This document shows, in pieces, positions 1-64,000 of a stretch of DNA of 64,000 bases. Within the stretch, counting starts at the first letter, position 1. Every line of letters starts with the position of its first letter. The stretch is from Alphaproteobacteria bacterium (lineage in GTDB: Bacteria; Pseudomonadota; Alphaproteobacteria; CBDDJK01): the NCBI GenBank assembly GCA_965229675.1, contig OZ245897.1:1185127-1249126 (forward strand), written 5' to 3'. The position numbers were made by a program, and so were the translations under genes. The notes beneath the pieces are model-generated. The model saw only the letters and a list, made by a program, of their open reading frames with translations. It did not search any database and had not been told where the DNA came from.

Positions 1-142
1 AAGATTGATGATTTTATTCAACAAGGTTTTAATATTGTGCGTGCGATCTCTCCAATCGAAGCGACACTTATGGGTGAAGCCAAACGGCTTGGCCTTTCAC
101 ACACAATCGACAATAAAGGCACAATTATTGCGATCAATTAAT
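1..142 (+). CDS. 3' end of an unidentified CDS entering the window (frame 1, stop TAA at 140-142)
   Basis: Open frame from position 1 to TAA at 140-142 (…KIDDFIQQGFNIVRAISPIEATLMGEAKRLGLSHTIDNKGTIIAIN*). No family recognised. Confidence 0.3.
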
Positions 143-171
143 CTATTGTAAAACCTATAATAGTTATATCA

Positions 172-555
172 TTAATGCGTTATGCATATTTCCGAGCGGG
201 TTAAAAAACGCATGCCAGTTCCATTATCAAGGCTGAACATTCCACCAACCCCTTTAACAGCATCGATAATTAAATCGGTGTGTTTCCAGCGTTCATATTG
301 ATCACCATTCATATAAAACGGCAAATTACCAATTTCACCAACTAACACATCATGAGGGCCTGTTTGATATTCTGCTTTTGGAAAGCACATGGGTGCCGAT
401 CCGTCACAACAACCACCAGATTGATGAAATAGCAAATCATCACCATAACGCACTTTTAGCTGATTGATAAGATCCAGTGCCGCTTCTGTAGCACTGACGG
501 TCATAACTTTTGCTTCATTGCTTTCGTCTTTACTTGTCGATTGATTTGGATGCAT
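172..555 (-). CDS. DUF779-family protein, typically paired with aldehyde dehydrogenase
   Basis: 127 aa with GGCCDGS and PMCFP motifs. It sits immediately downstream of the aldehyde dehydrogenase gene on the same strand, the arrangement DUF779 genes are known for. Confidence 0.55.
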   Translation of the reverse strand: MHPNQSTSKDESNEAKVMTVSATEAALDLINQLKVRYGDDLLFHQSGGCCDGSAPMCFPKAEYQTGPHDVLVGEIGNLPFYMNGDQYERWKHTDLIIDAVKGVGGMFSLDNGTGMRFLTRSEICITH

Positions 556-636
556 TTCTATATCTCCCTTACATATAATCGTGTTAGCAGGGTCGCTTAA
601 TGAAATTTAAACAACCCTGCTAAAATGTATTTTTGC

Positions 637-2169
637 TTAAAAGAATCCAAGCGCATTATCGCTGTAAGAAACAAGTAAATTCTTGGTCTGGCGATAATGA
701 TCAAGCATCATTTTATGATTTTCACGTCCAACCCCTGACTGTTTATAACCACCAAAGGCTGCATGCGCAGGATAAGCATGGTAACAGTTCGTCCAAACCC
801 GACCTGCTTGAATGCCGCGTCCTATTCTGAATAATAGATTTGAGTTACGAGACCACACACCAGCCCCAAGCCCATAAAGCGTATCATTGGAAATCGCCAA
901 GGCTTCGGCTTCATCTTTAAAGGTAGTAACCGATACGACAGGCCCAAAAATTTCTTCTTGAAAAATCCGCATTTTATTATGACCTTTGAAGACAGTGGGT
1001 TCAATATAATTACCATTTTCCAAGCCGCTAATCTTGGCAACATTTCCCCCTGCAAGCACTTCTGCGCCTTCCTCACGACCAAGCTTGAGGTAAGAAGAAA
1101 TTTTCTCCATCTGTTCGGTGGAAGCTTGCGCACCAATCATTGTGGTCATTTCCAATGGGTTGGCTTGCGTTACTTTATTTACACGTTCAATCGCTCGCTC
1201 CATAAATTTATCATAAATGCTTTCTTGGATAAGTGCGCGCGATGGGCAGGTGCAAACTTCCCCTTGATTGAGGGCGAACATTGTAAAGCCTTCAAGGCAT
1301 TTATCAAAAAATGCATCATCTTGATCCATCACATCTTCAAAGAAGACATTCGGAGACTTACCACCAAGTTCCAAGGTAACAGGAATGATATTCTGTGCTG
1401 CATATTGCATGATAAGACGACCTGTTGTTGTTTCTCCTGTAAAAGCAATTTTTGCAATACGATTGCTGGAAGCAAGCGGTTTTCCAGCTTCCAGTCCAAA
1501 ACCTTGAACAACATTTAAAACACCTGCGGGCAGGACATCAGCAATCAAATCCAATAATACGCAGATGGAAGCTGGCGTTTGCTCGGCAGGTTTAATCACA
1601 ACACAATTGGCTGCCGCTAAAGCTGGCGCAAGTTTCCATGTTGCCATTAAAATTGGAAAATTCCATGGAATAATTTGTCCTACTACGCCCAAAGGTTCGT
1701 GAAAATGATAGGCATAGGTACTATTATCAATTTCACAAATTGATCCTTCTTCAGCCCGAATAACCCCTGCGAAATAACGAAAATGATCGACTGCGAGTGC
1801 AATATCGGCGTTAATGGCTTCGCGAATAGGTTTCCCGTTGTCGATTGTTTCGGCTGCGGCAAGTAAATTGGTGTTGTCTTCAATAATTTGTGCAATCCTG
1901 TTTAGCATGTTGGAACGTTCAGCAAGTGAAGTTGCTCCCCATGCATCCTTAGCAGCATGCGCTGCATCAATTGCAAAATTTACATCATCCGCATTTGAAC
2001 GTGCGATCTGGCAAATAATTTCACCTGTAACAGGGGATGGATTATCAAAATATTGTCCTGATTTAGGTTCTTCCCAACGACCATTGATGAAATTACCATA
2101 TTTAGCCTTAAAAGGAAATGGAACGCCTAAATGCGATGTATCTAAGGCTTTTGAAGGTTGAATGCTCAT
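637..2169 (-). CDS. NAD(P)+-dependent aldehyde dehydrogenase
   Basis: 510 aa with the ALDH signatures [14 protein letters not shown] (catalytic Glu) and GEVCTCPSR (catalytic Cys) and the GxxxxG NAD-binding region. Confidence 0.9.
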
Positions 2170-2299
2170 ATTTAAAACTCCTCTTTTTTAAATAATTAGA
2201 TTTAAAATACTGAATTATACTCCCTCACAAAACCCAGTGTGTATAGGGAATTATGTGGAGTCAAGAGTTTTTTTAATTTTATGAAAAAACTGAATTATA

Positions 2300-2887
2300 T
2301 CAAAGCGGTAAACGGCTGGTGAGTGCGGCGCGGAGGGTGCCGTCATCTAAATAATCTAACTCTCCGCCAATTGGTACACCGTGGGCTAGCCGTGTGATTT
2401 TAAGATTAAGTGGCTCAACCATATCGCTAATATAATGGGCTGTCGTCTGTCCGTCCACAGTAAGATTGGTGGCTAATATTAATTCTTGAATGGTGCCTGC
2501 TTGCAATCTTGTTAGCAATTTATCAAGATTTAACTCTTCAGGACCAATGCCGCCAAGCGCAGATAATGAGCCACCTAGCACATGATAAAGCCCGTGATAT
2601 CCCCCTGCGCGTTCCAATGCCCACAGATCGCCAACTTCCTCCACAACGCATAAAATTTGATGATCGCGCCCGTGATCTTCACAGATTGAACACGGGCTTT
2701 GATTGTCAATATTACCACAAATTTCGCATGGGGTAATCACGGCCGAAACATGCGATAACGCATCAATCAATGGATTTAATAAACGGTCTGGTCGTTTAAT
2801 GAGCGCAAGTGCAAATCGCCTTGCCGAACGCGGACCAAGCCCTGGCATTCGTGACAATAATTTAACCAATTGATCTAGCTCTTTCAT
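2300..2887 (-). CDS. recR: Recombination protein RecR
   Basis: 195 aa with a C4 zinc finger (CEICGNIDNQSPCSICED) followed by a Toprim domain (ILCVVEEVGDLWALE). Confidence 0.9.
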   Translation of the reverse strand: MKELDQLVKLLSRMPGLGPRSARRFALALIKRPDRLLNPLIDALSHVSAVITPCEICGNIDNQSPCSICEDHGRDHQILCVVEEVGDLWALERAGGYHGLYHVLGGSLSALGGIGPEELNLDKLLTRLQAGTIQELILATNLTVDGQTTAHYISDMVEPLNLKITRLAHGVPIGGELDYLDDGTLRAALTSRLPL

Positions 2888-2898
2888 GGGTTTGTTTT

Positions 2899-3930
2899 CT
2901 AATGTGATGCTCTGGTTAATCGGTCATTAATGGCAAGTGCCAATATTTGATCGGTTGGATCATCTGTTTTGGCAATAATCGGAGCAACCGCAATCGCTGA
3001 AACCTGTTGTGGTTGATCCAGCTTATGTAAATAATGAAAAAGATTCGCCGCAGCTTCAATCAACTTTCCTTGAGGCGATAAGTTTTCACTTAAAGTAGCG
3101 TCATGGTTATGATCTTTTCCAAAGCCAAGCCAAGCTTCCCCAGCATTTGGTGCCTCTGCATTTAATCGTAATGGCGTTGCAGGCGCATAATGACGTAACA
3201 TCTGACCTGGACTTTTAAAAGAATTGCATTCAGCATTTTTAATATCAAGGGGTGGGAGGGCAATCTTAAAGCCTAATAAAGTTTCAAATTGTGATAGCGG
3301 CTGGGTTCCAGCACGTAGCAGGCATGGTGCATTATGGTCTGTTAAATCGATGATTGTACTTTCCAAGCCCGCTTCACAATTTCCGCCATCCAAAATAAGT
3401 GGAAGCTGATCCCCAAAATCAGCCACAACATGCGCCGCACGGGTGGGACTTAAACGCCCACTTGGATTCGCACTTGGTGCGGCAATTGGCTTTCCAAAGG
3501 CGCGAATAAGATCACGCGCACCTTTATGGGCTGGCATACGCACCGCAATCGATTTTAATCCAGCCGTAACAAGATTGGAGATTGGCGCACCCTCTTTCAA
3601 TGGTAACACCAATGTCAACGGCCCTGGCCAACCTTGTGCCATAATGCGTTTAGCAGATTGTGATACATCAATAATGGGAGCCAACATATCAAGATCACTG
3701 ATATGGATAATTAATGGATTAAAGGCAGGGCGACCTTTAACTTTATATATTTCTGCAATCGCTTGATCGTTTGTCGCATCACCGCCAAGCCCATAGACCG
3801 TTTCAGTAGAAAAAGCGACAATTCCCCCCTGCTTTAACAGCTGGACAGCCTTGTTTATACCAATAGCATCAAATTTACAGATTTCGGTCATGAATACGCC
3901 AGATGATTGGATAAAGCAGTCCACCCGCAA
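2899..3930 (-). CDS. tsaC: L-threonylcarbamoyladenylate synthase, Sua5/YrdC type with a Sua5 C-terminal domain
   Basis: YrdC-fold motif GGIVAFSTETVYGLGGDATN. At 343 aa the length indicates the Sua5 form. The likely true start is the internal Met at 3891 (MTEICKF), which reduces the overlap with the upstream rhomboid gene. Confidence 0.8.
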   Translation of the reverse strand: MRVDCFIQSSGVFMTEICKFDAIGINKAVQLLKQGGIVAFSTETVYGLGGDATNDQAIAEIYKVKGRPAFNPLIIHISDLDMLAPIIDVSQSAKRIMAQGWPGPLTLVLPLKEGAPISNLVTAGLKSIAVRMPAHKGARDLIRAFGKPIAAPSANPSGRLSPTRAAHVVADFGDQLPLILDGGNCEAGLESTIIDLTDHNAPCLLRAGTQPLSQFETLLGFKIALPPLDIKNAECNSFKSPGQMLRHYAPATPLRLNAEAPNAGEAWLGFGKDHNHDATLSENLSPQGKLIEAAANLFHYLHKLDQPQQVSAIAVAPIIAKTDDPTDQILALAINDRLTRASH

Positions 3931-4564
3931 TCAACCCGCCAATATGTGCCTGCCAAGCAATCTGCCCCATTTTGCCTACTCCCCCTTCCATAAGTATTGA
4001 AAGGCCATTAAACACAAGAAAGACAATTAGCATCATTAACGCATTGCGGCGATTGGCAAATAGGGATTCAACAGGCGGATTATGGTTGCGTCGTCGCCAA
4101 AGAATAGGCTGCAATAACGCCCCTAATAGGCCGCTAACGCCACCACTTATCCCAATTGCAGGTGCATAAGGATCACTTGCAAGATAGGTATAACATAGCC
4201 CACCACCAATGACCGAACCAACAAGCAAAAACAACCAATTTAGTGGCGATAAGCGTCTTGCAAGTGGGCTACCAAACGCCATCAAAAATCCACAATTTAT
4301 TAAAAGATGAAATAAATCACCATGCAATAATCCATGTGTTGCTAACGGTAAAATTGAGGTGAAAACGTTAAATAATTCTGGATTACGTACCTGTTCAGGG
4401 ATCAGCAACATGCTTTCAAAAATCATTAAATGAATAGCCCCTAACCAGCTTGACCAATCTGGGGCAGATAGTCTTAACATGAATTGCACCCCATAAATTA
4501 TGATCAGAACCAGCACAGAATATTTAACAATTTCAGGCAAATTAAAGATTGGTTGAGGCTTCAT
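3875..4564 (-). CDS. Rhomboid-family intramembrane serine protease
   Basis: Multi-TM protein with the GxSG catalytic motif (GISGGVSGLLGA) and the downstream catalytic His in AHIGGLIAGG. The start MKPQPIF at 4564 overlaps the azlD stop in an ATGA arrangement. Confidence 0.75.
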   Translation of the reverse strand: MKPQPIFNLPEIVKYSVLVLIIIYGVQFMLRLSAPDWSSWLGAIHLMIFESMLLIPEQVRNPELFNVFTSILPLATHGLLHGDLFHLLINCGFLMAFGSPLARRLSPLNWLFLLVGSVIGGGLCYTYLASDPYAPAIGISGGVSGLLGALLQPILWRRRNHNPPVESLFANRRNALMMLIVFLVFNGLSILMEGGVGKMGQIAWQAHIGGLIAGGLLYPIIWRIHDRNL

Positions 4565-4920
4565 GACACCAATCCCCCCCATTGAAACAAGACAAAACAA
4601 ATAAAGCCCGTTGCTAACCCAAGCACCACCGATTTTTTTGTTACATACCAGACCGCAAAAGACAGCATAACAATCATTGCGCGGATTAACATGGCTTCAA
4701 AATCTATTGCCGTATCCATCTGGTTACTCGGCATGATTAGCACCCGAATAAGTAAAGCGGCCACCATCGCATAGGCAACGGCTGAAATCCATTGAAACAA
4801 ACGACTTTGTTCATCAATTCGTCCACAAATTGCCGCCCCGATCATCCGCCAACTTGTGGTGCCGATGATGGCCGCGAGTAAATAACTCCATAAAAGAATG
4901 GGATCAGAATGATCAATCAT
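4561..4920 (-). CDS. azlD: Branched-chain amino acid exporter small subunit AzlD
   Basis: Small hydrophobic protein directly downstream of AzlC with a 1-nt ATGA-type overlap, the typical azlCD operon layout. Confidence 0.6.
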   Translation of the reverse strand: MIDHSDPILLWSYLLAAIIGTTSWRMIGAAICGRIDEQSRLFQWISAVAYAMVAALLIRVLIMPSNQMDTAIDFEAMLIRAMIVMLSFAVWYVTKKSVVLGLATGFICFVLFQWGGLVS

Positions 4921-5657
4921 TAATTTTTACCTAAATTTGAAGCGAAAAACGCAATGGTTCCCCCACCAACCCCTGCAACAAAAATTGACCAATTGCCAAT
5001 GAACGGATAAAGGCCAAGCCCGCCAATAATACCAATTAAAACAGCAATCATATTCATCTTTTGACGTGGGTTAAGGATAAGCAACATCAAATAAAGTGGG
5101 GTAATAAATACGATGGCACCAACGATGGGTTCAGGCAAAACGCCACCTGAAAAATATCCTAACATTGTGCCACTTATGCCAGCGAAAAATAGCAAGGAAA
5201 CAAAGCCAATATAATAAGGCAATAGGAACATGCGCGGGATATAATCACGCACCAGCATAATCGCCGTCCATCCCGTTACCGCAAGAAAATGTGATAGGAT
5301 GAAGCGTACCAACCAGCTCAAGCGGCGTTCCCCCATAATCACTGTAATTCCAGTAACCGTGATGGGAAGCAAGCGCATATTAGCAAAGGATACCGCCAAT
5401 AAAGAGAACAAAAATCCAACTTTCAGGGATGCCATTTCATTCATGGCAACTTGTCCTGGCAAAGCCCAGATTAAGACCGCACCATTAAACGCAAACCACC
5501 AAGGAAGCCCCAATTCATGGGCCATTGCCCCAAACCCAGTCATTGATGCACCGATTCCAAGGGCAGGCACTCCAAAGCAATGCCCCATTCCAGCAATGAA
5601 CGCAGCCTTGTTATCGGCAATTTGGCTTAGCCGATTCAAAAAACGTTCAGAAGTCAT
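4920..5657 (-). CDS. azlC: Branched-chain amino acid exporter AzlC family
   Basis: 245 aa polytopic membrane protein with AzlC-family composition and N-terminal region, paired with azlD. Confidence 0.65.
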   Translation of the reverse strand: MTSERFLNRLSQIADNKAAFIAGMGHCFGVPALGIGASMTGFGAMAHELGLPWWFAFNGAVLIWALPGQVAMNEMASLKVGFLFSLLAVSFANMRLLPITVTGITVIMGERRLSWLVRFILSHFLAVTGWTAIMLVRDYIPRMFLLPYYIGFVSLLFFAGISGTMLGYFSGGVLPEPIVGAIVFITPLYLMLLILNPRQKMNMIAVLIGIIGGLGLYPFIGNWSIFVAGVGGGTIAFFASNLGKN

Positions 5658-5690
5658 GGGTTACAGTTAAAAGGGTTTGCTTAATCTGTT

Positions 5691-7640
5691 TTAAGACGCT
5701 GTTTCAAGGGGGCGTGTCATGAAGGCACTTAGCCGCTTTGCAAATGCCTGTGAATCAACAGGTGGCTCCCCATCAATAATCCGTGCTTGGTCATGTAGCA
5801 TCAAAACAATATCACGTGCTTGATCTTGCTGATCTGTAACCAAGGAAGTTAAATGAAGAATCAAAGGATGATTAGGATTAATTTCCATCTGTTTTAAACT
5901 TTGCTGATCAAGCTGTTTATGTTGCTTTAGCAAGCGTTCCAAATGTAAATCAGGTCCAAACTCACTTGCAACCAAACAAGCAGGCGATTCCGTTAAGCGG
6001 GTTGATAATTTAACATCACTGATATGTTCTTTTAGTTCAGTTTTCATAAAATCAAGCACCGCCTTTTGTTCATCACTTATTTCGGATTTTTTAGCTTCGC
6101 TTTTCTGTTCCTCTTTTGTTGAATCGATTTGATCGGTTTTCGTATCCTGTTCCATATCATCCAAATCCGCACCAGCACGTGTTACTGATTGCAGTTTGAT
6201 GCCATCATATTCGCCAACATAACCGACCCAAAATTCATCAACTGGATCTGTGAATAGTAAAACATCAATAGATTTTGCTTTAAACCCTTCAAGATGCGGA
6301 CTTGCCATAAGGCTGGCTTCATCCTCGCCACTGATATAATAAATTGCTTTTTGCCCCTTGACCATTGCTTCTTTATAAGCTTCCAATGATAGCCATTTGG
6401 ACTTATCGGATTGTATTGATTTAAACCGCACAAGATTTAGCAAACGCGCTTTATCTTCGGCAAAATCGCAAAGCCCTTCTTTCACAACAACCCCAAATTT
6501 TTCCCAAAATTGGTTAAAGCCTTCTTCATCTTCCTTGGCGCGTTTGGTCAAAAGATCAAGCACACGCCCAACCAGATTCTTACTGATTTTACTAATCACA
6601 GGGTTATTTTGTAACATCTCGCGCGAAACGTTTAGCGGTAAATCTTCAGAATCAACAACCCCGCGCATAAACCGCAACCAAGAGGGCAGTAATTGTTCGC
6701 ATTGATCGGTAATAAAAACTCGTTTTACATAAAGCTTAACCCGATTCAAACGCTCTGGATTAAACAGGTCAAACGGACGCTCGCTTGGAATATATAAAAG
6801 GGCTGAATATTCCAACATGCCTTCGGCGCGAAAATGGATATTGCCCCAAGGCTCGTCAAAGCCATGTGAAACATGACGATAAAATTCTTTATGCTGTTCT
6901 TCATCCATCTTTGAAGGAGCTAATGTCCAAGGCGCAGCACCACGATTAATTTGTTCATTTTCATCACCTTCTTCCCCGTCACTGATATGAAGACGGATAG
7001 GAAAGGCAATATGGTTAGAATAGGTGGTTACAATATGCTTGATGCGTTCTGCTTCAAAAAATTCGCTAGCATCTTCCTTAAGTTTCAAACGAATGATCGT
7101 GCCATGATCAGGGCCTTGTTTTTCAGGTGAGACTTTAAAGCCTGTTTTACCATCGCTTTGCCATTGATTAGACTTGCCTTCCCCCGCTTTGGTGGAAATA
7201 ACAGTCACTTCATCTGCAACCATGAAAGAGGCATAAAATCCAACCCCAAATTGACCAATTAAATTGATATCCTTTTTAGCATCACCGCTAACCCCAGCCA
7301 TAAATTCGCGTGTACCAGAGCGTGCAATCGTCCCAAGATTTTCTGTCAATTCCTTAGCACTCATGCCAATGCCGTTATCTTCAACGGTTAAAATACCTGC
7401 TTCTTTATCAACATGCAGAGTAATTCCTAATTCTTGACCATCCTTAATCAATTCGGGTTTAGAAATTGCCTGATAGCGCAAACGGTCACAAGCATCAGCA
7501 GCATTAGAGATTAATTCACGCAGAAAAATCTCGCGTTCAGAATAAAGCGCATGCGTTACAATATCCAGCAACCTTCCAACTTCAGCCTGAAATTCTTGGC
7601 TATGTTCTGTTTGTTTTTTCTGTGCCTTTTTTGCCATCAT
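5691..7640 (-). CDS. htpG: Molecular chaperone HtpG (Hsp90)
   Basis: 649 aa with the GHKL ATPase N-domain motifs LRELISNAADA and GQFGVGFYS and the charged linker of Hsp90. Confidence 0.95.
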   Translation of the reverse strand: MMAKKAQKKQTEHSQEFQAEVGRLLDIVTHALYSEREIFLRELISNAADACDRLRYQAISKPELIKDGQELGITLHVDKEAGILTVEDNGIGMSAKELTENLGTIARSGTREFMAGVSGDAKKDINLIGQFGVGFYASFMVADEVTVISTKAGEGKSNQWQSDGKTGFKVSPEKQGPDHGTIIRLKLKEDASEFFEAERIKHIVTTYSNHIAFPIRLHISDGEEGDENEQINRGAAPWTLAPSKMDEEQHKEFYRHVSHGFDEPWGNIHFRAEGMLEYSALLYIPSERPFDLFNPERLNRVKLYVKRVFITDQCEQLLPSWLRFMRGVVDSEDLPLNVSREMLQNNPVISKISKNLVGRVLDLLTKRAKEDEEGFNQFWEKFGVVVKEGLCDFAEDKARLLNLVRFKSIQSDKSKWLSLEAYKEAMVKGQKAIYYISGEDEASLMASPHLEGFKAKSIDVLLFTDPVDEFWVGYVGEYDGIKLQSVTRAGADLDDMEQDTKTDQIDSTKEEQKSEAKKSEISDEQKAVLDFMKTELKEHISDVKLSTRLTESPACLVASEFGPDLHLERLLKQHKQLDQQSLKQMEINPNHPLILHLTSLVTDQQDQARDIVLMLHDQARIIDGEPPVDSQAFAKRLSAFMTRPLETAS

Positions 7641-7681
7641 GACCCTCTTTTTAAAATTATGTTAATTGCAATCTGTTACCG

Positions 7682-7710
7682 ATATAGGATTGAAATAATA
7701 GGTTTCAAGG
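7682..7710 (-). promoter_or_regulatory. RpoH (sigma-32) type heat-shock promoter upstream of htpG
   Basis: Minus strand reads CCCCTTGAAA-N14-CCTATAT, about 40 nt upstream of the htpG ATG. This fits the alphaproteobacterial RpoH consensus CTTG-N17-CYTATNT and the E. coli CCCTTGAA −35 box. Confidence 0.5.
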
Positions 7711-9009
7711 GGCGGTTTTACTTACAGGGAGGGTGACCTCAATGACGTGTTCGGGTTCAAAAATTAGTTTTAAGTCAACGCGCTCGCCTTCCTCAATAGG
7801 ACGCTGCAATTCCATCAACATAATATGTGCCTTATGCGGGTGAAGATCAACTATTTGTCCACCATCAATGGCAATCCCATCTTTAAGTTCACGCATTTTC
7901 ATAATTTGATTTTCCATGACTGTTTCATGAAGCTTAGTTTTTTTAACAAAATCAGCCCTAACTTCAATTAAGCGGGCTGGACTGCTTCCTTTATTTTCAA
8001 TTGTAATATAGGCTGCGGCCATTGAACCTGCTGGCTGGCGTACCCAACCATCTTTGACCGTTAATTCTGTTTTTGCAAATACGGACTGACCGATCACTGC
8101 TAAATAGCCAATAAACACAACCAGCATAATAAAACCAGCCCATCTTGGCAGTTGGCCTTTTTTAAACCATAACACCGCCCCAACAAATAAGGTGGCGGCG
8201 ATCATCCACGGCACATCACGATGAAGGAATTGTGCATCCATCTCAAGAACACCGAACAGGCTTGCAACCCCAGGGATTGCAAGGGAGTTAAAGCCATTTG
8301 ATCCCAAAATATTTGCAATTGCCATATCGCTTTGTCTTTTCAAAATTGCTGAAAGGGTTGCGACTAATTCTGGAAGGCTGGTGCCAAATGCGACTAAGGT
8401 TAGCCCTATAATCCCTTCTGATACGCCAACGGCTCTTGCTAATTCTGCACCATAAAGAACGACCATATGCGCCCCTCCAAGTAAGCCGACAAGACCAATG
8501 ATCGCAAAGAGGACGCTGATCAAAAGTGTGGAGGGGGCTTCTGTGTCCTTCTCATCCTCACCATCTTGATCAAAACGTAACGCATAAAAGAAATAGCCAA
8601 TTAAACCAGCAAGCATGATCCCTCCTGCCCATGGGTTTAAGGCGCCTAAATAAACAAAACCAGCAAGCACAAAGGTTGATACTACCATCAAACCATTGTC
8701 ACGCATCACAGAATGAACTGCCCCTGATAAAGGCATAATTGCTGCGCCAAGGCCCAGAACCAGTAACAGGTTCATAATGTTACTGCCGATGATATTGCCA
8801 ACAGCGATGGCATCTTTGCCGCCAATATTTGCCTCAACCCCAATAAATAATTCTGGCGCAGAGGTACCAAATCCCATCACCACCAAACCGATTAAAGCAG
8901 GCGATACACCAAGGCGATTGGCAAGCCCTAAGCCGCCGCGCACCAATATATCACCGCCGCCAATTAATAAAATCAACCCCAAAATTGTTAAGAAAATTGT
9001 TAATAGCAT
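7705..9009 (-). CDS. CaCA-family Na+/Ca2+ exchanger (YrbG-like) fused at the C-terminus to a PCu(A)C copper-chaperone domain
   Basis: Residues 1 to about 320 carry two alpha-repeats (GTSAPELFIGV and GTSLPELVATL) across roughly 10 TM segments. Residues from about 325 onward match the PCu(A)C/DUF461 pattern: V.DGWVRQP…AAYITIENKG, then the H(M)x10M and HxM copper motifs (HETVMENQIMKM, HPHKAHIMLM). The ORF is continuous with no internal stop. Confidence 0.7.
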   Translation of the reverse strand: MLLTIFLTILGLILLIGGGDILVRGGLGLANRLGVSPALIGLVVMGFGTSAPELFIGVEANIGGKDAIAVGNIIGSNIMNLLLVLGLGAAIMPLSGAVHSVMRDNGLMVVSTFVLAGFVYLGALNPWAGGIMLAGLIGYFFYALRFDQDGEDEKDTEAPSTLLISVLFAIIGLVGLLGGAHMVVLYGAELARAVGVSEGIIGLTLVAFGTSLPELVATLSAILKRQSDMAIANILGSNGFNSLAIPGVASLFGVLEMDAQFLHRDVPWMIAATLFVGAVLWFKKGQLPRWAGFIMLVVFIGYLAVIGQSVFAKTELTVKDGWVRQPAGSMAAAYITIENKGSSPARLIEVRADFVKKTKLHETVMENQIMKMRELKDGIAIDGGQIVDLHPHKAHIMLMELQRPIEEGERVDLKLIFEPEHVIEVTLPVSKTAP

Positions 9010-9010
9010 G

Positions 9011-10231
9011 TTACACCTCGTCTAATGCATGTTCCAGATCAGCGATTAAATCGCCAACCGCTTCAAGACCCGTTGAAAAGCGAAGTAGCCCATCAACAAT
9101 TCCTTGTTTCTTTTTTTTCTGATCGGATAATTTACTATGCGTTGTCGTTGCAGGATGCGTCATTAGGCTTTTTGCATCACCAAAATTATTTGAAATATCA
9201 ATCAAATTCAGGCGATTCAGCACATTAAACGCATCTTGCTGATTGCCATCCTTCAAAATAAAGCTAATCACTGTGCCAAAATTGGTCATTTGTTGCTTAG
9301 CTAAACCATATTCGGGGTGACTGGCAAGCCCTGGATAGCATACAGATTGGATTTTAGGATGCTGTTCAAGAAATTCCGCGATGGTTTTTGCCGAATGGCT
9401 CATTGCATCAATGCGAAGCTTCAAAGTCTCCAATCCTTTTTCTAAGATCCAGCCATTAAAAGGGCTAAGGCCAGGTCCTGTATGGCGGATAAATGGTCGC
9501 AAATAATCTTCAATAAAGTCATTGCTTGAAATAACCACGCCGCCAAGGCAACGCCCTTGTCCATCAATATGTTTTGTGGATGAATAGGTTATAATATCTG
9601 CACCAAGCGATAATCCAGCCTGCGTACCAGGCCCTGCCATCCCACCATCCAGCACAACCCATGCGCCATGATTATGGGCAATTTTACTAATTTTGCGAAT
9701 ATCCAACACATGCAACATTGGATTAGTTGGGCTTTCAAAAAAAGCAAGTTTGGCACCAGATTTTTTGAACGCAGTTTCCCATTGGCTAAGGTCTCTTCCA
9801 TCAACAAAAATAGTTTCAATGCCAAAACGCGGTAGAATTTCTGATAAAATATAGGTGCAGGAATAAAATAATTGGTTTGCCGCAACTAATTTATCGCCTG
9901 ACTTTAAACAGCTTGCTAAAACTGCAAAGATTGCTGACATGCCTGTTGCCGTGGCGATACAGGCATCCCCGCCTTCAAGCACAGCCATTTTTCGTTCAAA
10001 CACGGAAAGGATTGGATTGGCATAGCGTGAATAAATGTAATTATCGGTTTCTCCACGAAAGGCTGCCGCCGCCTCTTCCGCACTGTCATAAACAAAGCCT
10101 GAGTTCATAAAGATGGGTTCATTGGTCTCTTTATAGTGGGTGCGTTTATAACCACCACGAACAAGATAGCTTTGAGGTTGCCAATTTTTTCTATTCATTG
10201 GTCGGCCTTTGCCATCCATTGACAAGCCCAA
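9011..10231 (-). CDS. metZ: O-succinylhomoserine sulfhydrylase (PLP-dependent, Cys/Met metabolism family)
   Basis: 406 aa Cys/Met-metabolism PLP enzyme (SSTKHIDGQG with the lysine, FSTGLEAVGDLIADL C-terminus). The likely true start is MNRKNWQ at about 10198. Confidence 0.8.
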   Translation of the reverse strand: MGLSMDGKGRPMNRKNWQPQSYLVRGGYKRTHYKETNEPIFMNSGFVYDSAEEAAAAFRGETDNYIYSRYANPILSVFERKMAVLEGGDACIATATGMSAIFAVLASCLKSGDKLVAANQLFYSCTYILSEILPRFGIETIFVDGRDLSQWETAFKKSGAKLAFFESPTNPMLHVLDIRKISKIAHNHGAWVVLDGGMAGPGTQAGLSLGADIITYSSTKHIDGQGRCLGGVVISSNDFIEDYLRPFIRHTGPGLSPFNGWILEKGLETLKLRIDAMSHSAKTIAEFLEQHPKIQSVCYPGLASHPEYGLAKQQMTNFGTVISFILKDGNQQDAFNVLNRLNLIDISNNFGDAKSLMTHPATTTHSKLSDQKKKKQGIVDGLLRFSTGLEAVGDLIADLEHALDEV

Positions 10232-11423
10232 CGGATAACCATAAACCCATCACACCCCAGCTTGAAAATAAGCTACTTGTTGAAATAACAGGCCATAATT
10301 CAGCCAAAAGCAGCGCAAATGCCCCAATAAATTGACAATCTTGACGCCAATCCCGCCAATTTTGTATGCTTTTTGCGAATAAGAAATAAATCATTGCTAA
10401 AAATAAGCAAAGACCGATCAGGCCATTTTCAACCCATAGCTCCAAATAAATATTATGTGGATGGGTCAGACATGGCTCCGTTGCATAATCAGGTTTTTGA
10501 CAATAAAGGCGATAATGCTTTGTGCCGATTCCAAAAATCCAATGATCTTTGGCAATTAATAATGTGTTTTGATAAACATTACCGTAATCAGAGGCTTTAA
10601 AATCAGCAAGTTTTGCAACTGTATTTTGAATTTGACGATTTTTAACTGCATCATCATTGATAAAAATTGCCCCTAACACCACCGCATGAATTGCAAGGAT
10701 TGAAAGAATAATCATACGATAACGCATTTCAAACAAAAGGATTATAACAAACAAGCCAAATCCTGATAATAATAATGGGCTACGCTCTCCGCTAACAACA
10801 ACGCCAATAAAAGGGATCAGCATCACTGCCACAAGCAATAAACGGATTAGATTAGTGCGTGTTTTAAAAAAATAAGCGGTTGCCCAGCCAAACGATAAGA
10901 GTGCAAATGGATAAAGAACATTGCCAAAAATGGGTGAATTAAACCATGCGGTTAGGCGGATTGAACTGTGAGGCAGGCTTCCAAATAAATCTTGCCCGAA
11001 ACCATATTGAATTAAACCGTCTATGGCTAAAATCATTCCTGAAAGCACTAACACAGGGTAAAACCAGCGTTCAACCAAAGGGTTTTTTATCAACCAATGG
11101 CTAATCGCCATGGCAAATAAACCATAACGGATGAAAGGTAATGCGCGTTCCAAACCAAATAAGGGCTGTTCTGCAAATAAACAGCGGATGATCATCCACC
11201 CCCATAATCCCAAAAATGCTAAAAACCATTTTTGCTTAACCCATGCAAAATCTTTTTGAAGCGAACTATGGATTAGAAACAAAAACCCAATAAGGGATAA
11301 GGTTACATCGGCAGGGGCGCGCCCAACCGCCATCATTGCTGGAAATAGGACAAACAAACCAACAGCGACCTGATTAAGCCGCTTTAAAAGCAAAGAAGTA
11401 TTAGCAGTTATAGCGAAATTCAC
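10191..11423 (-). CDS. O-antigen ligase / Wzy_C-family polytopic membrane protein
   Basis: About 12 TM segments with the periplasmic-loop motif H..HN.YLE..VENGLIG (THPHNIYLELWVENGLIGL) typical of the WaaL/O-antigen polymerase family. Confidence 0.6.
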   Translation of the reverse strand: MNFAITANTSLLLKRLNQVAVGLFVLFPAMMAVGRAPADVTLSLIGFLFLIHSSLQKDFAWVKQKWFLAFLGLWGWMIIRCLFAEQPLFGLERALPFIRYGLFAMAISHWLIKNPLVERWFYPVLVLSGMILAIDGLIQYGFGQDLFGSLPHSSIRLTAWFNSPIFGNVLYPFALLSFGWATAYFFKTRTNLIRLLLVAVMLIPFIGVVVSGERSPLLLSGFGLFVIILLFEMRYRMIILSILAIHAVVLGAIFINDDAVKNRQIQNTVAKLADFKASDYGNVYQNTLLIAKDHWIFGIGTKHYRLYCQKPDYATEPCLTHPHNIYLELWVENGLIGLCLFLAMIYFLFAKSIQNWRDWRQDCQFIGAFALLLAELWPVISTSSLFSSWGVMGLWLSVGLVNGWQRPTNE

Positions 11424-11942
11424 TTAATCAAATTCAGGGCGTGCCAAGGGCGGGCGTGGCCATGCCAAAACAGCATCTTTAATCACTTCAAACCACAAGG
11501 TCATTTGCGCTTGATCAATTTCTTCCACTGGTTTTATAAATGCTTCATCTATTAGATTCAAATGACTGCGAATCAATTCTGCTTGTAAATTAAACCATGG
11601 AGCTGGCACCCGATCAAATGCAATTGCTTTTTTACCTGGTTCTAGCGAAGCCCATTTAATCTCACTGCCATGTAGGGTAGGAGGCGGTAAGGCTTTACTT
11701 TCCATTCGTTCCACCGATTGCAAGATAAAATCATGCATCGCATCACGAAAAGCAGTATATTGTGGCTTGATTAATTCTTCCCATTCGGGTTGTTCTTGTG
11801 CGCGTTTGTGAAGGGTTTTACTGATCACTTCAAGGCGTAAATATTCTGCTAAATCCACCTGTTCTTCTGCATTAGTGGTGTCATTCACAAAAGATAATAG
11901 CAACATTACAGCTATTAACTTATAAAATTTAATCTTTATCAT
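11424..11942 (-). CDS. Hypothetical exported protein with an N-terminal signal peptide
   Basis: 172 aa starting MIKIKFYKLIAVMLLLSFVNDTTNA. Its ATG overlaps the TGA of the hydrolase gene fragment (ATGA). The first 8 codons are duplicated at 14718-14741. Confidence 0.5.
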   Translation of the reverse strand: MIKIKFYKLIAVMLLLSFVNDTTNAEEQVDLAEYLRLEVISKTLHKRAQEQPEWEELIKPQYTAFRDAMHDFILQSVERMESKALPPPTLHGSEIKWASLEPGKKAIAFDRVPAPWFNLQAELIRSHLNLIDEAFIKPVEEIDQAQMTLWFEVIKDAVLAWPRPPLARPEFD

Positions 11943-12275
11943 GGTATTTCATTTCCTAAAAAATCAATGATTGGCTTAATTTGATCCTCGTAAAACAAAG
12001 AAGGCGCATGCCCACAACCATCCAATGCTAAATAGCGCACTTTATACCCTGTCTCAACCATTTTACATGCTGTTTCATTCGATAATAAATCTGATTCGAT
12101 CCCACGAATCAACAAGATAGGCATGGTTGCATGTTTCCAAAATGGCCATAGATCAAGATCACTTTTCGCTAAATCTTTAAAATTATCTGAAAGTGCAGGA
12201 TCATAACTGCGAACATAACCGCCATCAGGATGTGGTTTAAGGCTAATCTCAGCTATAAATTTCCAGTCTTCATCG
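11920..12275. repeat. Copy 1 of a 356-bp direct repeat (about 95% identical to 14719-15074)
   Basis: Aligned by eye, the two copies sit at a constant offset of 2799 bp from 11920/14719 to 12275/15074 with a handful of mismatches, then diverge. Confidence 0.85.
11939..12275 (-). pseudogene. 3' fragment of the alpha/beta-hydrolase gene (truncated duplicate of 14738-15074)
   Basis: The 61-aa ORF MPILLIRGIESDLLSNETACKMVETGYKVRYLALDGCGHAPSLFYEDQIKPIIDFLGNEIP is nearly identical to the C-terminus of the 296-aa hydrolase at 14738-15628. DNA identity extends over about 356 bp. Confidence 0.85.
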
Positions 12276-12376
12276 ACAGCACATACGCACCAAGAATATC
12301 TGATTTGTCGGCATCTTAGACGAAAAGATCAATAATTTTAATGGACTCTTTTATAATAATTCTAAATTTTATCGCA

Positions 12377-14118
12377 TTAAAACTTAAAGTCAATTTGTAA
12401 CTTAGCGGTGTTATGTGCTTCGCTATCATTAAAACTAGGATTATGGGTAAGGTCAACTGCACCCATTAGCCTATCATTCAAACTATTAAATTTTAATCCC
12501 ATGCCAAAGATTTGTCCACTTGTATCGGTGAAATTCGATTTCAAATAAGGACTGGCGATGCCGATATTTTGCTGATTATTAGCATTGACATTGAAGCCAT
12601 AGGCAATAAGACCAGACAGATTATATTCACTATAATCATTGCGTCCAACAACACCAGATGATTCTAATGTTCCAGACCATCCAATATCATCGGATGCAAT
12701 AAGCACGCCACCGCCAATATTGAACGCCCCACTATCGCCATTGGTTTTATCGGTGAAATCATGCAAATAATCTGTTTTGAAAAATGGCTGAATGGTAGCA
12801 TCACCCGATGTCGTGCGATAGGAAATTTCAATCCCCGGTCTCAGTTGTCTAGTATTACTGGTTTCGCTATCGACCACTGTTCCATCACTTTCGCTATAGC
12901 CATCATTTTTCTTGCGGGCGAATAAAAAACCAAGGCGTGGTTTTAATTCTAATCCCTGATTAGCTAAAGGCGTAAATTTACCTTCGGCCAGAATATCAGC
13001 GAACCAGTTTATAGAGTTTGTGTTACTGGTCACCGTTTCATTATCGCGGTTTTGATTAATAGAACCATGAGCATAACCTGCCATGGCAGTAATGGATAAA
13101 TCAGGTCGCACACGATAAAGTGCATAGGGTGTTATTGACTTGCTTGTTTCGTCATAATCACCATCGTTAAAATTGGTGGTAAGGTTGGTTTCGCTATACC
13201 CTACGCTTACGCCAGCGGTTAGGCGATCATTATAACGATAATCCCCACCTAAATTATAGCCCCAAACATCACCAGAATAAGCCCCATCAGCACTATCATT
13301 ATCAACATTTGACTGATTGGCCTGCCCCCAAATTGTGAAACGGCGATTATCCAGCTCTAGTCTTTGTTGATCTGGCATACCAGTGGTATCCCCATCTGTG
13401 GACAAAATTAAATCATTGCTGTTAAATGATAATTTATTAAATAATTCACGCAAATCGCCTTGACGATAGGTAAGTTCATCATTTGCCGACAAGGAAGTTG
13501 CAAAACCTGTATTTTGTGTGGTTAACGCACCAATACCAGCAGACAAATTACTTAAATGGCTTTGCACATTATTGACCGTCACATTGGTCTGTGAACGCGA
13601 AATAGACGCAAACATATTGGTTCGTGAAGATATATAATGGGCAGAATCACCCGGAACACTACATGTTGCCGAAACGCTGTAAGAAAAATTCAAATTATTA
13701 AGGGCACTGATCATAAAACTGCTGCCCTCTTTCTCAATTGTATATGAATATGCTTGACTATCTTTTCGGTTCAATGTGAGGACTGCTATCTCATCTCCAT
13801 CATTTATAAAATCATTTGTATCTGTATAATAAATAGCTACATCAACCGAAGCTGCGCTCGAACTGTCATCTCTGGGACGCTCTACTGTAAACGTAATCCT
13901 CTCCCCGACAAACAACCCCCGATCATTATAAAAAACACGCAGATAATAATACTGACCATCAAAACCATTTTCAATAAAATCAGGTTCAGAAGTGAAGTTA
14001 GCACACCCCTCCGATATGGCCCAAGCGGGATTAGGTAGGGAAGTTACCCCCCCCCGCAAATCAGGGCGGTTAACGCCAATTTGGCAAAATTTTTCTTCAA
14101 ATGGTTAAAGCTAAGCAC
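12377..14118 (-). CDS. Autotransporter (type Va) outer-membrane protein whose signal-peptide coding region is interrupted by a +1 frameshift in a G9 homopolymer (candidate phase-variable gene, currently OFF)
   Basis: The C-terminal ~280 aa form an autotransporter beta-barrel ending KLQIDFKF with a terminal aromatic residue. The annotated frame 12377-14059 has no signal peptide. A second frame starts at GTG 14118 with a GAGG ribosome-binding site 7 nt upstream and encodes MLSFNHLKKNFAKLALTALICGGG before hitting TAA directly after the G9 tract (plus-strand C run 14047-14055). A G10 or G7 tract would fuse this signal peptide in frame to …VTSLPNPAWA|ISEG (AxA cleavage site). Confidence 0.7.
14047..14055 (-). 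repeat. Homopolymeric G9 tract (C9 on plus strand), a slipped-strand mispairing site within the autotransporter 5' coding region
   Basis: Nine consecutive C residues on the plus strand. Frame analysis shows the tract separates the signal-peptide frame from the mature-protein frame. Confidence 0.8.
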
Positions 14119-14158
14119 CCAAAAACCTCAATTTTAAATTATATTCACAAAGCGCAAA

Positions 14159-14731
14159 ATGCAGGCTATGATCAAGAAGTCAAGAAAAAATCATTTAACT
14201 AAGGTATTGATGATCATGTTCTACGATTCCTATATCAATCCATTGAATAACGCAATTATCTTTATTGTTCAACTGATAAATAATTGCCCAGTCTATATGT
14301 CTGCTGATAGGTCTTTGCAAAATAGCAAGCGCACTATTGTTATGGTGGAGTCGAATAAACTTCTGGAATTATGGCGAAACGATCCACTTACGCGTCATGC
14401 TGAAATTGCTTACGGAAATCCTGAAAGCTGGTGTAAAGATTATAAATATCATAATGCAGAACAAGGATTTTTAGCGGGCAAAGACAATCCCGTTCCGCTT
14501 GCCGAAATTTCCTATCAGGAATTATCCGAAGCCTATCACAAAAAGAGAGTGACAAGCAGGTTGTTTCAACAAAACCCAAAGAAAATATCTTGTATTTCCT
14601 TTACCAATGGCATTACAAGAACAATCTGGCTTTTATCAAATGGTGCAAGCCATTTTCCTGTTGAATTATATGATTTTAGTGAAGCCGAAAAATTGGCTAA
14701 CATTATGCAAACAGAAATTTATAAAATTTAA
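14159..14731 (+). CDS. Hypothetical protein with a C-terminal ParB/sulfiredoxin-like motif
   Basis: 190 aa, transcribed divergently from the autotransporter. The C-terminal region ISFTNGITRTIWLLSNGASHFPVEL resembles the ParB/Srx-fold signature (DGxHRxxAhxxxGxxxhPV). The last 12 nt overlap the start of repeat copy 2. The exact start is uncertain. Confidence 0.4.
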   Translation: MQAMIKKSRKNHLTKVLMIMFYDSYINPLNNAIIFIVQLINNCPVYMSADRSLQNSKRTIVMVESNKLLELWRNDPLTRHAEIAYGNPESWCKDYKYHNAEQGFLAGKDNPVPLAEISYQELSEAYHKKRVTSRLFQQNPKKISCISFTNGITRTIWLLSNGASHFPVELYDFSEAEKLANIMQTEIYKI

Positions 14732-15074
14732 TCTTTATCATGGTATTTCATTTCCTACAAAATCAATGATTGGCTTAATTTGATCCTCGTAAAACAAAGA
14801 AGGCGCATGCCCACAACCATCTAATGTTAAATAGCGCACTTTATACCCTGTCTCAACCATTTTACATGCTGTTTCATTCGATAATAAATCAGATTCGATT
14901 CCACGAAGCAACAATACAGGCATGGTTGCGTGCGCCCAAAATGGCCATAGATCAAGATCACTTTTCGCTAAATCTTTAAAATTATCTGAAAGTGCAGGAT
15001 CATAACTGCGAACATAACCGCCATTAGGATGCGGTCTAAGGCTAATCTCAGCCATAAATTGCCAATCTTCATCG
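14719..15074. repeat. Copy 2 of the 356-bp direct repeat (the 3' end of the intact hydrolase gene plus the first 8 codons of the downstream exported-protein gene)
   Basis: See copy 1. It contains the intact hydrolase stop and the ATGA junction. Confidence 0.85.
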
Positions 15075-15628
15075 CCGCGAATGCCAAATGGTTGATAAAT
15101 CTCCCGAATATGGGCGATAGCTTCATCATAATTTTTGAAATGCCATGGAATTGCACAATATTCAGCAATGCGTTTTAACGCATTCTGTTCCAAAAAAGGC
15201 CCAACATCATTCAAAACCAAGCGGCGAATTGACCAATCTTGTTCGCTTTCACCTGCCGTCATACAATGCGCCAAGGCAATCAACCCACCCATTGAGGTGC
15301 CAACCCAATCAATCTCTCCTGCAAGAACGCCAGCATGGCGTAACATAAGTTGAATATCCGATAAATATTGCGGAATCGCATAATCTGCTGAATTTGTTAA
15401 AATATCACTTCTTAGCCTACCTGCCATATCAGGGCATAGGACGCGAATATCTTTATCGACAATTAACTGTTGCGCCAAACGATCAAAATCACGGCCATTG
15501 CGGGTAAGCCCATGAACGCAAACAATAATATGCTTTGCCTCAATCGCTCCCCAATCGGAATAAACCAGTCGATGCACTCCCTTTGAATCAGGGCATTCAA
15601 CAACGCCTTCACGAAAAATTGGGGGCAT
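14738..15628 (-). CDS. Alpha/beta-hydrolase fold protein
   Basis: 296 aa with the HG oxyanion region (VCVHGLTRNGRDF) and a GTSMGG nucleophile elbow (GxSxG). The start overlaps the stop of the upstream binding-protein gene by 1 nt. Confidence 0.75.
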   Translation of the reverse strand: MPPIFREGVVECPDSKGVHRLVYSDWGAIEAKHIIVCVHGLTRNGRDFDRLAQQLIVDKDIRVLCPDMAGRLRSDILTNSADYAIPQYLSDIQLMLRHAGVLAGEIDWVGTSMGGLIALAHCMTAGESEQDWSIRRLVLNDVGPFLEQNALKRIAEYCAIPWHFKNYDEAIAHIREIYQPFGIRGDEDWQFMAEISLRPHPNGGYVRSYDPALSDNFKDLAKSDLDLWPFWAHATMPVLLLRGIESDLLSNETACKMVETGYKVRYLTLDGCGHAPSLFYEDQIKPIIDFVGNEIP

Positions 15629-17418
15629 TATGGTTTAATCCACCAGCTGGTAAAATCAGCCCCCATGCGTGAAAATCGTTCAGGAAAACCAATGCGTGAT
15701 GACCAAGCCAATCGTTCGGTATCTGCATAATAATGCGGGATCATCAAAAAGCTCCATTGCAAAATTCGGTCAAGCGCACGCACATGGGTAATAAGGGATT
15801 CACGGCTATCCGCCACGATTAATTGTTCAATCAACTGATCAATTGCTGGATTTTGAATCCCCATAACATTACGCCCACCCTTAATTGTTGCACTTTGCGC
15901 CCCCCAATATTCACGCTGTTCGTTCCCAGGTGAATTGCTTTGGGCGATGCCATGGACGATCATGTCAAAATCATGGTTCCGAAGCCGTTCAATATATTGT
16001 GCGCTATCGACTATCCTTAAATTAATTGCCCCGCCTAATCGTTCAACCCCACGCACCAAGGCTTGGCTATGAGGAACAAGGCTGTCTGAAGATAGCATGA
16101 GTTCAAACTCCAATAGCTTACCTGTTTCTTGATGGGTTAGTTTGCCGTCTTGAACAATCCAACCAGCCTCCTTTAACAGCATCGCGGCTTTTCGCAGATT
16201 ATTACGATCCAGCCCACTGCCATCTGATACAGGTGGGCTATAAGCTTCGGTAAAGACCCGCTCTGGTAGGCTATCACGCAATGGTTCAAGCAAAGCTAAT
16301 TCTTCAGGACTTGGTAAACCTTCTGCCGCCAATTCTGAATTATCAAAATAGCTATCAATGCGTTTATAAGCTTCATACATTAAATTACGATTAACCCATT
16401 CAAAATCCCATACATAGCTTAACGCTTCGCGCACACGGACATCTTTGAATATGTCGCGGCGTAAATTAAACGCAAAACCTTGCATTTGTGCAACGCGTTC
16501 ATGGGTAAATTCATCGCGTTGAATGTCGCCGCGCTTCACCGCCTCAACTTCAAATGCAGTTGCCCATTCTTTGGCACTATTTTCACGCCAAATATCCAAT
16601 TTTCCTGCTTTGAATGCTTCGCGTGAGATGGTGCGATCCCGATAATAATCATAACGGACAATATCAAAATTATAAAATCCACGATTAACGGGTAAATCTT
16701 TTCCCCAATAGTCCTTTACCCGCTCATATTCTATATATTTGCCTGCTTCAAACCGCTTTATACGATAAGGGCCAGAAGAAACATAGGGGGTAAGGGTGGT
16801 TTTGGTAAAATCACGCCCCTGCCAATCCTGTTTGGAAAGAATCGATAATTGTCCAAGAATCATCGCCATTTCAGGATTGGGACGATTTAAAGAAAATCGA
16901 ACAATATGGCTGGTTTCAGCCTCCACCATGCTAACATCACCATAATAAAAACGATAAAGCGGTGCGCCTTGTTCAACAAGCATATTGAATGTCCATACAA
17001 TATCTTCGGCAAGGATTGGGTTGCCATCATGGAAACGTGCTTCATCACGCAATTTAAACCGAATGGTTTTTTGATCCTTGCTAATATCAACCCATTCAGC
17101 TAAATTGCCATAGCTTCCTGATGGTTCATCACGATTAGCCACCAATAAATTATCAAAAATAAGCCCCAATCCTGTTGCCGCATCACCTTTAATAATAAAG
17201 GGATTTAGGTTATCGAATGATCCAATCGCCTCCAGTCTTACCGTGCCGCCCTTTGGTGCATCTGGATTAACATAAGGGAAATGGGTGAAATCTGGGGGCA
17301 ATTCGGGTTTGCCATGGGTTGCAATGCTAAATGAAGGGTCGGCGAAACTTGGATGCATGATTGTTTGCAACAAACCCACCATGATAAAAATGATTATGGA
17401 AACTCTGCTGATTAACAT
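15628..17418 (-). CDS. ABC-transporter substrate-binding protein, family 5 (oligopeptide/YejA-like)
   Basis: 596 aa with a signal peptide (MLISRVSIIIFIMVGLLQTIMHPSFA) and SBP_bac_5 composition and length. No permease or ATPase genes are adjacent. Confidence 0.7.
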   Translation of the reverse strand: MLISRVSIIIFIMVGLLQTIMHPSFADPSFSIATHGKPELPPDFTHFPYVNPDAPKGGTVRLEAIGSFDNLNPFIIKGDAATGLGLIFDNLLVANRDEPSGSYGNLAEWVDISKDQKTIRFKLRDEARFHDGNPILAEDIVWTFNMLVEQGAPLYRFYYGDVSMVEAETSHIVRFSLNRPNPEMAMILGQLSILSKQDWQGRDFTKTTLTPYVSSGPYRIKRFEAGKYIEYERVKDYWGKDLPVNRGFYNFDIVRYDYYRDRTISREAFKAGKLDIWRENSAKEWATAFEVEAVKRGDIQRDEFTHERVAQMQGFAFNLRRDIFKDVRVREALSYVWDFEWVNRNLMYEAYKRIDSYFDNSELAAEGLPSPEELALLEPLRDSLPERVFTEAYSPPVSDGSGLDRNNLRKAAMLLKEAGWIVQDGKLTHQETGKLLEFELMLSSDSLVPHSQALVRGVERLGGAINLRIVDSAQYIERLRNHDFDMIVHGIAQSNSPGNEQREYWGAQSATIKGGRNVMGIQNPAIDQLIEQLIVADSRESLITHVRALDRILQWSFLMIPHYYADTERLAWSSRIGFPERFSRMGADFTSWWIKP

Positions 17419-17486
17419 GATATGCCTCTTTTATCTGCATTCGCCAGATTAGATTTATGTTTCTTTAAAAGCTGGCGATAGGCGGC

Positions 17487-17560
17487 TGGAGCGGGTGAAG
17501 GGAATCGAACCCTCGTATTCAGCTTGGGAAGCTGATGTTCTACCATTGAACTACACCCGC
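17487..17560 (-). tRNA. tRNA-Gly (anticodon CCC)
   Basis: Reverse complement reads GCGGGTGTAGTTCAATGGTAGAACATCAGCTTCCCAAGCTGAATACGAGGGTTCGATTCCCTTCACCCGCTCCA. It has a 7-bp acceptor stem, a D-loop AGTTCAATGGTAGA, the anticodon loop CTTCCCAAG (anticodon CCC), the T-loop GGTTCGATTCC, discriminator U and an encoded CCA. Confidence 0.9.
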
Positions 17561-17632
17561 AATTGATCTATGATTTTTATCAATTTATAAATTCTCAACT
17601 CTTGTAACCGATCAATCACGCTTAGGCAAGCC

Positions 17633-18535
17633 ATGGACTTAGACAAAAAACAAATGCTTACTGCTTATCTGTTGCTTGTGGGTGCAACCTTAATGTGGAG
17701 TGCCCATGCGATTGTTGGCAAGTTAGCTGTTGGTACCTTATCCCCCCTAACCTTGGTCACATTGCGTTGGGCGTTTGTTGCACCGTTCGTTACGCTGATT
17801 ACTTGGCATAAGCTTAAACAACATAAATCGCTGATTCCTTCTATCATTCCATTCGCGCTTGGTATGGGTACCGTTGGCTTCACCAGCTTTAACGGACTTT
17901 TTTATATGGCAGCCCATACGACCAGCGCAATCAATATTGGTATTACGCAAGGTTCAGTTCCTGTATTTGTCTTGATTATCAGTCGTTTATTGTTCAAACA
18001 TCCGCTTCATGCCGCTTCGGTCATTGGAATTTTAATCACGCTTGGTGGGGTTATTCTGGTTGCAAGTGGTGGGTCGTGGGAACAGCTTAGCACCTTTAAT
18101 ATTGCGCTTGGCGATGGGCTTATGATCCTAGCCTGTCTTTGCTATGCGCTTTATACCAATGGATTATTTAAACGCCCTGCAATGGACGGTTTAACCTTTT
18201 TTGGCATTGCGGCATGGGGCGGATTAATCAGTTCCCTCCCGTTTATGGCTTATGAAGCGGCAACCAACCAAATGTTGCTTCCTGACAGCCAATCAGATTG
18301 GTTTTTACTTGGCTTTATTGCATTAATGCCATCTTTTCTTGCACAATTTTTCTTCTTAAAAGGTGTGGATGCACTTGGCCCTTCGCGTGCTGGAATTTTT
18401 TTAAACCTTGTCCCTATTTTCGCGGCGATTATGGCTGTAACCTTTTTAAATGAAGCCTTATACACCTATCACATTATTGCATTAATCTTGGTAATGGGTG
18501 GAATTTATCTGGCTGAATATCGCCATCATCGCTAG
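17633..18535 (+). CDS. DMT-superfamily transporter (EamA/RhaT family)
   Basis: 300 aa with 10 predicted TM helices in two EamA-type halves. Confidence 0.7.
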   Translation: MDLDKKQMLTAYLLLVGATLMWSAHAIVGKLAVGTLSPLTLVTLRWAFVAPFVTLITWHKLKQHKSLIPSIIPFALGMGTVGFTSFNGLFYMAAHTTSAINIGITQGSVPVFVLIISRLLFKHPLHAASVIGILITLGGVILVASGGSWEQLSTFNIALGDGLMILACLCYALYTNGLFKRPAMDGLTFFGIAAWGGLISSLPFMAYEAATNQMLLPDSQSDWFLLGFIALMPSFLAQFFFLKGVDALGPSRAGIFLNLVPIFAAIMAVTFLNEALYTYHIIALILVMGGIYLAEYRHHR

Positions 18536-18547
18536 AAAGATATAAAT

Positions 18548-19285
18548 CTAATAATCCGCTTTGATAAAATAAAGTCCATGCGCAGGGGCGGTGGCACCAG
18601 CCGCAATGCGTGATTTTGCTTCTAACATGGTTTGAATGGCATCGGGGAGATGCTTGTGGTGACCGATTTCAGCCAAGGTGCCAACCATATTACGCACCTG
18701 ATGATGAAGGAAGGAGCGCGCAGAAAACCCAAAAATTATCTGTTCGCCTTGCTGTTCAAGCGTTACCGCATCCAATGTTTTCATTGGTGATTTTGCCTGA
18801 CAATGTGATGCACGAAAGCTCGTAAAATCATGGTGGCCAAGCAAATATTGTGATGCTTTGCGCATTGCCTCAAGATCCAAAGGCCGCATAATATGCCACA
18901 CCCGATTAGCGTGTAGCACCGATGATGCAGGGCGATTTAATATGCGATAACAATAATGTCGCTTAATCGCCGAAAAACGCGCATGAAACTGTTCGGTTAC
19001 TTTTATAACCTCAACAACACGCACAGGCATATCAAGTAACCAAGCATTAAGGGCACCAAAAATTTCTTGTTCTGTGGTCGGACGCTTAACATCAACATGA
19101 ACCGACATTGCCAAGGCATGCACGCCTGCATCGGTGCGCCCAGCAGCAAATAATTGAACTTCTTCTTGACAAAATCGATGGATAGCCTGTTCTAATAAGG
19201 CTTGGACGCTGGTTCCCTCTTTTTGTTTTTGCCAGCCAACCAGCCCCGTTCCATCATATTCAATGCGTAGGTGCCAGCGTTGCAT
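18548..19285 (-). CDS. truA: tRNA pseudouridine(38-40) synthase TruA
   Basis: 245 aa starting MQRWHLRIEYDGTGLVGWQKQ with the catalytic Asp motif (AAGRTDAGVHA). Confidence 0.9.
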   Translation of the reverse strand: MQRWHLRIEYDGTGLVGWQKQKEGTSVQALLEQAIHRFCQEEVQLFAAGRTDAGVHALAMSVHVDVKRPTTEQEIFGALNAWLLDMPVRVVEVIKVTEQFHARFSAIKRHYCYRILNRPASSVLHANRVWHIMRPLDLEAMRKASQYLLGHHDFTSFRASHCQAKSPMKTLDAVTLEQQGEQIIFGFSARSFLHHQVRNMVGTLAEIGHHKHLPDAIQTMLEAKSRIAAGATAPAHGLYFIKADY

Positions 19286-20225
19286 TCGCCCCTACTGCAT
19301 CCATGGGTTTCGTCCCAATTTCATTTAAATTAAATGGAACAGTTTGATAAATTTGATTAATCCAATTTGCAAAAAATAAATGCGCATGGCTGCGCCATAC
19401 ATTAGGCGGGTTGTGTGATGGGTTGTCTTGTGGAAAATAACCATAAGGAAGATCAATCGCCTTTTGTTCGGCAATATCCCGTTCATATTCCCCCTTCAAG
19501 GTTAAATGATCATATTCAAGATGGTTGAACATACAAATATGATTGATCGCCTTAGCTTCAACCAAACAAAGCCCCGTCAAGTCAGAATCAATCAATAATT
19601 CTAATTCTGAATGCATGATAATATCTTCTTTATTGGTTTGTGTATGGCGCGATACAGGGATTCGTAATTCATCTGAAAACCCACGTAATAAAGGATTCTC
19701 ACGATGGTAGGTTTTATGCGGAAACACCCCAAACGCTTTTTTTGTCAAAGGATGCTTTGGGATTTGATAAAAATGATAAAGGGCGGCTTGTGCGCCCCAG
19801 CAAATATCCAGCGTACTATGGACATTGGTTTGCGTCCAATCAAAAATATCGCAAAGTTCTTGCCAATATTTTACAGCTTCAAAAGGCATAGTTTCAACGG
19901 GCGCACCCGTAATAATCATCCCGTCAAATTTCTTATCTTTAATTTGCGACCAAGGTTTATAATAACTGTTTAAATGATGGGAAGAGACGTTTCCAGGCAC
20001 ATAGCTTTCCGTCATGATTAATGTTAATTCAATCTGCAACGGAGTTGCGCCAATCAATCGTGCCAATTGCAACTCAGTCATTTCTTTAAGCGGCATTAAA
20101 TTAAGTAATGCAATTTGTAATGGGCGAATATCCTGACGGATTGCAACATGCTCGTGCATTACAAACAGCCCTTCTTTGGTTAATTGCTCCCCAACGGGCA
20201 GGTTATCTGGAATTTTAATCGGCAT
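19260..20225 (-). CDS. metA: Homoserine O-acyltransferase (MetA family: O-succinyl or O-acetyl)
   Basis: 321 aa starting MPIKIPDNLP…ALLNLMP, matching MetA-family N-terminal and core motifs. Confidence 0.85.
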   Translation of the reverse strand: MPIKIPDNLPVGEQLTKEGLFVMHEHVAIRQDIRPLQIALLNLMPLKEMTELQLARLIGATPLQIELTLIMTESYVPGNVSSHHLNSYYKPWSQIKDKKFDGMIITGAPVETMPFEAVKYWQELCDIFDWTQTNVHSTLDICWGAQAALYHFYQIPKHPLTKKAFGVFPHKTYHRENPLLRGFSDELRIPVSRHTQTNKEDIIMHSELELLIDSDLTGLCLVEAKAINHICMFNHLEYDHLTLKGEYERDIAEQKAIDLPYGYFPQDNPSHNPPNVWRSHAHLFFANWINQIYQTVPFNLNEIGTKPMDAVGANATLAPTH

Positions 20226-20234
20226 GGCTTGGTT

Positions 20235-20894
20235 TTATGGCATTCTGCGTGACAATTCAAGCTGATTAAACTGTCTTATAAAGGTTTGCTTAATGGTTTC
20301 ATTGGGCTGATCAAACGCGATAATTTTCGGTTCAAATAAATCAATTAAGGCTTGAGGCGGATATTTCCAAATTGTGCGAACCTCTTTTGCTTCAAAACCT
20401 GCAATCGTTAAGGCTTCCAGTGCTGCTGCATAAAGATCAGCGCGTTTAACTTGTTTTTTCAAAGCTTCAGAAAGGGTGGGTGGCAATGAAAATCGTCGAT
20501 GTATGGCTTCCAACAAGTGGTCTTCAAGCTGCGTGTAAGCAATCCCAACCGCCGCTTTGAACGGAGAAATCAAATCACCAATCACATATTCAGGCGCATC
20601 ATGTAATAGGGCAACCATCCTATATTCGGTTGAAGCTTTAGGATTTAGATGGCTAAAAATAGCTTCCACCAGCAGGCTATGCGCTGCAACTGAAAAACAA
20701 TGCGCTCCCTTTGTTTGCCCATTCCAGCGGGACATTCGGGACAATCCATGCGCAATATCTTCAAGTTCAATATCAATTGAAGCGGGATTAAGAAGGTCAA
20801 GTCGCCGACCGCTTAACATTCTTTGCCAAGCCCGCATAGGTTTAGGGGGTTTAGTTGGAGGAAAAGCTGAAGATTTTAAGGTAGGTTTGACCAT
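20235..20894 (-). CDS. HD-domain phosphohydrolase (YfbR-like 5'-deoxynucleotidase family)
   Basis: 219 aa with the HD motif region HSLLVEAI…ALLHDAPEYVIGDLISPFK. Confidence 0.65.
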   Translation of the reverse strand: MVKPTLKSSAFPPTKPPKPMRAWQRMLSGRRLDLLNPASIDIELEDIAHGLSRMSRWNGQTKGAHCFSVAAHSLLVEAIFSHLNPKASTEYRMVALLHDAPEYVIGDLISPFKAAVGIAYTQLEDHLLEAIHRRFSLPPTLSEALKKQVKRADLYAAALEALTIAGFEAKEVRTIWKYPPQALIDLFEPKIIAFDQPNETIKQTFIRQFNQLELSRRMP

Positions 20895-21800
20895 TTAAGG
20901 ACTATTTTGCGCTTTAAGCTTATTTTGTGCTTTAGTAATGCGCCGATGCGTTATAACCTCCAATCCTAATAGGCTTTTAAAACGGTCAATTGCATCCTTA
21001 ACTGACCATTCAGCAACGCGCATATCACGTGCATTCGCATGAAGCATCGTTTCATGGTTCACCATAATTCCAACATGCCCTTGCCAAAAAATTAGATCAT
21101 TTGCCTTATAATCTCCATCTTCAACTGATCCACCGCATTTTTGCTGTAGATCACTATCACGCGGCAAAGGAATCCCACAAAGCCAAAATGCTTGTTGAAT
21201 GAGTTGAGAACAATCATAACCAGCATGGCTACCTCCCCCCCATAAATAAGGATAATTAATAACCTGTTGTGCCTTTTTAAAAGGTTCTTTTTGCCAACTG
21301 CCAATGATTGACAAATTTTGTGCATGGCAATAACCAATTTGGGATTCAGAAATTTTACAAACTGCCCAAGCCTGCCCTTCTTTGTCAAAAATCCGCTCGC
21401 TTGCATTCAAAAGTGCTGTCATGGGCGCATAATATAAAGCTTGTGATTTAATATTCGCGTCCTCGTAAATAAAACATCCTGCTGAATGGACATAATGGCT
21501 TGGCGGGACAGTCGCATCATTTTTTGAAGAAAGTAGGCTAGCATCTATGTAGCCAACATAACGATCACGCAGGCTTTGAACCCATGCCACCCCTTCTTTT
21601 TGTTCAAAGCAATGCACGGCTTCGCCCAAAACAAAGGTTGTAATTCGCCCGCCTGTTAATGCTGCATTTCCAAACACTGGACATTGGGAAGCAACGATAA
21701 AATGTAAGGTTGGCGTAACATAACGGTTTGCTATAAATTGCCCCTTAAGTGCCTTATCGCATAAATCGGGTCTGAATGCGTGTAAACGTTCATCAATCAT
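20895..21800 (-). CDS. NlpC/P60 (C40) family peptidoglycan peptidase with an N-terminal accessory domain
   Basis: The C-terminal catalytic region is GYDCSQLIQQAF…HVGIM…H (Cys-His-His triad spacing of the C40 family). Confidence 0.7.
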   Translation of the reverse strand: MIDERLHAFRPDLCDKALKGQFIANRYVTPTLHFIVASQCPVFGNAALTGGRITTFVLGEAVHCFEQKEGVAWVQSLRDRYVGYIDASLLSSKNDATVPPSHYVHSAGCFIYEDANIKSQALYYAPMTALLNASERIFDKEGQAWAVCKISESQIGYCHAQNLSIIGSWQKEPFKKAQQVINYPYLWGGGSHAGYDCSQLIQQAFWLCGIPLPRDSDLQQKCGGSVEDGDYKANDLIFWQGHVGIMVNHETMLHANARDMRVAEWSVKDAIDRFKSLLGLEVITHRRITKAQNKLKAQNSP

Positions 21801-21815
21801 ATCATTGATCCTTCT

Positions 21816-23189
21816 TTAATCATTGGTAATTGTGGCGATTAAATCTGCAACATCGTTAATTGTAGCCTGTGCTTTATTTTTATTTTTTTCACGTGCAGGG
21901 GGTTCCCAAATTGTTTTGAATCCTAGTTTCAATGCTTCTTTTTTACGCAATTCAGCCTGAGAAACCGAACGAATTTCCCCTGACAAACCAATTTCCCCAA
22001 ACATCGCCATATCAGGCTCCAACGCTACTTCTAATGCTGATGAAATAATGGCAGAAGCCACAGCTAAATCCGCCGCAGGTTCGTTAATTCTAAGCCCACC
22101 TGCCACATTCAAATAAACATCGCGTCCAACCAGATTTAAGCCGCCACGGGTTTCCAACACCGCAAGCAACATTGCTAAACGATTAGCATCCCAACCAACC
22201 ACTGCACGCCGTGGTGTGGCAAGCGGACTTGGTGCGATTAAAGCTTGAATCTCAACCAGCATTGGGCGTGTTCCTTCAATTCCTGCGAAAACAGCAGCCC
22301 CTGGGATGCCTGCTTGCCGCTCTGCTAGAAAAAGAGCTGAGGGATTGTTGACCTCCATCAACCCTTCTGCGGTCATATCAAATACCCCAATTTCATTTGC
22401 AGCTCCAAACCGATTTTTGATCGACCGCAGAATGCGATATGCATGACCGCGCTCGCCTTCAAAATAAAGCACAGTATCAACCATATGTTCCAAAATACGC
22501 GGGCCAGCTATCGCACCATCCTTGGTCACATGACCAACCAATAATAACGCAATTCCCTCGGATTTAGCGGTACGAATTAATTCTTGCGCACTGGCACGGA
22601 CTTGCGTAACCGAACCAGGGGCTGATTCAATCCCATCTACATACATGGTTTGAATAGAATCGATGACCGCAATGGCGGGAGCAGTTGCTGCTTTCAATGC
22701 TGCTTGAATTTCCCCCACATGGGTTGCAGTTGCCAGCATCACGTCACTTTCTTGTACCCCAAGTCGTTTGGCGCGCATACGGATTTGCTCTATTGCTTCC
22801 TCTCCGCTGATATACAGGCATTGTGCATCGCCACTTAATCCAGCGCAGCGTTGTAAAAGCAAAGTTGATTTACCAATTCCAGGATCGCCACCAATCAAGA
22901 CGGCTTGTCCTGCAATCAGCCCGCCGCCTAAAACACGATCAAATTCTTCTGAACCACTGTTAAGGCGTGGTGGCACTTCATCCGAACCTGTTAAGGGAAC
23001 AAATTCTATGCCACGCTGTTTTTGCTGCCTTGATTTTGCCCCAGATGACCTTGATTTTCCGCCCACTGGTGGGGCTTGTTCAACAATTTCTTCTTGCAGG
23101 CTATTCCACGCATCACAAGCATCACATTTACCCTGCCAACGGCGATAAACACTTCCGCATTCTTGACAAATATAATGAACTGAAGCCAT
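21816..23189 (-). CDS. radA: DNA repair protein RadA/Sms
   Basis: 457 aa with an N-terminal C4 zinc finger (CQECGSVYRRWQGKCDAC), Walker A (GGDPGIGKST), the KNRFG motif and a Lon-like C-terminal domain. Confidence 0.9.
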   Translation of the reverse strand: MASVHYICQECGSVYRRWQGKCDACDAWNSLQEEIVEQAPPVGGKSRSSGAKSRQQKQRGIEFVPLTGSDEVPPRLNSGSEEFDRVLGGGLIAGQAVLIGGDPGIGKSTLLLQRCAGLSGDAQCLYISGEEAIEQIRMRAKRLGVQESDVMLATATHVGEIQAALKAATAPAIAVIDSIQTMYVDGIESAPGSVTQVRASAQELIRTAKSEGIALLLVGHVTKDGAIAGPRILEHMVDTVLYFEGERGHAYRILRSIKNRFGAANEIGVFDMTAEGLMEVNNPSALFLAERQAGIPGAAVFAGIEGTRPMLVEIQALIAPSPLATPRRAVVGWDANRLAMLLAVLETRGGLNLVGRDVYLNVAGGLRINEPAADLAVASAIISSALEVALEPDMAMFGEIGLSGEIRSVSQAELRKKEALKLGFKTIWEPPAREKNKNKAQATINDVADLIATITND

Positions 23190-23195
23190 AATTAT

Positions 23196-23318
23196 TTATG
23201 GATAGGTATAATTCTCTTCCGTGGGGACAGGATTCAACGCAGATTTTTTACCACAACCCGTAACAAATCCACCCATGAGCCCAAGCATAAGCAACAAGAC
23301 TAAACTATGCTTTAACAT
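23196..23318 (-). CDS. Candidate small lipoprotein (40 aa), unannotated
   Basis: MLKHSLVLLLMLGLMGGFVTGCGKKSALNPVPTEENYTYP: an n-region, a hydrophobic core and the lipobox FVTGC, followed by a 19-aa mature peptide. The ATG is embedded in the last codons of the response-regulator gene. It is below the cutoff of the ORF track. Confidence 0.4.
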   Translation of the reverse strand: MLKHSLVLLLMLGLMGGFVTGCGKKSALNPVPTEENYTYP

Positions 23319-23688
23319 GTTGCTGAATTACTTCATTTAAGACCGCAACCGTTACTGGTTTGGTAAGGTAAGCATCCATCCCCGCTTCCATGCAATCATC
23401 GGATGTGTATTCATTCGCACTTGCCGTAAGAGCTATAATTTTTGGTTGTTCAATATCTTTCATTGCGCGAATATGGCGGGTTGCCACAACACCATCCATA
23501 TTAGGCATCATTAAATCCATTAGCACAATGTCAGCACTTTGTTGTTGTAACCAATCAACTGCTTCTTGACCGTCATTAACAACTGTTGGTTGCATGGATA
23601 ATTTTTCCAGCATTTTCCTAATCATTAGCTGGTTGACTTTATTATCTTCAACAACAAGAATTGATAAAGTTTCAGGGGAATTATTCAT
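23305..23688 (-). CDS. Single-domain response regulator (CheY-like receiver)
   Basis: 127 aa with ILVVEDN…DIVLMDLMMPNMDG…KIIALTA, showing the receiver-domain Asp pocket and the conserved Thr/Lys. No output domain or kinase gene is adjacent. Confidence 0.8.
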   Translation of the reverse strand: MNNSPETLSILVVEDNKVNQLMIRKMLEKLSMQPTVVNDGQEAVDWLQQQSADIVLMDLMMPNMDGVVATRHIRAMKDIEQPKIIALTASANEYTSDDCMEAGMDAYLTKPVTVAVLNEVIQQHVKA

Positions 23689-23753
23689 AGTAATCCTTTG
23701 TTAATTTTTATTTTCTATTCTCTATTTTTTATTGCCAAATAATTTATCAAACT

Positions 23754-24236
23754 TCAAGCTTTTTTAAGCAAGATCAAAATAAACAAACCAACCATAGCGG
23801 TTGAAATGGCACTGTCAGCTATATTAAAAGCAGGCCAGTGATAGCCTTGCCAATGTATATCAATAAAATCAACAACAGCGCGATAACGAACACGGTCAAT
23901 TACATTGCCAATCGCGCCGCCAATTGCAAGTCCTAAATATAATTTTAAAAAGATGGAGCCATCGCGCGCCCGCACCAACCATGCCAATAAAACAAGAATA
24001 ATGATAATCGCAATCAAAGCCAATATAACCGTTCCAGTTAGGGAATTAGCCTGAAACAAGCCGAAGCTTACACCATAATTTAATACCAGCACTAAATTAA
24101 AAAAAGGCGTAACTTCCATCGGTAACATGCCATTTTTTGCTAATGACAACGCCCAAGCCTTTGTCAACCAATCCAGTACGATCACGGATAGGCCAAGTAA
24201 GGATGCAATCAATAAATGACGATTATGCATGGTCAT
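23754..24236 (-). CDS. lspA: Lipoprotein signal peptidase (signal peptidase II)
   Basis: LspA motifs (NYGVSFG, FNIADSAI). The start is taken as MTMHNRH at 24236. The longer track ORF, up to 24335, would run 80 nt into ileS, whose stop is at 24256. Confidence 0.85.
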   Translation of the reverse strand: MTMHNRHLLIASLLGLSVIVLDWLTKAWALSLAKNGMLPMEVTPFFNLVLVLNYGVSFGLFQANSLTGTVILALIAIIIILVLLAWLVRARDGSIFLKLYLGLAIGGAIGNVIDRVRYRAVVDFIDIHWQGYHWPAFNIADSAISTAMVGLFILILLKKA

Positions 24237-24255
24237 AAAAACTGATTGTCGATGT

Positions 24256-27141
24256 CTATGCCGCTTTTTTAAGAACAGTATGGCATCTTGCGCAAACAGG
24301 AGTTTGAACGTCAAAATCGGGTTCGCCTTCATCACGGTCTTGATGAATTGTCCAACAGCGTGGGCATTTATGGCCTTTGGCGGGTTTAAATCTTACGGCT
24401 AAGCCCGTTATTTCTTCATGCTGCCAATTTCCTTTTTCTGCATGGCCTTTTTCAATCGACACCTCAGATAAGATTGCAAGTTCTTTCATAAGCTCGGCTT
24501 GATCCAGCAGGCAATCAAATTTTTGTGTTTTGGAATCGATAACAAGCTGGATGGAAGCTTCAAGGGAAGAACCAATGATTTTATCCGTACGTTTTTGTTC
24601 CAGCAAGCCGTTGATTGCACGCCTTGCTTCCAATGCCGCCTCCATCAAAGATTGCCCTTTAAATTCTGTTGGCAAATGCGATAAATCAGGAAATTGTGTT
24701 AGATGAACGGAGGCAGGATACATAACGCCATCTGCTTCAAGTTGCGATAGGCGTTCTTGATAGGCCTCTTCTGCTGTAAAAACTAAAATCGGTGCAAGCC
24801 ATTTTGTTAGGCAAGAAAAGATTAAATCCAGCATCTGATAACACGCTTGTAACCGCTTTGCATCAGTACCATCGCAATAAAGGCTATCTTTACGGACATC
24901 AAAATAAATTGCTGATAAATCAACAGTGCAAAATTGTAATAATTGCCTAAACACTGCACCAAAATCATAATGCTCCATCGATGCATGAATATTGGTGTCA
25001 ATCTGCTTTAATCGCCATGCAATCCATTGTTCAAGCAATGGCATTTCATCAATTGTCATTGGTTTGGCTTGCGGGCGATTAGCAAGATTACCCAATAGCC
25101 AGCGTAACGTATTACGAAACCGCCGATAATAATCGGAAATTTGCTTTAATGTATCCTGACCAATACGAACATCGCCAAAATAATTTTCACACACAACCCA
25201 TAGACGGAGAATATCAGCTCCCATCTTTTCATTGACTTCTTGCGGAAACACTTGATTTTTTAAGGATTTTGACATTTTTCGACCATCTTGCGCCAACACG
25301 AAACCATGGGTAAGAATGGCCTTATAAGGGGGTGTGCCGCGTGTGCCACATGCCTCCAGCAAAGAGGAGTGAAACCAACCACGATGCTGATCCGACCCTT
25401 CCAAATAAAGATCGGCTGGCCATGCTAAGTCCCCTTGATCATCACTGCGTGGTTCAAGACAAAAAGCATGGGTTGAGCCTGAGTCAAACCACACATCAAC
25501 AACATCGGTAACCTGTTCATATTCGGCTGGATCATATTCTGATCCAAGAAAATGTTCAGGCGGTAAGGCAAACCACGCATCCCCACCTTGTTCTTTAAAA
25601 GCATCAATAATGCGTTGATTTACCTGCGGATCGCGCAATGGTTCCCCTGTTTTTTGATTAACGAAAATTGCAATCGGAACCCCCCAAGCACGCTGTCTTG
25701 AGATGCACCAATCAGGTCTATGTTCAATCATGCCATAAAGGCGTGTCCGCCCCTGCTCAGGGTAAAATTTCGTTTCATCAATCCCTGAAAGTGCTTTTTC
25801 GCGTAACTGATCATGGGATAAGGAAATAAACCATTGCGGTGTGTTTAAAAAGATTAAGGGGGCTTTTGATCGCCAGCTATGAGGATATTGATGGCGTAAG
25901 CTGGATTTAGAAAACAGGCTATTGGCGGCAATTAATGCTTTAATAACGGATCCATTCGCATTGCCCTCTTTGCCATTTTCATCTAACACAACACAACCGC
26001 CTAATAACGGCAAATCATCGCGATAACGGCCATTTTTTAAAACTGTGGTTGGAATTTCCAAACCATTCGCCATGCCAAGATGCCAATCATCGCTTCCATG
26101 GCTAGGGGCAATATGGACAAAGCCAGTTCCTTGATCATCGGTTACAAACTCAGCTTCCAATAACGGCGTATCTTGATCATAGCCTTGGCCACGCCATGGA
26201 TGGGCGGCAATCGTTCCTGCTAATTGCGCACCGTCAAATTGATCGATGACCCTATAATTGGTGATTTTTGCCTCGTTCAGCACGGCTTTAAGCCTTGAAG
26301 CGGCAAGCACATAACGCCCGCCCGTTTGAACAAGCGCATCTTCTTCCACGCCTTCAACCTTAATCAAAACATAACGAAATGCTTTATGATAAGCAATCGC
26401 GCGATTGGCAGGGATTGTCCATGGTGTCGTTGTCCAAATTAAGATATTTGCATCTTTTAAGCGTTCAGCCCCTTCGACAATTTTAAACGCAACAGTGATG
26501 GTCGATGATTTATGATCATAATATTCTTGCTCTGCCTCAGCCAACGCAGTTTGTTCAACAACAGACCACATGATTGGGCGTGATCCACGATAAAGCGCAC
26601 CTGACATTAAGAATTTATGAATTTCGGCAGCAATAATTGCCTCCGATTCAAAGCGCATCGTGCTGTAAGGATGTTCCCAATCACCAAAAACACCAAGCCG
26701 TTTAAATTCCTCGCGCTGGACATTCAACCAATGCGTAGCAAATTCACGGCATTGTTGACGAAATTCAAGAATAGGCACCTCGTCTTTATTTTTGCCTTTA
26801 GCACGATATTCCTCTTCAATTTTCCATTCAATCGGCAGGCCATGGCAATCCCATCCTGGGACATAATTTGCATTATAGCCTGTCATCTGCCGTGAACGGT
26901 TGATAATATCTTTTAAAATTTTATTTAAAGCTGTGCCAATATGAATATTACCATTGGCATAAGGGGGACCATCATGAAGAATATATTTAGGTCTATCCTT
27001 GCTTTCTTCACGCAATTTACCCCAAAGATTTTGTGATTGCCACCATTCAACCAAATTAGGCTCGCGGGTTGGCAAATTTGCCTTCATCGAAAAACCGCTT
27101 CCAGGTAAACGAATGGTTTGCTTATAAGATTTTGCTGTCAT
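24256..27141 (-). CDS. ileS: Isoleucine--tRNA ligase
   Basis: 961 aa class-I aaRS with PYANGNIHIGTA (HIGH) and KMSKS, and a C-terminal Zn-binding cluster (CPRCW…CARCH). Confidence 0.95.
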   Translation of the reverse strand: MTAKSYKQTIRLPGSGFSMKANLPTREPNLVEWWQSQNLWGKLREESKDRPKYILHDGPPYANGNIHIGTALNKILKDIINRSRQMTGYNANYVPGWDCHGLPIEWKIEEEYRAKGKNKDEVPILEFRQQCREFATHWLNVQREEFKRLGVFGDWEHPYSTMRFESEAIIAAEIHKFLMSGALYRGSRPIMWSVVEQTALAEAEQEYYDHKSSTITVAFKIVEGAERLKDANILIWTTTPWTIPANRAIAYHKAFRYVLIKVEGVEEDALVQTGGRYVLAASRLKAVLNEAKITNYRVIDQFDGAQLAGTIAAHPWRGQGYDQDTPLLEAEFVTDDQGTGFVHIAPSHGSDDWHLGMANGLEIPTTVLKNGRYRDDLPLLGGCVVLDENGKEGNANGSVIKALIAANSLFSKSSLRHQYPHSWRSKAPLIFLNTPQWFISLSHDQLREKALSGIDETKFYPEQGRTRLYGMIEHRPDWCISRQRAWGVPIAIFVNQKTGEPLRDPQVNQRIIDAFKEQGGDAWFALPPEHFLGSEYDPAEYEQVTDVVDVWFDSGSTHAFCLEPRSDDQGDLAWPADLYLEGSDQHRGWFHSSLLEACGTRGTPPYKAILTHGFVLAQDGRKMSKSLKNQVFPQEVNEKMGADILRLWVVCENYFGDVRIGQDTLKQISDYYRRFRNTLRWLLGNLANRPQAKPMTIDEMPLLEQWIAWRLKQIDTNIHASMEHYDFGAVFRQLLQFCTVDLSAIYFDVRKDSLYCDGTDAKRLQACYQMLDLIFSCLTKWLAPILVFTAEEAYQERLSQLEADGVMYPASVHLTQFPDLSHLPTEFKGQSLMEAALEARRAINGLLEQKRTDKIIGSSLEASIQLVIDSKTQKFDCLLDQAELMKELAILSEVSIEKGHAEKGNWQHEEITGLAVRFKPAKGHKCPRCWTIHQDRDEGEPDFDVQTPVCARCHTVLKKAA

Positions 27142-27290
27142 GGATGCTATAAATTATCCCTTTCTTGGATTGATAAATGCTAAACTTCTTTTGAAAAGTC
27201 AAGATAGTAAACAAGAGATGTTTTTTAACATTTTTTTAATGTATATTAAAAAATTAACTACATAAAAAATGGGTTATTGCATTTTGGCTC

Positions 27291-28394
27291 ATGATCGCCT
27301 ATATGCAAAGCATCTTTATTAAAGGAATTAAAGCAATGGAAGAAATAGATTTCGCTACCCGCGCAATTTTAGGGGGATTAACCCTAGGCTTAATCTTTGG
27401 TGCTGCAACCATGGTTAGTAAATTTTGTTTACGCACCATGATGATCACCAATAATGCAGAAGAGCGGGCGAAACAGACACGCCTTTGGGTGATTTCAGTA
27501 ACGCTTTCACTTATAGGCATTCAAGCTTTAATTCATTTTTATGGCTTAGACCTTGAGGGGAGTATTTATCGCACGGAAATTTTAGCCCCAATCGGGCTGT
27601 TGATTGGCGGATTGTTATTTGGTTCGGGCATGGTTTTGGCCAGAGGCTGCCTTGCCCGTCATCTGGTTTTAGGCGGAACGGGTAATATCAGAAGCTGGGT
27701 TGTTTTGCTGGTTGCTGGTTTAAGTGCTTATGCAACTGCCCGTGGGATATTTGCGTATGCTCGATTATCTGTTGAAGATAGCTGGCAAATTCTCCACGAT
27801 CCTGAACTTTATCGTAATTGGATTGGTATGTTCTTGCTTGCCGCACTGGGTTTTGTGTTATTCCGTGCGCGCAAAAGCCTGTTTCATGGAAAAGATAGGT
27901 TAAAAGATATCATTGCGGCTATTTTAATTGCTGGCGCAGTGATTGGTGGTTTTTATGTCACTGCTTTTTATGGATTTGATGAATTTGACCCACAACCCGT
28001 AACATCGTTACGATTTACGTTACCCATCGGCGATAGCCTTGTTTATCTGATTACCCACACAGGGGCTAGCGCAAGTTTTCCCATCGCAGTGATTGGGGGT
28101 GTGTTTATCGGCAGTTTGGTAAGTGCTTTATCAACACGTCAATTCGTATGGCAAAGTTTTGAAGATGTTCGTTCCACCTTGCGTTATTTAATTGCGGCAG
28201 TGATGATGGGTGTTGGTGGCATCATGGCACTTGGTTGCACGATTGGGCAAGGTTTGGTTGGGCTATCCACCCTTTCAACCTCCGCACCGCTTGCAGTGAT
28301 TGGAATTTATGCTGGGGCTAGGATAACCATTCGCTATATCCGTTTTGAAAATTCAAAACTTGAGATTACTGCCTTAAAAACAAGCGTTGCTTAA
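27291..28394 (+). CDS. YeeE/YedE-family sulfur-compound (thiosulfate) transporter
   Basis: 367 aa with two repeats, each carrying the conserved Cys motif (GSGMVLARGC and MALGCTIGQG). The likely start is MEEIDF at 27336. Confidence 0.7.
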   Translation: MIAYMQSIFIKGIKAMEEIDFATRAILGGLTLGLIFGAATMVSKFCLRTMMITNNAEERAKQTRLWVISVTLSLIGIQALIHFYGLDLEGSIYRTEILAPIGLLIGGLLFGSGMVLARGCLARHLVLGGTGNIRSWVVLLVAGLSAYATARGIFAYARLSVEDSWQILHDPELYRNWIGMFLLAALGFVLFRARKSLFHGKDRLKDIIAAILIAGAVIGGFYVTAFYGFDEFDPQPVTSLRFTLPIGDSLVYLITHTGASASFPIAVIGGVFIGSLVSALSTRQFVWQSFEDVRSTLRYLIAAVMMGVGGIMALGCTIGQGLVGLSTLSTSAPLAVIGIYAGARITIRYIRFENSKLEITALKTSVA

Positions 28395-28402
28395 GTAAGT
28401 TT

Positions 28403-28795
28403 TTAAAGCAGTTTATGCGCCTCAAGCACATTGCGGGCAACACGAAAACATTCCAAGCCCTGAGGCACACCACAATAAATGGCAATAACATGGATGATTG
28501 CACGAATTTCTTCAACGCTCACACCATTATTTATGGCTCCACGGCAATGAATTTCCCATTCCTGCATCTTCCCCAACGCACCGATCATTGAAAGATTCAT
28601 CATGGAACGGGTTTTTGCGTCAATCACATCATCTCCCCAACCAAATCCCCAACACCAAGCGGTCATTGCCTGTTGAAAGGGTTTTGTGAATGAATCGGCC
28701 GCTTCCAAGTTTTTTTGTACATAATCTGCACCCAATGTTGCTTTACGTTGTTCCAATCCTTTTAAAAATAAATCTTCATCAAACAGATTTTCCAT
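28403..28795 (-). CDS. Carboxymuconolactone-decarboxylase (CMD/AhpD-like) family protein
   Basis: 130 aa with the CMD-family pattern (…HCRGAINNGVSVEEIRAIIHVIAIYCGVP). Confidence 0.65.
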   Translation of the reverse strand: MENLFDEDLFLKGLEQRKATLGADYVQKNLEAADSFTKPFQQAMTAWCWGFGWGDDVIDAKTRSMMNLSMIGALGKMQEWEIHCRGAINNGVSVEEIRAIIHVIAIYCGVPQGLECFRVARNVLEAHKLL

Positions 28796-28819
28796 AATAT
28801 ATTTCCTTTCATAAATTAA

Positions 28820-29911
28820 TTATAAACTTACGGATTCACGTATCCATTGGTGCAATGCGGCCAGTGAATGTTCTGAATTTACGCCGCCTTTGGGATCAAT
28901 GATCAATGGGCCTGGTCGATAACCCCGTGAACTTAATCCTTTTTGTACATTTTCTACCAGATGGATGTCTTCTTCAACCGTTGTTTCACGGTCTTGGATT
29001 GCAAGTTTACGGATGACCGCATCCTCCACCCCATTTTGGCTATACCATCCACGCCACACAACGCAAGAATTATGGGAGATTGGTCGCCAATGATAGGTGT
29101 TTAGCACATTCCCAGGATAGACTTGAAATGAAAACATTGGCCATAAAAACCAGCTTGAATATTCATCTGAATGCGGTATTGAAAGGTCAATTGGATAGGT
29201 CATATTTTCAATGCGTTGGCATTCGGTCGTATGGCGCAGGCAATAGCCTTGCGGTTGAATATCATATGTTTCAGGCTTAACCACCCCTTTTGCAAAAGTT
29301 GGATGGTTAATAGGGCAATGATAACATTCCGAATAATTTTCAATTGATAATTTCCAGTTACATTTTTCAGGGATTTCCACCCATTCCAACGGCATAAGCT
29401 GCTGCCAATTAGGGACGAATGCCGCAACCTCCTCATACACATTCGGGAACCATTCCGCCATTGGGCTTGCATTGGGGTCAAGATTAACAAAAACGAAGCC
29501 TAAGAATAATTCTGTTTTAACCTGTTGTAGGCATATATCCCCACGATCTAATCCCTCAACTGCTTTTAAATTGGGCGCCGCCCGCAACGCCCCTGTTAAT
29601 TCATACGTCCAAGCATGGTAGGGACAAACAAGGGTGCGTGCATTCCCTGAACCTTCCACCAATGGATGCGCACGATGTTGGCATACATTATAAAAAGTGC
29701 GGATGACTTCATCTTTTCCTTTGATTGAAAACAGGCTTTCCCCTGCAATCTCGAATGTATAATAATCGCCAATATTTTTTAAATCTGAACTATGAAACGC
29801 AAATTGCCAGCTATTGGCAAATAGCCCCGTTACCTCTTTGTCAAATATATTTGGATCGGTATAATAACGTGGATCCAGTGCGTGGATAAGAGCAGTTGAA
29901 TTTTGCATCAT
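28820..29911 (-). CDS. Rieske [2Fe-2S] non-haem-iron oxygenase alpha subunit (quaternary-amine demethylase-like)
   Basis: Rieske motif CQHRAHPL…CPYHAWTY plus a mononuclear-iron catalytic domain. At 363 aa it is the size of CntA/Stc2/GbcA-type N-demethylases. No reductase partner is adjacent. Confidence 0.7.
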   Translation of the reverse strand: MMQNSTALIHALDPRYYTDPNIFDKEVTGLFANSWQFAFHSSDLKNIGDYYTFEIAGESLFSIKGKDEVIRTFYNVCQHRAHPLVEGSGNARTLVCPYHAWTYELTGALRAAPNLKAVEGLDRGDICLQQVKTELFLGFVFVNLDPNASPMAEWFPNVYEEVAAFVPNWQQLMPLEWVEIPEKCNWKLSIENYSECYHCPINHPTFAKGVVKPETYDIQPQGYCLRHTTECQRIENMTYPIDLSIPHSDEYSSWFLWPMFSFQVYPGNVLNTYHWRPISHNSCVVWRGWYSQNGVEDAVIRKLAIQDRETTVEEDIHLVENVQKGLSSRGYRPGPLIIDPKGGVNSEHSLAALHQWIRESVSL

Positions 29912-30792
29912 GTTTCCTCCAAATATAGCCCTAATTCTTGGCGATGATGATGAAATTTTTCCACACGCTTTACAATATCAGGGGTGCTTTTAGAAATCAC
30001 AAAAGAGAGCAAAACCTCCAACAACGCAATGATTGCAACCGAAGAAGGAAAAAATTGCGGTGTATCAACCGCAATTACAAATCCATGATCTGCCATGCGT
30101 ATAATCGGGCTTGCATGGCTATCAGATAAGGCGATGATCGTCATGGATTGTTGGCGTGCCAAGGTTACAGTTTCAATAACTTCTTTTCGATAAGGGCGGG
30201 TGGTTAAAGCGATCAAAACATCATTTGCATCAGCCCACGCAATTTCATCAACTGCAATGGAACCTGCTTGCGGGATTGTATGAAATTGAACCATCCCCGT
30301 TGACGCAAGATAGGTGAAATTTTGTGCCAGTGAGTGATTGACCCCCACGCCAAGTGTGAAAACATTGCGTGCCTTCCAAATAGATTCAGCAGCCAATAGC
30401 AAAGCTTGTTCATCAATTTGTGAAAATGTTTGTTCAATATTTTTCATGGAGGCCGCAATCATCTCCCCATAAATGCGTCCCATATCCCCTGATTTAAGGC
30501 GATCTTGTAACCAGCGCGCACGATCAGGAAACCCTGAATTGCCGTTTACAAGTGCTTCCCGATAAGGTTCACGAAACGCTTCATACCCGTCAAATCCAAG
30601 AAAATTTGCCAAGCGAACAAAACTATTCGGTTTGACCTTTGCCGCTTTTGCAATTTGGCGCATGCTGGATACCCCCACCTCATTAGGATGATCCATCACA
30701 AACCGCGCCGCCTTTTTAAGTTCTGGCGTCAGCGCATCAAATTGCTCAGTTAATAATTGTTTTGAAACATTTGTGTTTTTCATAGTTGACAA
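29908..30792 (-). CDS. MurR/RpiR-family transcriptional regulator (HTH_6 plus SIS domain)
   Basis: 294 aa with an N-terminal HTH (VSSMRQIAKAAKVKPNSFVRLA) and a C-terminal SIS sugar-isomerase-like domain. It is divergent from the DMGDH-like gene. Confidence 0.8.
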   Translation of the reverse strand: MSTMKNTNVSKQLLTEQFDALTPELKKAARFVMDHPNEVGVSSMRQIAKAAKVKPNSFVRLANFLGFDGYEAFREPYREALVNGNSGFPDRARWLQDRLKSGDMGRIYGEMIAASMKNIEQTFSQIDEQALLLAAESIWKARNVFTLGVGVNHSLAQNFTYLASTGMVQFHTIPQAGSIAVDEIAWADANDVLIALTTRPYRKEVIETVTLARQQSMTIIALSDSHASPIIRMADHGFVIAVDTPQFFPSSVAIIALLEVLLSFVISKSTPDIVKRVEKFHHHRQELGLYLEET

Positions 30793-30830
30793 TTGTACAT
30801 TTGTTTTATTATGATGTCGAGTGAAAAATA
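30785..30830 (+). promoter_or_regulatory. Candidate sigma-70 promoter (TTGACA-N17/18-TATGAT) with an embedded ACAATTGT palindrome upstream of the DMGDH-like gene
   Basis: TTGACA at 30785-30790 and TATGAT-like at about 30809-30814. The perfect 8-bp palindrome ACAATTGT at 30789-30796 overlaps the −35/spacer. It lies in the divergent intergenic region next to the RpiR regulator. Confidence 0.35.
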
Positions 30831-30869
30831 AATCTTAAATTCACTCACCTTAAATTTATTGGGGGCAAA

Positions 30870-33305
30870 ATGTCAAACACACTACCAAGCCAAGCAAAAT
30901 GTGTGATTGTAGGTGGCGGTATTATGGGGGTTGGGCTTGCCTATCACCTAGCGCATGCTGGCTGGCAGGATGTCGTATTGATTGAAAAGGCAGAATTAAC
31001 TTCTGGTTCAACATGGCATGCGGCGGGGCAAATTACCCAATCAACTTCCAGCTTTGGCCTTGGTAAATGTGTTGATTATAATTTGCAGCTTTACTCAGGT
31101 GGGCTTGAACGTGAAACAGGGCAAGCGGTAACGTTTCATGGTTGTGGTTCACTTCGCCTTGCTTATAGTGAAGATGAGTTAGATTGGTTAAAACATACGC
31201 TTTCGGTTGGACGCTCCCTTGGGTTTAATATGGAGCTTGTTGATCCACAACGTATTAAACAACTTCATCCATTTTATAAGCTTGATGGCGTATTGGCGGC
31301 ATTACATACGCCCGATGATGGCCATGTTGACCCAACCAATGTCACAATGGCAATGGCAACAGGAGCGCGCCAACAAGGGGCAAAATTATTTCGTCATTGC
31401 CGTGTGCTTAATATTACGCAACTTGAAGATGAGGGATGGCGCATAGAAACTGAATTAGGCACCATTGATTGCGAGCATGTGGTAAATGCCGCTGGTACTT
31501 ATGCACGGCAAATCGGTGAATGGTCAGGGTTGCAATTACCAATGACTTCAATGACCCATCATTATCTGGTTACTGAAGAAGTTCCTGAATTTAAAGACTT
31601 AACCACGGAATTGCCTGTGATCCGTGATGATCGTATGGTCTCTGGTTATATTCGTATGGAGCAAAAAAAGGGACTGATTGGCATTTATGAAAAAGAAAAC
31701 CCAAATAGCGTATGGGAAGAATTTTGTCCATGGGAAGCAGAAAACGAGCTTTTTGCCGCCGATTATGATCGGATTATGCCATGGCTTGAACAGGCAATGG
31801 ATCGTATGCCCGTTTTGGCACCGCTTGGTATTTTACGCGAAGTTCATGGGGCAATCTCCCATCCTCCTGATGGCAATCCGTTGATTGGCCCTGCCCCCAA
31901 TGTTCGCAATTATTGGTGTTGTTGTGGAACGCAAATTGGTATTGGTTGGGGGCCTGGTCTTACTCGTGAATTGGCACGATGGATGGTAAACGGTGCCGCC
32001 GATATTTCGATGCGTGAATATGACCCACGCCGATTTGGTGATTATGCAAAACCAGCTTGGCAAGTGTTAAAAGCAAAAGAAGATTATTGTCTGCGCCATG
32101 AAATTCCTTTTCCACATTTTAATCGGCTTGAAGGTCGCCCAATCAAGCCATCAGGATTATATGAAATCTTAAAAGAAAAAGGGGCGGTTTACGAGGAAGT
32201 CTATGGCCATGAACGCCCGCGCTGGTTTGCAGGCGATGGGATTGAACAACGCGATTATTACAGCTTTCGCCGAAATGAAGTTTTTTCGCGCATAGCCCGT
32301 GAAGTAAAAGGCGTGCAAACTTCCGCTGGTATCATGGATATTTCTGCATTCACCAAAATCGAGGTTAGTGGGACTGATGCAGCAGCAATGCTTGAACCTT
32401 TAGTTGCCAATCGCTTGCCTAAAAAAACAGGTGGAATTGCGCTAACCCATATTTTGAATGAAGCAGGACGCATTGAACTTGAAACGACCCTTATTCGTCT
32501 TGAGGACACACGCTATTATTTTGTATGTGCCGCCTTTTTTGAACAAAGATTGCTTGACCATCTTGAAGCGCATCGCAAGACATTTGATATAACGATCGTC
32601 AACCATTCTCAAAATTGGGGTGCGCTTGCCCTGAATGGCCCTTGCGCCCGCCAGATATTAGGGGCTTGTACCGATGCTGATCTATCAAATACAGGTTTTC
32701 GTTGGTTGAGCGCACAGCAAATTTCAATCTGTGGTCATGCCGTTTGGGCGTTTCGTATATCTTATGCGGGTGAATTGGGTTGGGAATTACATGTGCCGAA
32801 CCAAGTAATAGCAGAAGTTTATGCAGGTTTAGAACAAGCAGGAAGACCACTTGGCATGGTTGATTATGGTAGCTTTGCCATGAATAGTATGCGAATGGAG
32901 AAGGCTTTTAAAGGCGCAGGAGAACTGACCAACGAAGTGACATTACCTGAAGCGGATGTTATGCGTTTTGTTGATCAAAATAAATCATTTATTGGGAAGC
33001 AAGCAACCCTATCTAATCCACCAAAATGGATATGTGCCTATCTTGAAATTGAAGCGGACGGCATCGAAGACGGTAACGGAGGTGAATCGGTACTAATCAA
33101 TGATCAGGTAATCGGTTCGGTTTCCAGCATTGCTTATGGTCATCGTGTAAATAAATTATTGGCTTTTGCTTATATTAAACCAGAGAGCTATATTAAAGGG
33201 CAAGCGGTGACGGTTATCATTGCAAATAAACCACGCGCAGGAATGATTTTAGGTGACGAGGCGGCTTATGACCCTGAAAGCAAATTGCCAAGAACAGAAG
33301 GCTAA
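30870..33305 (+). CDS. Dimethylglycine/sarcosine-dehydrogenase-like FAD oxidoreductase with a C-terminal GcvT-type folate-binding domain
   Basis: 811 aa. The N-terminal is a DAO-type FAD fold (VIVGGGIMGVGLAYHLAHAGW). The C-terminal ~350 aa form an aminomethyltransferase (GcvT) domain. This is the same architecture as DMGDH, SardH and the HpbA-type N-methyl-amino-acid demethylases. Confidence 0.8.
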   Translation: MSNTLPSQAKCVIVGGGIMGVGLAYHLAHAGWQDVVLIEKAELTSGSTWHAAGQITQSTSSFGLGKCVDYNLQLYSGGLERETGQAVTFHGCGSLRLAYSEDELDWLKHTLSVGRSLGFNMELVDPQRIKQLHPFYKLDGVLAALHTPDDGHVDPTNVTMAMATGARQQGAKLFRHCRVLNITQLEDEGWRIETELGTIDCEHVVNAAGTYARQIGEWSGLQLPMTSMTHHYLVTEEVPEFKDLTTELPVIRDDRMVSGYIRMEQKKGLIGIYEKENPNSVWEEFCPWEAENELFAADYDRIMPWLEQAMDRMPVLAPLGILREVHGAISHPPDGNPLIGPAPNVRNYWCCCGTQIGIGWGPGLTRELARWMVNGAADISMREYDPRRFGDYAKPAWQVLKAKEDYCLRHEIPFPHFNRLEGRPIKPSGLYEILKEKGAVYEEVYGHERPRWFAGDGIEQRDYYSFRRNEVFSRIAREVKGVQTSAGIMDISAFTKIEVSGTDAAAMLEPLVANRLPKKTGGIALTHILNEAGRIELETTLIRLEDTRYYFVCAAFFEQRLLDHLEAHRKTFDITIVNHSQNWGALALNGPCARQILGACTDADLSNTGFRWLSAQQISICGHAVWAFRISYAGELGWELHVPNQVIAEVYAGLEQAGRPLGMVDYGSFAMNSMRMEKAFKGAGELTNEVTLPEADVMRFVDQNKSFIGKQATLSNPPKWICAYLEIEADGIEDGNGGESVLINDQVIGSVSSIAYGHRVNKLLAFAYIKPESYIKGQAVTVIIANKPRAGMILGDEAAYDPESKLPRTEG

Positions 33306-33310
33306 AATAT

Positions 33311-34417
33311 ATGAAAATCACCCGCATCACTGTTTATCAAAAAGATTTACCGTTAGCCGAGCCTTATTGGCTATCGGGTGGGCGTTTGAAATTTGAGGTT
33401 TTGGACGCAACCTTTGTAAAGATTGAAACAGATGAAGGGCTGACTGGTTGGGGCGAGGGTACGCCTTGGGGGCATACCTATGTTCCCGCCCATGGCCCTG
33501 GTATTCGTGCTGGGATCAAAACCATGGCACCATGGATTATGGGTAAAGACCCACGCCAAATTTTGGAAATAGAACGCGCAATGGATTTAGCCCTGCCTGG
33601 CCATCTTTATGCAAAATCACCAATTGATATGGCAATATGGGATATTAAAGGGCAAGCCGCAGGTCAACCGATTGCAGCCATGATGGGTTCTGCTTCTTTT
33701 ACGCCAAAGCCGATTGCCGCCTCAATTGGTGCAAAGACTGTTGAAGAAACAAGGCGGGTGATGGATGGATATCGCGCGCGGGGCTATGTCAATCATTCTG
33801 TGAAGGTTGGCGGTAATGTTGCGGTTGATATTGCACGCATCCGTGATGTTGAAGCGCACCGCCCGTCCGATGAAACCATTCTTTATGATGTTAATCGGGC
33901 ATGGACACGCCAACAGGCCTTGCGTGTGATGAAAGCGACTGAAAATTTAGGAGTGATGTTTGAACAACCAGGGGAGACACTGGCGGATATTGCCGCCATT
34001 CGTGCGCTTCATAGTGCGCCTGTTTCCATTGATGAAACGCTGGTCACGTTACAAGATGCAACCCGTATCGCAACGGATGGTATTGGTGAAGTTTTTGGCA
34101 TTAAGCTTAATCGCGTTGGTGGCCTTACCAAGGCGGCACGGATGCGCGATATTGCCTTGGCGCATGGGATTGATTGCTATGTGATGGCAACAGGTGGTTC
34201 GGTCTTGGCAGACACAGAAGCCTTGCATCTTGCCGCAACCATTCCTGATCATAATCTATTGGGGGTTTGGGCTTGCCAAGATATGATCACTGCTGAAATT
34301 GCTGATGGGGCTGGCTCTCGTGCAACAAAGGGGCATTTAACCCTTGAATCCAAAGCAGGGCTTGGGGTTCACCCCGATGAAAAGACTTTAGGAAGCCCTG
34401 AGGCAGTCTATCAATGA
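33311..34417 (+). CDS. Enolase-superfamily MR/MLE enzyme (candidate betaine or amino-acid epimerase, HpbD-like)
   Basis: 368 aa with an N-terminal capping domain and a barrel domain with metal-ligand and Lys acid/base positions (KVGG…DVNRAW…DET). It overlaps the next paralogue by 4 nt. Confidence 0.7.
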   Translation: MKITRITVYQKDLPLAEPYWLSGGRLKFEVLDATFVKIETDEGLTGWGEGTPWGHTYVPAHGPGIRAGIKTMAPWIMGKDPRQILEIERAMDLALPGHLYAKSPIDMAIWDIKGQAAGQPIAAMMGSASFTPKPIAASIGAKTVEETRRVMDGYRARGYVNHSVKVGGNVAVDIARIRDVEAHRPSDETILYDVNRAWTRQQALRVMKATENLGVMFEQPGETLADIAAIRALHSAPVSIDETLVTLQDATRIATDGIGEVFGIKLNRVGGLTKAARMRDIALAHGIDCYVMATGGSVLADTEALHLAATIPDHNLLGVWACQDMITAEIADGAGSRATKGHLTLESKAGLGVHPDEKTLGSPEAVYQ

Positions 34418-35508
34418 AAATCACCCGCCTTAATTTATGGTATGTCCCTTTAACCAGCCATGAAGCCTATCATATGGCAGAGGGTAAAAGCTGCACAACA
34501 GTTGAAAGCGTTATATTAAAGATTGACACCGATACAGGGCTTTGTGGATGGGGGGAGGTCTGTCCGATTCCGCATTACCTACCTGCTTATGCAAGGGGGA
34601 TTGTACCAGCCGTTAAAGAACTATCCCCCATTTTACTTGGCGCAGAATTGGTTGGGGTGGAAGCGTTAATGGCCAAGATTGATGCTTATTTAATAGGTCA
34701 TGCTTATGCTAAATCCCTGATTGATATAGCATTATGGGATTTGACCGCCAAGCAAGCCAATCTTCCTTTATATATGTTTCTTGGCGGTCGCCAGAATGAA
34801 AGCCTACCGCTTTATCATTCCGTAACGTGCATTGAACCTCAGATTATGGTTGAACATGCACGTAAGGCCTATGAAACGGGTATTCGTCAAATTCAAGTAA
34901 AGCTTGGCGCAGATCAAAATTGGCGTAAAGATGTTGAACGATTAACAAAGATTAGAGAGGCAATGCCAGCCGATGTTTTGGTCTATGGCGATTGGAATTG
35001 CGGTGCAGATAAGCTAACTGCCATTCGCGTTGGTCGCGCGGTTCGCCATCTTGATATTATGTTGGAACAGCCTTGCGAAACAATCGAACAATGCGCTGAT
35101 GTTCGTAACGCAACAGGCCTTGCCATGAAATTTGATGAAAATGCGCATGATATTCCAAGCCTGTTAAAAGCAAGCCAGCTAGGTTGTATGGATGCAGTTG
35201 CGATTAAAACGTCCAAATTCGGTGGAATCAGCCGTGTGCGGCGTGCGCGTGATCTTTGCGTTGAGCTTGGTGTTAAATTATGTATTGAAGACACATGGGG
35301 TAGCGACATTGCCACAGCCGCCGCCCTGCATCTTGCCACCGCTACCCCAGCAAAATTTATTTTGAATGTATGCGATTTATCGCATTATGTCAGCCCACGC
35401 TTGGATGAGGCCGCACCAACCCGCCATCAAGGGCGCATTACCCCACCGCAAGGGATTGGGCTTGGCGTTACCCCACAGCTTTCTAATCCTGAAATTGTCA
35501 TTGAATAG
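34414..35508 (+). CDS. Second enolase-superfamily MR/MLE paralogue
   Basis: 364 aa with the same fold, and divergent rather than a recent duplicate. Confidence 0.7.
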   Translation: MKITRLNLWYVPLTSHEAYHMAEGKSCTTVESVILKIDTDTGLCGWGEVCPIPHYLPAYARGIVPAVKELSPILLGAELVGVEALMAKIDAYLIGHAYAKSLIDIALWDLTAKQANLPLYMFLGGRQNESLPLYHSVTCIEPQIMVEHARKAYETGIRQIQVKLGADQNWRKDVERLTKIREAMPADVLVYGDWNCGADKLTAIRVGRAVRHLDIMLEQPCETIEQCADVRNATGLAMKFDENAHDIPSLLKASQLGCMDAVAIKTSKFGGISRVRRARDLCVELGVKLCIEDTWGSDIATAAALHLATATPAKFILNVCDLSHYVSPRLDEAAPTRHQGRITPPQGIGLGVTPQLSNPEIVIE

Positions 35509-35518
35509 GTAGGCAATA

Positions 35519-36877
35519 ATGACCTTAGATTTAACAAATTATCCAACTGAAAATCCTGAATGGGTTGCTGAAACGCACGCTAATCATTATCTGCAAAGCT
35601 GGTCAAAACAAGGTGGAAAGCCACTGGTGATTACGGGGGGGAGTGGTTCTTGGTTTTGGGATCATACAGGCAAACGCTATCTTGATTTTCAATCCCAACT
35701 GGTGAATATGAATCTTGGTCACCAACATCCTAAAATCATTCAAGCGATTAAAGAACAAGCTGATCGCTTATGTTATATTGGACCTGCCATGGGTTCAGAT
35801 GTGCGTTCTGAACTTGCCGCTTTGATGACGGAGATCACGCCGTCAAACCTCACCTCAACCTTTTTCACAACGGGCGGTGCGGCCGCAAATGAATTAGCCA
35901 TTCGTCTTGCCCGTCATTATACAGGACGCAATAAAATTATTGCCCGCTATCGTTCTTATCATGGGGCAACGGGCGGGGCGTTAAGTCTTAGTGGGGATCC
36001 ACGCCATCATCTAACCCGTGTTGATATGCCAGGGGTTGTGCGGATGCTGGATCCTTATTGTTACCGCTGTCCGATGAACCACCGTAAACCTGCTGATTGT
36101 CCTGTTTGTTCAGGCGAACCGCATTTGGAAGAATTATTACAATATGAAAATCCGCAAACTGTTGCCGCTATTATTATTGAAACGGTGGTTGGCACAAACG
36201 GGATTATTGTTCCCCCTGATGGCTATTTACAATCAATTCGCAAAACCTGTGATAAATATGGGATTTTGATGATTACCGATGAAATTATGGCAGGGTTTGG
36301 CCGCACAGGCAAATGGTTTGCGGTTGATCATTGGGGGATTGAACCTGATATTTTAACTTCGGCGAAAGGTATTAATTCTGGTTACGTACCACTTGGAACG
36401 ATGAGCGTATCAGAAACATTAGCGCATTGGCTTAAAGATCATCAATTGCCAGGTGGTTTGACCTATGCAGGGCATCCGCTAGCCTGTGCATCAGGTGTTG
36501 CGGCTATTCGTGCTATGGCGGAAGAAGGAACCCTTGAACATGCAACCAAGATGGGGGATTTGATGCGTAAGGAATTAAAAAAACTTGCAAAGCACCATCC
36601 TTCCATCGGGGATATTCGTGGACTTGGTCTGTTTAACGGAATTGAATTGGTCAAAGATCATAAAGAGCGAACACCGCTAGTTCCCTTTGCCGCCAAGGGT
36701 GCCACAGCCGAACCCATGACAAAATTAATGGCAGCTGCCATGGATAAAGGGCTTTATTTAAGCGGATTTTCCAATGTAATACGCCTAACCCCACCTTTGA
36801 ATATTACAAAAGTAGATTTAATGACGGGACTTAGCATTTTAGATGATGTGCTAACCATTGCAGATGAATATATTTAA
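35519..36877 (+). CDS. Class-III (omega) PLP-dependent aminotransferase
   Basis: 452 aa with the fold-type-I class III pattern, DEIMAGFGRTGKWFA (PLP Asp and the Lys region TSAKG). Confidence 0.8.
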   Translation: MTLDLTNYPTENPEWVAETHANHYLQSWSKQGGKPLVITGGSGSWFWDHTGKRYLDFQSQLVNMNLGHQHPKIIQAIKEQADRLCYIGPAMGSDVRSELAALMTEITPSNLTSTFFTTGGAAANELAIRLARHYTGRNKIIARYRSYHGATGGALSLSGDPRHHLTRVDMPGVVRMLDPYCYRCPMNHRKPADCPVCSGEPHLEELLQYENPQTVAAIIIETVVGTNGIIVPPDGYLQSIRKTCDKYGILMITDEIMAGFGRTGKWFAVDHWGIEPDILTSAKGINSGYVPLGTMSVSETLAHWLKDHQLPGGLTYAGHPLACASGVAAIRAMAEEGTLEHATKMGDLMRKELKKLAKHHPSIGDIRGLGLFNGIELVKDHKERTPLVPFAAKGATAEPMTKLMAAAMDKGLYLSGFSNVIRLTPPLNITKVDLMTGLSILDDVLTIADEYI

Positions 36878-36978
36878 TAGGATATGAGGTTGAATTATTG
36901 ATCGGTTAAACTTATATCAGGCTAAATCATGATGATAGTTCTATCTTAAGAAAATTCAAAAAATGGGAAACCCACACA

Positions 36979-37557
36979 ATGTTTATTTATACTGAACAAA
37001 CGCCTAATCCCGAAACGCTAAAATTCTTACCTGGGGTAACCGTGATGGGAACCGATTCTGCCGTGGAATTTAAAGATTCAGAAGCTGCTTTTCAAGCTTC
37101 TCCGCTTGCAGGGACTTTGCTTGAGCTTGATGGGGTTGCAGGTGTGTTTTTTGGCAGTGATTTTATCTCCGTCACCAAAGAAACGGATCAGGAATGGTAT
37201 GTCATTAAACCTTCTGTGTTGGGTGTGATGATGGAACATTTTACAACTGAACGCCCTCTGTTCATTGATCAATCTTCCGCACATATAAAACCCGAAAACG
37301 CCCCACAATATGCCGAAGAAGATGCAGAAATTGTTGAAAAAATTGAACAATTACTTGAAACAAAAGTGCGTCCAGCCGTTTCCCAAGATGGTGGCGATAT
37401 TGTGTTTCATGGATTTGAACGCGGGGTTGTCTATCTTGCAATGCGCGGTGCTTGTGCGGGCTGTCCAAGCTCCACCGCTACTTTAAAGATGGGGATTGAA
37501 AATTTATTAAAACATTATATTCCCGAAGTCACCGAAGTTCGACCCAGTACAATTTAA
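36979..37557 (+). CDS. NifU/Nfu-type Fe-S cluster scaffold/carrier protein
   Basis: 192 aa with an Nfu N-terminal domain and a C-terminal NifU-like domain carrying CxxC (GACAGCPSS). Confidence 0.75.
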   Translation: MFIYTEQTPNPETLKFLPGVTVMGTDSAVEFKDSEAAFQASPLAGTLLELDGVAGVFFGSDFISVTKETDQEWYVIKPSVLGVMMEHFTTERPLFIDQSSAHIKPENAPQYAEEDAEIVEKIEQLLETKVRPAVSQDGGDIVFHGFERGVVYLAMRGACAGCPSSTATLKMGIENLLKHYIPEVTEVRPSTI

Positions 37558-37620
37558 ATCATGACAATTTAAATCATATCTTTACTTTGAATTGAATGAA
37601 AAAAATGCTAAACAATTAGC

Positions 37621-38901
37621 ATGGCTTCATTATTCAAACAAATCACTGAAATCACGATTTTCCTGATTTTAGTTGCAGTTGGGGTTTACTGGCTTTTTCC
37701 AACCTTAGAGCAAACTCTGCTCGCCAATATTTATATTAATGGCATTATTCTTTTTGTGTTATTGATTGGTATCTTGCTGGTTTATAAAACCATGTATGAT
37801 TTGATTGCTGCGCAACGCTGGAGCGATCAATTTCGTGAACTTGATGCCGTTCATACCGAAGATCAATCAGAAGCAATGACGCTTGTTGCGCATAGCCCGC
37901 GCCTGATCCGTTCAACGGCTACTTTGCTTAACCAACGCCTTCAAGAAATAGGTTATGTTCAATTAAATTCAACGGGAATGCGTGCCGTGCTTGAAGGCTT
38001 ATCAATCCGCCTTGATGAAACACGTGAAACTTTGCGCTATGTTGTTGGTTTACTTGTCTTTTTGGGGTTACTTGGGACATTTTGGGGATTGATGCAAACC
38101 ATCTATTCTGTAGGGGGCGTGATTGACAATTTATCAGCAGATGGTGATTTGGCAGGAAGTGCGCTTGGGGGCAGTTTTGAATTATTAAAAGAAGGGTTAA
38201 GACAGCCGTTAAATGGTATGGGAACAGCCTTTTCATCTTCGCTTTTTGGTTTGGCAGGCTCCCTTTTACTTGGCTTTTTTGCCTTACGCGTTTCACAAGC
38301 ACAAAATCGCTTTTATCAAGAATATGAAGAATGGTTATCTGGTTTGACCCGTTTGTCAGGGGCAATGGTTGGTGAAGGTGATACATCAGGCATGGGGCTT
38401 GCGCTATCTTTGCTTGAACAAACCGCAGATTCCATTGACCGTTTGCAAAAAATCATCAGCCGTTCTGAAAGCCATCAAGCGGAGCTTTACACCCATATTG
38501 GTAATCTTAACCAGCGTTTGGGAACGCTTGTGGATTCGCAAAAAATTGAGCATGAATTAATGCGTAAGCTTGCTGAAGGTCAGCTAAGCACCCGCCAACT
38601 GCTGGAACGCATGCTGGAACAAGATGGCATAACAGAAGGAAATGAAGGCACTTCCACAAGCATTAAAGCATTGGAGCAAGTGTTGATACGCCTATCCGCA
38701 GAACAAAGGCAAGAACAAGAGCGCAACACGCAGTTAATCCGTGATGAATTACGATTGGTGGCGCGGACTATTTCAAACTCACTTGGGACTGTCGTCAATG
38801 CACGCCCCATCCCTTCAAAAGCTGCCATTGAAACAGAAACACAAGAAGGGGAACGGATGCCGCCCCCGCTTACTATTCCAGACCGTCAAGATAATAGTTA
38901 A
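37621..38901 (+). CDS. MotA/TolQ/ExbB-family proton-channel protein with a ~200-aa C-terminal coiled-coil tail
   Basis: 426 aa with a 2+2 TM topology. TM3/TM4 carry the family motifs GLLGTFWGLMQTI and GMGTAFSSSLFGLAGSL. After TM4 comes a long charged, heptad-rich region (QEYEEWL…ELRLVART). Confidence 0.6.
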   Translation: MASLFKQITEITIFLILVAVGVYWLFPTLEQTLLANIYINGIILFVLLIGILLVYKTMYDLIAAQRWSDQFRELDAVHTEDQSEAMTLVAHSPRLIRSTATLLNQRLQEIGYVQLNSTGMRAVLEGLSIRLDETRETLRYVVGLLVFLGLLGTFWGLMQTIYSVGGVIDNLSADGDLAGSALGGSFELLKEGLRQPLNGMGTAFSSSLFGLAGSLLLGFFALRVSQAQNRFYQEYEEWLSGLTRLSGAMVGEGDTSGMGLALSLLEQTADSIDRLQKIISRSESHQAELYTHIGNLNQRLGTLVDSQKIEHELMRKLAEGQLSTRQLLERMLEQDGITEGNEGTSTSIKALEQVLIRLSAEQRQEQERNTQLIRDELRLVARTISNSLGTVVNARPIPSKAAIETETQEGERMPPPLTIPDRQDNS

Positions 38902-38935
38902 TCATTCATAATCCCCTGCGCATAGAAATAAGCCC

Positions 38936-40060
38936 ATGCTGATCAGACGCCATCGCCAACAAACCGATATTTGGCCAGGATTTGTTGATTCTCTTTCAGC
39001 ATTGATTATGGTCATTATCTTTTTATTGATGATTTTTGTTGTCGCACAATTTTTTCTTGGGGAAACTTTATCAGGGCGCAATCGCGAAGTCGGGATACTC
39101 AATCAGGAACTATCAAAATTAGCTGAAATTTTAGCATTAGAAGAGCGCAAAACAGAAAGCCTTTCTAACCAGCTTACTAATTTACAACAGGAATTAACCG
39201 CCAGCCTCAACGAAAATAAAAATTTAAAAACAACATTGGAAACTACCCAACAAGCATTGCAAGCCACCACCTCAGAATTAGATGAAATGACAAAATCGTT
39301 TCTTGCGCTTGAGGCGAATGTCCGTGCGCTTGAAGCAAAACGCGATGATTTAATTAATGATATTGCAAGCCGCGATCAAAGATTAGAGGAAGCTGAACGC
39401 CAGCAAATCAAGGATCAAGCAGAATTATCCTTATTAAACCAACAAATGCAAGCCTTACGCGAGCAATTAGGCCGCTTGGAGCAATTATTATCAGAGGCTG
39501 AACAACGCAACAAAGAAGCAAATGCACAAATTGTTGATTTGGGGAAACGGTTAAATGTTGCATTGGCAACCAAGGTCAGCGAGCTTGCACAATATCGTTC
39601 AGAATTTTTTGGTAAATTACGTGAAATTTTAGGTAAGCGTGAAGATATTAAAATCGTTGGGGATCGGTTTGTATTTCAATCGGAAGTTTTATTTGATCAA
39701 GGTGCTGCCGAGCTTGGCGTTGAAGGGCAATTACAATTAGCGCGGTTATCCAAGACTTTAAAAGAAATTACCGATAGCATTCCAGCCGACTTAAAATGGA
39801 TTTTGCAGGTTGAAGGCCATACGGATACAATCCCCATTCAAACCACAGCTTTTCCTTCAAATTGGGAATTATCGCTTGCGCGTGCCTTATCGGTTGTGCG
39901 CTTTTTAATTGGTCAGGGCATTGCACCAGAACGCCTATCTGCCGCAGGGTTTGGGGAGTTTCAACCCCTTAATCCAGCCGATACGCCAACCGCCCACAGG
40001 CAAAACCGCCGTATTGAGTTAAAACTTACAGATCGTGCAGAAACTGATAAAAGAGAATAA
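38936..40060 (+). CDS. MotB/OmpA-family protein: MotB-like TM with the conserved Asp, a ~200-aa coiled coil, and a C-terminal OmpA-like peptidoglycan-binding domain
   Basis: The N-terminus IWPGFVDSLSALIMVIIFLLMIF matches the MotB/ExbD/TolR plug and TM with the protonatable Asp. The C-terminus (VLFDQGAAEL…HTDTIP…NRRIEL) is an OmpA_C-like domain. Confidence 0.65.
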   Translation: MLIRRHRQQTDIWPGFVDSLSALIMVIIFLLMIFVVAQFFLGETLSGRNREVGILNQELSKLAEILALEERKTESLSNQLTNLQQELTASLNENKNLKTTLETTQQALQATTSELDEMTKSFLALEANVRALEAKRDDLINDIASRDQRLEEAERQQIKDQAELSLLNQQMQALREQLGRLEQLLSEAEQRNKEANAQIVDLGKRLNVALATKVSELAQYRSEFFGKLREILGKREDIKIVGDRFVFQSEVLFDQGAAELGVEGQLQLARLSKTLKEITDSIPADLKWILQVEGHTDTIPIQTTAFPSNWELSLARALSVVRFLIGQGIAPERLSAAGFGEFQPLNPADTPTAHRQNRRIELKLTDRAETDKRE

Positions 40061-40062
40061 AA

Positions 40063-41643
40063 TTACTCAGCCGTGCCTAATTCAGCTTTACGGTTTTTAA
40101 TATATTCCTGCAATTTTCCATCAATCATTGAATCCAATTCAGGGGCTTGATAGGTTTCAAGTGCCTGCTTCCATGCCTTATTTGCACGCGTACTCATATC
40201 AAGCTCACCTTCTTGTAGCCATTGTTCATAGCTATTATGATCCATCAAAGGCGAACGATAAAAAGCAGACTCAAAGTTACGAAGCGTATGATTGCATCCA
40301 AGATAATGACTGCCAGGACCAACCTCTTCAATTGCATCCATTGCCTGCCCTTCTTCCGTAAAATCAGGGCCATTAGCAAAGCGTACCATCATCGCTGCTT
40401 GATCAGCATCCATCATAAATTTTTCATAACTCATCACCAGCCCGCCTTCCAGCCAGCCTGCGGTATGTAGCATGAAATTCACGCCGCCTAATAATGCAGT
40501 TTGTAGCGTATTTGCAGATTCAAATGCAGCTTGTGCATCAGGAATTTTTGAACCACATAACCCACCACCAGAACGAAATGGAATGCCAAGACGGCGTGCA
40601 AGCTGTCCTGCGCCATAAAGCACCCATGACGCTTCAGGTGTACCAAAAGTTGGTGCGCCTGATTGCATTGAAATTGAGGCCGCAAATGTTCCAAACACCA
40701 CGGGCGCACCTTTTCGAACAATTTGGGTAAGTGCCGCCCCACTTAAAACTTCTGCATAGATTTGAGCAAGCGTGCCTGCGGCGGTTACAGGACTCATCGC
40801 CCCTGAAAGAATAAAGGGGGAGACAACACAGGCTTGATTATTGCGCGCATAAACTTTTAATGCGCCAAGCATCATATTATCCCACACCATCGGACTGTTG
40901 GCATTGATCAAGTTTAACATCACACAATTTTGATCAACAAAGTCTTCACCAAAGACAATTTTACAAAGTTCAACGCTATCTTGCGCGCGTTCAGGAGCCG
41001 TCACTGACCCCATGAATGGCTTATCACTGTAACGAATATGCGAATAAACCATATCAAGATGGCGGACATTCACAGGAATATCAACAGGTTCGCAAACCGT
41101 TCCCCCTGAATGTTGCAATCCGGGGGAGAGATAAGCAAGTTTCACAAAATTTTCAAAATCTTTAAGGGTGGCATAACGCCGTCCTCCATCTAAGTCCCTT
41201 ACAAAAGGTGGACCATAGGCTGGCACAAGTACAATATGCTCCCCACCAATCATCACGGAACGTTGCGGGTTTCGGGCATGTTGCATAAATTCCTTGGGTG
41301 CATTATCTTGAATCAGGCTTTGGCAAAGCCCTTCAGGAAAACAAACGCGCGAGCCATTAACCTTACATCCCGCATCGCTGAGTAGGCTTAAAACTTCTTC
41401 ATCTTCACGAAAATCAATGCCATATTGGCTTAAAATTCGATTGGCATTGCCTTCAATCTGATCAAGCTGGGCTTCAGTTAATAAAGTAAAAGGTTCAAAT
41501 TGACGTTTAACAATCGCTCCGCCACTGGCGGCAGCCTTTGCTGTTTCTTGACGCGCAGCTTGACGTCCTGCTCTTCCGCCACCAGAGCGTCCCCCACCAG
41601 CACGGCGTTTCGTTTCAGCATGTTCACTCGATTGTTGTTCCAT
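40063..41643 (-). CDS. MttB-superfamily methyltransferase (non-pyrrolysine; quaternary-amine:corrinoid/THF methyltransferase-like)
   Basis: 526 aa TIM-barrel MttB-family member with no in-frame amber codon, and an RGG-rich N-terminal extension (RRAGGGRSGGGRAGRQAARQ). Confidence 0.7.
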   Translation of the reverse strand: MEQQSSEHAETKRRAGGGRSGGGRAGRQAARQETAKAAASGGAIVKRQFEPFTLLTEAQLDQIEGNANRILSQYGIDFREDEEVLSLLSDAGCKVNGSRVCFPEGLCQSLIQDNAPKEFMQHARNPQRSVMIGGEHIVLVPAYGPPFVRDLDGGRRYATLKDFENFVKLAYLSPGLQHSGGTVCEPVDIPVNVRHLDMVYSHIRYSDKPFMGSVTAPERAQDSVELCKIVFGEDFVDQNCVMLNLINANSPMVWDNMMLGALKVYARNNQACVVSPFILSGAMSPVTAAGTLAQIYAEVLSGAALTQIVRKGAPVVFGTFAASISMQSGAPTFGTPEASWVLYGAGQLARRLGIPFRSGGGLCGSKIPDAQAAFESANTLQTALLGGVNFMLHTAGWLEGGLVMSYEKFMMDADQAAMMVRFANGPDFTEEGQAMDAIEEVGPGSHYLGCNHTLRNFESAFYRSPLMDHNSYEQWLQEGELDMSTRANKAWKQALETYQAPELDSMIDGKLQEYIKNRKAELGTAE

Positions 41644-41765
41644 CCTATCCCTCTTAAAAAATAATTAAATCTAACCCATCAATAAATTAAGGCAACATAA
41701 CCAATAATTCGGATAACGACTTATCCAATGGATTTTGCGCCATTATTCAGTAATAGTTGCTTATT

Positions 41766-43265
41766 TTAAGCAGAACCAGGGAAGTTTAATTGTGCGCCAG
41801 CGCGAATCCCTGTTGGCCATCTGGAAGAAACCGTTTTAAGGCGGGTGTAAAAATTAATTCCTTCTGGTCCATAAATTGGATTAGAGCCAAAGAAAGACTG
41901 TTTCCAGCCGCCAAAAGAGTGGTACGCAACAGGAACGGGAATTGGCACATTGATTCCAACCATGCCAACTTCAATATGATTAGCAAAATTACGTGCCGCA
42001 TCGCCATCACGGGTAAAAATGGCAACTCCGTTGGCATAATGGTGATTATGGATCAAGGAAACAGCATCGTCAAATGAATCTACGCGAACGGTTGATAGAA
42101 CTGGGCCAAAAATCTCTTCACGATAAATTGACATGTCTGGTGTAACCCGATCAAATAAACTGCCTCCCATGAAGAACCCATCTTCATAGCCCTGCATTTT
42201 AAAATCACGCCCATCAACAACCAGTTCTGCCCCTTCTTTCACACCTTGATCAATATAATCTACAACCCGATCATAATGTTGCTTGGTTACTAAAGGCCCC
42301 ATTTCAGCAACCTTATCAGTAGCAGGGCCAATTTTTAAACTTGAGACACGCGGAGCTAGCTTATCAATAAGCCGATCAGCCGTTTCTTGACCAACAGGAA
42401 CAGCAACCGAAATTGCCATGCACCGTTCGCCAGCCGAACCGTAACCCGCACCAATCAAAGCATCTGCAGCTTGGTCTAAATCCGCATCTGGAAGAATGAC
42501 CATGTGGTTTTTCGCTCCACCTAAGGCTTGCACCCGCTTATGATTTGCGGTTCCTGTTTGATAGACATAGGCGGCAATCGGCGTTGAGCCAACAAAGCTA
42601 ACCGCTTTAATATCTGGATCGGTTAAAATCGCATCTACAACCTCTTTATCACCATTAACCAGTTGTAAGACATTCGGCGGGAAGCCAGCTTCAATAAATA
42701 ATTCATAAAGCAATAATGGCGTGGATGGATCGCATTCTGAAGGTTTTAAAATAAAACTATTGCCGCAAACAATGGCAAGAGGGAACATCCATAACGGCAC
42801 CATCGCAGGAAAATTAAATGGTGTAATTCCAGCACAAACGCCCATCGGCATCCGCAAAGTGTAGCTATCAACCGCAGGCCCAACATTTCTGGAATACTCA
42901 CCTTTAAGCAGATGAGGAATACCGCAGGCAAATTCAACATTTTCAATCCCGCGTTGAACTTCGCCTAGCGCATCTTCATAAACTTTGCCATGTTCTTCAC
43001 CAAGTAGCTTTGCAAGCTTATCTTGATTTTTAACCAGCAATTCACGGTAAGCCATCATCATACGTGCTTTTTTGGCAGGTGGCACCTCGCTCCATTCAGG
43101 AAAGGCTGCTTTGGCTGAAGCCACAGCTTGCCGTAATTCATCCGCACTGCATAAGCCTAAACTTGCAGTCTGTTGACCCGTTGCTGGATTATGAACTGCG
43201 GAAACACGCCCACTTGCAGTATGAAACACAGCCCCATCAATCATGCTATGAATTGGCTTGGTCAT
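41766..43265 (-). CDS. mmsA: CoA-acylating methylmalonate-semialdehyde dehydrogenase
   Basis: 499 aa ALDH-superfamily protein with an MMSDH-type N-terminus and catalytic Cys (GERCMA) and no catalytic-Glu ELGG motif, consistent with the CoA-acylating subgroup. Confidence 0.8.
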   Translation of the reverse strand: MTKPIHSMIDGAVFHTASGRVSAVHNPATGQQTASLGLCSADELRQAVASAKAAFPEWSEVPPAKKARMMMAYRELLVKNQDKLAKLLGEEHGKVYEDALGEVQRGIENVEFACGIPHLLKGEYSRNVGPAVDSYTLRMPMGVCAGITPFNFPAMVPLWMFPLAIVCGNSFILKPSECDPSTPLLLYELFIEAGFPPNVLQLVNGDKEVVDAILTDPDIKAVSFVGSTPIAAYVYQTGTANHKRVQALGGAKNHMVILPDADLDQAADALIGAGYGSAGERCMAISVAVPVGQETADRLIDKLAPRVSSLKIGPATDKVAEMGPLVTKQHYDRVVDYIDQGVKEGAELVVDGRDFKMQGYEDGFFMGGSLFDRVTPDMSIYREEIFGPVLSTVRVDSFDDAVSLIHNHHYANGVAIFTRDGDAARNFANHIEVGMVGINVPIPVPVAYHSFGGWKQSFFGSNPIYGPEGINFYTRLKTVSSRWPTGIRAGAQLNFPGSA

Positions 43266-43297
43266 TTTATCTCCCCCTTTCTCTAATCCAATGTGAA

Positions 43298-43798
43298 TCA
43301 GGCTTTTTTACTGCTTGTTGTTGCAGTAGATGCCACTGCACTGGAAGAACCAACAGAGGCACTTTCATCGGTTTTAGGTGATTTTGTTGAACTTTGGTTA
43401 TAATTTTTATGCTTTAACTGACCATTAATTTGTGCGCCTTCATGAACTTGCAGCAGCTCATAAAGTATATCCCCCTGAATTTTAGCAGAAGGATGCAAGA
43501 CAATCCTACGTGCGGTTATATTACCGTTGACACTACCAGAGATTGCCGCCTCCTCCGCTTCAATGCTACCGATCACATGGCCACTTTCCCCAATTGTTAG
43601 AATATTAGAGCGCACATTACCTTCAATTGAACCATCAATCTGCAAATCCCCATCATTATCCAAATCACCTGAAAGGCGGAAATTCGCCGCTAAAACAGAA
43701 AGTGGCACATCTGCCTTTGCTGATTGTGATGAAAATTTAGGATCCATTGTTGTCATGCCCTTCGGATTGGTTTGTGGTTTTTGTGATTTTGTAAACAT
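43298..43798 (-). CDS. bacA: Bactofilin (DUF583) cytoskeletal protein
   Basis: Beta-helical repeat region (LSGDLDNDGDLQIDGSIEGNV…HVIGSIEAEEAAISGSVNGNITARRIVL) and a Ser/Thr-rich tail. The start MFTKSQ has an AGGCAGGA ribosome-binding site. Confidence 0.75.
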   Translation of the reverse strand: MFTKSQKPQTNPKGMTTMDPKFSSQSAKADVPLSVLAANFRLSGDLDNDGDLQIDGSIEGNVRSNILTIGESGHVIGSIEAEEAAISGSVNGNITARRIVLHPSAKIQGDILYELLQVHEGAQINGQLKHKNYNQSSTKSPKTDESASVGSSSAVASTATTSSKKA

Positions 43799-45089
43799 AG
43801 CGTCCTGCCTTAATAAATGGTTCTGGGTCAATATGTTGACCGTTCATAATAATTTCAAAATGCAAATGCGGGCCAGTTGAGCGACCAGTGCTACCAAGTG
43901 TACCAATCACATCTCGGTAGGCAACTTCATCTCCACGCTTAACCTTCATTTGCTTTAAATGGCCATAGCGTGTGGTAATTTTACACCCATGGTCAATTTC
44001 AATACGCTTTCCATATCCTGTATTACGATCCGACTTTACAACTTTTCCAGCGGCCGCAGCATAAATATTGATCCCTGGCCACCCCCCAAGATCAAGCCCT
44101 GCATGCATTGCAGGCCTTCCATTAATTGGGTCTTTACGCTGTCCAAAACGGCTGGTCACATGATAATAATCAACAGGCGCGCTTAGTGGCAAACAAGATA
44201 GCAATCTATCCATTGCTTCCAATTTAGCCAGATCAAAATCCATTTCTTGCTGTTGTTCAAATAAAGCTAAAGCCGAACCTGTTAAGCCATCATAATTTGC
44301 CATTTTATCTGGCGTGTCACCACCTGCCGCAGGATTAACGCCTACCAACGTCAATAATTTTGTAAGGCTAACCCCTGTCCTTTTTAAGACTTGCTCACGG
44401 CTATAAAGGTCTTGCTTCACAAACCCATGAAATTGATTGGTTAGATTCGCCTGAAGCGTATAAAGTTCATCAAGGCGATTGACCTGTTCGTCAACAGCAC
44501 CAGCCATCGCGACAGGATCATCTTCATCCGATTCAACAGATACCAATGCGTTTAAACCTTTAAGCGATTCAAGCATTTGACCACGCGCTTGTTGTTCTGC
44601 TGATAATTGATCATTTAAATTTTTCACCTGTGCAAATAGGTGATCACGCGATTTAACCATTTGCTCCGCCAATAGCTGGTCACCCTCAAGATCAATCTCC
44701 AACCGCATCATAAACGCATCCAACGTATTGCGCAGTGCCTTCATTGCATCGCCATCCGATGTTTCTATCTTATCAGACTCATTTAACTGATCGGTTAAGC
44801 GTTGATTTAACTGGGTTTGATGATGGCGCATATCCTGAATAAGATCATTATAAGCAACGCGTCCTTCTTGGATAATTTGATCACGAGCCGCAATTTCCGT
44901 TGATTGATAGCCAGCATAAAGAGTAATGACCAGCGCAAAACCAACGATAGATACGGCAAGCGCACTGAATAAAATTTGAACAGGGACACTAAGACGCAGA
45001 TAACGCATCTTACCATCACGGCGCAGAATAACCTCTCGCTCATGATATATTTTTTTCAAAAAAACAGTGATGGCGTTTGAAATACGCAA
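43737..45089 (-). CDS. Bitopic M23 (LytM-type) metallopeptidase with a coiled-coil linker, LmdC-like
   Basis: 450 aa with an N-terminal cytoplasmic tail, one TM, about 250 aa of coiled coil, and a C-terminal M23 domain (HAGLDLG…HLHFEI). Its stop overlaps the bactofilin start. Confidence 0.8.
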   Translation of the reverse strand: MRISNAITVFLKKIYHEREVILRRDGKMRYLRLSVPVQILFSALAVSIVGFALVITLYAGYQSTEIAARDQIIQEGRVAYNDLIQDMRHHQTQLNQRLTDQLNESDKIETSDGDAMKALRNTLDAFMMRLEIDLEGDQLLAEQMVKSRDHLFAQVKNLNDQLSAEQQARGQMLESLKGLNALVSVESDEDDPVAMAGAVDEQVNRLDELYTLQANLTNQFHGFVKQDLYSREQVLKRTGVSLTKLLTLVGVNPAAGGDTPDKMANYDGLTGSALALFEQQQEMDFDLAKLEAMDRLLSCLPLSAPVDYYHVTSRFGQRKDPINGRPAMHAGLDLGGWPGINIYAAAAGKVVKSDRNTGYGKRIEIDHGCKITTRYGHLKQMKVKRGDEVAYRDVIGTLGSTGRSTGPHLHFEIIMNGQHIDPEPFIKAGRYVYKITKTTNQSEGHDNNGS

Positions 45090-46234
45090 AAAAATCTCCA
45101 GCCGTAGAATTATTTATTTAAATTTAAACAGACTAAATATTTTAATGATTTCGCCCTAAAACACAAGCCTATAATGATTAAATTTTAACAACCATATAAT
45201 AAAACCTAAGCAATGAAACAGTGAAACAAACTGTTTAAAAGAAAACGACCCAAGAAATATTGCTTTTTTTACTTGACTTTTAAATTTTAATAGTGTTGTA
45301 TCATAAATAGCGGCTTTGTTAAGGCGTTTGACTGGAGAGAGAGTTTTAATAATCCAGCTCAAATGTTCTGATTGTTGGAGGTCGTTTATAATAGCAACAG
45401 AATTTGTTGTTATTTTAATCAAGTTGCATCTTAAGCTTCCCAGAAGGGATGCCGGAGGCGGGTTGATTAGCTTGATGATAGAGAGAGGATAGAAGTTCAT
45501 CGCTTGCATCTATAATTAAAGCAAAAAATATTTTGATTTTTATTTAACGGCAAGAATTAGCCGCAAAATCAAAGTAACTTGGCTTATAGTATGTTGTAGG
45601 AAATGATCTTTGTCATTGTTTTGGATTCTTTTGGGTCAATTTGACTTTAAAGAATTTTTTAATCTTCTTTTTTAATCATGAGCTTAATCAACATCAAATA
45701 ATTTTGATAAATTATTTGGTTCCATTCTGGTAACCCGTAGGGAAATCCTAGATAATTTATCGAAGTTGACATATATGATCGACTGGCCATATGGTTCCAG
45801 TCTGTCTTTCTGAATTGGAGTTGAGAGGCCAGTTTGAAAAGTCAATCATATAAATTGTTAAGGCATGTTTATTAGGAATTTGATTGCCTGTCTGCTTCGA
45901 TTGATATCTTTTTCTTTTTCCTTCTTTTAATTGCCAGATATCGGAATTAAACCCGCCATTTTACCATATATGTCGATTGCGACAGTTATTTATGGTAGCA
46001 TTTGATTGAGTGGCCTCCATGATTTTCATCAGGACGTTGGGTGGATATTTGATCAAAAAAACTAGTCTTTTTTATGCGCTATAAAGCTGGAGTGTTTTCA
46101 GCAAAAATGATTGTCAGTTTTGCGTTTTGAAAATACGAAAAAATAAACTGAGTGGAGTGTTTTTTTTACTAAACAATGTTTAGATAAAAACGCTTTAAAA
46201 AACGAGAACGTTTTTACGAAAAGAGAGAGAAAAA

Positions 46235-47125
46235 ATGGCTAGAGAAATCAATTTAAATTCATCCCAGCGGGATGTTTTACTTCAACTGCGCAATGTTGAT
46301 CGGCTTGCGGATCGTACTAATGAACGCCTTAGTACTGGCGAAAAGGTCAATTCAATTACCGATGATGCAATTGCTTATTTTCAGGCTTTTGCCTTGGATG
46401 GGCGTGCAGAATTGCTTACAGGTAAAAAAACTGAAATTGATCAGGGCGTATCAGCAATTTCAGCATCGATTGATGCAATTGAATCAGTCAATGATTTGCT
46501 GGATACGATGAAAGGCATTGCAGAATCTATTGCAACGCAAACTACGGCTGAGAAAGTAAGTTCAACCGAACAATTTAATGAAATTGGCAATCAGATATCT
46601 AGTTTGATTGAGGATGCGTCTTATAATGGTATCAATTTACTTAATTCAACGGCAAATTCATTGGATGTTTCTTTTTCAGACCGTGCAGGTTCGGAGCTAA
46701 ATTTAGCAGGCGCAGATCTAAATTCAACTACGGTTAGCGATGCTGCCCTCTTTGAGAATGTTGCGTTTGATTCTAACTTAGATTTCTTGGGCGTTTCAAC
46801 ATTAGGCGTGAATATCCAAGGATTTTCAGTTGCAACCACCAGTGATATCGATACAATTACACAAAGTATAGATGACGCAGTTTCAAGACTTCAAAGCTTG
46901 GCAAATTCTTATGGAAGCTATGTTTCTGTGCTTGAGTCGCGCTCTGAATTTACAGAAAATTATATTTCAACCTTGGAAGAGGGAGCGGATAAGCTAACAT
47001 TAGCGGATCTTGATGAAGAATCGGCCAATTTAACGGCGTTGCAAACCCGTCAAGAGCTTAGTGTTGAAACGCTAGCAATTTCTGGTGAGATGGAGCGTTA
47101 TACATTGAAATTATTAACCGATTAA
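46235..47125 (+). CDS. Flagellin (short, Caulobacter-type, about 30 kDa)
   Basis: 296 aa whose N-terminal (…RLSTGEKVNSITDDAIAYF…) and C-terminal (…LTALQTRQELSVETLAISG…) helical segments match the conserved flagellin D0/D1 regions, with an FNGxxLL-like core (YNGINLLNS). No other flagellar genes are in the window. Confidence 0.7.
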   Translation: MAREINLNSSQRDVLLQLRNVDRLADRTNERLSTGEKVNSITDDAIAYFQAFALDGRAELLTGKKTEIDQGVSAISASIDAIESVNDLLDTMKGIAESIATQTTAEKVSSTEQFNEIGNQISSLIEDASYNGINLLNSTANSLDVSFSDRAGSELNLAGADLNSTTVSDAALFENVAFDSNLDFLGVSTLGVNIQGFSVATTSDIDTITQSIDDAVSRLQSLANSYGSYVSVLESRSEFTENYISTLEEGADKLTLADLDEESANLTALQTRQELSVETLAISGEMERYTLKLLTD

Positions 47126-47172
47126 GCTAAACAAAATCCGTTTTTTAATCATTTTTATGTAAAGGGCGGATT

Positions 47173-49005
47173 ATGTGTGGCATTATTGGGATCGTTGGTA
47201 ACAAGCCCGTTAGCGAACGCTTGCTGCAGGGCTTGCGGCGGCTTGAATATCGCGGTTATGATTCAACGGGCATGGCGTGTCTTAGCGATGGTAAGATTGC
47301 GCTTAGAAGGGCGGAGGGGAAAATCTCCGCCCTAGAAGCCGTATTAAACGATCATCCAATGGATGGGCTTGATGGGATTGGCCATACCAGATGGGCAACC
47401 CATGGCCCGCCCACGCTTAATAATGCCCATCCGCATTGTACCGATCAATTGGCCTTGGTGCATAATGGCATTATTGAAAATTTTGATGTGTTGCGGGATT
47501 CTTTAAGCGCACAAGGAATTACCTATCAATCTGAAACAGATAGCGAGGTGGTTGCGCATTTAATCAGCAATCAGCTAAAGCAAAATAACGACCCGATTAT
47601 GGCGGTGCAGGCCGTTTTGCCACAGCTACAAGGTGCATTTGCCCTAGCCATCTTATTTGCGGATCATGACGGACTATTGATTGGCGCAAGGCGTGGCAGT
47701 CCGCTTGCCATTGGCTATGGCGAGGGGGAGATGTATCTGGGTTCAGATGCGATGGCCTTAGCCCCTTTCACGGATCGTATGAGCTTTCTTGAAGAAGGCG
47801 ATTGGGTCGTCCTAACCCGTGATAAAGCAAACCTGTTTGATAAAAATAATCAACCTGTTGAACGGTCGATTATCACCCATCGCTTAGGATTTGGTGCGGT
47901 TGAAAAAGGCAATTATCGGCATTTCATGGAAAAAGAAATCCATGAACAGCCAGGGGTGTTATCTGAAACCTTGCAAAGCCTTGTGCTTCAAGATTCAATG
48001 TCGCTTTATCTTCCTGATTTTCCCTTCACAGTTGATCGACTTCCTAAAATAACTGCCAGTGCGTGCGGTACCGCCTTTTATGCGTGTATGGTCGCCAAAT
48101 ATTGGGTTGAACAATTATCAGGCATCGCGGTTGAGGTCGATATTGCCTCCGAATTGCGCTATCGCAACTTGCCGCTTCCTCAAGATGGGGTGGCTTTATT
48201 TGTTAGCCAATCTGGTGAAACTATGGATAGTTTGGAAGCATTACGCCACGCAAAAACACAGCAGCAGAAAATCCTGTCCATTGTCAATGTTCCGCAAAGC
48301 ACCATTATGCGCGAATCCGATTATGCGTTACTGACCCATGCAGGGCCTGAAATTGGTGTCGCCTCAACCAAGGCCTTTACGACCCAGCTAATGGTGTTGG
48401 CATGCCTTGCCATCCAGCTTGGGCGGGTGACCAACCGCCTATCTGCCGATCATGAACAAAGATTGGTGAAATCGCTAATTGAACTCCCTGGCTTGATGCA
48501 AGAATTATTGGTGCGTTGGCAAGAAATTGGCGAGCTTGCAGGGCTATTGGCCGATGCGCGCGCTGTCTTTTATATGGGGCGTGGGCGATGCTATCCAATC
48601 GCGCTTGAAGGTGCCTTAAAATTAAAGGAAATCAGCTATATCCACGCAGAAGGCTATGCGGCAGGCGAGATGAAACATGGCCCTATCGCGCTTATTGATG
48701 ACCAGCTTCCCGTGGTGATGTTAGCCCCATCAGGCCAGCTTTTGGAAAAATTATCCGCAAATGTTCAGGAAATCGTTGCGCGTAAAGGCAAAGTGATTTT
48801 AATCGCAGATAAGCAAGCCGCCGATTATATCCATCGCCAAACCACACCAGAAGCAACCTTAATCATGCCAACCCTTTCCGAATCCTTATTTGCGCCAATG
48901 CTTTATTCATTACCGATGCAAATCTTAGCCTATGAAACCGCCCTCATCAAAGGCACAGACATCGACCAACCCCGCAACCTTGCAAAATCCGTTACCGTGG
49001 AGTAG
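47173..49005 (+). CDS. glmS: Glutamine--fructose-6-phosphate aminotransferase
   Basis: 610 aa starting MCGIIG (the N-terminal Cys nucleophile) with two SIS domains and the C-terminus …AKSVTVE. Confidence 0.95.
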   Translation: MCGIIGIVGNKPVSERLLQGLRRLEYRGYDSTGMACLSDGKIALRRAEGKISALEAVLNDHPMDGLDGIGHTRWATHGPPTLNNAHPHCTDQLALVHNGIIENFDVLRDSLSAQGITYQSETDSEVVAHLISNQLKQNNDPIMAVQAVLPQLQGAFALAILFADHDGLLIGARRGSPLAIGYGEGEMYLGSDAMALAPFTDRMSFLEEGDWVVLTRDKANLFDKNNQPVERSIITHRLGFGAVEKGNYRHFMEKEIHEQPGVLSETLQSLVLQDSMSLYLPDFPFTVDRLPKITASACGTAFYACMVAKYWVEQLSGIAVEVDIASELRYRNLPLPQDGVALFVSQSGETMDSLEALRHAKTQQQKILSIVNVPQSTIMRESDYALLTHAGPEIGVASTKAFTTQLMVLACLAIQLGRVTNRLSADHEQRLVKSLIELPGLMQELLVRWQEIGELAGLLADARAVFYMGRGRCYPIALEGALKLKEISYIHAEGYAAGEMKHGPIALIDDQLPVVMLAPSGQLLEKLSANVQEIVARKGKVILIADKQAADYIHRQTTPEATLIMPTLSESLFAPMLYSLPMQILAYETALIKGTDIDQPRNLAKSVTVE

Positions 49006-49007
49006 TG

Positions 49008-49223
49008 CTGTGGGTACGCAAGATTGCCTACCATTTTCGTAAAAAGTTGCTCTATTTAATTGAATCATTCTGGTTGTATGCAAAAAGAAGGCTGGCTAAA
49101 TTTAATGGATTAACGGATGAAAAATTCTATCTCCACCTCAAAGAATGCGAATGGAGATTTAATAATAGACAAGGAAATGTTTATAAGATATTGTTAAACG
49201 AATTTAGAAAAAATCCACTCTAA
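49008..49223 (+). mobile_element. 3' remnant of an IS1595-family (ISXO2-like) transposase gene
   Basis: About 70 aa (…IESFWLYAKRRLAKFNGLTDEKFYLHLKECEWRFNNRQGNVYKILL…) matching the conserved C-terminal tail of IS1595 transposases (…EGFWSLLKR…HLPLYLAEFCFRYNNRK…). It begins immediately after the glmS stop, and the DDE core is absent. Confidence 0.55.
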
Positions 49224-49225
49224 AA

Positions 49226-49936
49226 TTGTCTAGACCCATGAAAATTATTTATTATTCCAGTTTACTCTTCTATCTTTTATTGGGAGTACCTTCTTATTCT
49301 GCTGATTTTAATAAAGGATTAACTGCTGCTCAAAATGGAGACTTCGCAACGGCGTTGAAGGAATGGAAACCTCTTGCTGAACAAGGAGATGCATATGCAC
49401 AGTATAATCTAGGAGTGGCGTACGACAACGGAGATGGTGTTCCCCAGGATTATAAAGAAGCAGTTCGATGGTACAGACTTGCTGCGGAACAGAGACATGC
49501 AAATGCACAGTATAATCTAGGAGTGGCGTACGACAACGGAGATGGTGTTCCCCAAGATTATAAAGAAGCAGTTCGATGGTACAGACTTGCTGCGGAACAG
49601 AGACATGCAAATGCACAGTATAATCTAGGAGTGTCGTACACCAAAGGAGAGGGAGTTCCCCAAGATTATAAAGAAGCAGTTCGATGGTACACGCTTGCTG
49701 CTGAACAAGGAGAGGCAGATGCACAGAATAATTTGGCAAATCGTTACTATTACGGGGAGGGTGTTATTAAAGATATTGTTTATGCACATATGTGGAAAAA
49801 TATTTCTGCTTCAAATGGAATTGATGAAGCAAGAGAAGACTTAAAAGCATTTGAAAAGGAAATGACCTCATCCCAGAAAGAAGAAGCACAAAGACTTGCT
49901 AGAGAATGTGTAAAGAAGGACTACAAGGGTTGTTGA
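49226..49936 (+). CDS. Secreted Sel1-like repeat (SLR/TPR-like) protein
   Basis: 236 aa with a signal peptide (MSRPMKIIYYSSLLFYLLLGVPSYSA) and at least 4 Sel1 repeats (AQYNLGVAYDNGDGVPQDYKEAVRWYRLAAEQ…). Confidence 0.8.
   Translation: MSRPMKIIYYSSLLFYLLLGVPSYSADFNKGLTAAQNGDFATALKEWKPLAEQGDAYAQYNLGVAYDNGDGVPQDYKEAVRWYRLAAEQRHANAQYNLGVAYDNGDGVPQDYKEAVRWYRLAAEQRHANAQYNLGVSYTKGEGVPQDYKEAVRWYTLAAEQGEADAQNNLANRYYYGEGVIKDIVYAHMWKNISASNGIDEAREDLKAFEKEMTSSQKEEAQRLARECVKKDYKGC
49397..49720 (+). repeat. Three tandem 108-bp repeats encoding the Sel1 units
   Basis: The units starting at 49397 and 49505 differ by about 1 nt. The unit starting at 49613 is divergent. Confidence 0.8.
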
Positions 49937-50008
49937 ACCTTTCTGAGATTATAATCCCTCAAACATTTTAACCAAAGTCTTATCAACTACCTTCAAACTA
50001 AAATCTGA

Positions 50009-50302
50009 CCTTACCTCGGTCATCAAGGCAATATCAGTCAAGCATTTGAGGTTGATGGATATCATAAAGAAAATCAAATAGTGTTAGAAATTGAATCGGG
50101 ACGCGCGTATACTAATCATCAATTTATAAAAGATATTTTTGAGGCAAGTGTGATGGTTGATGTGAAATATTTAGTTCTTGCTGTAAGAACGATTTATAAT
50201 GGGCATGAAGATTATAAAAAAATTACTGATTGGTTAGATACATTATTTATTACAAATAGAATAAAATTGGATCTAAAAGGAATTTTGGTGATAGGTTATT
50301 AA
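50009..50302 (+). pseudogene. C-terminal fragment of a BamHI/BglII-like type II restriction endonuclease
   Basis: The frame opens after TGA at 50006-50008 and reads …FEVDGYHKENQIVLEIESGRAYTNHQF…DVKYLVLAV…GILVIGY. This aligns by eye with the BamHI catalytic core (IDVY…MEFETGN…DLAIILMP…FIFIGF). The N-terminal ~85 aa and any methyltransferase gene are absent. Confidence 0.45.
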
Positions 50303-50391
50303 CTGACAACTAAAATTATTATCCAATTTGAAACCTTCCATAACAGTGGACTAGCACTATTTGTTTTAACCCTTAACCAAGGAATGATGCG

Positions 50392-51069
50392 ATGCAATTA
50401 GGGATAATAGGGGGAATTGGTCCAGCAGCGACCGATTATTATTACAGGAAGCTTATCAGTAAGTTTGCCACAGAACATGAGTCGCTGGACATGACCATCG
50501 TTCATGCGGACACCCCAACCCTGCTTGATAATTTGGAAAAAGGTAACATTGATGCGCAAGTTGAAATTTATACCCGCCTTACCAATAGGCTTGCGTCAGC
50601 AGGGGCAAGTTGCGTTGCCGTTACCTCGATTGCAGGGCATTTTTGTATCGAAACATTTGCTACAAATTCACCGCTTCCCGTGATTAATATGCTGTCTTGT
50701 GTTGAAGATGAAGTTGCAAGGCGCGGATATAATAAAATCGGCATAATCGGCACAAAGACTGTGATGGAGTCAAGATTCTATTCTGGCATATCCTCCGCTG
50801 AGGTGGTGATTCCCAGCGGGACTTTATTGGATGAAGTGCATCTTGCTTATATTGACATGGCAAAAGCAGGCGCGGTTAATGATGCACAACGCAGCATTTT
50901 TGATCATGCTTGCCATCAGTTTTTTAGTGAAATGAAAACTGATGCTGTGATGTTAGGGGGAACAGACCTCGCCCTTGTCTATTCAAAACAAACAAGCGAT
51001 TTTGAATTAATTGATTGCGCAGAAATCCATGTTGACGCATTATTTAACCATTTTAAAACCAATAAATGA
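50392..51069 (+). CDS. Asp/Glu/hydantoin-racemase superfamily protein
   Basis: 225 aa starting MQLGIIGGIGPAATDYYYRKL, with two Cys-containing half-sites typical of the family. Confidence 0.7.
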   Translation: MQLGIIGGIGPAATDYYYRKLISKFATEHESLDMTIVHADTPTLLDNLEKGNIDAQVEIYTRLTNRLASAGASCVAVTSIAGHFCIETFATNSPLPVINMLSCVEDEVARRGYNKIGIIGTKTVMESRFYSGISSAEVVIPSGTLLDEVHLAYIDMAKAGAVNDAQRSIFDHACHQFFSEMKTDAVMLGGTDLALVYSKQTSDFELIDCAEIHVDALFNHFKTNK

Positions 51070-51110
51070 TCTTTCGTACCAAGCTTATATAGAATATGAG
51101 ATAGAAAAAA

Positions 51111-52124
51111 ATGCAAAACACAGTAGCCCTATCTTTAGAAGAATTATCAGCAATAATTGACGCATGTTTAAGGCATAATGGGTCGGATGCGGTGAATGCG
51201 GCGGCGATTACAAGGAATATGGTGTGGGCAGAGGCAAGTGGTAGTGTATCGCACGGTATATTCAGATTGCCTGGCTATATTGCCTCCTTAAAAAGCGGTA
51301 AGGCGAATGGAAAGGCGAACCCTCAAACAGAAATTTTAACCCCCTCCATCATCAAGGTCGATGCTAATCATGGCTTTGCACCGCTAGCGCAGGAGGTAGG
51401 ACATCAACAGCTTGCCCCAATGGCAAAAAAGCAAGGAATCGCTGCTTTATCCATCCGTAATTGCTTTCATTTTGCAGCCCTTTGGGTGGAAATAGAAAGG
51501 CTGACCAATGAAGGGCTTTGTGCCTTTGCAACCACGGCCGCGACACCGATGGTTGCGCCAGCAGGTGGGATCCATCCTTTCTTTGGGACGAATCCAATTG
51601 CGTTTGGCTGGCCACGTAAAGATAAACATGCCGTGATTTTTGATATGGCTACGGCCGCAACCGCACGCGGTGAATTATTAATTGCCGCCCGTGATGGTCA
51701 CCAAGCCCCCGCTGGTGCTGGGCTTGATAAAGATGGGCAACCAACCACAGACCCACACGCAATTTTGGATGGGGCGCAGCTACCTTTCGGGGGGTATAAG
51801 GGGTCTGCCATTGCCATGATGGTTGAGTTGTTAGCAGGCGCTTTGATCGGTGATCTGTTCAGCTATGAATCGGGTGCGGTGGATAATAATGATGGCGGCC
51901 CGCCCCTTGGCGGAGAATTGATTATCGCCATGAATCCTGCCCGTTTCAGCGATATAGATTTTGACGCACATGCTGAAAACTTCTTTGCCGAACTTACCAA
52001 ACAAGCCGCCATTCACCTCCCTGGTAGTAACCGCTATGCCATGCGTGAAAAAAACAAACATGGGGGCGTTACAATCCCCAAATCACTTTATAATGAAGTT
52101 ATGACCTTAACAGGCCATTCTTAA
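51111..52124 (+). CDS. Ldh_2-family (malate/L-lactate dehydrogenase type 2) oxidoreductase, e.g. ketimine/pyrroline-2-carboxylate reductase-like
   Basis: 337 aa with an Ldh_2 family N-terminus (…SHGIFRLPGY…) and a His-rich active region. Confidence 0.65.
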   Translation: MQNTVALSLEELSAIIDACLRHNGSDAVNAAAITRNMVWAEASGSVSHGIFRLPGYIASLKSGKANGKANPQTEILTPSIIKVDANHGFAPLAQEVGHQQLAPMAKKQGIAALSIRNCFHFAALWVEIERLTNEGLCAFATTAATPMVAPAGGIHPFFGTNPIAFGWPRKDKHAVIFDMATAATARGELLIAARDGHQAPAGAGLDKDGQPTTDPHAILDGAQLPFGGYKGSAIAMMVELLAGALIGDLFSYESGAVDNNDGGPPLGGELIIAMNPARFSDIDFDAHAENFFAELTKQAAIHLPGSNRYAMREKNKHGGVTIPKSLYNEVMTLTGHS

Positions 52125-52159
52125 TTTTTTGTTAGCCGTAAACTTGGCTATAGAATATC

Positions 52160-53677
52160 TCATTTAAATAACTCCCCTTGTTGGCGTTGAGGTGCTTTTT
52201 TATTAAGCGTTCGTGGCAGGCCTGATTTGCGGCCGCCATGTTTATGAACGATTTTTCGTGCAACTTCTTTGTGGGTAAGGTTATTTTTGCGCAGTCCGTA
52301 AAGTTGATCAGCGGCGGCTTTTCGTGCAGCTTTTTCTTCAACAATCGGCATTGGATACCCATTCATTTGTGATGCTGTGCGCCATGGTGTATGAATATGG
52401 CTTTGTTCCATGTCGCGTAATTCTGGTAACCATTTGCGAATAAACACCCCTTCTGGATCATGATCAACCCCTTGTTTAATTGGGTTATAAATTCTGATGG
52501 CGTTAATCCCCGTTGTGCCTGATTGCATTTGCACTTGGCTATAATGAATGCCAGGTTCATAATCGGTAAATAGGCTGGCCAGATGCAAGGCAGGCTTACG
52601 CCAATCTAACCATAGATGATAGCTTGCAAAGCTCATCACCATTGCGCGCATACGAAAATTAAGCCAACCCGTTTTGGTTAAGGCACGCATGCACGCATCC
52701 ACCATCGGATAGCCTGTTAGCCCTGCTTTCCATGCTTCAAAATAGGCTTGGTTAAATTCATCATCTCTTAAGCCATCATAAGCAGGGTGCATATTTTCAA
52801 ATTCAATGCGTGGCTCGTCTTCTAGTTTTTGGATAAAATGGCAATGCCAGCGTAACCTACCTGAAAAAGAGCGCATTGCGCTTGACCATTTTCCCTTCAT
52901 GCCACGCTGAATTTGTTTGATTTCATGACTGCGTTGCTCGCCCATCTGAAATACTTCACGAATAGACAATGCCCCAAAGGCAATATGCGCAGATATCCGC
53001 GAACAGCTTTCAAAAGCGGTGACGGGCGATGACATTTCTTTGGTATAGCCCTCACCACGTTTTGTTAAAAAGCTATTCAATAGCTTTAACCCTTCCTGCC
53101 GCCCGCCTTTTTGTATGTCTTCCATTTGCGGATCATATAAACCAAGCTTAGCGGCAGAAGGGAGCTGATCTGATTCCATATTCACGGCTTTAAGCTTGGT
53201 TGGCGGCGGTAAAATAGGTTGTTTCATTTTATGATACCAGTGCGTAGCCCATCCGTCACGATCTTGTAAGCAGCGTATAACCCCATATTGTGTTGGCTCG
53301 TGCCATGGAATCTGGTGGGCGTTACACCAATCTTTAACCGCTTTATCGCGGGCATAAGTCCAGCCGTTCCAAGTTTCTTGATGTGACCATAGCGCATGAA
53401 TTGGCGTTTGGCTATGGATGGCGGTTAGCACCTTTGATGCGTCACCAATTCTAATGATTAAGTTTTGCCCTATTGCACTTAAAGCTTGATCAAGCTCCGT
53501 CAAACAATCGGTTAAAAAAGCATAATGCCGAAGACTCATATCGGGCTGTTGCCATAATTCTGGTTCAAGAATATAAAGTGGCACTACAGGCATTTGATCG
53601 CCTGCTTGCTTAATTGCGCCAATAAGGGCGGCATGATCGTTAATCCGCAAATCCCTTTTAAACCAAACAATGATCAT
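52160..53677 (-). CDS. Cryptochrome/photolyase-family protein (DNA photolyase-like)
   Basis: 505 aa with an N-terminal photolyase alpha/beta domain (IVWFKRDLRINDHAAL) and a C-terminal FAD-binding helical domain. Confidence 0.75.
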   Translation of the reverse strand: MIIVWFKRDLRINDHAALIGAIKQAGDQMPVVPLYILEPELWQQPDMSLRHYAFLTDCLTELDQALSAIGQNLIIRIGDASKVLTAIHSQTPIHALWSHQETWNGWTYARDKAVKDWCNAHQIPWHEPTQYGVIRCLQDRDGWATHWYHKMKQPILPPPTKLKAVNMESDQLPSAAKLGLYDPQMEDIQKGGRQEGLKLLNSFLTKRGEGYTKEMSSPVTAFESCSRISAHIAFGALSIREVFQMGEQRSHEIKQIQRGMKGKWSSAMRSFSGRLRWHCHFIQKLEDEPRIEFENMHPAYDGLRDDEFNQAYFEAWKAGLTGYPMVDACMRALTKTGWLNFRMRAMVMSFASYHLWLDWRKPALHLASLFTDYEPGIHYSQVQMQSGTTGINAIRIYNPIKQGVDHDPEGVFIRKWLPELRDMEQSHIHTPWRTASQMNGYPMPIVEEKAARKAAADQLYGLRKNNLTHKEVARKIVHKHGGRKSGLPRTLNKKAPQRQQGELFK

Positions 53678-53695
53678 ATAATATTCCTATTGATT

Positions 53696-54406
53696 TTAAG
53701 GCAAAATGACACTGCCATCCCATGCAAAACATTGCCCCGATTGATCGGGGGTTAAGTTCTTTATCACTTCCAATAGCCTAGTGGCCGTATAAGTAGGGGT
53801 AAAAAGTTTTTCTTCTGGCACATTCGCTTGAAAGGGTTTGGAAAGCTTACTATCAACTGTCCCTGGATGAAGGCCAACAATCATTGCTTGTTTATTGCGC
53901 CTTGCGGTTTCAATCGCAGCATTTTTGATGATAATATTAAGGGCGGCTTTGGAAGCACGATAGGCATACCACCCGCCAAGATGATTATCAGATATGCTGC
54001 CAACCCGTGCGGAAAGGGCGGCAAAAATAGCAGGCTGTTCCTTATTCAATTTAGGAATAAAATATTTTGCGATTAGTGCGGGGGTAATCGTATTCACAGC
54101 AAACAGATGATGGAATTTTTCTGCTGATAAGTCTTTAAGGGATTTTTCTGGCATGATGTCATGGTCATGCAATATTCCCCCTGCAAAGATTACCAAATCC
54201 AACGGCTGATTGTGGGAGGCAAGATTAGCAGCCGCTTCAATCGATGCCTCATCTTTATAATCTATTGAATTGGCTCCCGTTCTTGAAAATGCAAAAAGAT
54301 TAGCATTTGGATAGTTTTGTTTAAGAACGTCAACAAACGCACCACCAATCGCGCCAGAAGCCCCAATAATTGCAATGGTTTGCGGCTTAAAGCGCATTAC
54401 AAACAT
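53696..54406 (-). CDS. Short-chain dehydrogenase/reductase (SDR)
   Basis: 236 aa with the Rossmann motif IAIIGASGAIGGAF and the catalytic YxxxK (YRASKAALN). Confidence 0.8.
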   Translation of the reverse strand: MFVMRFKPQTIAIIGASGAIGGAFVDVLKQNYPNANLFAFSRTGANSIDYKDEASIEAAANLASHNQPLDLVIFAGGILHDHDIMPEKSLKDLSAEKFHHLFAVNTITPALIAKYFIPKLNKEQPAIFAALSARVGSISDNHLGGWYAYRASKAALNIIIKNAAIETARRNKQAMIVGLHPGTVDSKLSKPFQANVPEEKLFTPTYTATRLLEVIKNLTPDQSGQCFAWDGSVILP

Positions 54407-55392
54407 GTTTTAAGCGTATTCGCAAGATTATAAGCAGCCATAAATGCGCCCTCAACCCGTCCGCCTTGACACCAATCGCCACAAGTAGCAAGTTGCTGAT
54501 TTTGATCAATGAATATTGGGCTTTGTTTGCCCCCCTTGTTATTGTTGGGCGCATTATTGGCGTAACGCCAGCCATGAATTGTTTTATAATCAGCATCACT
54601 AACATCATGGCCAATGATATTGGAAGTTTCCGCCAATAGATGGCGCATCACTTGTTCACGATCATCATTGATATGTGCTTCTGCATAAATGTTGGACGCA
54701 TGTACCATCAAGGTAAATTCTTTACCACGATCAGGCTTACTGCTGTTGATTGCAATCCAGCTTAAATCAGAATGCTCAATATGCGCGGCATCAAAAGAAA
54801 GCTGAAGCGGTTTTTGAAATCCCAACATTAACGAAAAACAAGCACGCATTTCAATTTCTTTAATCACGCCGTAATGACTAAAAGAGGCAGGTAGTAAATC
54901 ACAGACTTGAGGGGCGGGTATTGTGACAAGCACCCAATCAAATTCACCGTAAGGCTCACCAGCCTCGTCAGTTAAAACCCATTTATCTTTTCGTGTAATT
55001 TGGGCAATGCGTGTGTTGATATGCACATCAAGCGGTTCTGCAAGCATCCGTGCAATTGCATTCATTGCTGGTGTACCAACATAGCGGGGTTCTTCTTTGC
55101 CCCAATCCCTACGCTCGATGATCTGATTCCCGTCAAATTTAGCATAGCGGGCATTCCATCGTTTGATGATGCCTTGGTTGATTAAGGGTTCAATGAAGTT
55201 TTGAAATTCAGGGGTTCGCGCCGTAAAATATTGAGCACCATGATCAAAAAAATAAGGCTCTGCACGGCGGGTGGACATACGTCCGCTAACCCCACGTGCT
55301 TTTTCAAAAAGGGTAATGTTTGCATATTGCTTTAAATGATGTGCGGCCGTTAAACCCGCCAAGCCTGCTCCGATGATTGCTATGTTGGTCAT
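54397..55392 (-). CDS. NAD(P)/FAD-dependent oxidoreductase (renalase/amine-oxidase-like)
   Basis: 331 aa with the dinucleotide-binding motif IAIIGAGLAGLTAAHHL…FEKARGVSGRM. Confidence 0.7.
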   Translation of the reverse strand: MTNIAIIGAGLAGLTAAHHLKQYANITLFEKARGVSGRMSTRRAEPYFFDHGAQYFTARTPEFQNFIEPLINQGIIKRWNARYAKFDGNQIIERRDWGKEEPRYVGTPAMNAIARMLAEPLDVHINTRIAQITRKDKWVLTDEAGEPYGEFDWVLVTIPAPQVCDLLPASFSHYGVIKEIEMRACFSLMLGFQKPLQLSFDAAHIEHSDLSWIAINSSKPDRGKEFTLMVHASNIYAEAHINDDREQVMRHLLAETSNIIGHDVSDADYKTIHGWRYANNAPNNNKGGKQSPIFIDQNQQLATCGDWCQGGRVEGAFMAAYNLANTLKTCL

Positions 55393-55835
55393 AATTTAAG
55401 TCCTGAAAGCACAAGACATAGAATAACAATGCTGGTAACGATGCAACGGGTTTTAAAATAATTATGGGTAAGGCTTGCCTGTTTAAATAGCCGATAATCA
55501 ATCCATAGCAGCAAAATAAAAGTAGCGATAAGAAGAAAAAGCATCGCTTTTAAGCTAAGGCTTAAATAACCCAACCATAAAATAATTGCGATCAAATTGC
55601 TGATCAAAGGCAAAGCGCGATTCCACACACCTTCAATAAAAAATTGTTGTCCCCAATGTGCGCCTGCTAAAAAACTGGCGATGATTAGCGCATAAATGCC
55701 AAGGATTTCTTCAGTCTCAAAGCCAATCAACTCACCAATAATAGGAAGTTCATTTATATTAAATAATAAGAAAACTACACAACCAACAAAGGGAAGTGCG
55801 CCTGCATAAGTTAAAAAATGATAGAACCTATTCAT
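55389..55835 (-). CDS. Small integral membrane protein (DUF3429-like) often found in photolyase operons
   Basis: 148 aa with 4 TM helices, translationally coupled to the FAD oxidoreductase gene. Confidence 0.5.
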   Translation of the reverse strand: MNRFYHFLTYAGALPFVGCVVFLLFNINELPIIGELIGFETEEILGIYALIIASFLAGAHWGQQFFIEGVWNRALPLISNLIAIILWLGYLSLSLKAMLFLLIATFILLLWIDYRLFKQASLTHNYFKTRCIVTSIVILCLVLSGLKL

Positions 55836-55849
55836 GATCTATATTTTTT

Positions 55850-57097
55850 TTAAGGCGTAATATGAAATTTGATAGAATCCACGCATGCTTCAGCAAGGGT
55901 GATTGCACCCTCAAGGCTAGGGTTTGTTACATGAACACAGCCTGCACGGGCAGTATGGTCGTTTGGTTGTGTCATTTTACTCCCCTTTGAAACTGCTAGA
56001 TGAATAAAACTGATATTGGGGTTGGCAAGCGATTGTTCAACCCCTGAAATATAAGAAAGCATCCCTTGTTGTTCGGGAAAGAAATAACGAATAGCAACCG
56101 CTTGTTTAAATTCTGGTTTCAATGATTGAGGATTAGGGATTTCACCGCAAGCCAATTCACATAAGATGCGGATAAAATCCACCCCAACACCAAGCGGGAC
56201 GGTGTGGCTGGATAAATACCCACCCGAAGCGCGTAACGCGACCTCAATCACTTTAGCCCCTTTGGGGGTTAAGACCATATCGCCTTTTACCACGCAATGA
56301 TCACCACCAAGCGCAAGCCCTGCTTCAAGTGCCAAATTTGCAATATCATTTTCTTGTGCTTCAGGAAGGTTCGGCGGGAACGATCCCCCATCCTCAATTA
56401 TAAACGGGGCGAATTGTTGCAATCGTGCATAATTTCGTTCGGCAGTGATGATCGGGTAAGGTTTGCCGCCAATAATAAACCCCTCGGTTGAATATTGTGT
56501 CCCTTGTAGATATTCTTCAACCATCGCCCGCTTTGTAGGAGAGGCATTGATAGCCAATTCCAACGCCCATTTAATTTTTTTAGGTGCAATGTTTTTATTT
56601 TCTTCGTTACTAAAAACCCAATGCGTGACCCCACGCGCACCACGACTATCAACAGGTTTTATAATGAAATCAGGATAATTGCGGGCGAATTGTTGAACTT
56701 CCTCAATAGTGTGCACAGCTTGAAATGCTGCCGTGGGGATGGAATGTTCAATAAATCTTTGTTTCATCAATAATTTATCGGCAGATAGGCTGGCCGCTTC
56801 ATAACTTATGCCCGACAATTCAAGGGTAGCAGCAAGAGCGGCAACAGTTTTTGGCACATCGGCGGCATGAGATAATACCCCGTCAATTTGCCCGCCTGCT
56901 TGCCTAAAATTTAAGGCGGCTTCACAATTGGCCGCTTCATCATAGGTAGAAAACACCATCGGATAATCGGCAACAAGCAACCCAGGGGCTTCACAATTCC
57001 CATCCGAAACAATCAGGCGATAGCCAAGCTTTCGTGCGTGAAGAAGAGCTGGTACGCTTTCTCGCCCGCCGCCAACAAACCATAAGACTTTACTCAT
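55850..57097 (-). CDS. ATP-grasp domain protein (carboxylate-amine ligase family)
   Basis: 415 aa with a pre-ATP-grasp Rossmann-like N-terminus and central ATP-grasp motifs (…[13 protein letters not shown]…). It overlaps rnhA by 4 nt. Confidence 0.55.
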
Positions 57098-57543
57098 GCG
57101 ATTTTGCTTTGCGCTTCAATTGCCGTGCGTGCCAATTGATCAACCCGTTCATTTTCTGCATGTCCTGCATGGCCTTTGACCCATCGCCATTCGATCTGAT
57201 GCTGCTGGTTAAGCGCATCCAACCGCTGCCACAGATCAATATTTTTAACAGGCTTCTTATTGGCAGTTTTCCAGTTTTTTGCCTTCCATTGCGCCAACCA
57301 TTGGGTAATGCCCTGTTCAACATAACGGCTATCTGTCCATAAAGTAACATCACTTGCCCATTTTAATTGGCTTAAAGCTTCAATCGCGGCCAATAATTCC
57401 ATTCGATTATTAGTCGTCATGGGTTCTGCGCCTGATAATTCGCGCTCAACCCCTTTGAACCGTAATAATGCCCCCCAGCCACCAGGCCCTGGATTGCCTG
57501 AACATGCACCGTCAGTATAAATTTCTACGCGCTTTTCTTCCAT
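57094..57543 (-). CDS. rnhA: Ribonuclease HI
   Basis: 149 aa with [20 protein letters not shown] and the DEDD catalytic residues. Confidence 0.9.
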
Positions 57544-57548
57544 AAGCC

Positions 57549-58547
57549 CTATAATCCATAATCCTGCTTGCCAACAACATGGCGGTGAAACTGTAAATAA
57601 TGGTAAAACACCAACGGGTCATGCGGGGTTACTAACGCATCAGCTGGCGTATTCAACCAATCATAAAGGCGGGTCATCAAAAAACGAAAGGCAGCCCCGC
57701 GTGCAAAAAGGCAAAAATAAGTTTGTTCTGTTTTGGTTAAAGGCCGCATCGATTGATAGCCCTCTATCATCGCTTTAGCTTTGGTTAGGTTGAAGCTGTA
57801 ATCTTTTTCAAAACACCAGCTATTTAGGCAAATTGCCAAATCATAGGCATGAAAATCAGTACAAGCGAAATAAAAATCAATTAGCCCAGAAAGCTGATCT
57901 TTTAAAAAAAATACATTATCAGGAAATAAATCAGCATGGCAGGTGCCAAAAGACAGGTCTGGCTGTTGTTCTGGCCAATGATGCGTAAGATAAGCAATTT
58001 CTTCAACAATCATATCACTGAGCCCTGTTTTGACTGTATTTGCTTTTGAAGCACATTGATCAACCAGCTTTTGCCATCCTTGTGGATTAAGGGCGTTTGG
58101 GCGCATTCCTTCAAAATCTTTGCACGCAAGGTGTAATTGTGCAAGATTACTGCCAAGCTGCCTGCAATGTTCTGCTTGTGGTCGCCTTTTGCAAAGTCCA
58201 TTTAAAAAGCTGGTAAGTAAGGCTTTTCGCCCACCAAGCGATTGCAAATCTTGCCCTTGGCGGTCTTTGATTGGGCGGGGGACTTGAACCCCGCGTTCTG
58301 CCAAATGCTGCATTAAGGCAATGAAAAAGGGTAAATCCTCCTCCTTAACACGCTTTTCATAAAGGGTTAGGATATAATGCTGTTCATTTACACCAGAAGT
58401 TGAGGGCTGTTCAGTGGTAAGCAGGTAATTTGTATTTTCAACCCCCTCGGCAATTCCTTTTGCTGAAACCAGCGTTCCGACTTGGTAGCGGGTTAAAAAA
58501 TCCGCAATTTCTTCCTCCTCCAAAAACGTATAAACGGCCACGCCCAC
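57549..58547 (-). CDS. thrB: Homoserine kinase type II (ThrB, aminoglycoside-phosphotransferase fold)
   Basis: 332 aa APH-fold kinase with a Brenner motif (CHADLFPDN). It lies in the conserved ispH-thrB-rnhA arrangement of Alphaproteobacteria. Confidence 0.75.
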
Positions 58548-58554
58548 TCATCCT

Positions 58555-59520
58555 TTAAGCAAGAGCAAGTGGCAATTTAAACGATACGGTTTCATCTGGT
58601 CCTTCAAGTTCTTCAATCGTTAAGTTATAACGCTGATGACATGCATCTATGACTTCTTGCACCAGATTTTCAGGCGCAGAAGCCCCCGCCGATAATCCCA
58701 TCACTTTGATCTTTTTTTCAAGTAGCCAATCCCAGTCAATCTCATCAAATTGACGAATAAGTTTCGTATGGCTACACCCTGCTTGCTTTGCAACATCCAC
58801 CAACCGCATGGAATTAGATGAATTGGGTGCACCAACCACAAACACACAGTCACTTTGCTCGGCAAGTCGAACGACTGCCTGCTGGCGATTGGTGGTTGCA
58901 TAACAAATATCTTCATGCTTTGGCCCGCTAATATCAGGAAATTTTGCCTTTAAAGCGGTAATAATATCTGCGGTGTCACTAACCGAAAGAGTCGTTTGTG
59001 TTGCATAGGCAAGCCCTTTTTTAATTACCTCTGGCGGTGGATTGAACGCTTCAACATCATGCACATGCTCAATTAAAGTCATTGCACCTTCAGGCAATTG
59101 TCCCATTGTTCCTTCAACTTCAGGATGGCCGCGATGCCCAATCAAGATAATATGACGCTGCTGGTCATGATGGCGTTCAACCTCGCGATGGACTTTTGAC
59201 ACCAACGGGCATGTTGCATCTAGCCATAACAAATTCCGTGCTTCCGCATCTTGCGGCACCGATTTTGCCACCCCATGTGCTGAAAAAATTACGGGGCAAT
59301 CAGGATCAACCTCCGCCAGATCATCAATGAAGATTGCTCCCTTTTGTTCTAATGCCTGAACAACATGGCGGTTATGAACGATTTCATGGCGAACATAGAC
59401 AGGCTTACCAAATTTAACCAACGCTTGTTCCACAATTTCAATTGCACGAACAACGCCCGCACAAAAGCCACGCGGATTGGCAAGTTTTAATCTCAAATGC
59501 GGTAGGGTAGCAACAACCAT
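58555..59520 (-). CDS. ispH: 4-hydroxy-3-methylbut-2-enyl diphosphate reductase
   Basis: 321 aa with three conserved Cys (FCAGV, ATCPLV, ICYAT) and the IspH/LytB fold. Confidence 0.9.
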
Positions 59521-59549
59521 CCCACAATCCTTAATAAGGAAAAATTAAC

Positions 59550-60761
59550 TTATTCAAGCGCATCACAAGCACGCTTTAAGCGCATCATGGCTTCTTCAAG
59601 CATTTCCATTGATACGGCATAGGAAATCCTAAAATAAGGCTCTAATCCAAATGCTGCCCCTTGAACACAGGCCAAGCCTTCCTTCTCTAACAGATAAGTA
59701 ACAACATCTGTGTCATTTGAAAGTTGCTTGCCATCGGGTGTTTTTTTACCAATTAACCCTTCACAGCAAGGATACACATAAAACGCCCCTTGTGGACGGA
59801 TAACGCTTAAGCCCTCCATCTTATTCAGCTGATCAACAACAAAATCGCGCCGTTTTAAGAATTGTTGATTATGGGTTTTGATAAAATCTTGGGTTCCATC
59901 CAAGGCCTCAACCGCTGCAAATTGCGCAAAAGTGGTTGCGGAAGTCACCGATTGTGAATTAAGCGTTGTCATGGCTTTAATCAGCGCACGATCCCCCGCC
60001 GCATAACCAAGTCGCCAACCTGTCATGCAATAGGCTTTGGCAAATCCATTTAAGGTTAATGTGCGTGATTTTAATTCTGGAACAACCTCAGCCAATGTTG
60101 AAAAGCGAAACCCATCATAGACCACATGCTCATAAATATCATCGCTTAAAATCCGCACATGGCTATATTCAGATTTCAAAAGAACCTGACCTAAAGCCTT
60201 AAGCTCTTCTGGTGTATAAGCTGAACCCGTTGGATTACAAGGGGAGTTTAAAACCAACCATTTTGTTTTTGATGTAATCGCATCGCTAAGCTGTTGCGGG
60301 GTGAGTTTAAATTGATTGGCTTCGCTACAGGCTATAAAAACAGGCTCTCCGCCCATCAATAGGGTAATATCTGGGTAGCTAACCCAATAAGGTGCGGGGA
60401 TAATTACCTCGTCTCCAGTTTCAATCGTTGCCATCAATGCGTTAAAAATAATCTGCTTGCCGCCCACCGCAACACAAATTTCATCAGGATCATAATCCAA
60501 ATTATTTTCACGTTTAAATTTATCGGCGATTGCACGGCGAAGCTGGGGGATTCCAGCAGGAGGGGCATAGCGGGTTTTTCCTTGTGCCAAGGCCTCATTT
60601 GCCGCTTTTACAATATGCTCAGGCGTATCAAAATCAGGTTCACCTGCCGCCAACGGGATCACATCCGCACCTTCCGCCTTAAGCTGGTTGGCCTTTGCCG
60701 TAACGGCAACGGTTGGCGACGGTTTAATTCGCCCCATTCGCTGTGCTATAAATTCAGCCAT
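59550..60761 (-). CDS. Class-I PLP aminotransferase (aspartate/aromatic aminotransferase family)
   Basis: 403 aa, GEPDFDTP…, with the Lys region SKSxxxxGxRxG (NGFAKAYCMTGWRLG). Confidence 0.8.
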   Translation of the reverse strand: MAEFIAQRMGRIKPSPTVAVTAKANQLKAEGADVIPLAAGEPDFDTPEHIVKAANEALAQGKTRYAPPAGIPQLRRAIADKFKRENNLDYDPDEICVAVGGKQIIFNALMATIETGDEVIIPAPYWVSYPDITLLMGGEPVFIACSEANQFKLTPQQLSDAITSKTKWLVLNSPCNPTGSAYTPEELKALGQVLLKSEYSHVRILSDDIYEHVVYDGFRFSTLAEVVPELKSRTLTLNGFAKAYCMTGWRLGYAAGDRALIKAMTTLNSQSVTSATTFAQFAAVEALDGTQDFIKTHNQQFLKRRDFVVDQLNKMEGLSVIRPQGAFYVYPCCEGLIGKKTPDGKQLSNDTDVVTYLLEKEGLACVQGAAFGLEPYFRISYAVSMEMLEEAMMRLKRACDALE

Positions 60762-60781
60762 TTTCTTTTGCCCTTTAAAAC

Positions 60782-61798
60782 TTACTGATTAAGATCAACA
60801 ACGACTCTGCCTTGAACCTCACCTTTAAGCAGCTTATTCGCATAATCGGGGGTTTGATCAAGGGAGATTTTTGTTACCATCTCTTCAAGATGGTCTTTTG
60901 GCATCAATTCAGCCAGTCGTTTCCAACAAGCAATGCGGGTTGGGGTTGGACACATCACACTATCAACTCCGATTAGCCTTACCCCCCTTAATAAGAAAGG
61001 TAAAACAGTTCCTGACATTTGATTTCCACCAGCAAGCCCAATGGCGGCAACGGATCCACCATAAACGGTTTGGGCTAACACACGACCAAGCATTTCCCCG
61101 CCAACCGCATCAATCGCACCTGAAAAGGCTTCTTTTTCCAATGGGCGTTTAACAGGTTCGCTAAGGGCTTCGCGGGGAATAATCTCGCTACAACCAAGTT
61201 GCTTTAAATAGGCTTCTGATTGAGGCTTGCCCGTAACCCCCGCAACCTTATAGCCCAAACGTGATAGTAATGATACAGCGAATGAACCAACGCCGCCCGT
61301 TGCGCCCGTAACCAACACGGGAAGCGATGCGCTATTAGGGGATAATCCTTGTTGTTCCAACAAATGAATTGCTAACATCGCAGTAAAGCCTGCCGTCCCA
61401 ACGGTCATGGATTCAAATTCTGATAAGCTTGTTGGCAATGGCACAAGCCATGACCCATCAACACAAGCAAGCTGGCTAAGTCCGCCTTTATGAAATTCCC
61501 CAACGCGCCAACCCGTTAGTACAACCTTATCGCCCGCTTTATAATCTTCATGCGCAGAATCAGTCACTGTGCCGACAAAATCAATCCCGGGAACATGGGG
61601 GTAGGATCGCACCAGCTTCCCAATCCCTTTAATCACCATCCCATCTTTATAATTTAAAGTGGAATAGGCAATCTCAACCCATACAGGCTTGGTAATTCCA
61701 GATTTTTCATGGGGAGATAAAAAATCACGATCAATCGTTTCAATCGCAGAGGAGACTTTTCCATCCTCCGACTCACGCAAAATTAAGGCTTTGGTCAT
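60782..61798 (-). CDS. MDR-superfamily NADPH:quinone/enoyl reductase (YhdH/AcuI-like)
   Basis: 338 aa with a GroES-like N-domain and the Rossmann motif VTGATGGVGSFAV. Confidence 0.75.
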   Translation of the reverse strand: MTKALILRESEDGKVSSAIETIDRDFLSPHEKSGITKPVWVEIAYSTLNYKDGMVIKGIGKLVRSYPHVPGIDFVGTVTDSAHEDYKAGDKVVLTGWRVGEFHKGGLSQLACVDGSWLVPLPTSLSEFESMTVGTAGFTAMLAIHLLEQQGLSPNSASLPVLVTGATGGVGSFAVSLLSRLGYKVAGVTGKPQSEAYLKQLGCSEIIPREALSEPVKRPLEKEAFSGAIDAVGGEMLGRVLAQTVYGGSVAAIGLAGGNQMSGTVLPFLLRGVRLIGVDSVMCPTPTRIACWKRLAELMPKDHLEEMVTKISLDQTPDYANKLLKGEVQGRVVVDLNQ

Positions 61799-61928
61799 TA
61801 TTTTCTTTCTTAAATTTTGATAAAAATTATTAGATCATTCATTAATAATTTAACATTAAATCTCCATTTATATTTTTTCAAGAATAAATAGGAGGTGATT
61901 ATGTGTAATTCTATTAAGCTTTCTTGTT

Positions 61929-64000
61929 TTAAAACTTATTGGAGCGTGGAAAACCAGGGGGGGGCATTCTTCCAGTTTGCGCACGTTTGCCAACATAACC
62001 AATCAGGTTTTTTTCAACGCGTTCGCGCTCACCAATTTTCCAACTCAGCCCATCCTCGTAGGTAAAACATTTCAAATCACTCAAATGACCATCGCGATAT
62101 TTTTGCAAACGCACCCCACGCCCTTTTGTCATCTGTGGCAATTCGGCTAGGGCAAAGATCAATAATTTCCTGCCATTTCCAATGACGGCGATATGATCGC
62201 CAATTGCTTCACGTACACAAGCAAGCTCTGCTCCCTTTGAAAGATTCATAACCTGCCGTCCATTCCTTGTTTGTGCAATCACATCCATTTCATTAACAAT
62301 AAAGCCATAACCATCATCGGAAGCAAGAATAAGCCGTTCGCCTTCTTTTCCTGTAACTGCACGCATAGCAACCAGCGTTTGATCTGCATCAATCTCTACC
62401 ATCAAACGATAAGGTTCCCCCATCCCACGCCCTGATGGGAGTTTATCTGCGGCAAGTGTAAATACACGGCCATTGCTAGCAAATAAAATTAGTTTATCAG
62501 TTGTATAGCACGGAACAACGAATTGGGCGCGATCTCCTTCTTTATATTTAATTTGATCAAGTTCAGTCGCATTTAGATGCGATTTAAAACTGCGGATCCA
62601 GCCCTTCTGTGAACAAATAATTGTAACAGGTTCTTTTTCGATTAAAGCCTCACTTGAAAAATCAACTGTAACATTTTGCGGCAGAACCCGTATTGTGCGG
62701 CGGGCAGATAATTCAGGCTGTTTTTTGTAAAAAGCTTGTATTGCTTTTAATTGATCAGATACTTCCTGCCATTGCAAATTTGGATCATCGGCGGTTTTCA
62801 TCAACTCTTCTAATTCCTCTTGTAACTCTTTACTTTCCTGTTTAAGTGCCATTTCTTCCAATTTGCGCAAGGCGCGTAACCGCATATTTAAAATTGCCTC
62901 CGCTTGCAAATCATCCAATTTAAAGCGTTCCATCAAAACAGGTTTGGGCGAATCTTCTTCACGGATAATCGCAATAACTTCATCCAGATTTAAATGACAG
63001 ATCAAATACCCTTTTAATAAATGCAGGCGTTTTTCAATATGATGTCTGCGATAAGCGATGGCGCGTAATAAAATTTGACGGCGATGATCAACAAATTCTT
63101 GCAAGCAGCGTTTAAGATCAATCAATGCAGGTGCGCGTCCTTCTTCAACCAATACATTCATATTAAGTGAAAATCGGGTTTCCAATTCACTTTGGCGATA
63201 TAAAGCTTCCATCAATAGTTCAGGTTCAACATTGCGTGATTTTGGAATAAGGACAATCCGCACTTGATCGGTGGATTCATCGCGAATATCCTCCAGCAAA
63301 GGATTTTCCTTGCTTAAGGCTAATTCCGCCAAACGTTCCAATAATTTTGACTTTTGTACCTGATAAGGAATTTGATCAATCACCAGTTCATAGCCACCGC
63401 CTTTTAAGCGTTCCACCTGATAATTAGCACGTAGGCGAAAACTTCCCTTTCCCGTGCTATAAGCCTTCAGCAGCGATTCATCATCCTCAACCAATAAGCC
63501 ACCCGTTGGAAAATCTGGCCCTTTAATGAAGTGTAACAGTTTATCAATACCGCAATTAGGATGTTTTATTAAATGTAGGCAGGCCGCCAATAATTCAGGT
63601 AAATTATGGGGTGGAATGTTGGTTGCCATTCCAACTGCAATTCCTGTTGCACCATTGGCAAGCAGATTGGGATAGGCAGCTGGAAGAATTAGTGGCTCTT
63701 CCCCCTCATTATCATAGGTCGGGCGAAAATCAACGGTGTCCTGATCAATGGATTCAAGCAAAAATAATGCAGTTTGGGTCAAGCGCGCTTCGGTGTAACG
63801 CATGGCCGCAGGATTATCACCATCAATATTGCCAAAATTTCCTTGGCCTTCTACCAACGGGTAACGCACCGCAAAATCTTGCGCCAAGCGCACCATTGCA
63901 TCATAAATGGCTTGATCACCATGTGGATGAAATTTCCCCATAACATCGCCAACGATACGGGCGCATTTTTTAAAGCCGCTAGCAGGATCAAGCTTTAATG
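61929..64000 (-). CDS. parC: DNA topoisomerase IV subunit A (type IIA topoisomerase A subunit), N-terminus beyond the window
   Basis: The frame is open to the window edge. It contains GKFHPHGD, the catalytic Tyr region, and a beta-pinwheel C-terminal domain. The projected length of about 750 aa favours ParC over GyrA. Confidence 0.7.

Follow-up and report, generated by a model that had tools for sequence, protein, structure and literature searches.

Within the 64-kb stretch of DNA analysed here (the window), an intact glmS gene is followed by a low-GC patch of ~1.35 kb (49006-50354) that extends from the true glmS end (NLAKSVTVE*) to a degenerate second copy of this end. The features of the locus are:

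47173..49005, + strand: glmS, intact, 610 aa, C-terminus NLAKSVTVE*
48989-49005: attL core, the last 17 nt of glmS (CCGTTACCGTGGAGTAG), left boundary of the patch
49006..49062, + strand: left arm (P') and leader of a Sel1 mini-element, not IS-derived
49059..49237, + strand: 3' remnant of an IS1595-family insertion sequence (IS), last ~179 nt only
49238..49936, + strand: Sel1-repeat gene, intact, 232 aa, likely start ATG 49238
49949..50017, - strand: last 22 codons and stop of a small Recombinase-domain ORF, 3' flank of the Sel1 element
50018..50302, + strand: nuclease pseudogene, residues 75-168 of a 168-aa family
50303..50354, + strand: nuclease cassette tail and attR, an element-type arm plus the degenerate glmS-end copy
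50319-50332: element-type arm of attR (TTATCCAATTTGAA)
50338-50354: degenerate glmS-end copy (CCATAACAGTGGACTAG), translation NLKPSITVD* (50325-50354)
50392..51069, + strand: Asp/Glu racemase-family gene, host flank (Pfam Asp_Glu_race, E 2e-23)

The GC content drops to 30-36% at the IS tail (48950-49399), and likewise within and 3' of the nuclease fragment (49700-50449), compared to 42.7% for the whole window; this low GC at both ends supports a foreign origin of the patch. In the GTDB species-representative genomes scanned, the best relatives of the window GlmS are alphaproteobacterial and at most 59% identical, none of the contigs searched encodes the exact protein, and an empty-site allele from the lineage of the window was not among them. 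The initial annotation had described a scar of insertion and deletion 3' of glmS, made of a transposase tail, a Sel1 gene and a restriction-enzyme fragment. This general idea is upheld and all three pieces lie where it had placed them, with some corrections: measured by homology, the gaps are not 0-3 nt as reported but 53 nt between glmS and the IS, 0 nt between the IS and Sel1 and 81 nt between Sel1 and the nuclease. The 81-nt gap contains a fourth remnant, the end of an ORF on the minus strand that encodes a Recombinase domain.

A 72-aa ORF (49005-49223) matches the NCBIfam IS1595 transposase (E 4.6e-6) at positions 174-215 of 215, i.e. at the extreme C-terminus of the profile, and has 118 homologues (best 87% identity), most of them with PF12762. 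The family and the C-terminal tail are thus as first described, but of the ~70 codons assigned to the transposase only the last ~54 are IS-derived (stop 49221-49223), the first ~18 (49006-49062) being Sel1 leader that is 91% identical to locus L172. Inverted repeats had been reported as lacking; the right inverted repeat of the IS is in fact intact (49220-49237, CTAAAATTGTCTAGACCC) and adjoins the Sel1 ATG, as recognised by comparison with L169, L170 and L171. L169 carries a complete 737-bp relative with perfect 19-nt inverted repeats, in which the terminal repeat likewise overlaps the stop codon, and the L171 contig ends at ...TCTAGACCC. The closest known group is the IS1016-type subgroup of the IS1595 family (~700-745 bp, ISfinder). 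As opposed to such elements, the window remnant of ~179 nt has no left end, so that a target duplication is unreadable. GTCTAGACCC occurs a single time in the window, where no second transposase copy was found. Compared to L172, the IS1595-family element sits inside the Sel1 leader, and the leader-IS deletion junction bears a 4-nt microhomology, ATTG (49059-49062).

The leader belongs with the Sel1 gene. Window positions 48986-49062 correspond to L172 635-711 at 91% identity, a match located directly 3' of a glmS-end copy (TQSVTVE*) in that locus, and 49241-50017 also matches L172 (87.5-91% for the two segments together; 49483-50017 corresponds to L172 879-1413), where the Sel1 unit is intact with glmS-end copies on both flanks. 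The leader harbours a terminator-like hairpin (49010-49031). When read by eye, ACGCAAGATT in its left arm is inversely complementary to AATCTTGCGT, which the L172 element has in its right arm. The Sel1 gene was correctly called intact: it encodes four Sel1 repeats (Pfam E 3e-46) behind an N-terminus that looks signal-peptide-like by eye, and is 87.5% identical to L172 at the DNA level. A 108-nt tandem repeat (49375-49732, 3.3 copies) adds one Sel1 repeat relative to the homologues, which are mostly 197 aa long and at most 71% identical; in L172 and L173 they adjoin recombinase genes. It is the sole gene still intact in the patch, and read-through out of glmS or the IS end probably drives its transcription. 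The small ORF 3' of it survives as EVRSDFSLKVVDKTLVKMFEGL (L172, ...EVRSDFSLEVIDKTLVNMFEG). In L172 this ORF encodes 88 aa (PF07508, E 3e-7), with a full-length match in L101 (74% identical) and a match over 83 residues in L174 (47% identical), and its orientation relative to the att copies in L172 and L101 differs from that in L174. Window positions 49958-50017 also match L101 2093-2152 at 88% identity.

The nuclease fragment belongs to a family with 23 homologues and a full length of 168 aa, its closest relative being P0001 (92% identical). Residues 75-168 amount to 56% of the protein rather than the C-terminal two-thirds originally stated. Four acidic residues (E59, D87, E98 and E100) are conserved without exception across 65 sequences. 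As had been noted, the D…ExE residues (D87/E98/E100) are kept and the N-terminus is lost by 5' truncation; E59 is lost with it. The fragment is a pseudogene, because the first in-frame start (GTG 50081) comes after D87. An AlphaFold2 model of the nuclease (pLDDT 90.6) gave BglII (E 8e-4) and OkrAI (E 3e-3) as top Foldseek matches (TM 0.54-0.59, probability 0.99-1.0), with BamHI itself absent among the 50 matches listed. None of the profile tests detected similarity to BglII, BamHI or OkrAI, and no Pfam, NCBIfam or PADLOC model matched the family. The earlier label 'BamHI/BglII-like', for which profile searches had been named as the check, therefore fails by every sequence profile, whereas the fold search nonetheless supports it: the family is predicted to adopt a BglII/OkrAI-like fold, OkrAI is a sequence relative of BamHI, and the BamHI pattern E77...D94...E111-x-E113 resembles the family's E59...D87...E98-x-E100. 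Akin to restriction enzymes, family members can lie next to m5C methyltransferases (21 of 127 immediate neighbours) and Vsr (12 of 127). Unlike BglII, BamHI and OkrAI, the family is only 168 aa long, its marine clade usually stands alone without a methyltransferase, and some members sit downstream of AIPR/MzaE genes.

The positions of intact nuclease genes in relatives identify what bounds the cassettes. In L088 and L090 a full nuclease gene lies 5-8 nt after the real glmS stop, and in L089 and L101 at the same distance from a glmS-end copy without upstream glmS; in L081 it starts 11 nt after the real glmS stop, with no recognisable right-hand copy. Across L088-L090 the 168-aa nuclease cassette begins after one glmS-end copy and ends in another, its left (P') arm being only loosely complementary to its right arm. 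Homology between the window and L088, L089, L090 and L101 runs ~52 nt past the nuclease stop and stops exactly at the degenerate copy, and the attR arm matches the left arm of the L179 attP (TTGTCCAATCCGAA) with the same 22-nt spacing. The right-hand copy is ~88% similar to the L088/L089 copies, as is the rest of the cassette, and since the two similarities are equal the copy travels with the cassette. L101 carries Sel1 and nuclease cassettes side by side, and the window segments that abut at 50017/50018 are 550 bp apart there. These ~550 bp, which hold the greater part of the small ORF, the att copy between the two units and the nuclease start, are missing to the left of the fragment. Since the Sel1 and nuclease units lie next to each other in L101, and each exists intact on its own (Sel1 in L172, nuclease in L088-L090), they belong to one cassette array and not, as initially annotated, to a set of three unrelated elements; of the three pieces the IS alone is an unrelated later insertion. 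Beyond the array, racemase-family genes (22-24% identity) follow the aligned glmS end by 54-108 nt in L054 and L061 and by ~620 nt in L049. The racemase gene, whose GC content is host-like, is probably the original glmS neighbour.

In the six-frame translation of the 64-kb window, the expression NL..S[VI]TV[ED]* matches only at 48976 and 50325; the second copy agrees with the glmS end at 13 of 17 nt, a value reached by no other window site. Over 30 nt, the flanking repeat is weak (18/30 identical), with 13 other window positions equalling or exceeding it, and for this reason the case for glmS-end boundaries rests on other loci. Among 514 kb of nuclease-family loci, searched on both strands, [ST][VI][TA]V[ED]* occurs 11 times, always on the + strand and confined to L081 and L088-L092, with at most three copies per locus, one per cassette boundary. 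Among 80 alphaproteobacterial glmS loci, only one bears such an element. Between L088 and L090 the GlmS C-terminus is 47% identical, whereas identity to the reference protein P0001 reaches 82% for the L090 cassette and 94% for that of L089; similarly, the window nuclease fragment is 89.6% identical to L088 at the DNA level, as opposed to ~42% for GlmS. These comparisons suggest that the cassettes spread horizontally and site-specifically among hosts.

Large serine recombinases (LSRs) are physically linked to the glmS-end core. L174 encodes a 601-aa LSR with Resolvase, Recombinase and Zn_ribbon domains, and the 3' end of its gene contains the core CCATCACTGTGGAGTAG. In L179 an LSR accompanies a 52-bp attP in which GTAATCAGTTACTGTGGAGTAG is flanked by perfect inverted arms of 16 nt. 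L045 holds a complete 6.1-kb element integrated at the glmS stop, with matching attL and attR and complementary arms (glmS stop, GTTCCAACGGGGGTAT, LSR, then ATACCCCCGTTGGAAA-N8-GTCACCGTGGAGTAA), whose LSR is 56% identical to that of L174. The relatives thereby indicate that an LSR would be the site-specific agent.

Taken together, these comparisons argue that the patch is quite probably the wreck of two small mobile cassettes that formed an array at an attachment site overlapping the glmS stop. The main competing account would have at least three independent illegitimate insertions accumulate at a permissive intergenic site without site-specific machinery, the second glmS-end copy arising by chance or as a by-product of repair. 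It gains from the statistical weakness of the flanking repeat within the window, and from the failure of phmmer with four recombinase queries, a search of limited sensitivity, to find a recombinase in the 64 kb. We consider it unlikely, given that the same boundaries recur in hosts with GlmS only 47% identical, that the right-hand copy travels with its cassette, and that the canonical attP of L179 and the matching attL/attR of L045 lie next to LSR genes.

Could the nuclease itself have carried the cassette, as a free-standing homing endonuclease that cleaves naive glmS ends and has its own gene copied into the cut site? Its PD-(D/E)XK-type fold, the single-gene cassette of ~580 bp without methyltransferase in L088-L090 and the start of the gene a few nucleotides after a glmS stop or glmS-end copy would suit such a role. 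However, the same boundaries are found in nuclease-less cassettes with Sel1, DUF3427/HNH_2 or OGFr_N-like cargo, the flanks of different hosts share no homology for repair-mediated copying, and elsewhere the family's neighbours (m5C methyltransferases, Vsr, AIPR/MzaE) are those of a defence nuclease, all of which makes this origin very improbable.

The initial annotation had invoked the Tn7 hotspot, in which case the patch would be leftover cargo of decayed Tn7-like elements inserted at attTn7 via TnsD. The classic attTn7 does lie 3' of glmS, and Tn7 transposes by TnsABCD, inserting ~25 bp past the glmS stop with a 5-bp duplication; moreover, the TGTGGG right after the stop resembles a Tn7 terminus. 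Yet this TGTGGG falls in the arm that is inversely complementary to the Sel1 element's other end, the foreign DNA starts at the stop codon and not ~25 bp downstream, and the boundaries consist of ~17-nt core copies with element arms and not of a 5-bp duplication. A search of the patch for the right-end motif found no match at up to three mismatches, and no terminal inverted repeats were found in the patch. There is neither a tns remnant nor room for tns genes, because the whole 1.35 kb is accounted for, and the relatives have LSRs, not Tns proteins. With no Tn7 evidence at the locus, this origin is already largely refuted and scarcely plausible. That the patch is an assembly chimera of foreign reads joined into the contig, as its sharp GC drop and the origin of all close relatives from other organisms' metagenomes might hint, is hardly credible in view of host-type sequence on both sides, a left junction at the glmS stop that equals the L172 boundary after its glmS-end copy, and a right junction that comes after an att copy; nor was it copied from a co-assembled contig, since every segment differs by 9-14% from the metagenomic sequence nearest to it.

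Read from the homologies, boundaries, deletions and recombinase-att linkage seen in relatives, the history of the array may be sketched as follows. LSR elements, or cassettes mobilised in trans, would recombine a glmS-end-mimicking attP with the real glmS end, each integration leaving, as in the relatives, an intact host glmS on the left and an element-derived glmS-end copy on the right; repeated integrations would stack units head to tail, an arrangement likewise present in relatives. The lineage of the window may have acquired its array from low-GC marine bacteria; in it, glmS was presumably followed by the Sel1 mini-element (leader, Sel1 gene and, on the complementary strand, the small ORF with the Recombinase domain), then by the 168-aa nuclease cassette with an att copy on either side, and finally by the racemase gene. 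Later, an IS1595-family element of ~737 bp would have inserted directly before the Sel1 ATG, and a deletion of ~590 bp with ATTG at its junction would have removed 27 nt of leader and ~560 bp of IS. A second deletion of ~550 bp would have eliminated nuclease codons 1-74 together with the internal att copy and the bulk of the small ORF, and one Sel1 repeat would have been duplicated. With no recombinase detected in the window and the internal att copy gone, the unit is presumably immobile now.

The closest known systems are the SCC/SCCmec elements of staphylococci, in which CcrAB or CcrC large serine recombinases act on an attB in the 3' end of rlmH/orfX, the target gene is kept intact, and direct repeats of the gene end bound units in tandem arrays that include recombinase-less ones. 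Akin to these, the window array occupies the 3' end of a housekeeping gene that remains intact, with end copies bounding stacked units, and in NCBIfam the L174 LSR scores best against CcrB (E 5e-24), CcrA and XisF, each time far below the family cut-off. Because the CcrB match scores 85 bits against a cut-off of 900, the LSRs described here are not Ccr orthologues. As opposed to SCC, these arrays target the glmS stop codon in place of rlmH, occur in marine Gram-negative hosts and include units of as little as a single gene (~580 bp). The patch is a decayed SCC-like array without active function. In additive flexible genomic islands, for example those of Methylophilaceae, the last ~20 nt of a tRNA gene is repeated at cassette boundaries (PMC10872708); there too, variable cassettes adjoin a conserved gene in streamlined aquatic hosts (PMC10872708), but the repeat at glmS comes from a protein-coding gene and includes a translatable imitation of its last ~10 codons, and the arrays at glmS are linked to a large serine rather than a tyrosine recombinase. 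A glmS-stop attachment site for such arrays was not found in the literature searched. Tn7 uses the same landmark, the glmS 3' end, as a safe harbour, but its machinery is unrelated and none of its features occurs in the patch; the shared use by Tn7 and LSR cassettes looks like convergence on the conserved end of an essential gene. The patch points to a glmS-targeting system distinct from Tn7.

The ~1.35 kb patch between the glmS stop codon and a degenerate second copy of the glmS 3' end (49006-50354) is probably a decayed two-unit array at the attachment site of a large serine recombinase (LSR), a site that overlaps the glmS stop codon. The ORFs of the initial annotation are present where it had placed them, with corrections needed, and its interpretation as a site of repeated insertion and deletion is borne out in part. 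The features concerned are:

47173-49005, plus strand, glmS, with the canonical end ...NLAKSVTVE*
49005-49223, plus strand, 72-aa ORF containing the IS tail
49238 (ATG) to 49936, plus strand, Sel1-repeat gene
49949-50017, minus strand, remnant (last 22 codons) of a small Recombinase-domain ORF
50009-50302, plus strand, open frame holding the nuclease fragment
from 50392, plus strand, Asp/Glu racemase-family gene

GC content falls to 30-36% in two stretches, one at the IS tail (48950-49399) and one that takes in the nuclease fragment and the sequence following it (49700-50449); the whole window has 42.7%. An Rfam scan of 46000-52000 matched nothing, and promoter and terminator scans yielded consensus-level matches only; a promoter-like site lies in the IS end (49166-49194). 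An exact-protein look-up of the window GlmS returned no record. The 80 alphaproteobacterial genomes surveyed for synteny, whose closest GlmS is only 59% identical, are too distant to have yielded an empty-site allele (glmS without insert); the synteny of these genomes hints that the glmS-racemase adjacency may be ancestral. Upstream of glmS, between the flagellin gene and a divergent 450-aa gene of unidentified function, lies a 1.1 kb stretch (45090-46234) with a GC content of 28-35% and no ORF of ≥60 aa except one implausible 117-aa frame, unusually long and AT-rich for intergenic DNA.

Intact relatives of the nuclease gene begin 5-8 nt past the real glmS stop codon in the closest comparison loci (L088 and L090, from a low-GC marine clade), at the same distance past a glmS-end copy in L089 and L101, which lack glmS upstream, and 11 nt past the real stop in the distant locus L081; in L092 glmS and the nuclease gene are separated by a DUF3427/HNH_2 gene. 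The GlmS proteins of the carriers are 36-48% identical to that of the window, and those of L088 and L090 are 47% identical to each other. Identity to P0001 (the 168-aa reference protein of the family) is 82% for the nuclease cassette of L090 and 94% for that of L089, and the window fragment is 89.6% identical to L088 at the DNA level. As the cassettes are far more alike than their hosts' GlmS, their distribution reflects horizontal, site-specific spread; a vertically conserved glmS-nuclease gene pair was rejected on the same disparity (47% versus 82-94%).

The homology between the window, L088, L089, L090 and L101 extends ~52 nt beyond the nuclease stop codon, its last part being a degenerate glmS-end copy: NLNPSITVE* in both L088 and L089, NLKPSITVD* in the window (50325-50354). 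At the protein level this pattern is found in the window at the real glmS end and at 50325-50354 only; at the nucleotide level the copies at 48989-49005 and 50338-50354 match at 13/17 positions, which no other window site reaches. A 30-nt flanking-repeat test within the window alone was not significant (18/30, equalled or exceeded at 13 other sites). Across 514 kb of nuclease-family loci (both strands), the motif [ST][VI][TA]V[ED]* occurs 11 times, always on the plus strand and in L081 or L088-L092, with at most three occurrences per locus and one per cassette boundary, also in loci without any glmS such as L089. Multiple copies of the glmS end mark the cassette boundaries of L088, L089, L092 and L172 (a Sel1 locus), an arrangement akin to that of SCC-like arrays, in which the 3' end of the target gene, here glmS, is directly repeated at either side of each unit. 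An integron was considered and judged unlikely, the boundaries being glmS-end copies rather than attC-like sites and no IntI being seen. A glmS-end-like match 9.8 kb downstream of glmS in L026 was judged to be due to chance, as the intervening genes are housekeeping genes.

The first unit of the array carries the Sel1-repeat gene, which was rightly annotated as intact: it matches PF08238 in four stretches (E 3e-46, 154.6 bits against a 30.7-bit cut-off). The window protein has 232 aa versus mostly 197 aa (one repeat fewer) in homologues, and the gene contains a near-perfect 108-nt tandem repeat (49375-49732; 3.3 copies, 91% matches, two copies nearly identical), so that the window gene has gained one Sel1 repeat recently. 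Homologues of Sel1 adjoin recombinase genes in L172 and L173. Window 48986-49062 aligns with L172 635-711 (91% identity), where a glmS-end copy (TQSVTVE*) is followed by the Sel1 leader, and window 49241-50017 aligns with L172 744-1413 (87.5% identity). This match assigns 49006-49062 to the Sel1 element, as its left arm and leader, and not to the IS, and the 81 nt 3' of Sel1 hold the last 22 codons of a minus-strand ORF, which in L172 has 88 aa and a Recombinase domain (PF07508, E 3e-7). The Sel1 unit of L172 closes with another glmS-end copy (1703-1717). Relative to L172, the window is devoid of 27 nt of the leader and has the IS remnant in their place, with ATTG common to the junction. The small ORF is longer in three other loci:

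L172 1348-1614, minus strand
L101 2090-2356, minus strand
L174 6001-6249, plus strand

It holds only part of the serine-recombinase 'Recombinase' domain, is kept open in three unrelated contigs, at 47-74% identity, and always sits beside a glmS-end att copy, in an orientation relative to that copy that varies between loci; rather than debris, its product may be an accessory protein with a function, such as a directionality factor. A further Sel1-repeat gene, 31-37% identical to that of the window, lies ~0.8 kb downstream of glmS in a Rhodospirillaceae MAG (L022, 12615-13091), which may reflect chance or another glmS-linked cargo.

L101 preserves the transition from one unit to the next. Window 49958-50017 corresponds to L101 2093-2152 and window 50018-50344 to L101 2703-3025, and these two segments of L101 are separated by 550 bp, in which lie the remainder of the small ORF, an att copy at 2445-2459 and nuclease codons 1-74. 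The window junction at 50017/50018 therefore marks a deletion within a two-unit array. A candidate third degenerate att copy at this junction (49995-50015) was discarded, since the alignments with L101 and L172 assign the stretch to the 3' end of the small ORF.

Homing of the nuclease cassette by its own endonuclease is unlikely, as cassettes with other cargo have the same boundaries. A chimeric assembly is likewise improbable, because host sequence flanks the patch on both sides and the left junction, at the glmS stop, falls at the same point as the boundary past the glmS-end copy of L172.

The array has been entered by an insertion sequence. The 72-aa peptide had been annotated as the tail of an IS1595-family transposase without DDE core, and this assignment probably holds: it matches the extreme C-terminus of the NCBIfam IS1595 transposase model NF033547 (profile positions 174-215 of 215, E 4.6e-6), with a score of 26.6 bits that is under the 75-bit cut-off, and Pfam PF12762 at E 0.24, and most of its 118 homologues (top identity 87%) carry PF12762. 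The IS homology starts only at ~49059, at 'IESFW', in both protein and DNA alignments, and the transposase part in the window is confined to the C-terminal ~54 residues, both catalytic aspartates being missing. A complete relative in L169 spans 737 bp with perfect 19-nt terminal inverted repeats, the right one overlapping the transposase stop codon. The right ends of L169, L170 and L171 align with the window sequence CTAAAATTGTCTAGACCC at 49220-49237, and it is exactly at this sequence that the L171 contig terminates. The right end of the IS is thus intact and touches the Sel1 ATG at 49238, at odds with the earlier statement that no inverted repeats were identified, and the left ~560 bp, including the left inverted repeat, have been deleted. 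The window contains neither a second transposase copy nor another site resembling the terminal motif GTCTAGACCC. The homologues of the IS tail in databases are for the most part 'half' transposases of ~105 aa that start MPIIQGK, and in the complete 737-bp IS of L169 the frame is split into ORFs of 76 aa and 105 aa (L169 4642-5318); in this IS1595 subgroup, translation may involve programmed frameshifting of the kind seen in IS1, or pseudogenes may be widespread. The IS relative in L169 has as its neighbour a type II CRISPR-Cas locus (1-4532) that encodes a 1113-aa HNH_4 protein, Cas1 and Cas2.

The recombinase implicated in placing the units is found in three relatives, in which it is physically linked to the att core; this linkage is a property of L174, L179 and L045 and not of the window itself. 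The viral contig L174, recovered by searching viral contigs with the small ORF, encodes a 601-aa LSR (Resolvase, Recombinase and Zn_ribbon domains), with the core CCATCACTGTGGAGTAG within the 3' end of the LSR gene, followed by a small-ORF homologue. In NCBIfam this LSR matches best to the SCC recombinases CcrB and CcrA, with scores that fall far short of the family cut-offs. L179, found by a core-pattern search, combines an LSR with AATTGTCCAATCCGAA-GTAATCAGTTACTGTGGAGTAG-TTCGGATTGGACAATT, an attP with perfect 16-nt inverted arms. Right-hand copies in nuclease cassettes repeat the left arm of L179 at an unchanged spacing: L088 has TTGTCCAATCTGAA, and the window arm TTATCCAATTTGAA at 50319-50332 agrees with the L179 arm at 11/14 positions. 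A complete integrated element is present in L045, one of the alphaproteobacterial glmS loci taken for synteny and the only one of 80 species representatives to carry such an LSR element. On its left side (attL) the glmS stop is followed by GTTCCAACGGGGGTAT, on its right side (attR) stands ATACCCCCGTTGGAAA-N8-GTCACCGTGGAGTAA, and the 6.1 kb interior encodes an IS3-type transposase, a T5orf172 protein, an unknown protein and a 558-aa LSR with 56% identity to that of L174. The arms GTTCCAACGGGGGTAT and ATACCCCCGTTGGAAA are mutually reverse-complementary, the relation that attL and attR should show. A search of limited sensitivity found no recombinase in the 64-kb window, in which the 22-codon small-ORF remnant is all that is left. 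The sequence to the right of the core is alike in L089 (TTTGGGTATAGGGTAG) and L174 (TTTGGTTAGATAGTAAG), and the L089 cassette following the nuclease may derive from an L174-type element.

Tn7-type insertions bring tns genes and leave a 5-bp duplication ~25 bp past the glmS stop. The attTn7 framing of the initial annotation is not supported: a search for Tn7-like ends around the patch returned no end motif and no terminal inverted repeats, the insert begins at the glmS stop codon, and the whole 1.35 kb is assigned to other pieces.

The second unit of the LSR array carries the nuclease. The 97-aa window peptide has no match in Pfam, NCBIfam or PDB sequences; its 23 close homologues have a full length of 168 aa, of which residues 75-168 are retained in the window. 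Full-length P0001 was modelled with AlphaFold2 (pLDDT 90.6, pTM 0.88), and Foldseek matched the model against the PDB to BglII (1d2i, E 8e-4, probability 1.0) and to OkrAI (3odh, E 3e-3), a sequence relative of BamHI, at probabilities of 0.99-1.0 and TM 0.54-0.59, the next match having an E of 0.78. Residues E59, D87, E98 and E100 are invariant across 65 aligned family sequences, and, as candidate catalytic residues, they resemble E77/D94/E111/E113 of BamHI in pattern and in spacing along the sequence (the sequence used is identical to PDB entry 1bam); the spacing is also like that of BglII. For this family, phmmer and hmmsearch found no match in the PDB, hhalign of 13- and 65-sequence profiles against BamHI was negative (probability 0.2-0.3), and the Pfam, NCBIfam and PADLOC models do not include it. 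With all profile and sequence comparisons negative and Foldseek alone positive, the annotated likeness to BamHI/BglII restriction enzymes survives as a predicted fold and fails as sequence or profile similarity. The window copy is a pseudogene: it is without E59, and its first in-frame start codon comes after D87.

No methyltransferase accompanies the fragment in the patch, as had been annotated, nor was any seen directly beside the nuclease gene in L088, L090 and L092. Family-wide, the immediate neighbours include 21/127 m5C methyltransferases (PF00145), 12 Vsr proteins and 12 AIPR proteins, the latter making up 12 of the 62 upstream neighbours; the single one scanned against PADLOC (L136) matches MzaE. 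This company marks the family as one of putative defence-island nucleases. In ~10 loci (L136, L137, L147, L151, L155, L158, L160, L162, L165, L167) the nuclease gene lies 7-8 nt downstream of a gene of ~790-825 aa, often with a short ORF of ~120-170 aa on its 3' side; in L136 the large gene is the MzaE match and the short ORF is Vsr. This AIPR/MzaE context is a second, recurrent one, distinct from the glmS cassettes.

These comparisons establish the homologies, the boundaries, the deletions and the linkage between recombinase and att. In the proposed order of events, cassettes lacking a recombinase would have been mobilised in trans into the glmS stop site, and the IS1595-family insertion, two deletions (~590 and ~550 bp) and the duplication of a Sel1 repeat followed later. 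The empty site would then be 49005 joined to 50355, with the expected sequence ...CCGTTACCGTGGAGTAG joined to CACTATTTGTTTTAACC... Locally, the patch is a non-functional scar with one surviving cargo gene, Sel1, which may still be expressed. Its local biological importance is small, and its value lies in the relatives and the system to which it led.

Our search of the open-access literature found no description of LSR integration at glmS, and the glmS-stop attachment system is apparently undescribed; 'additive islands' bounded by tRNA-end repeats are an analogous system (PMC10872708). The 168-aa nuclease family, being small, confidently predicted, without a Pfam, NCBIfam or PADLOC model and linked to m5C methyltransferase/Vsr/Mza-type defence islands, is a candidate for a novel nuclease of restriction or defence. 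Should the LSRs of L045, L174 and L179 indeed act on the conserved end of glmS, they would constitute natural integrases whose attB is already present in most bacteria, and as such of practical interest to genome engineering. Tentatively, and with somewhat more doubt than conviction, we propose an undescribed and widespread marine LSR family whose attP mimics the last glmS codons and which integrates at the glmS stop in distant bacteria, converging on the landmark of Tn7 and building integron- or SCC-like arrays of very small cassettes, often of a single gene without recombinase and mobilised in trans, one of which carries the new BglII-fold nuclease family without methyltransferase. Near-identical cassettes occupy the same nucleotide after glmS in hosts whose GlmS has only 36-48% identity to that of the window, and the enzyme implicated in the relatives is an LSR, so that the glmS 3' end is apparently exploited independently of Tn7 and appears to be a safe harbour for two unrelated mobility systems, Tn7 and the LSR elements.
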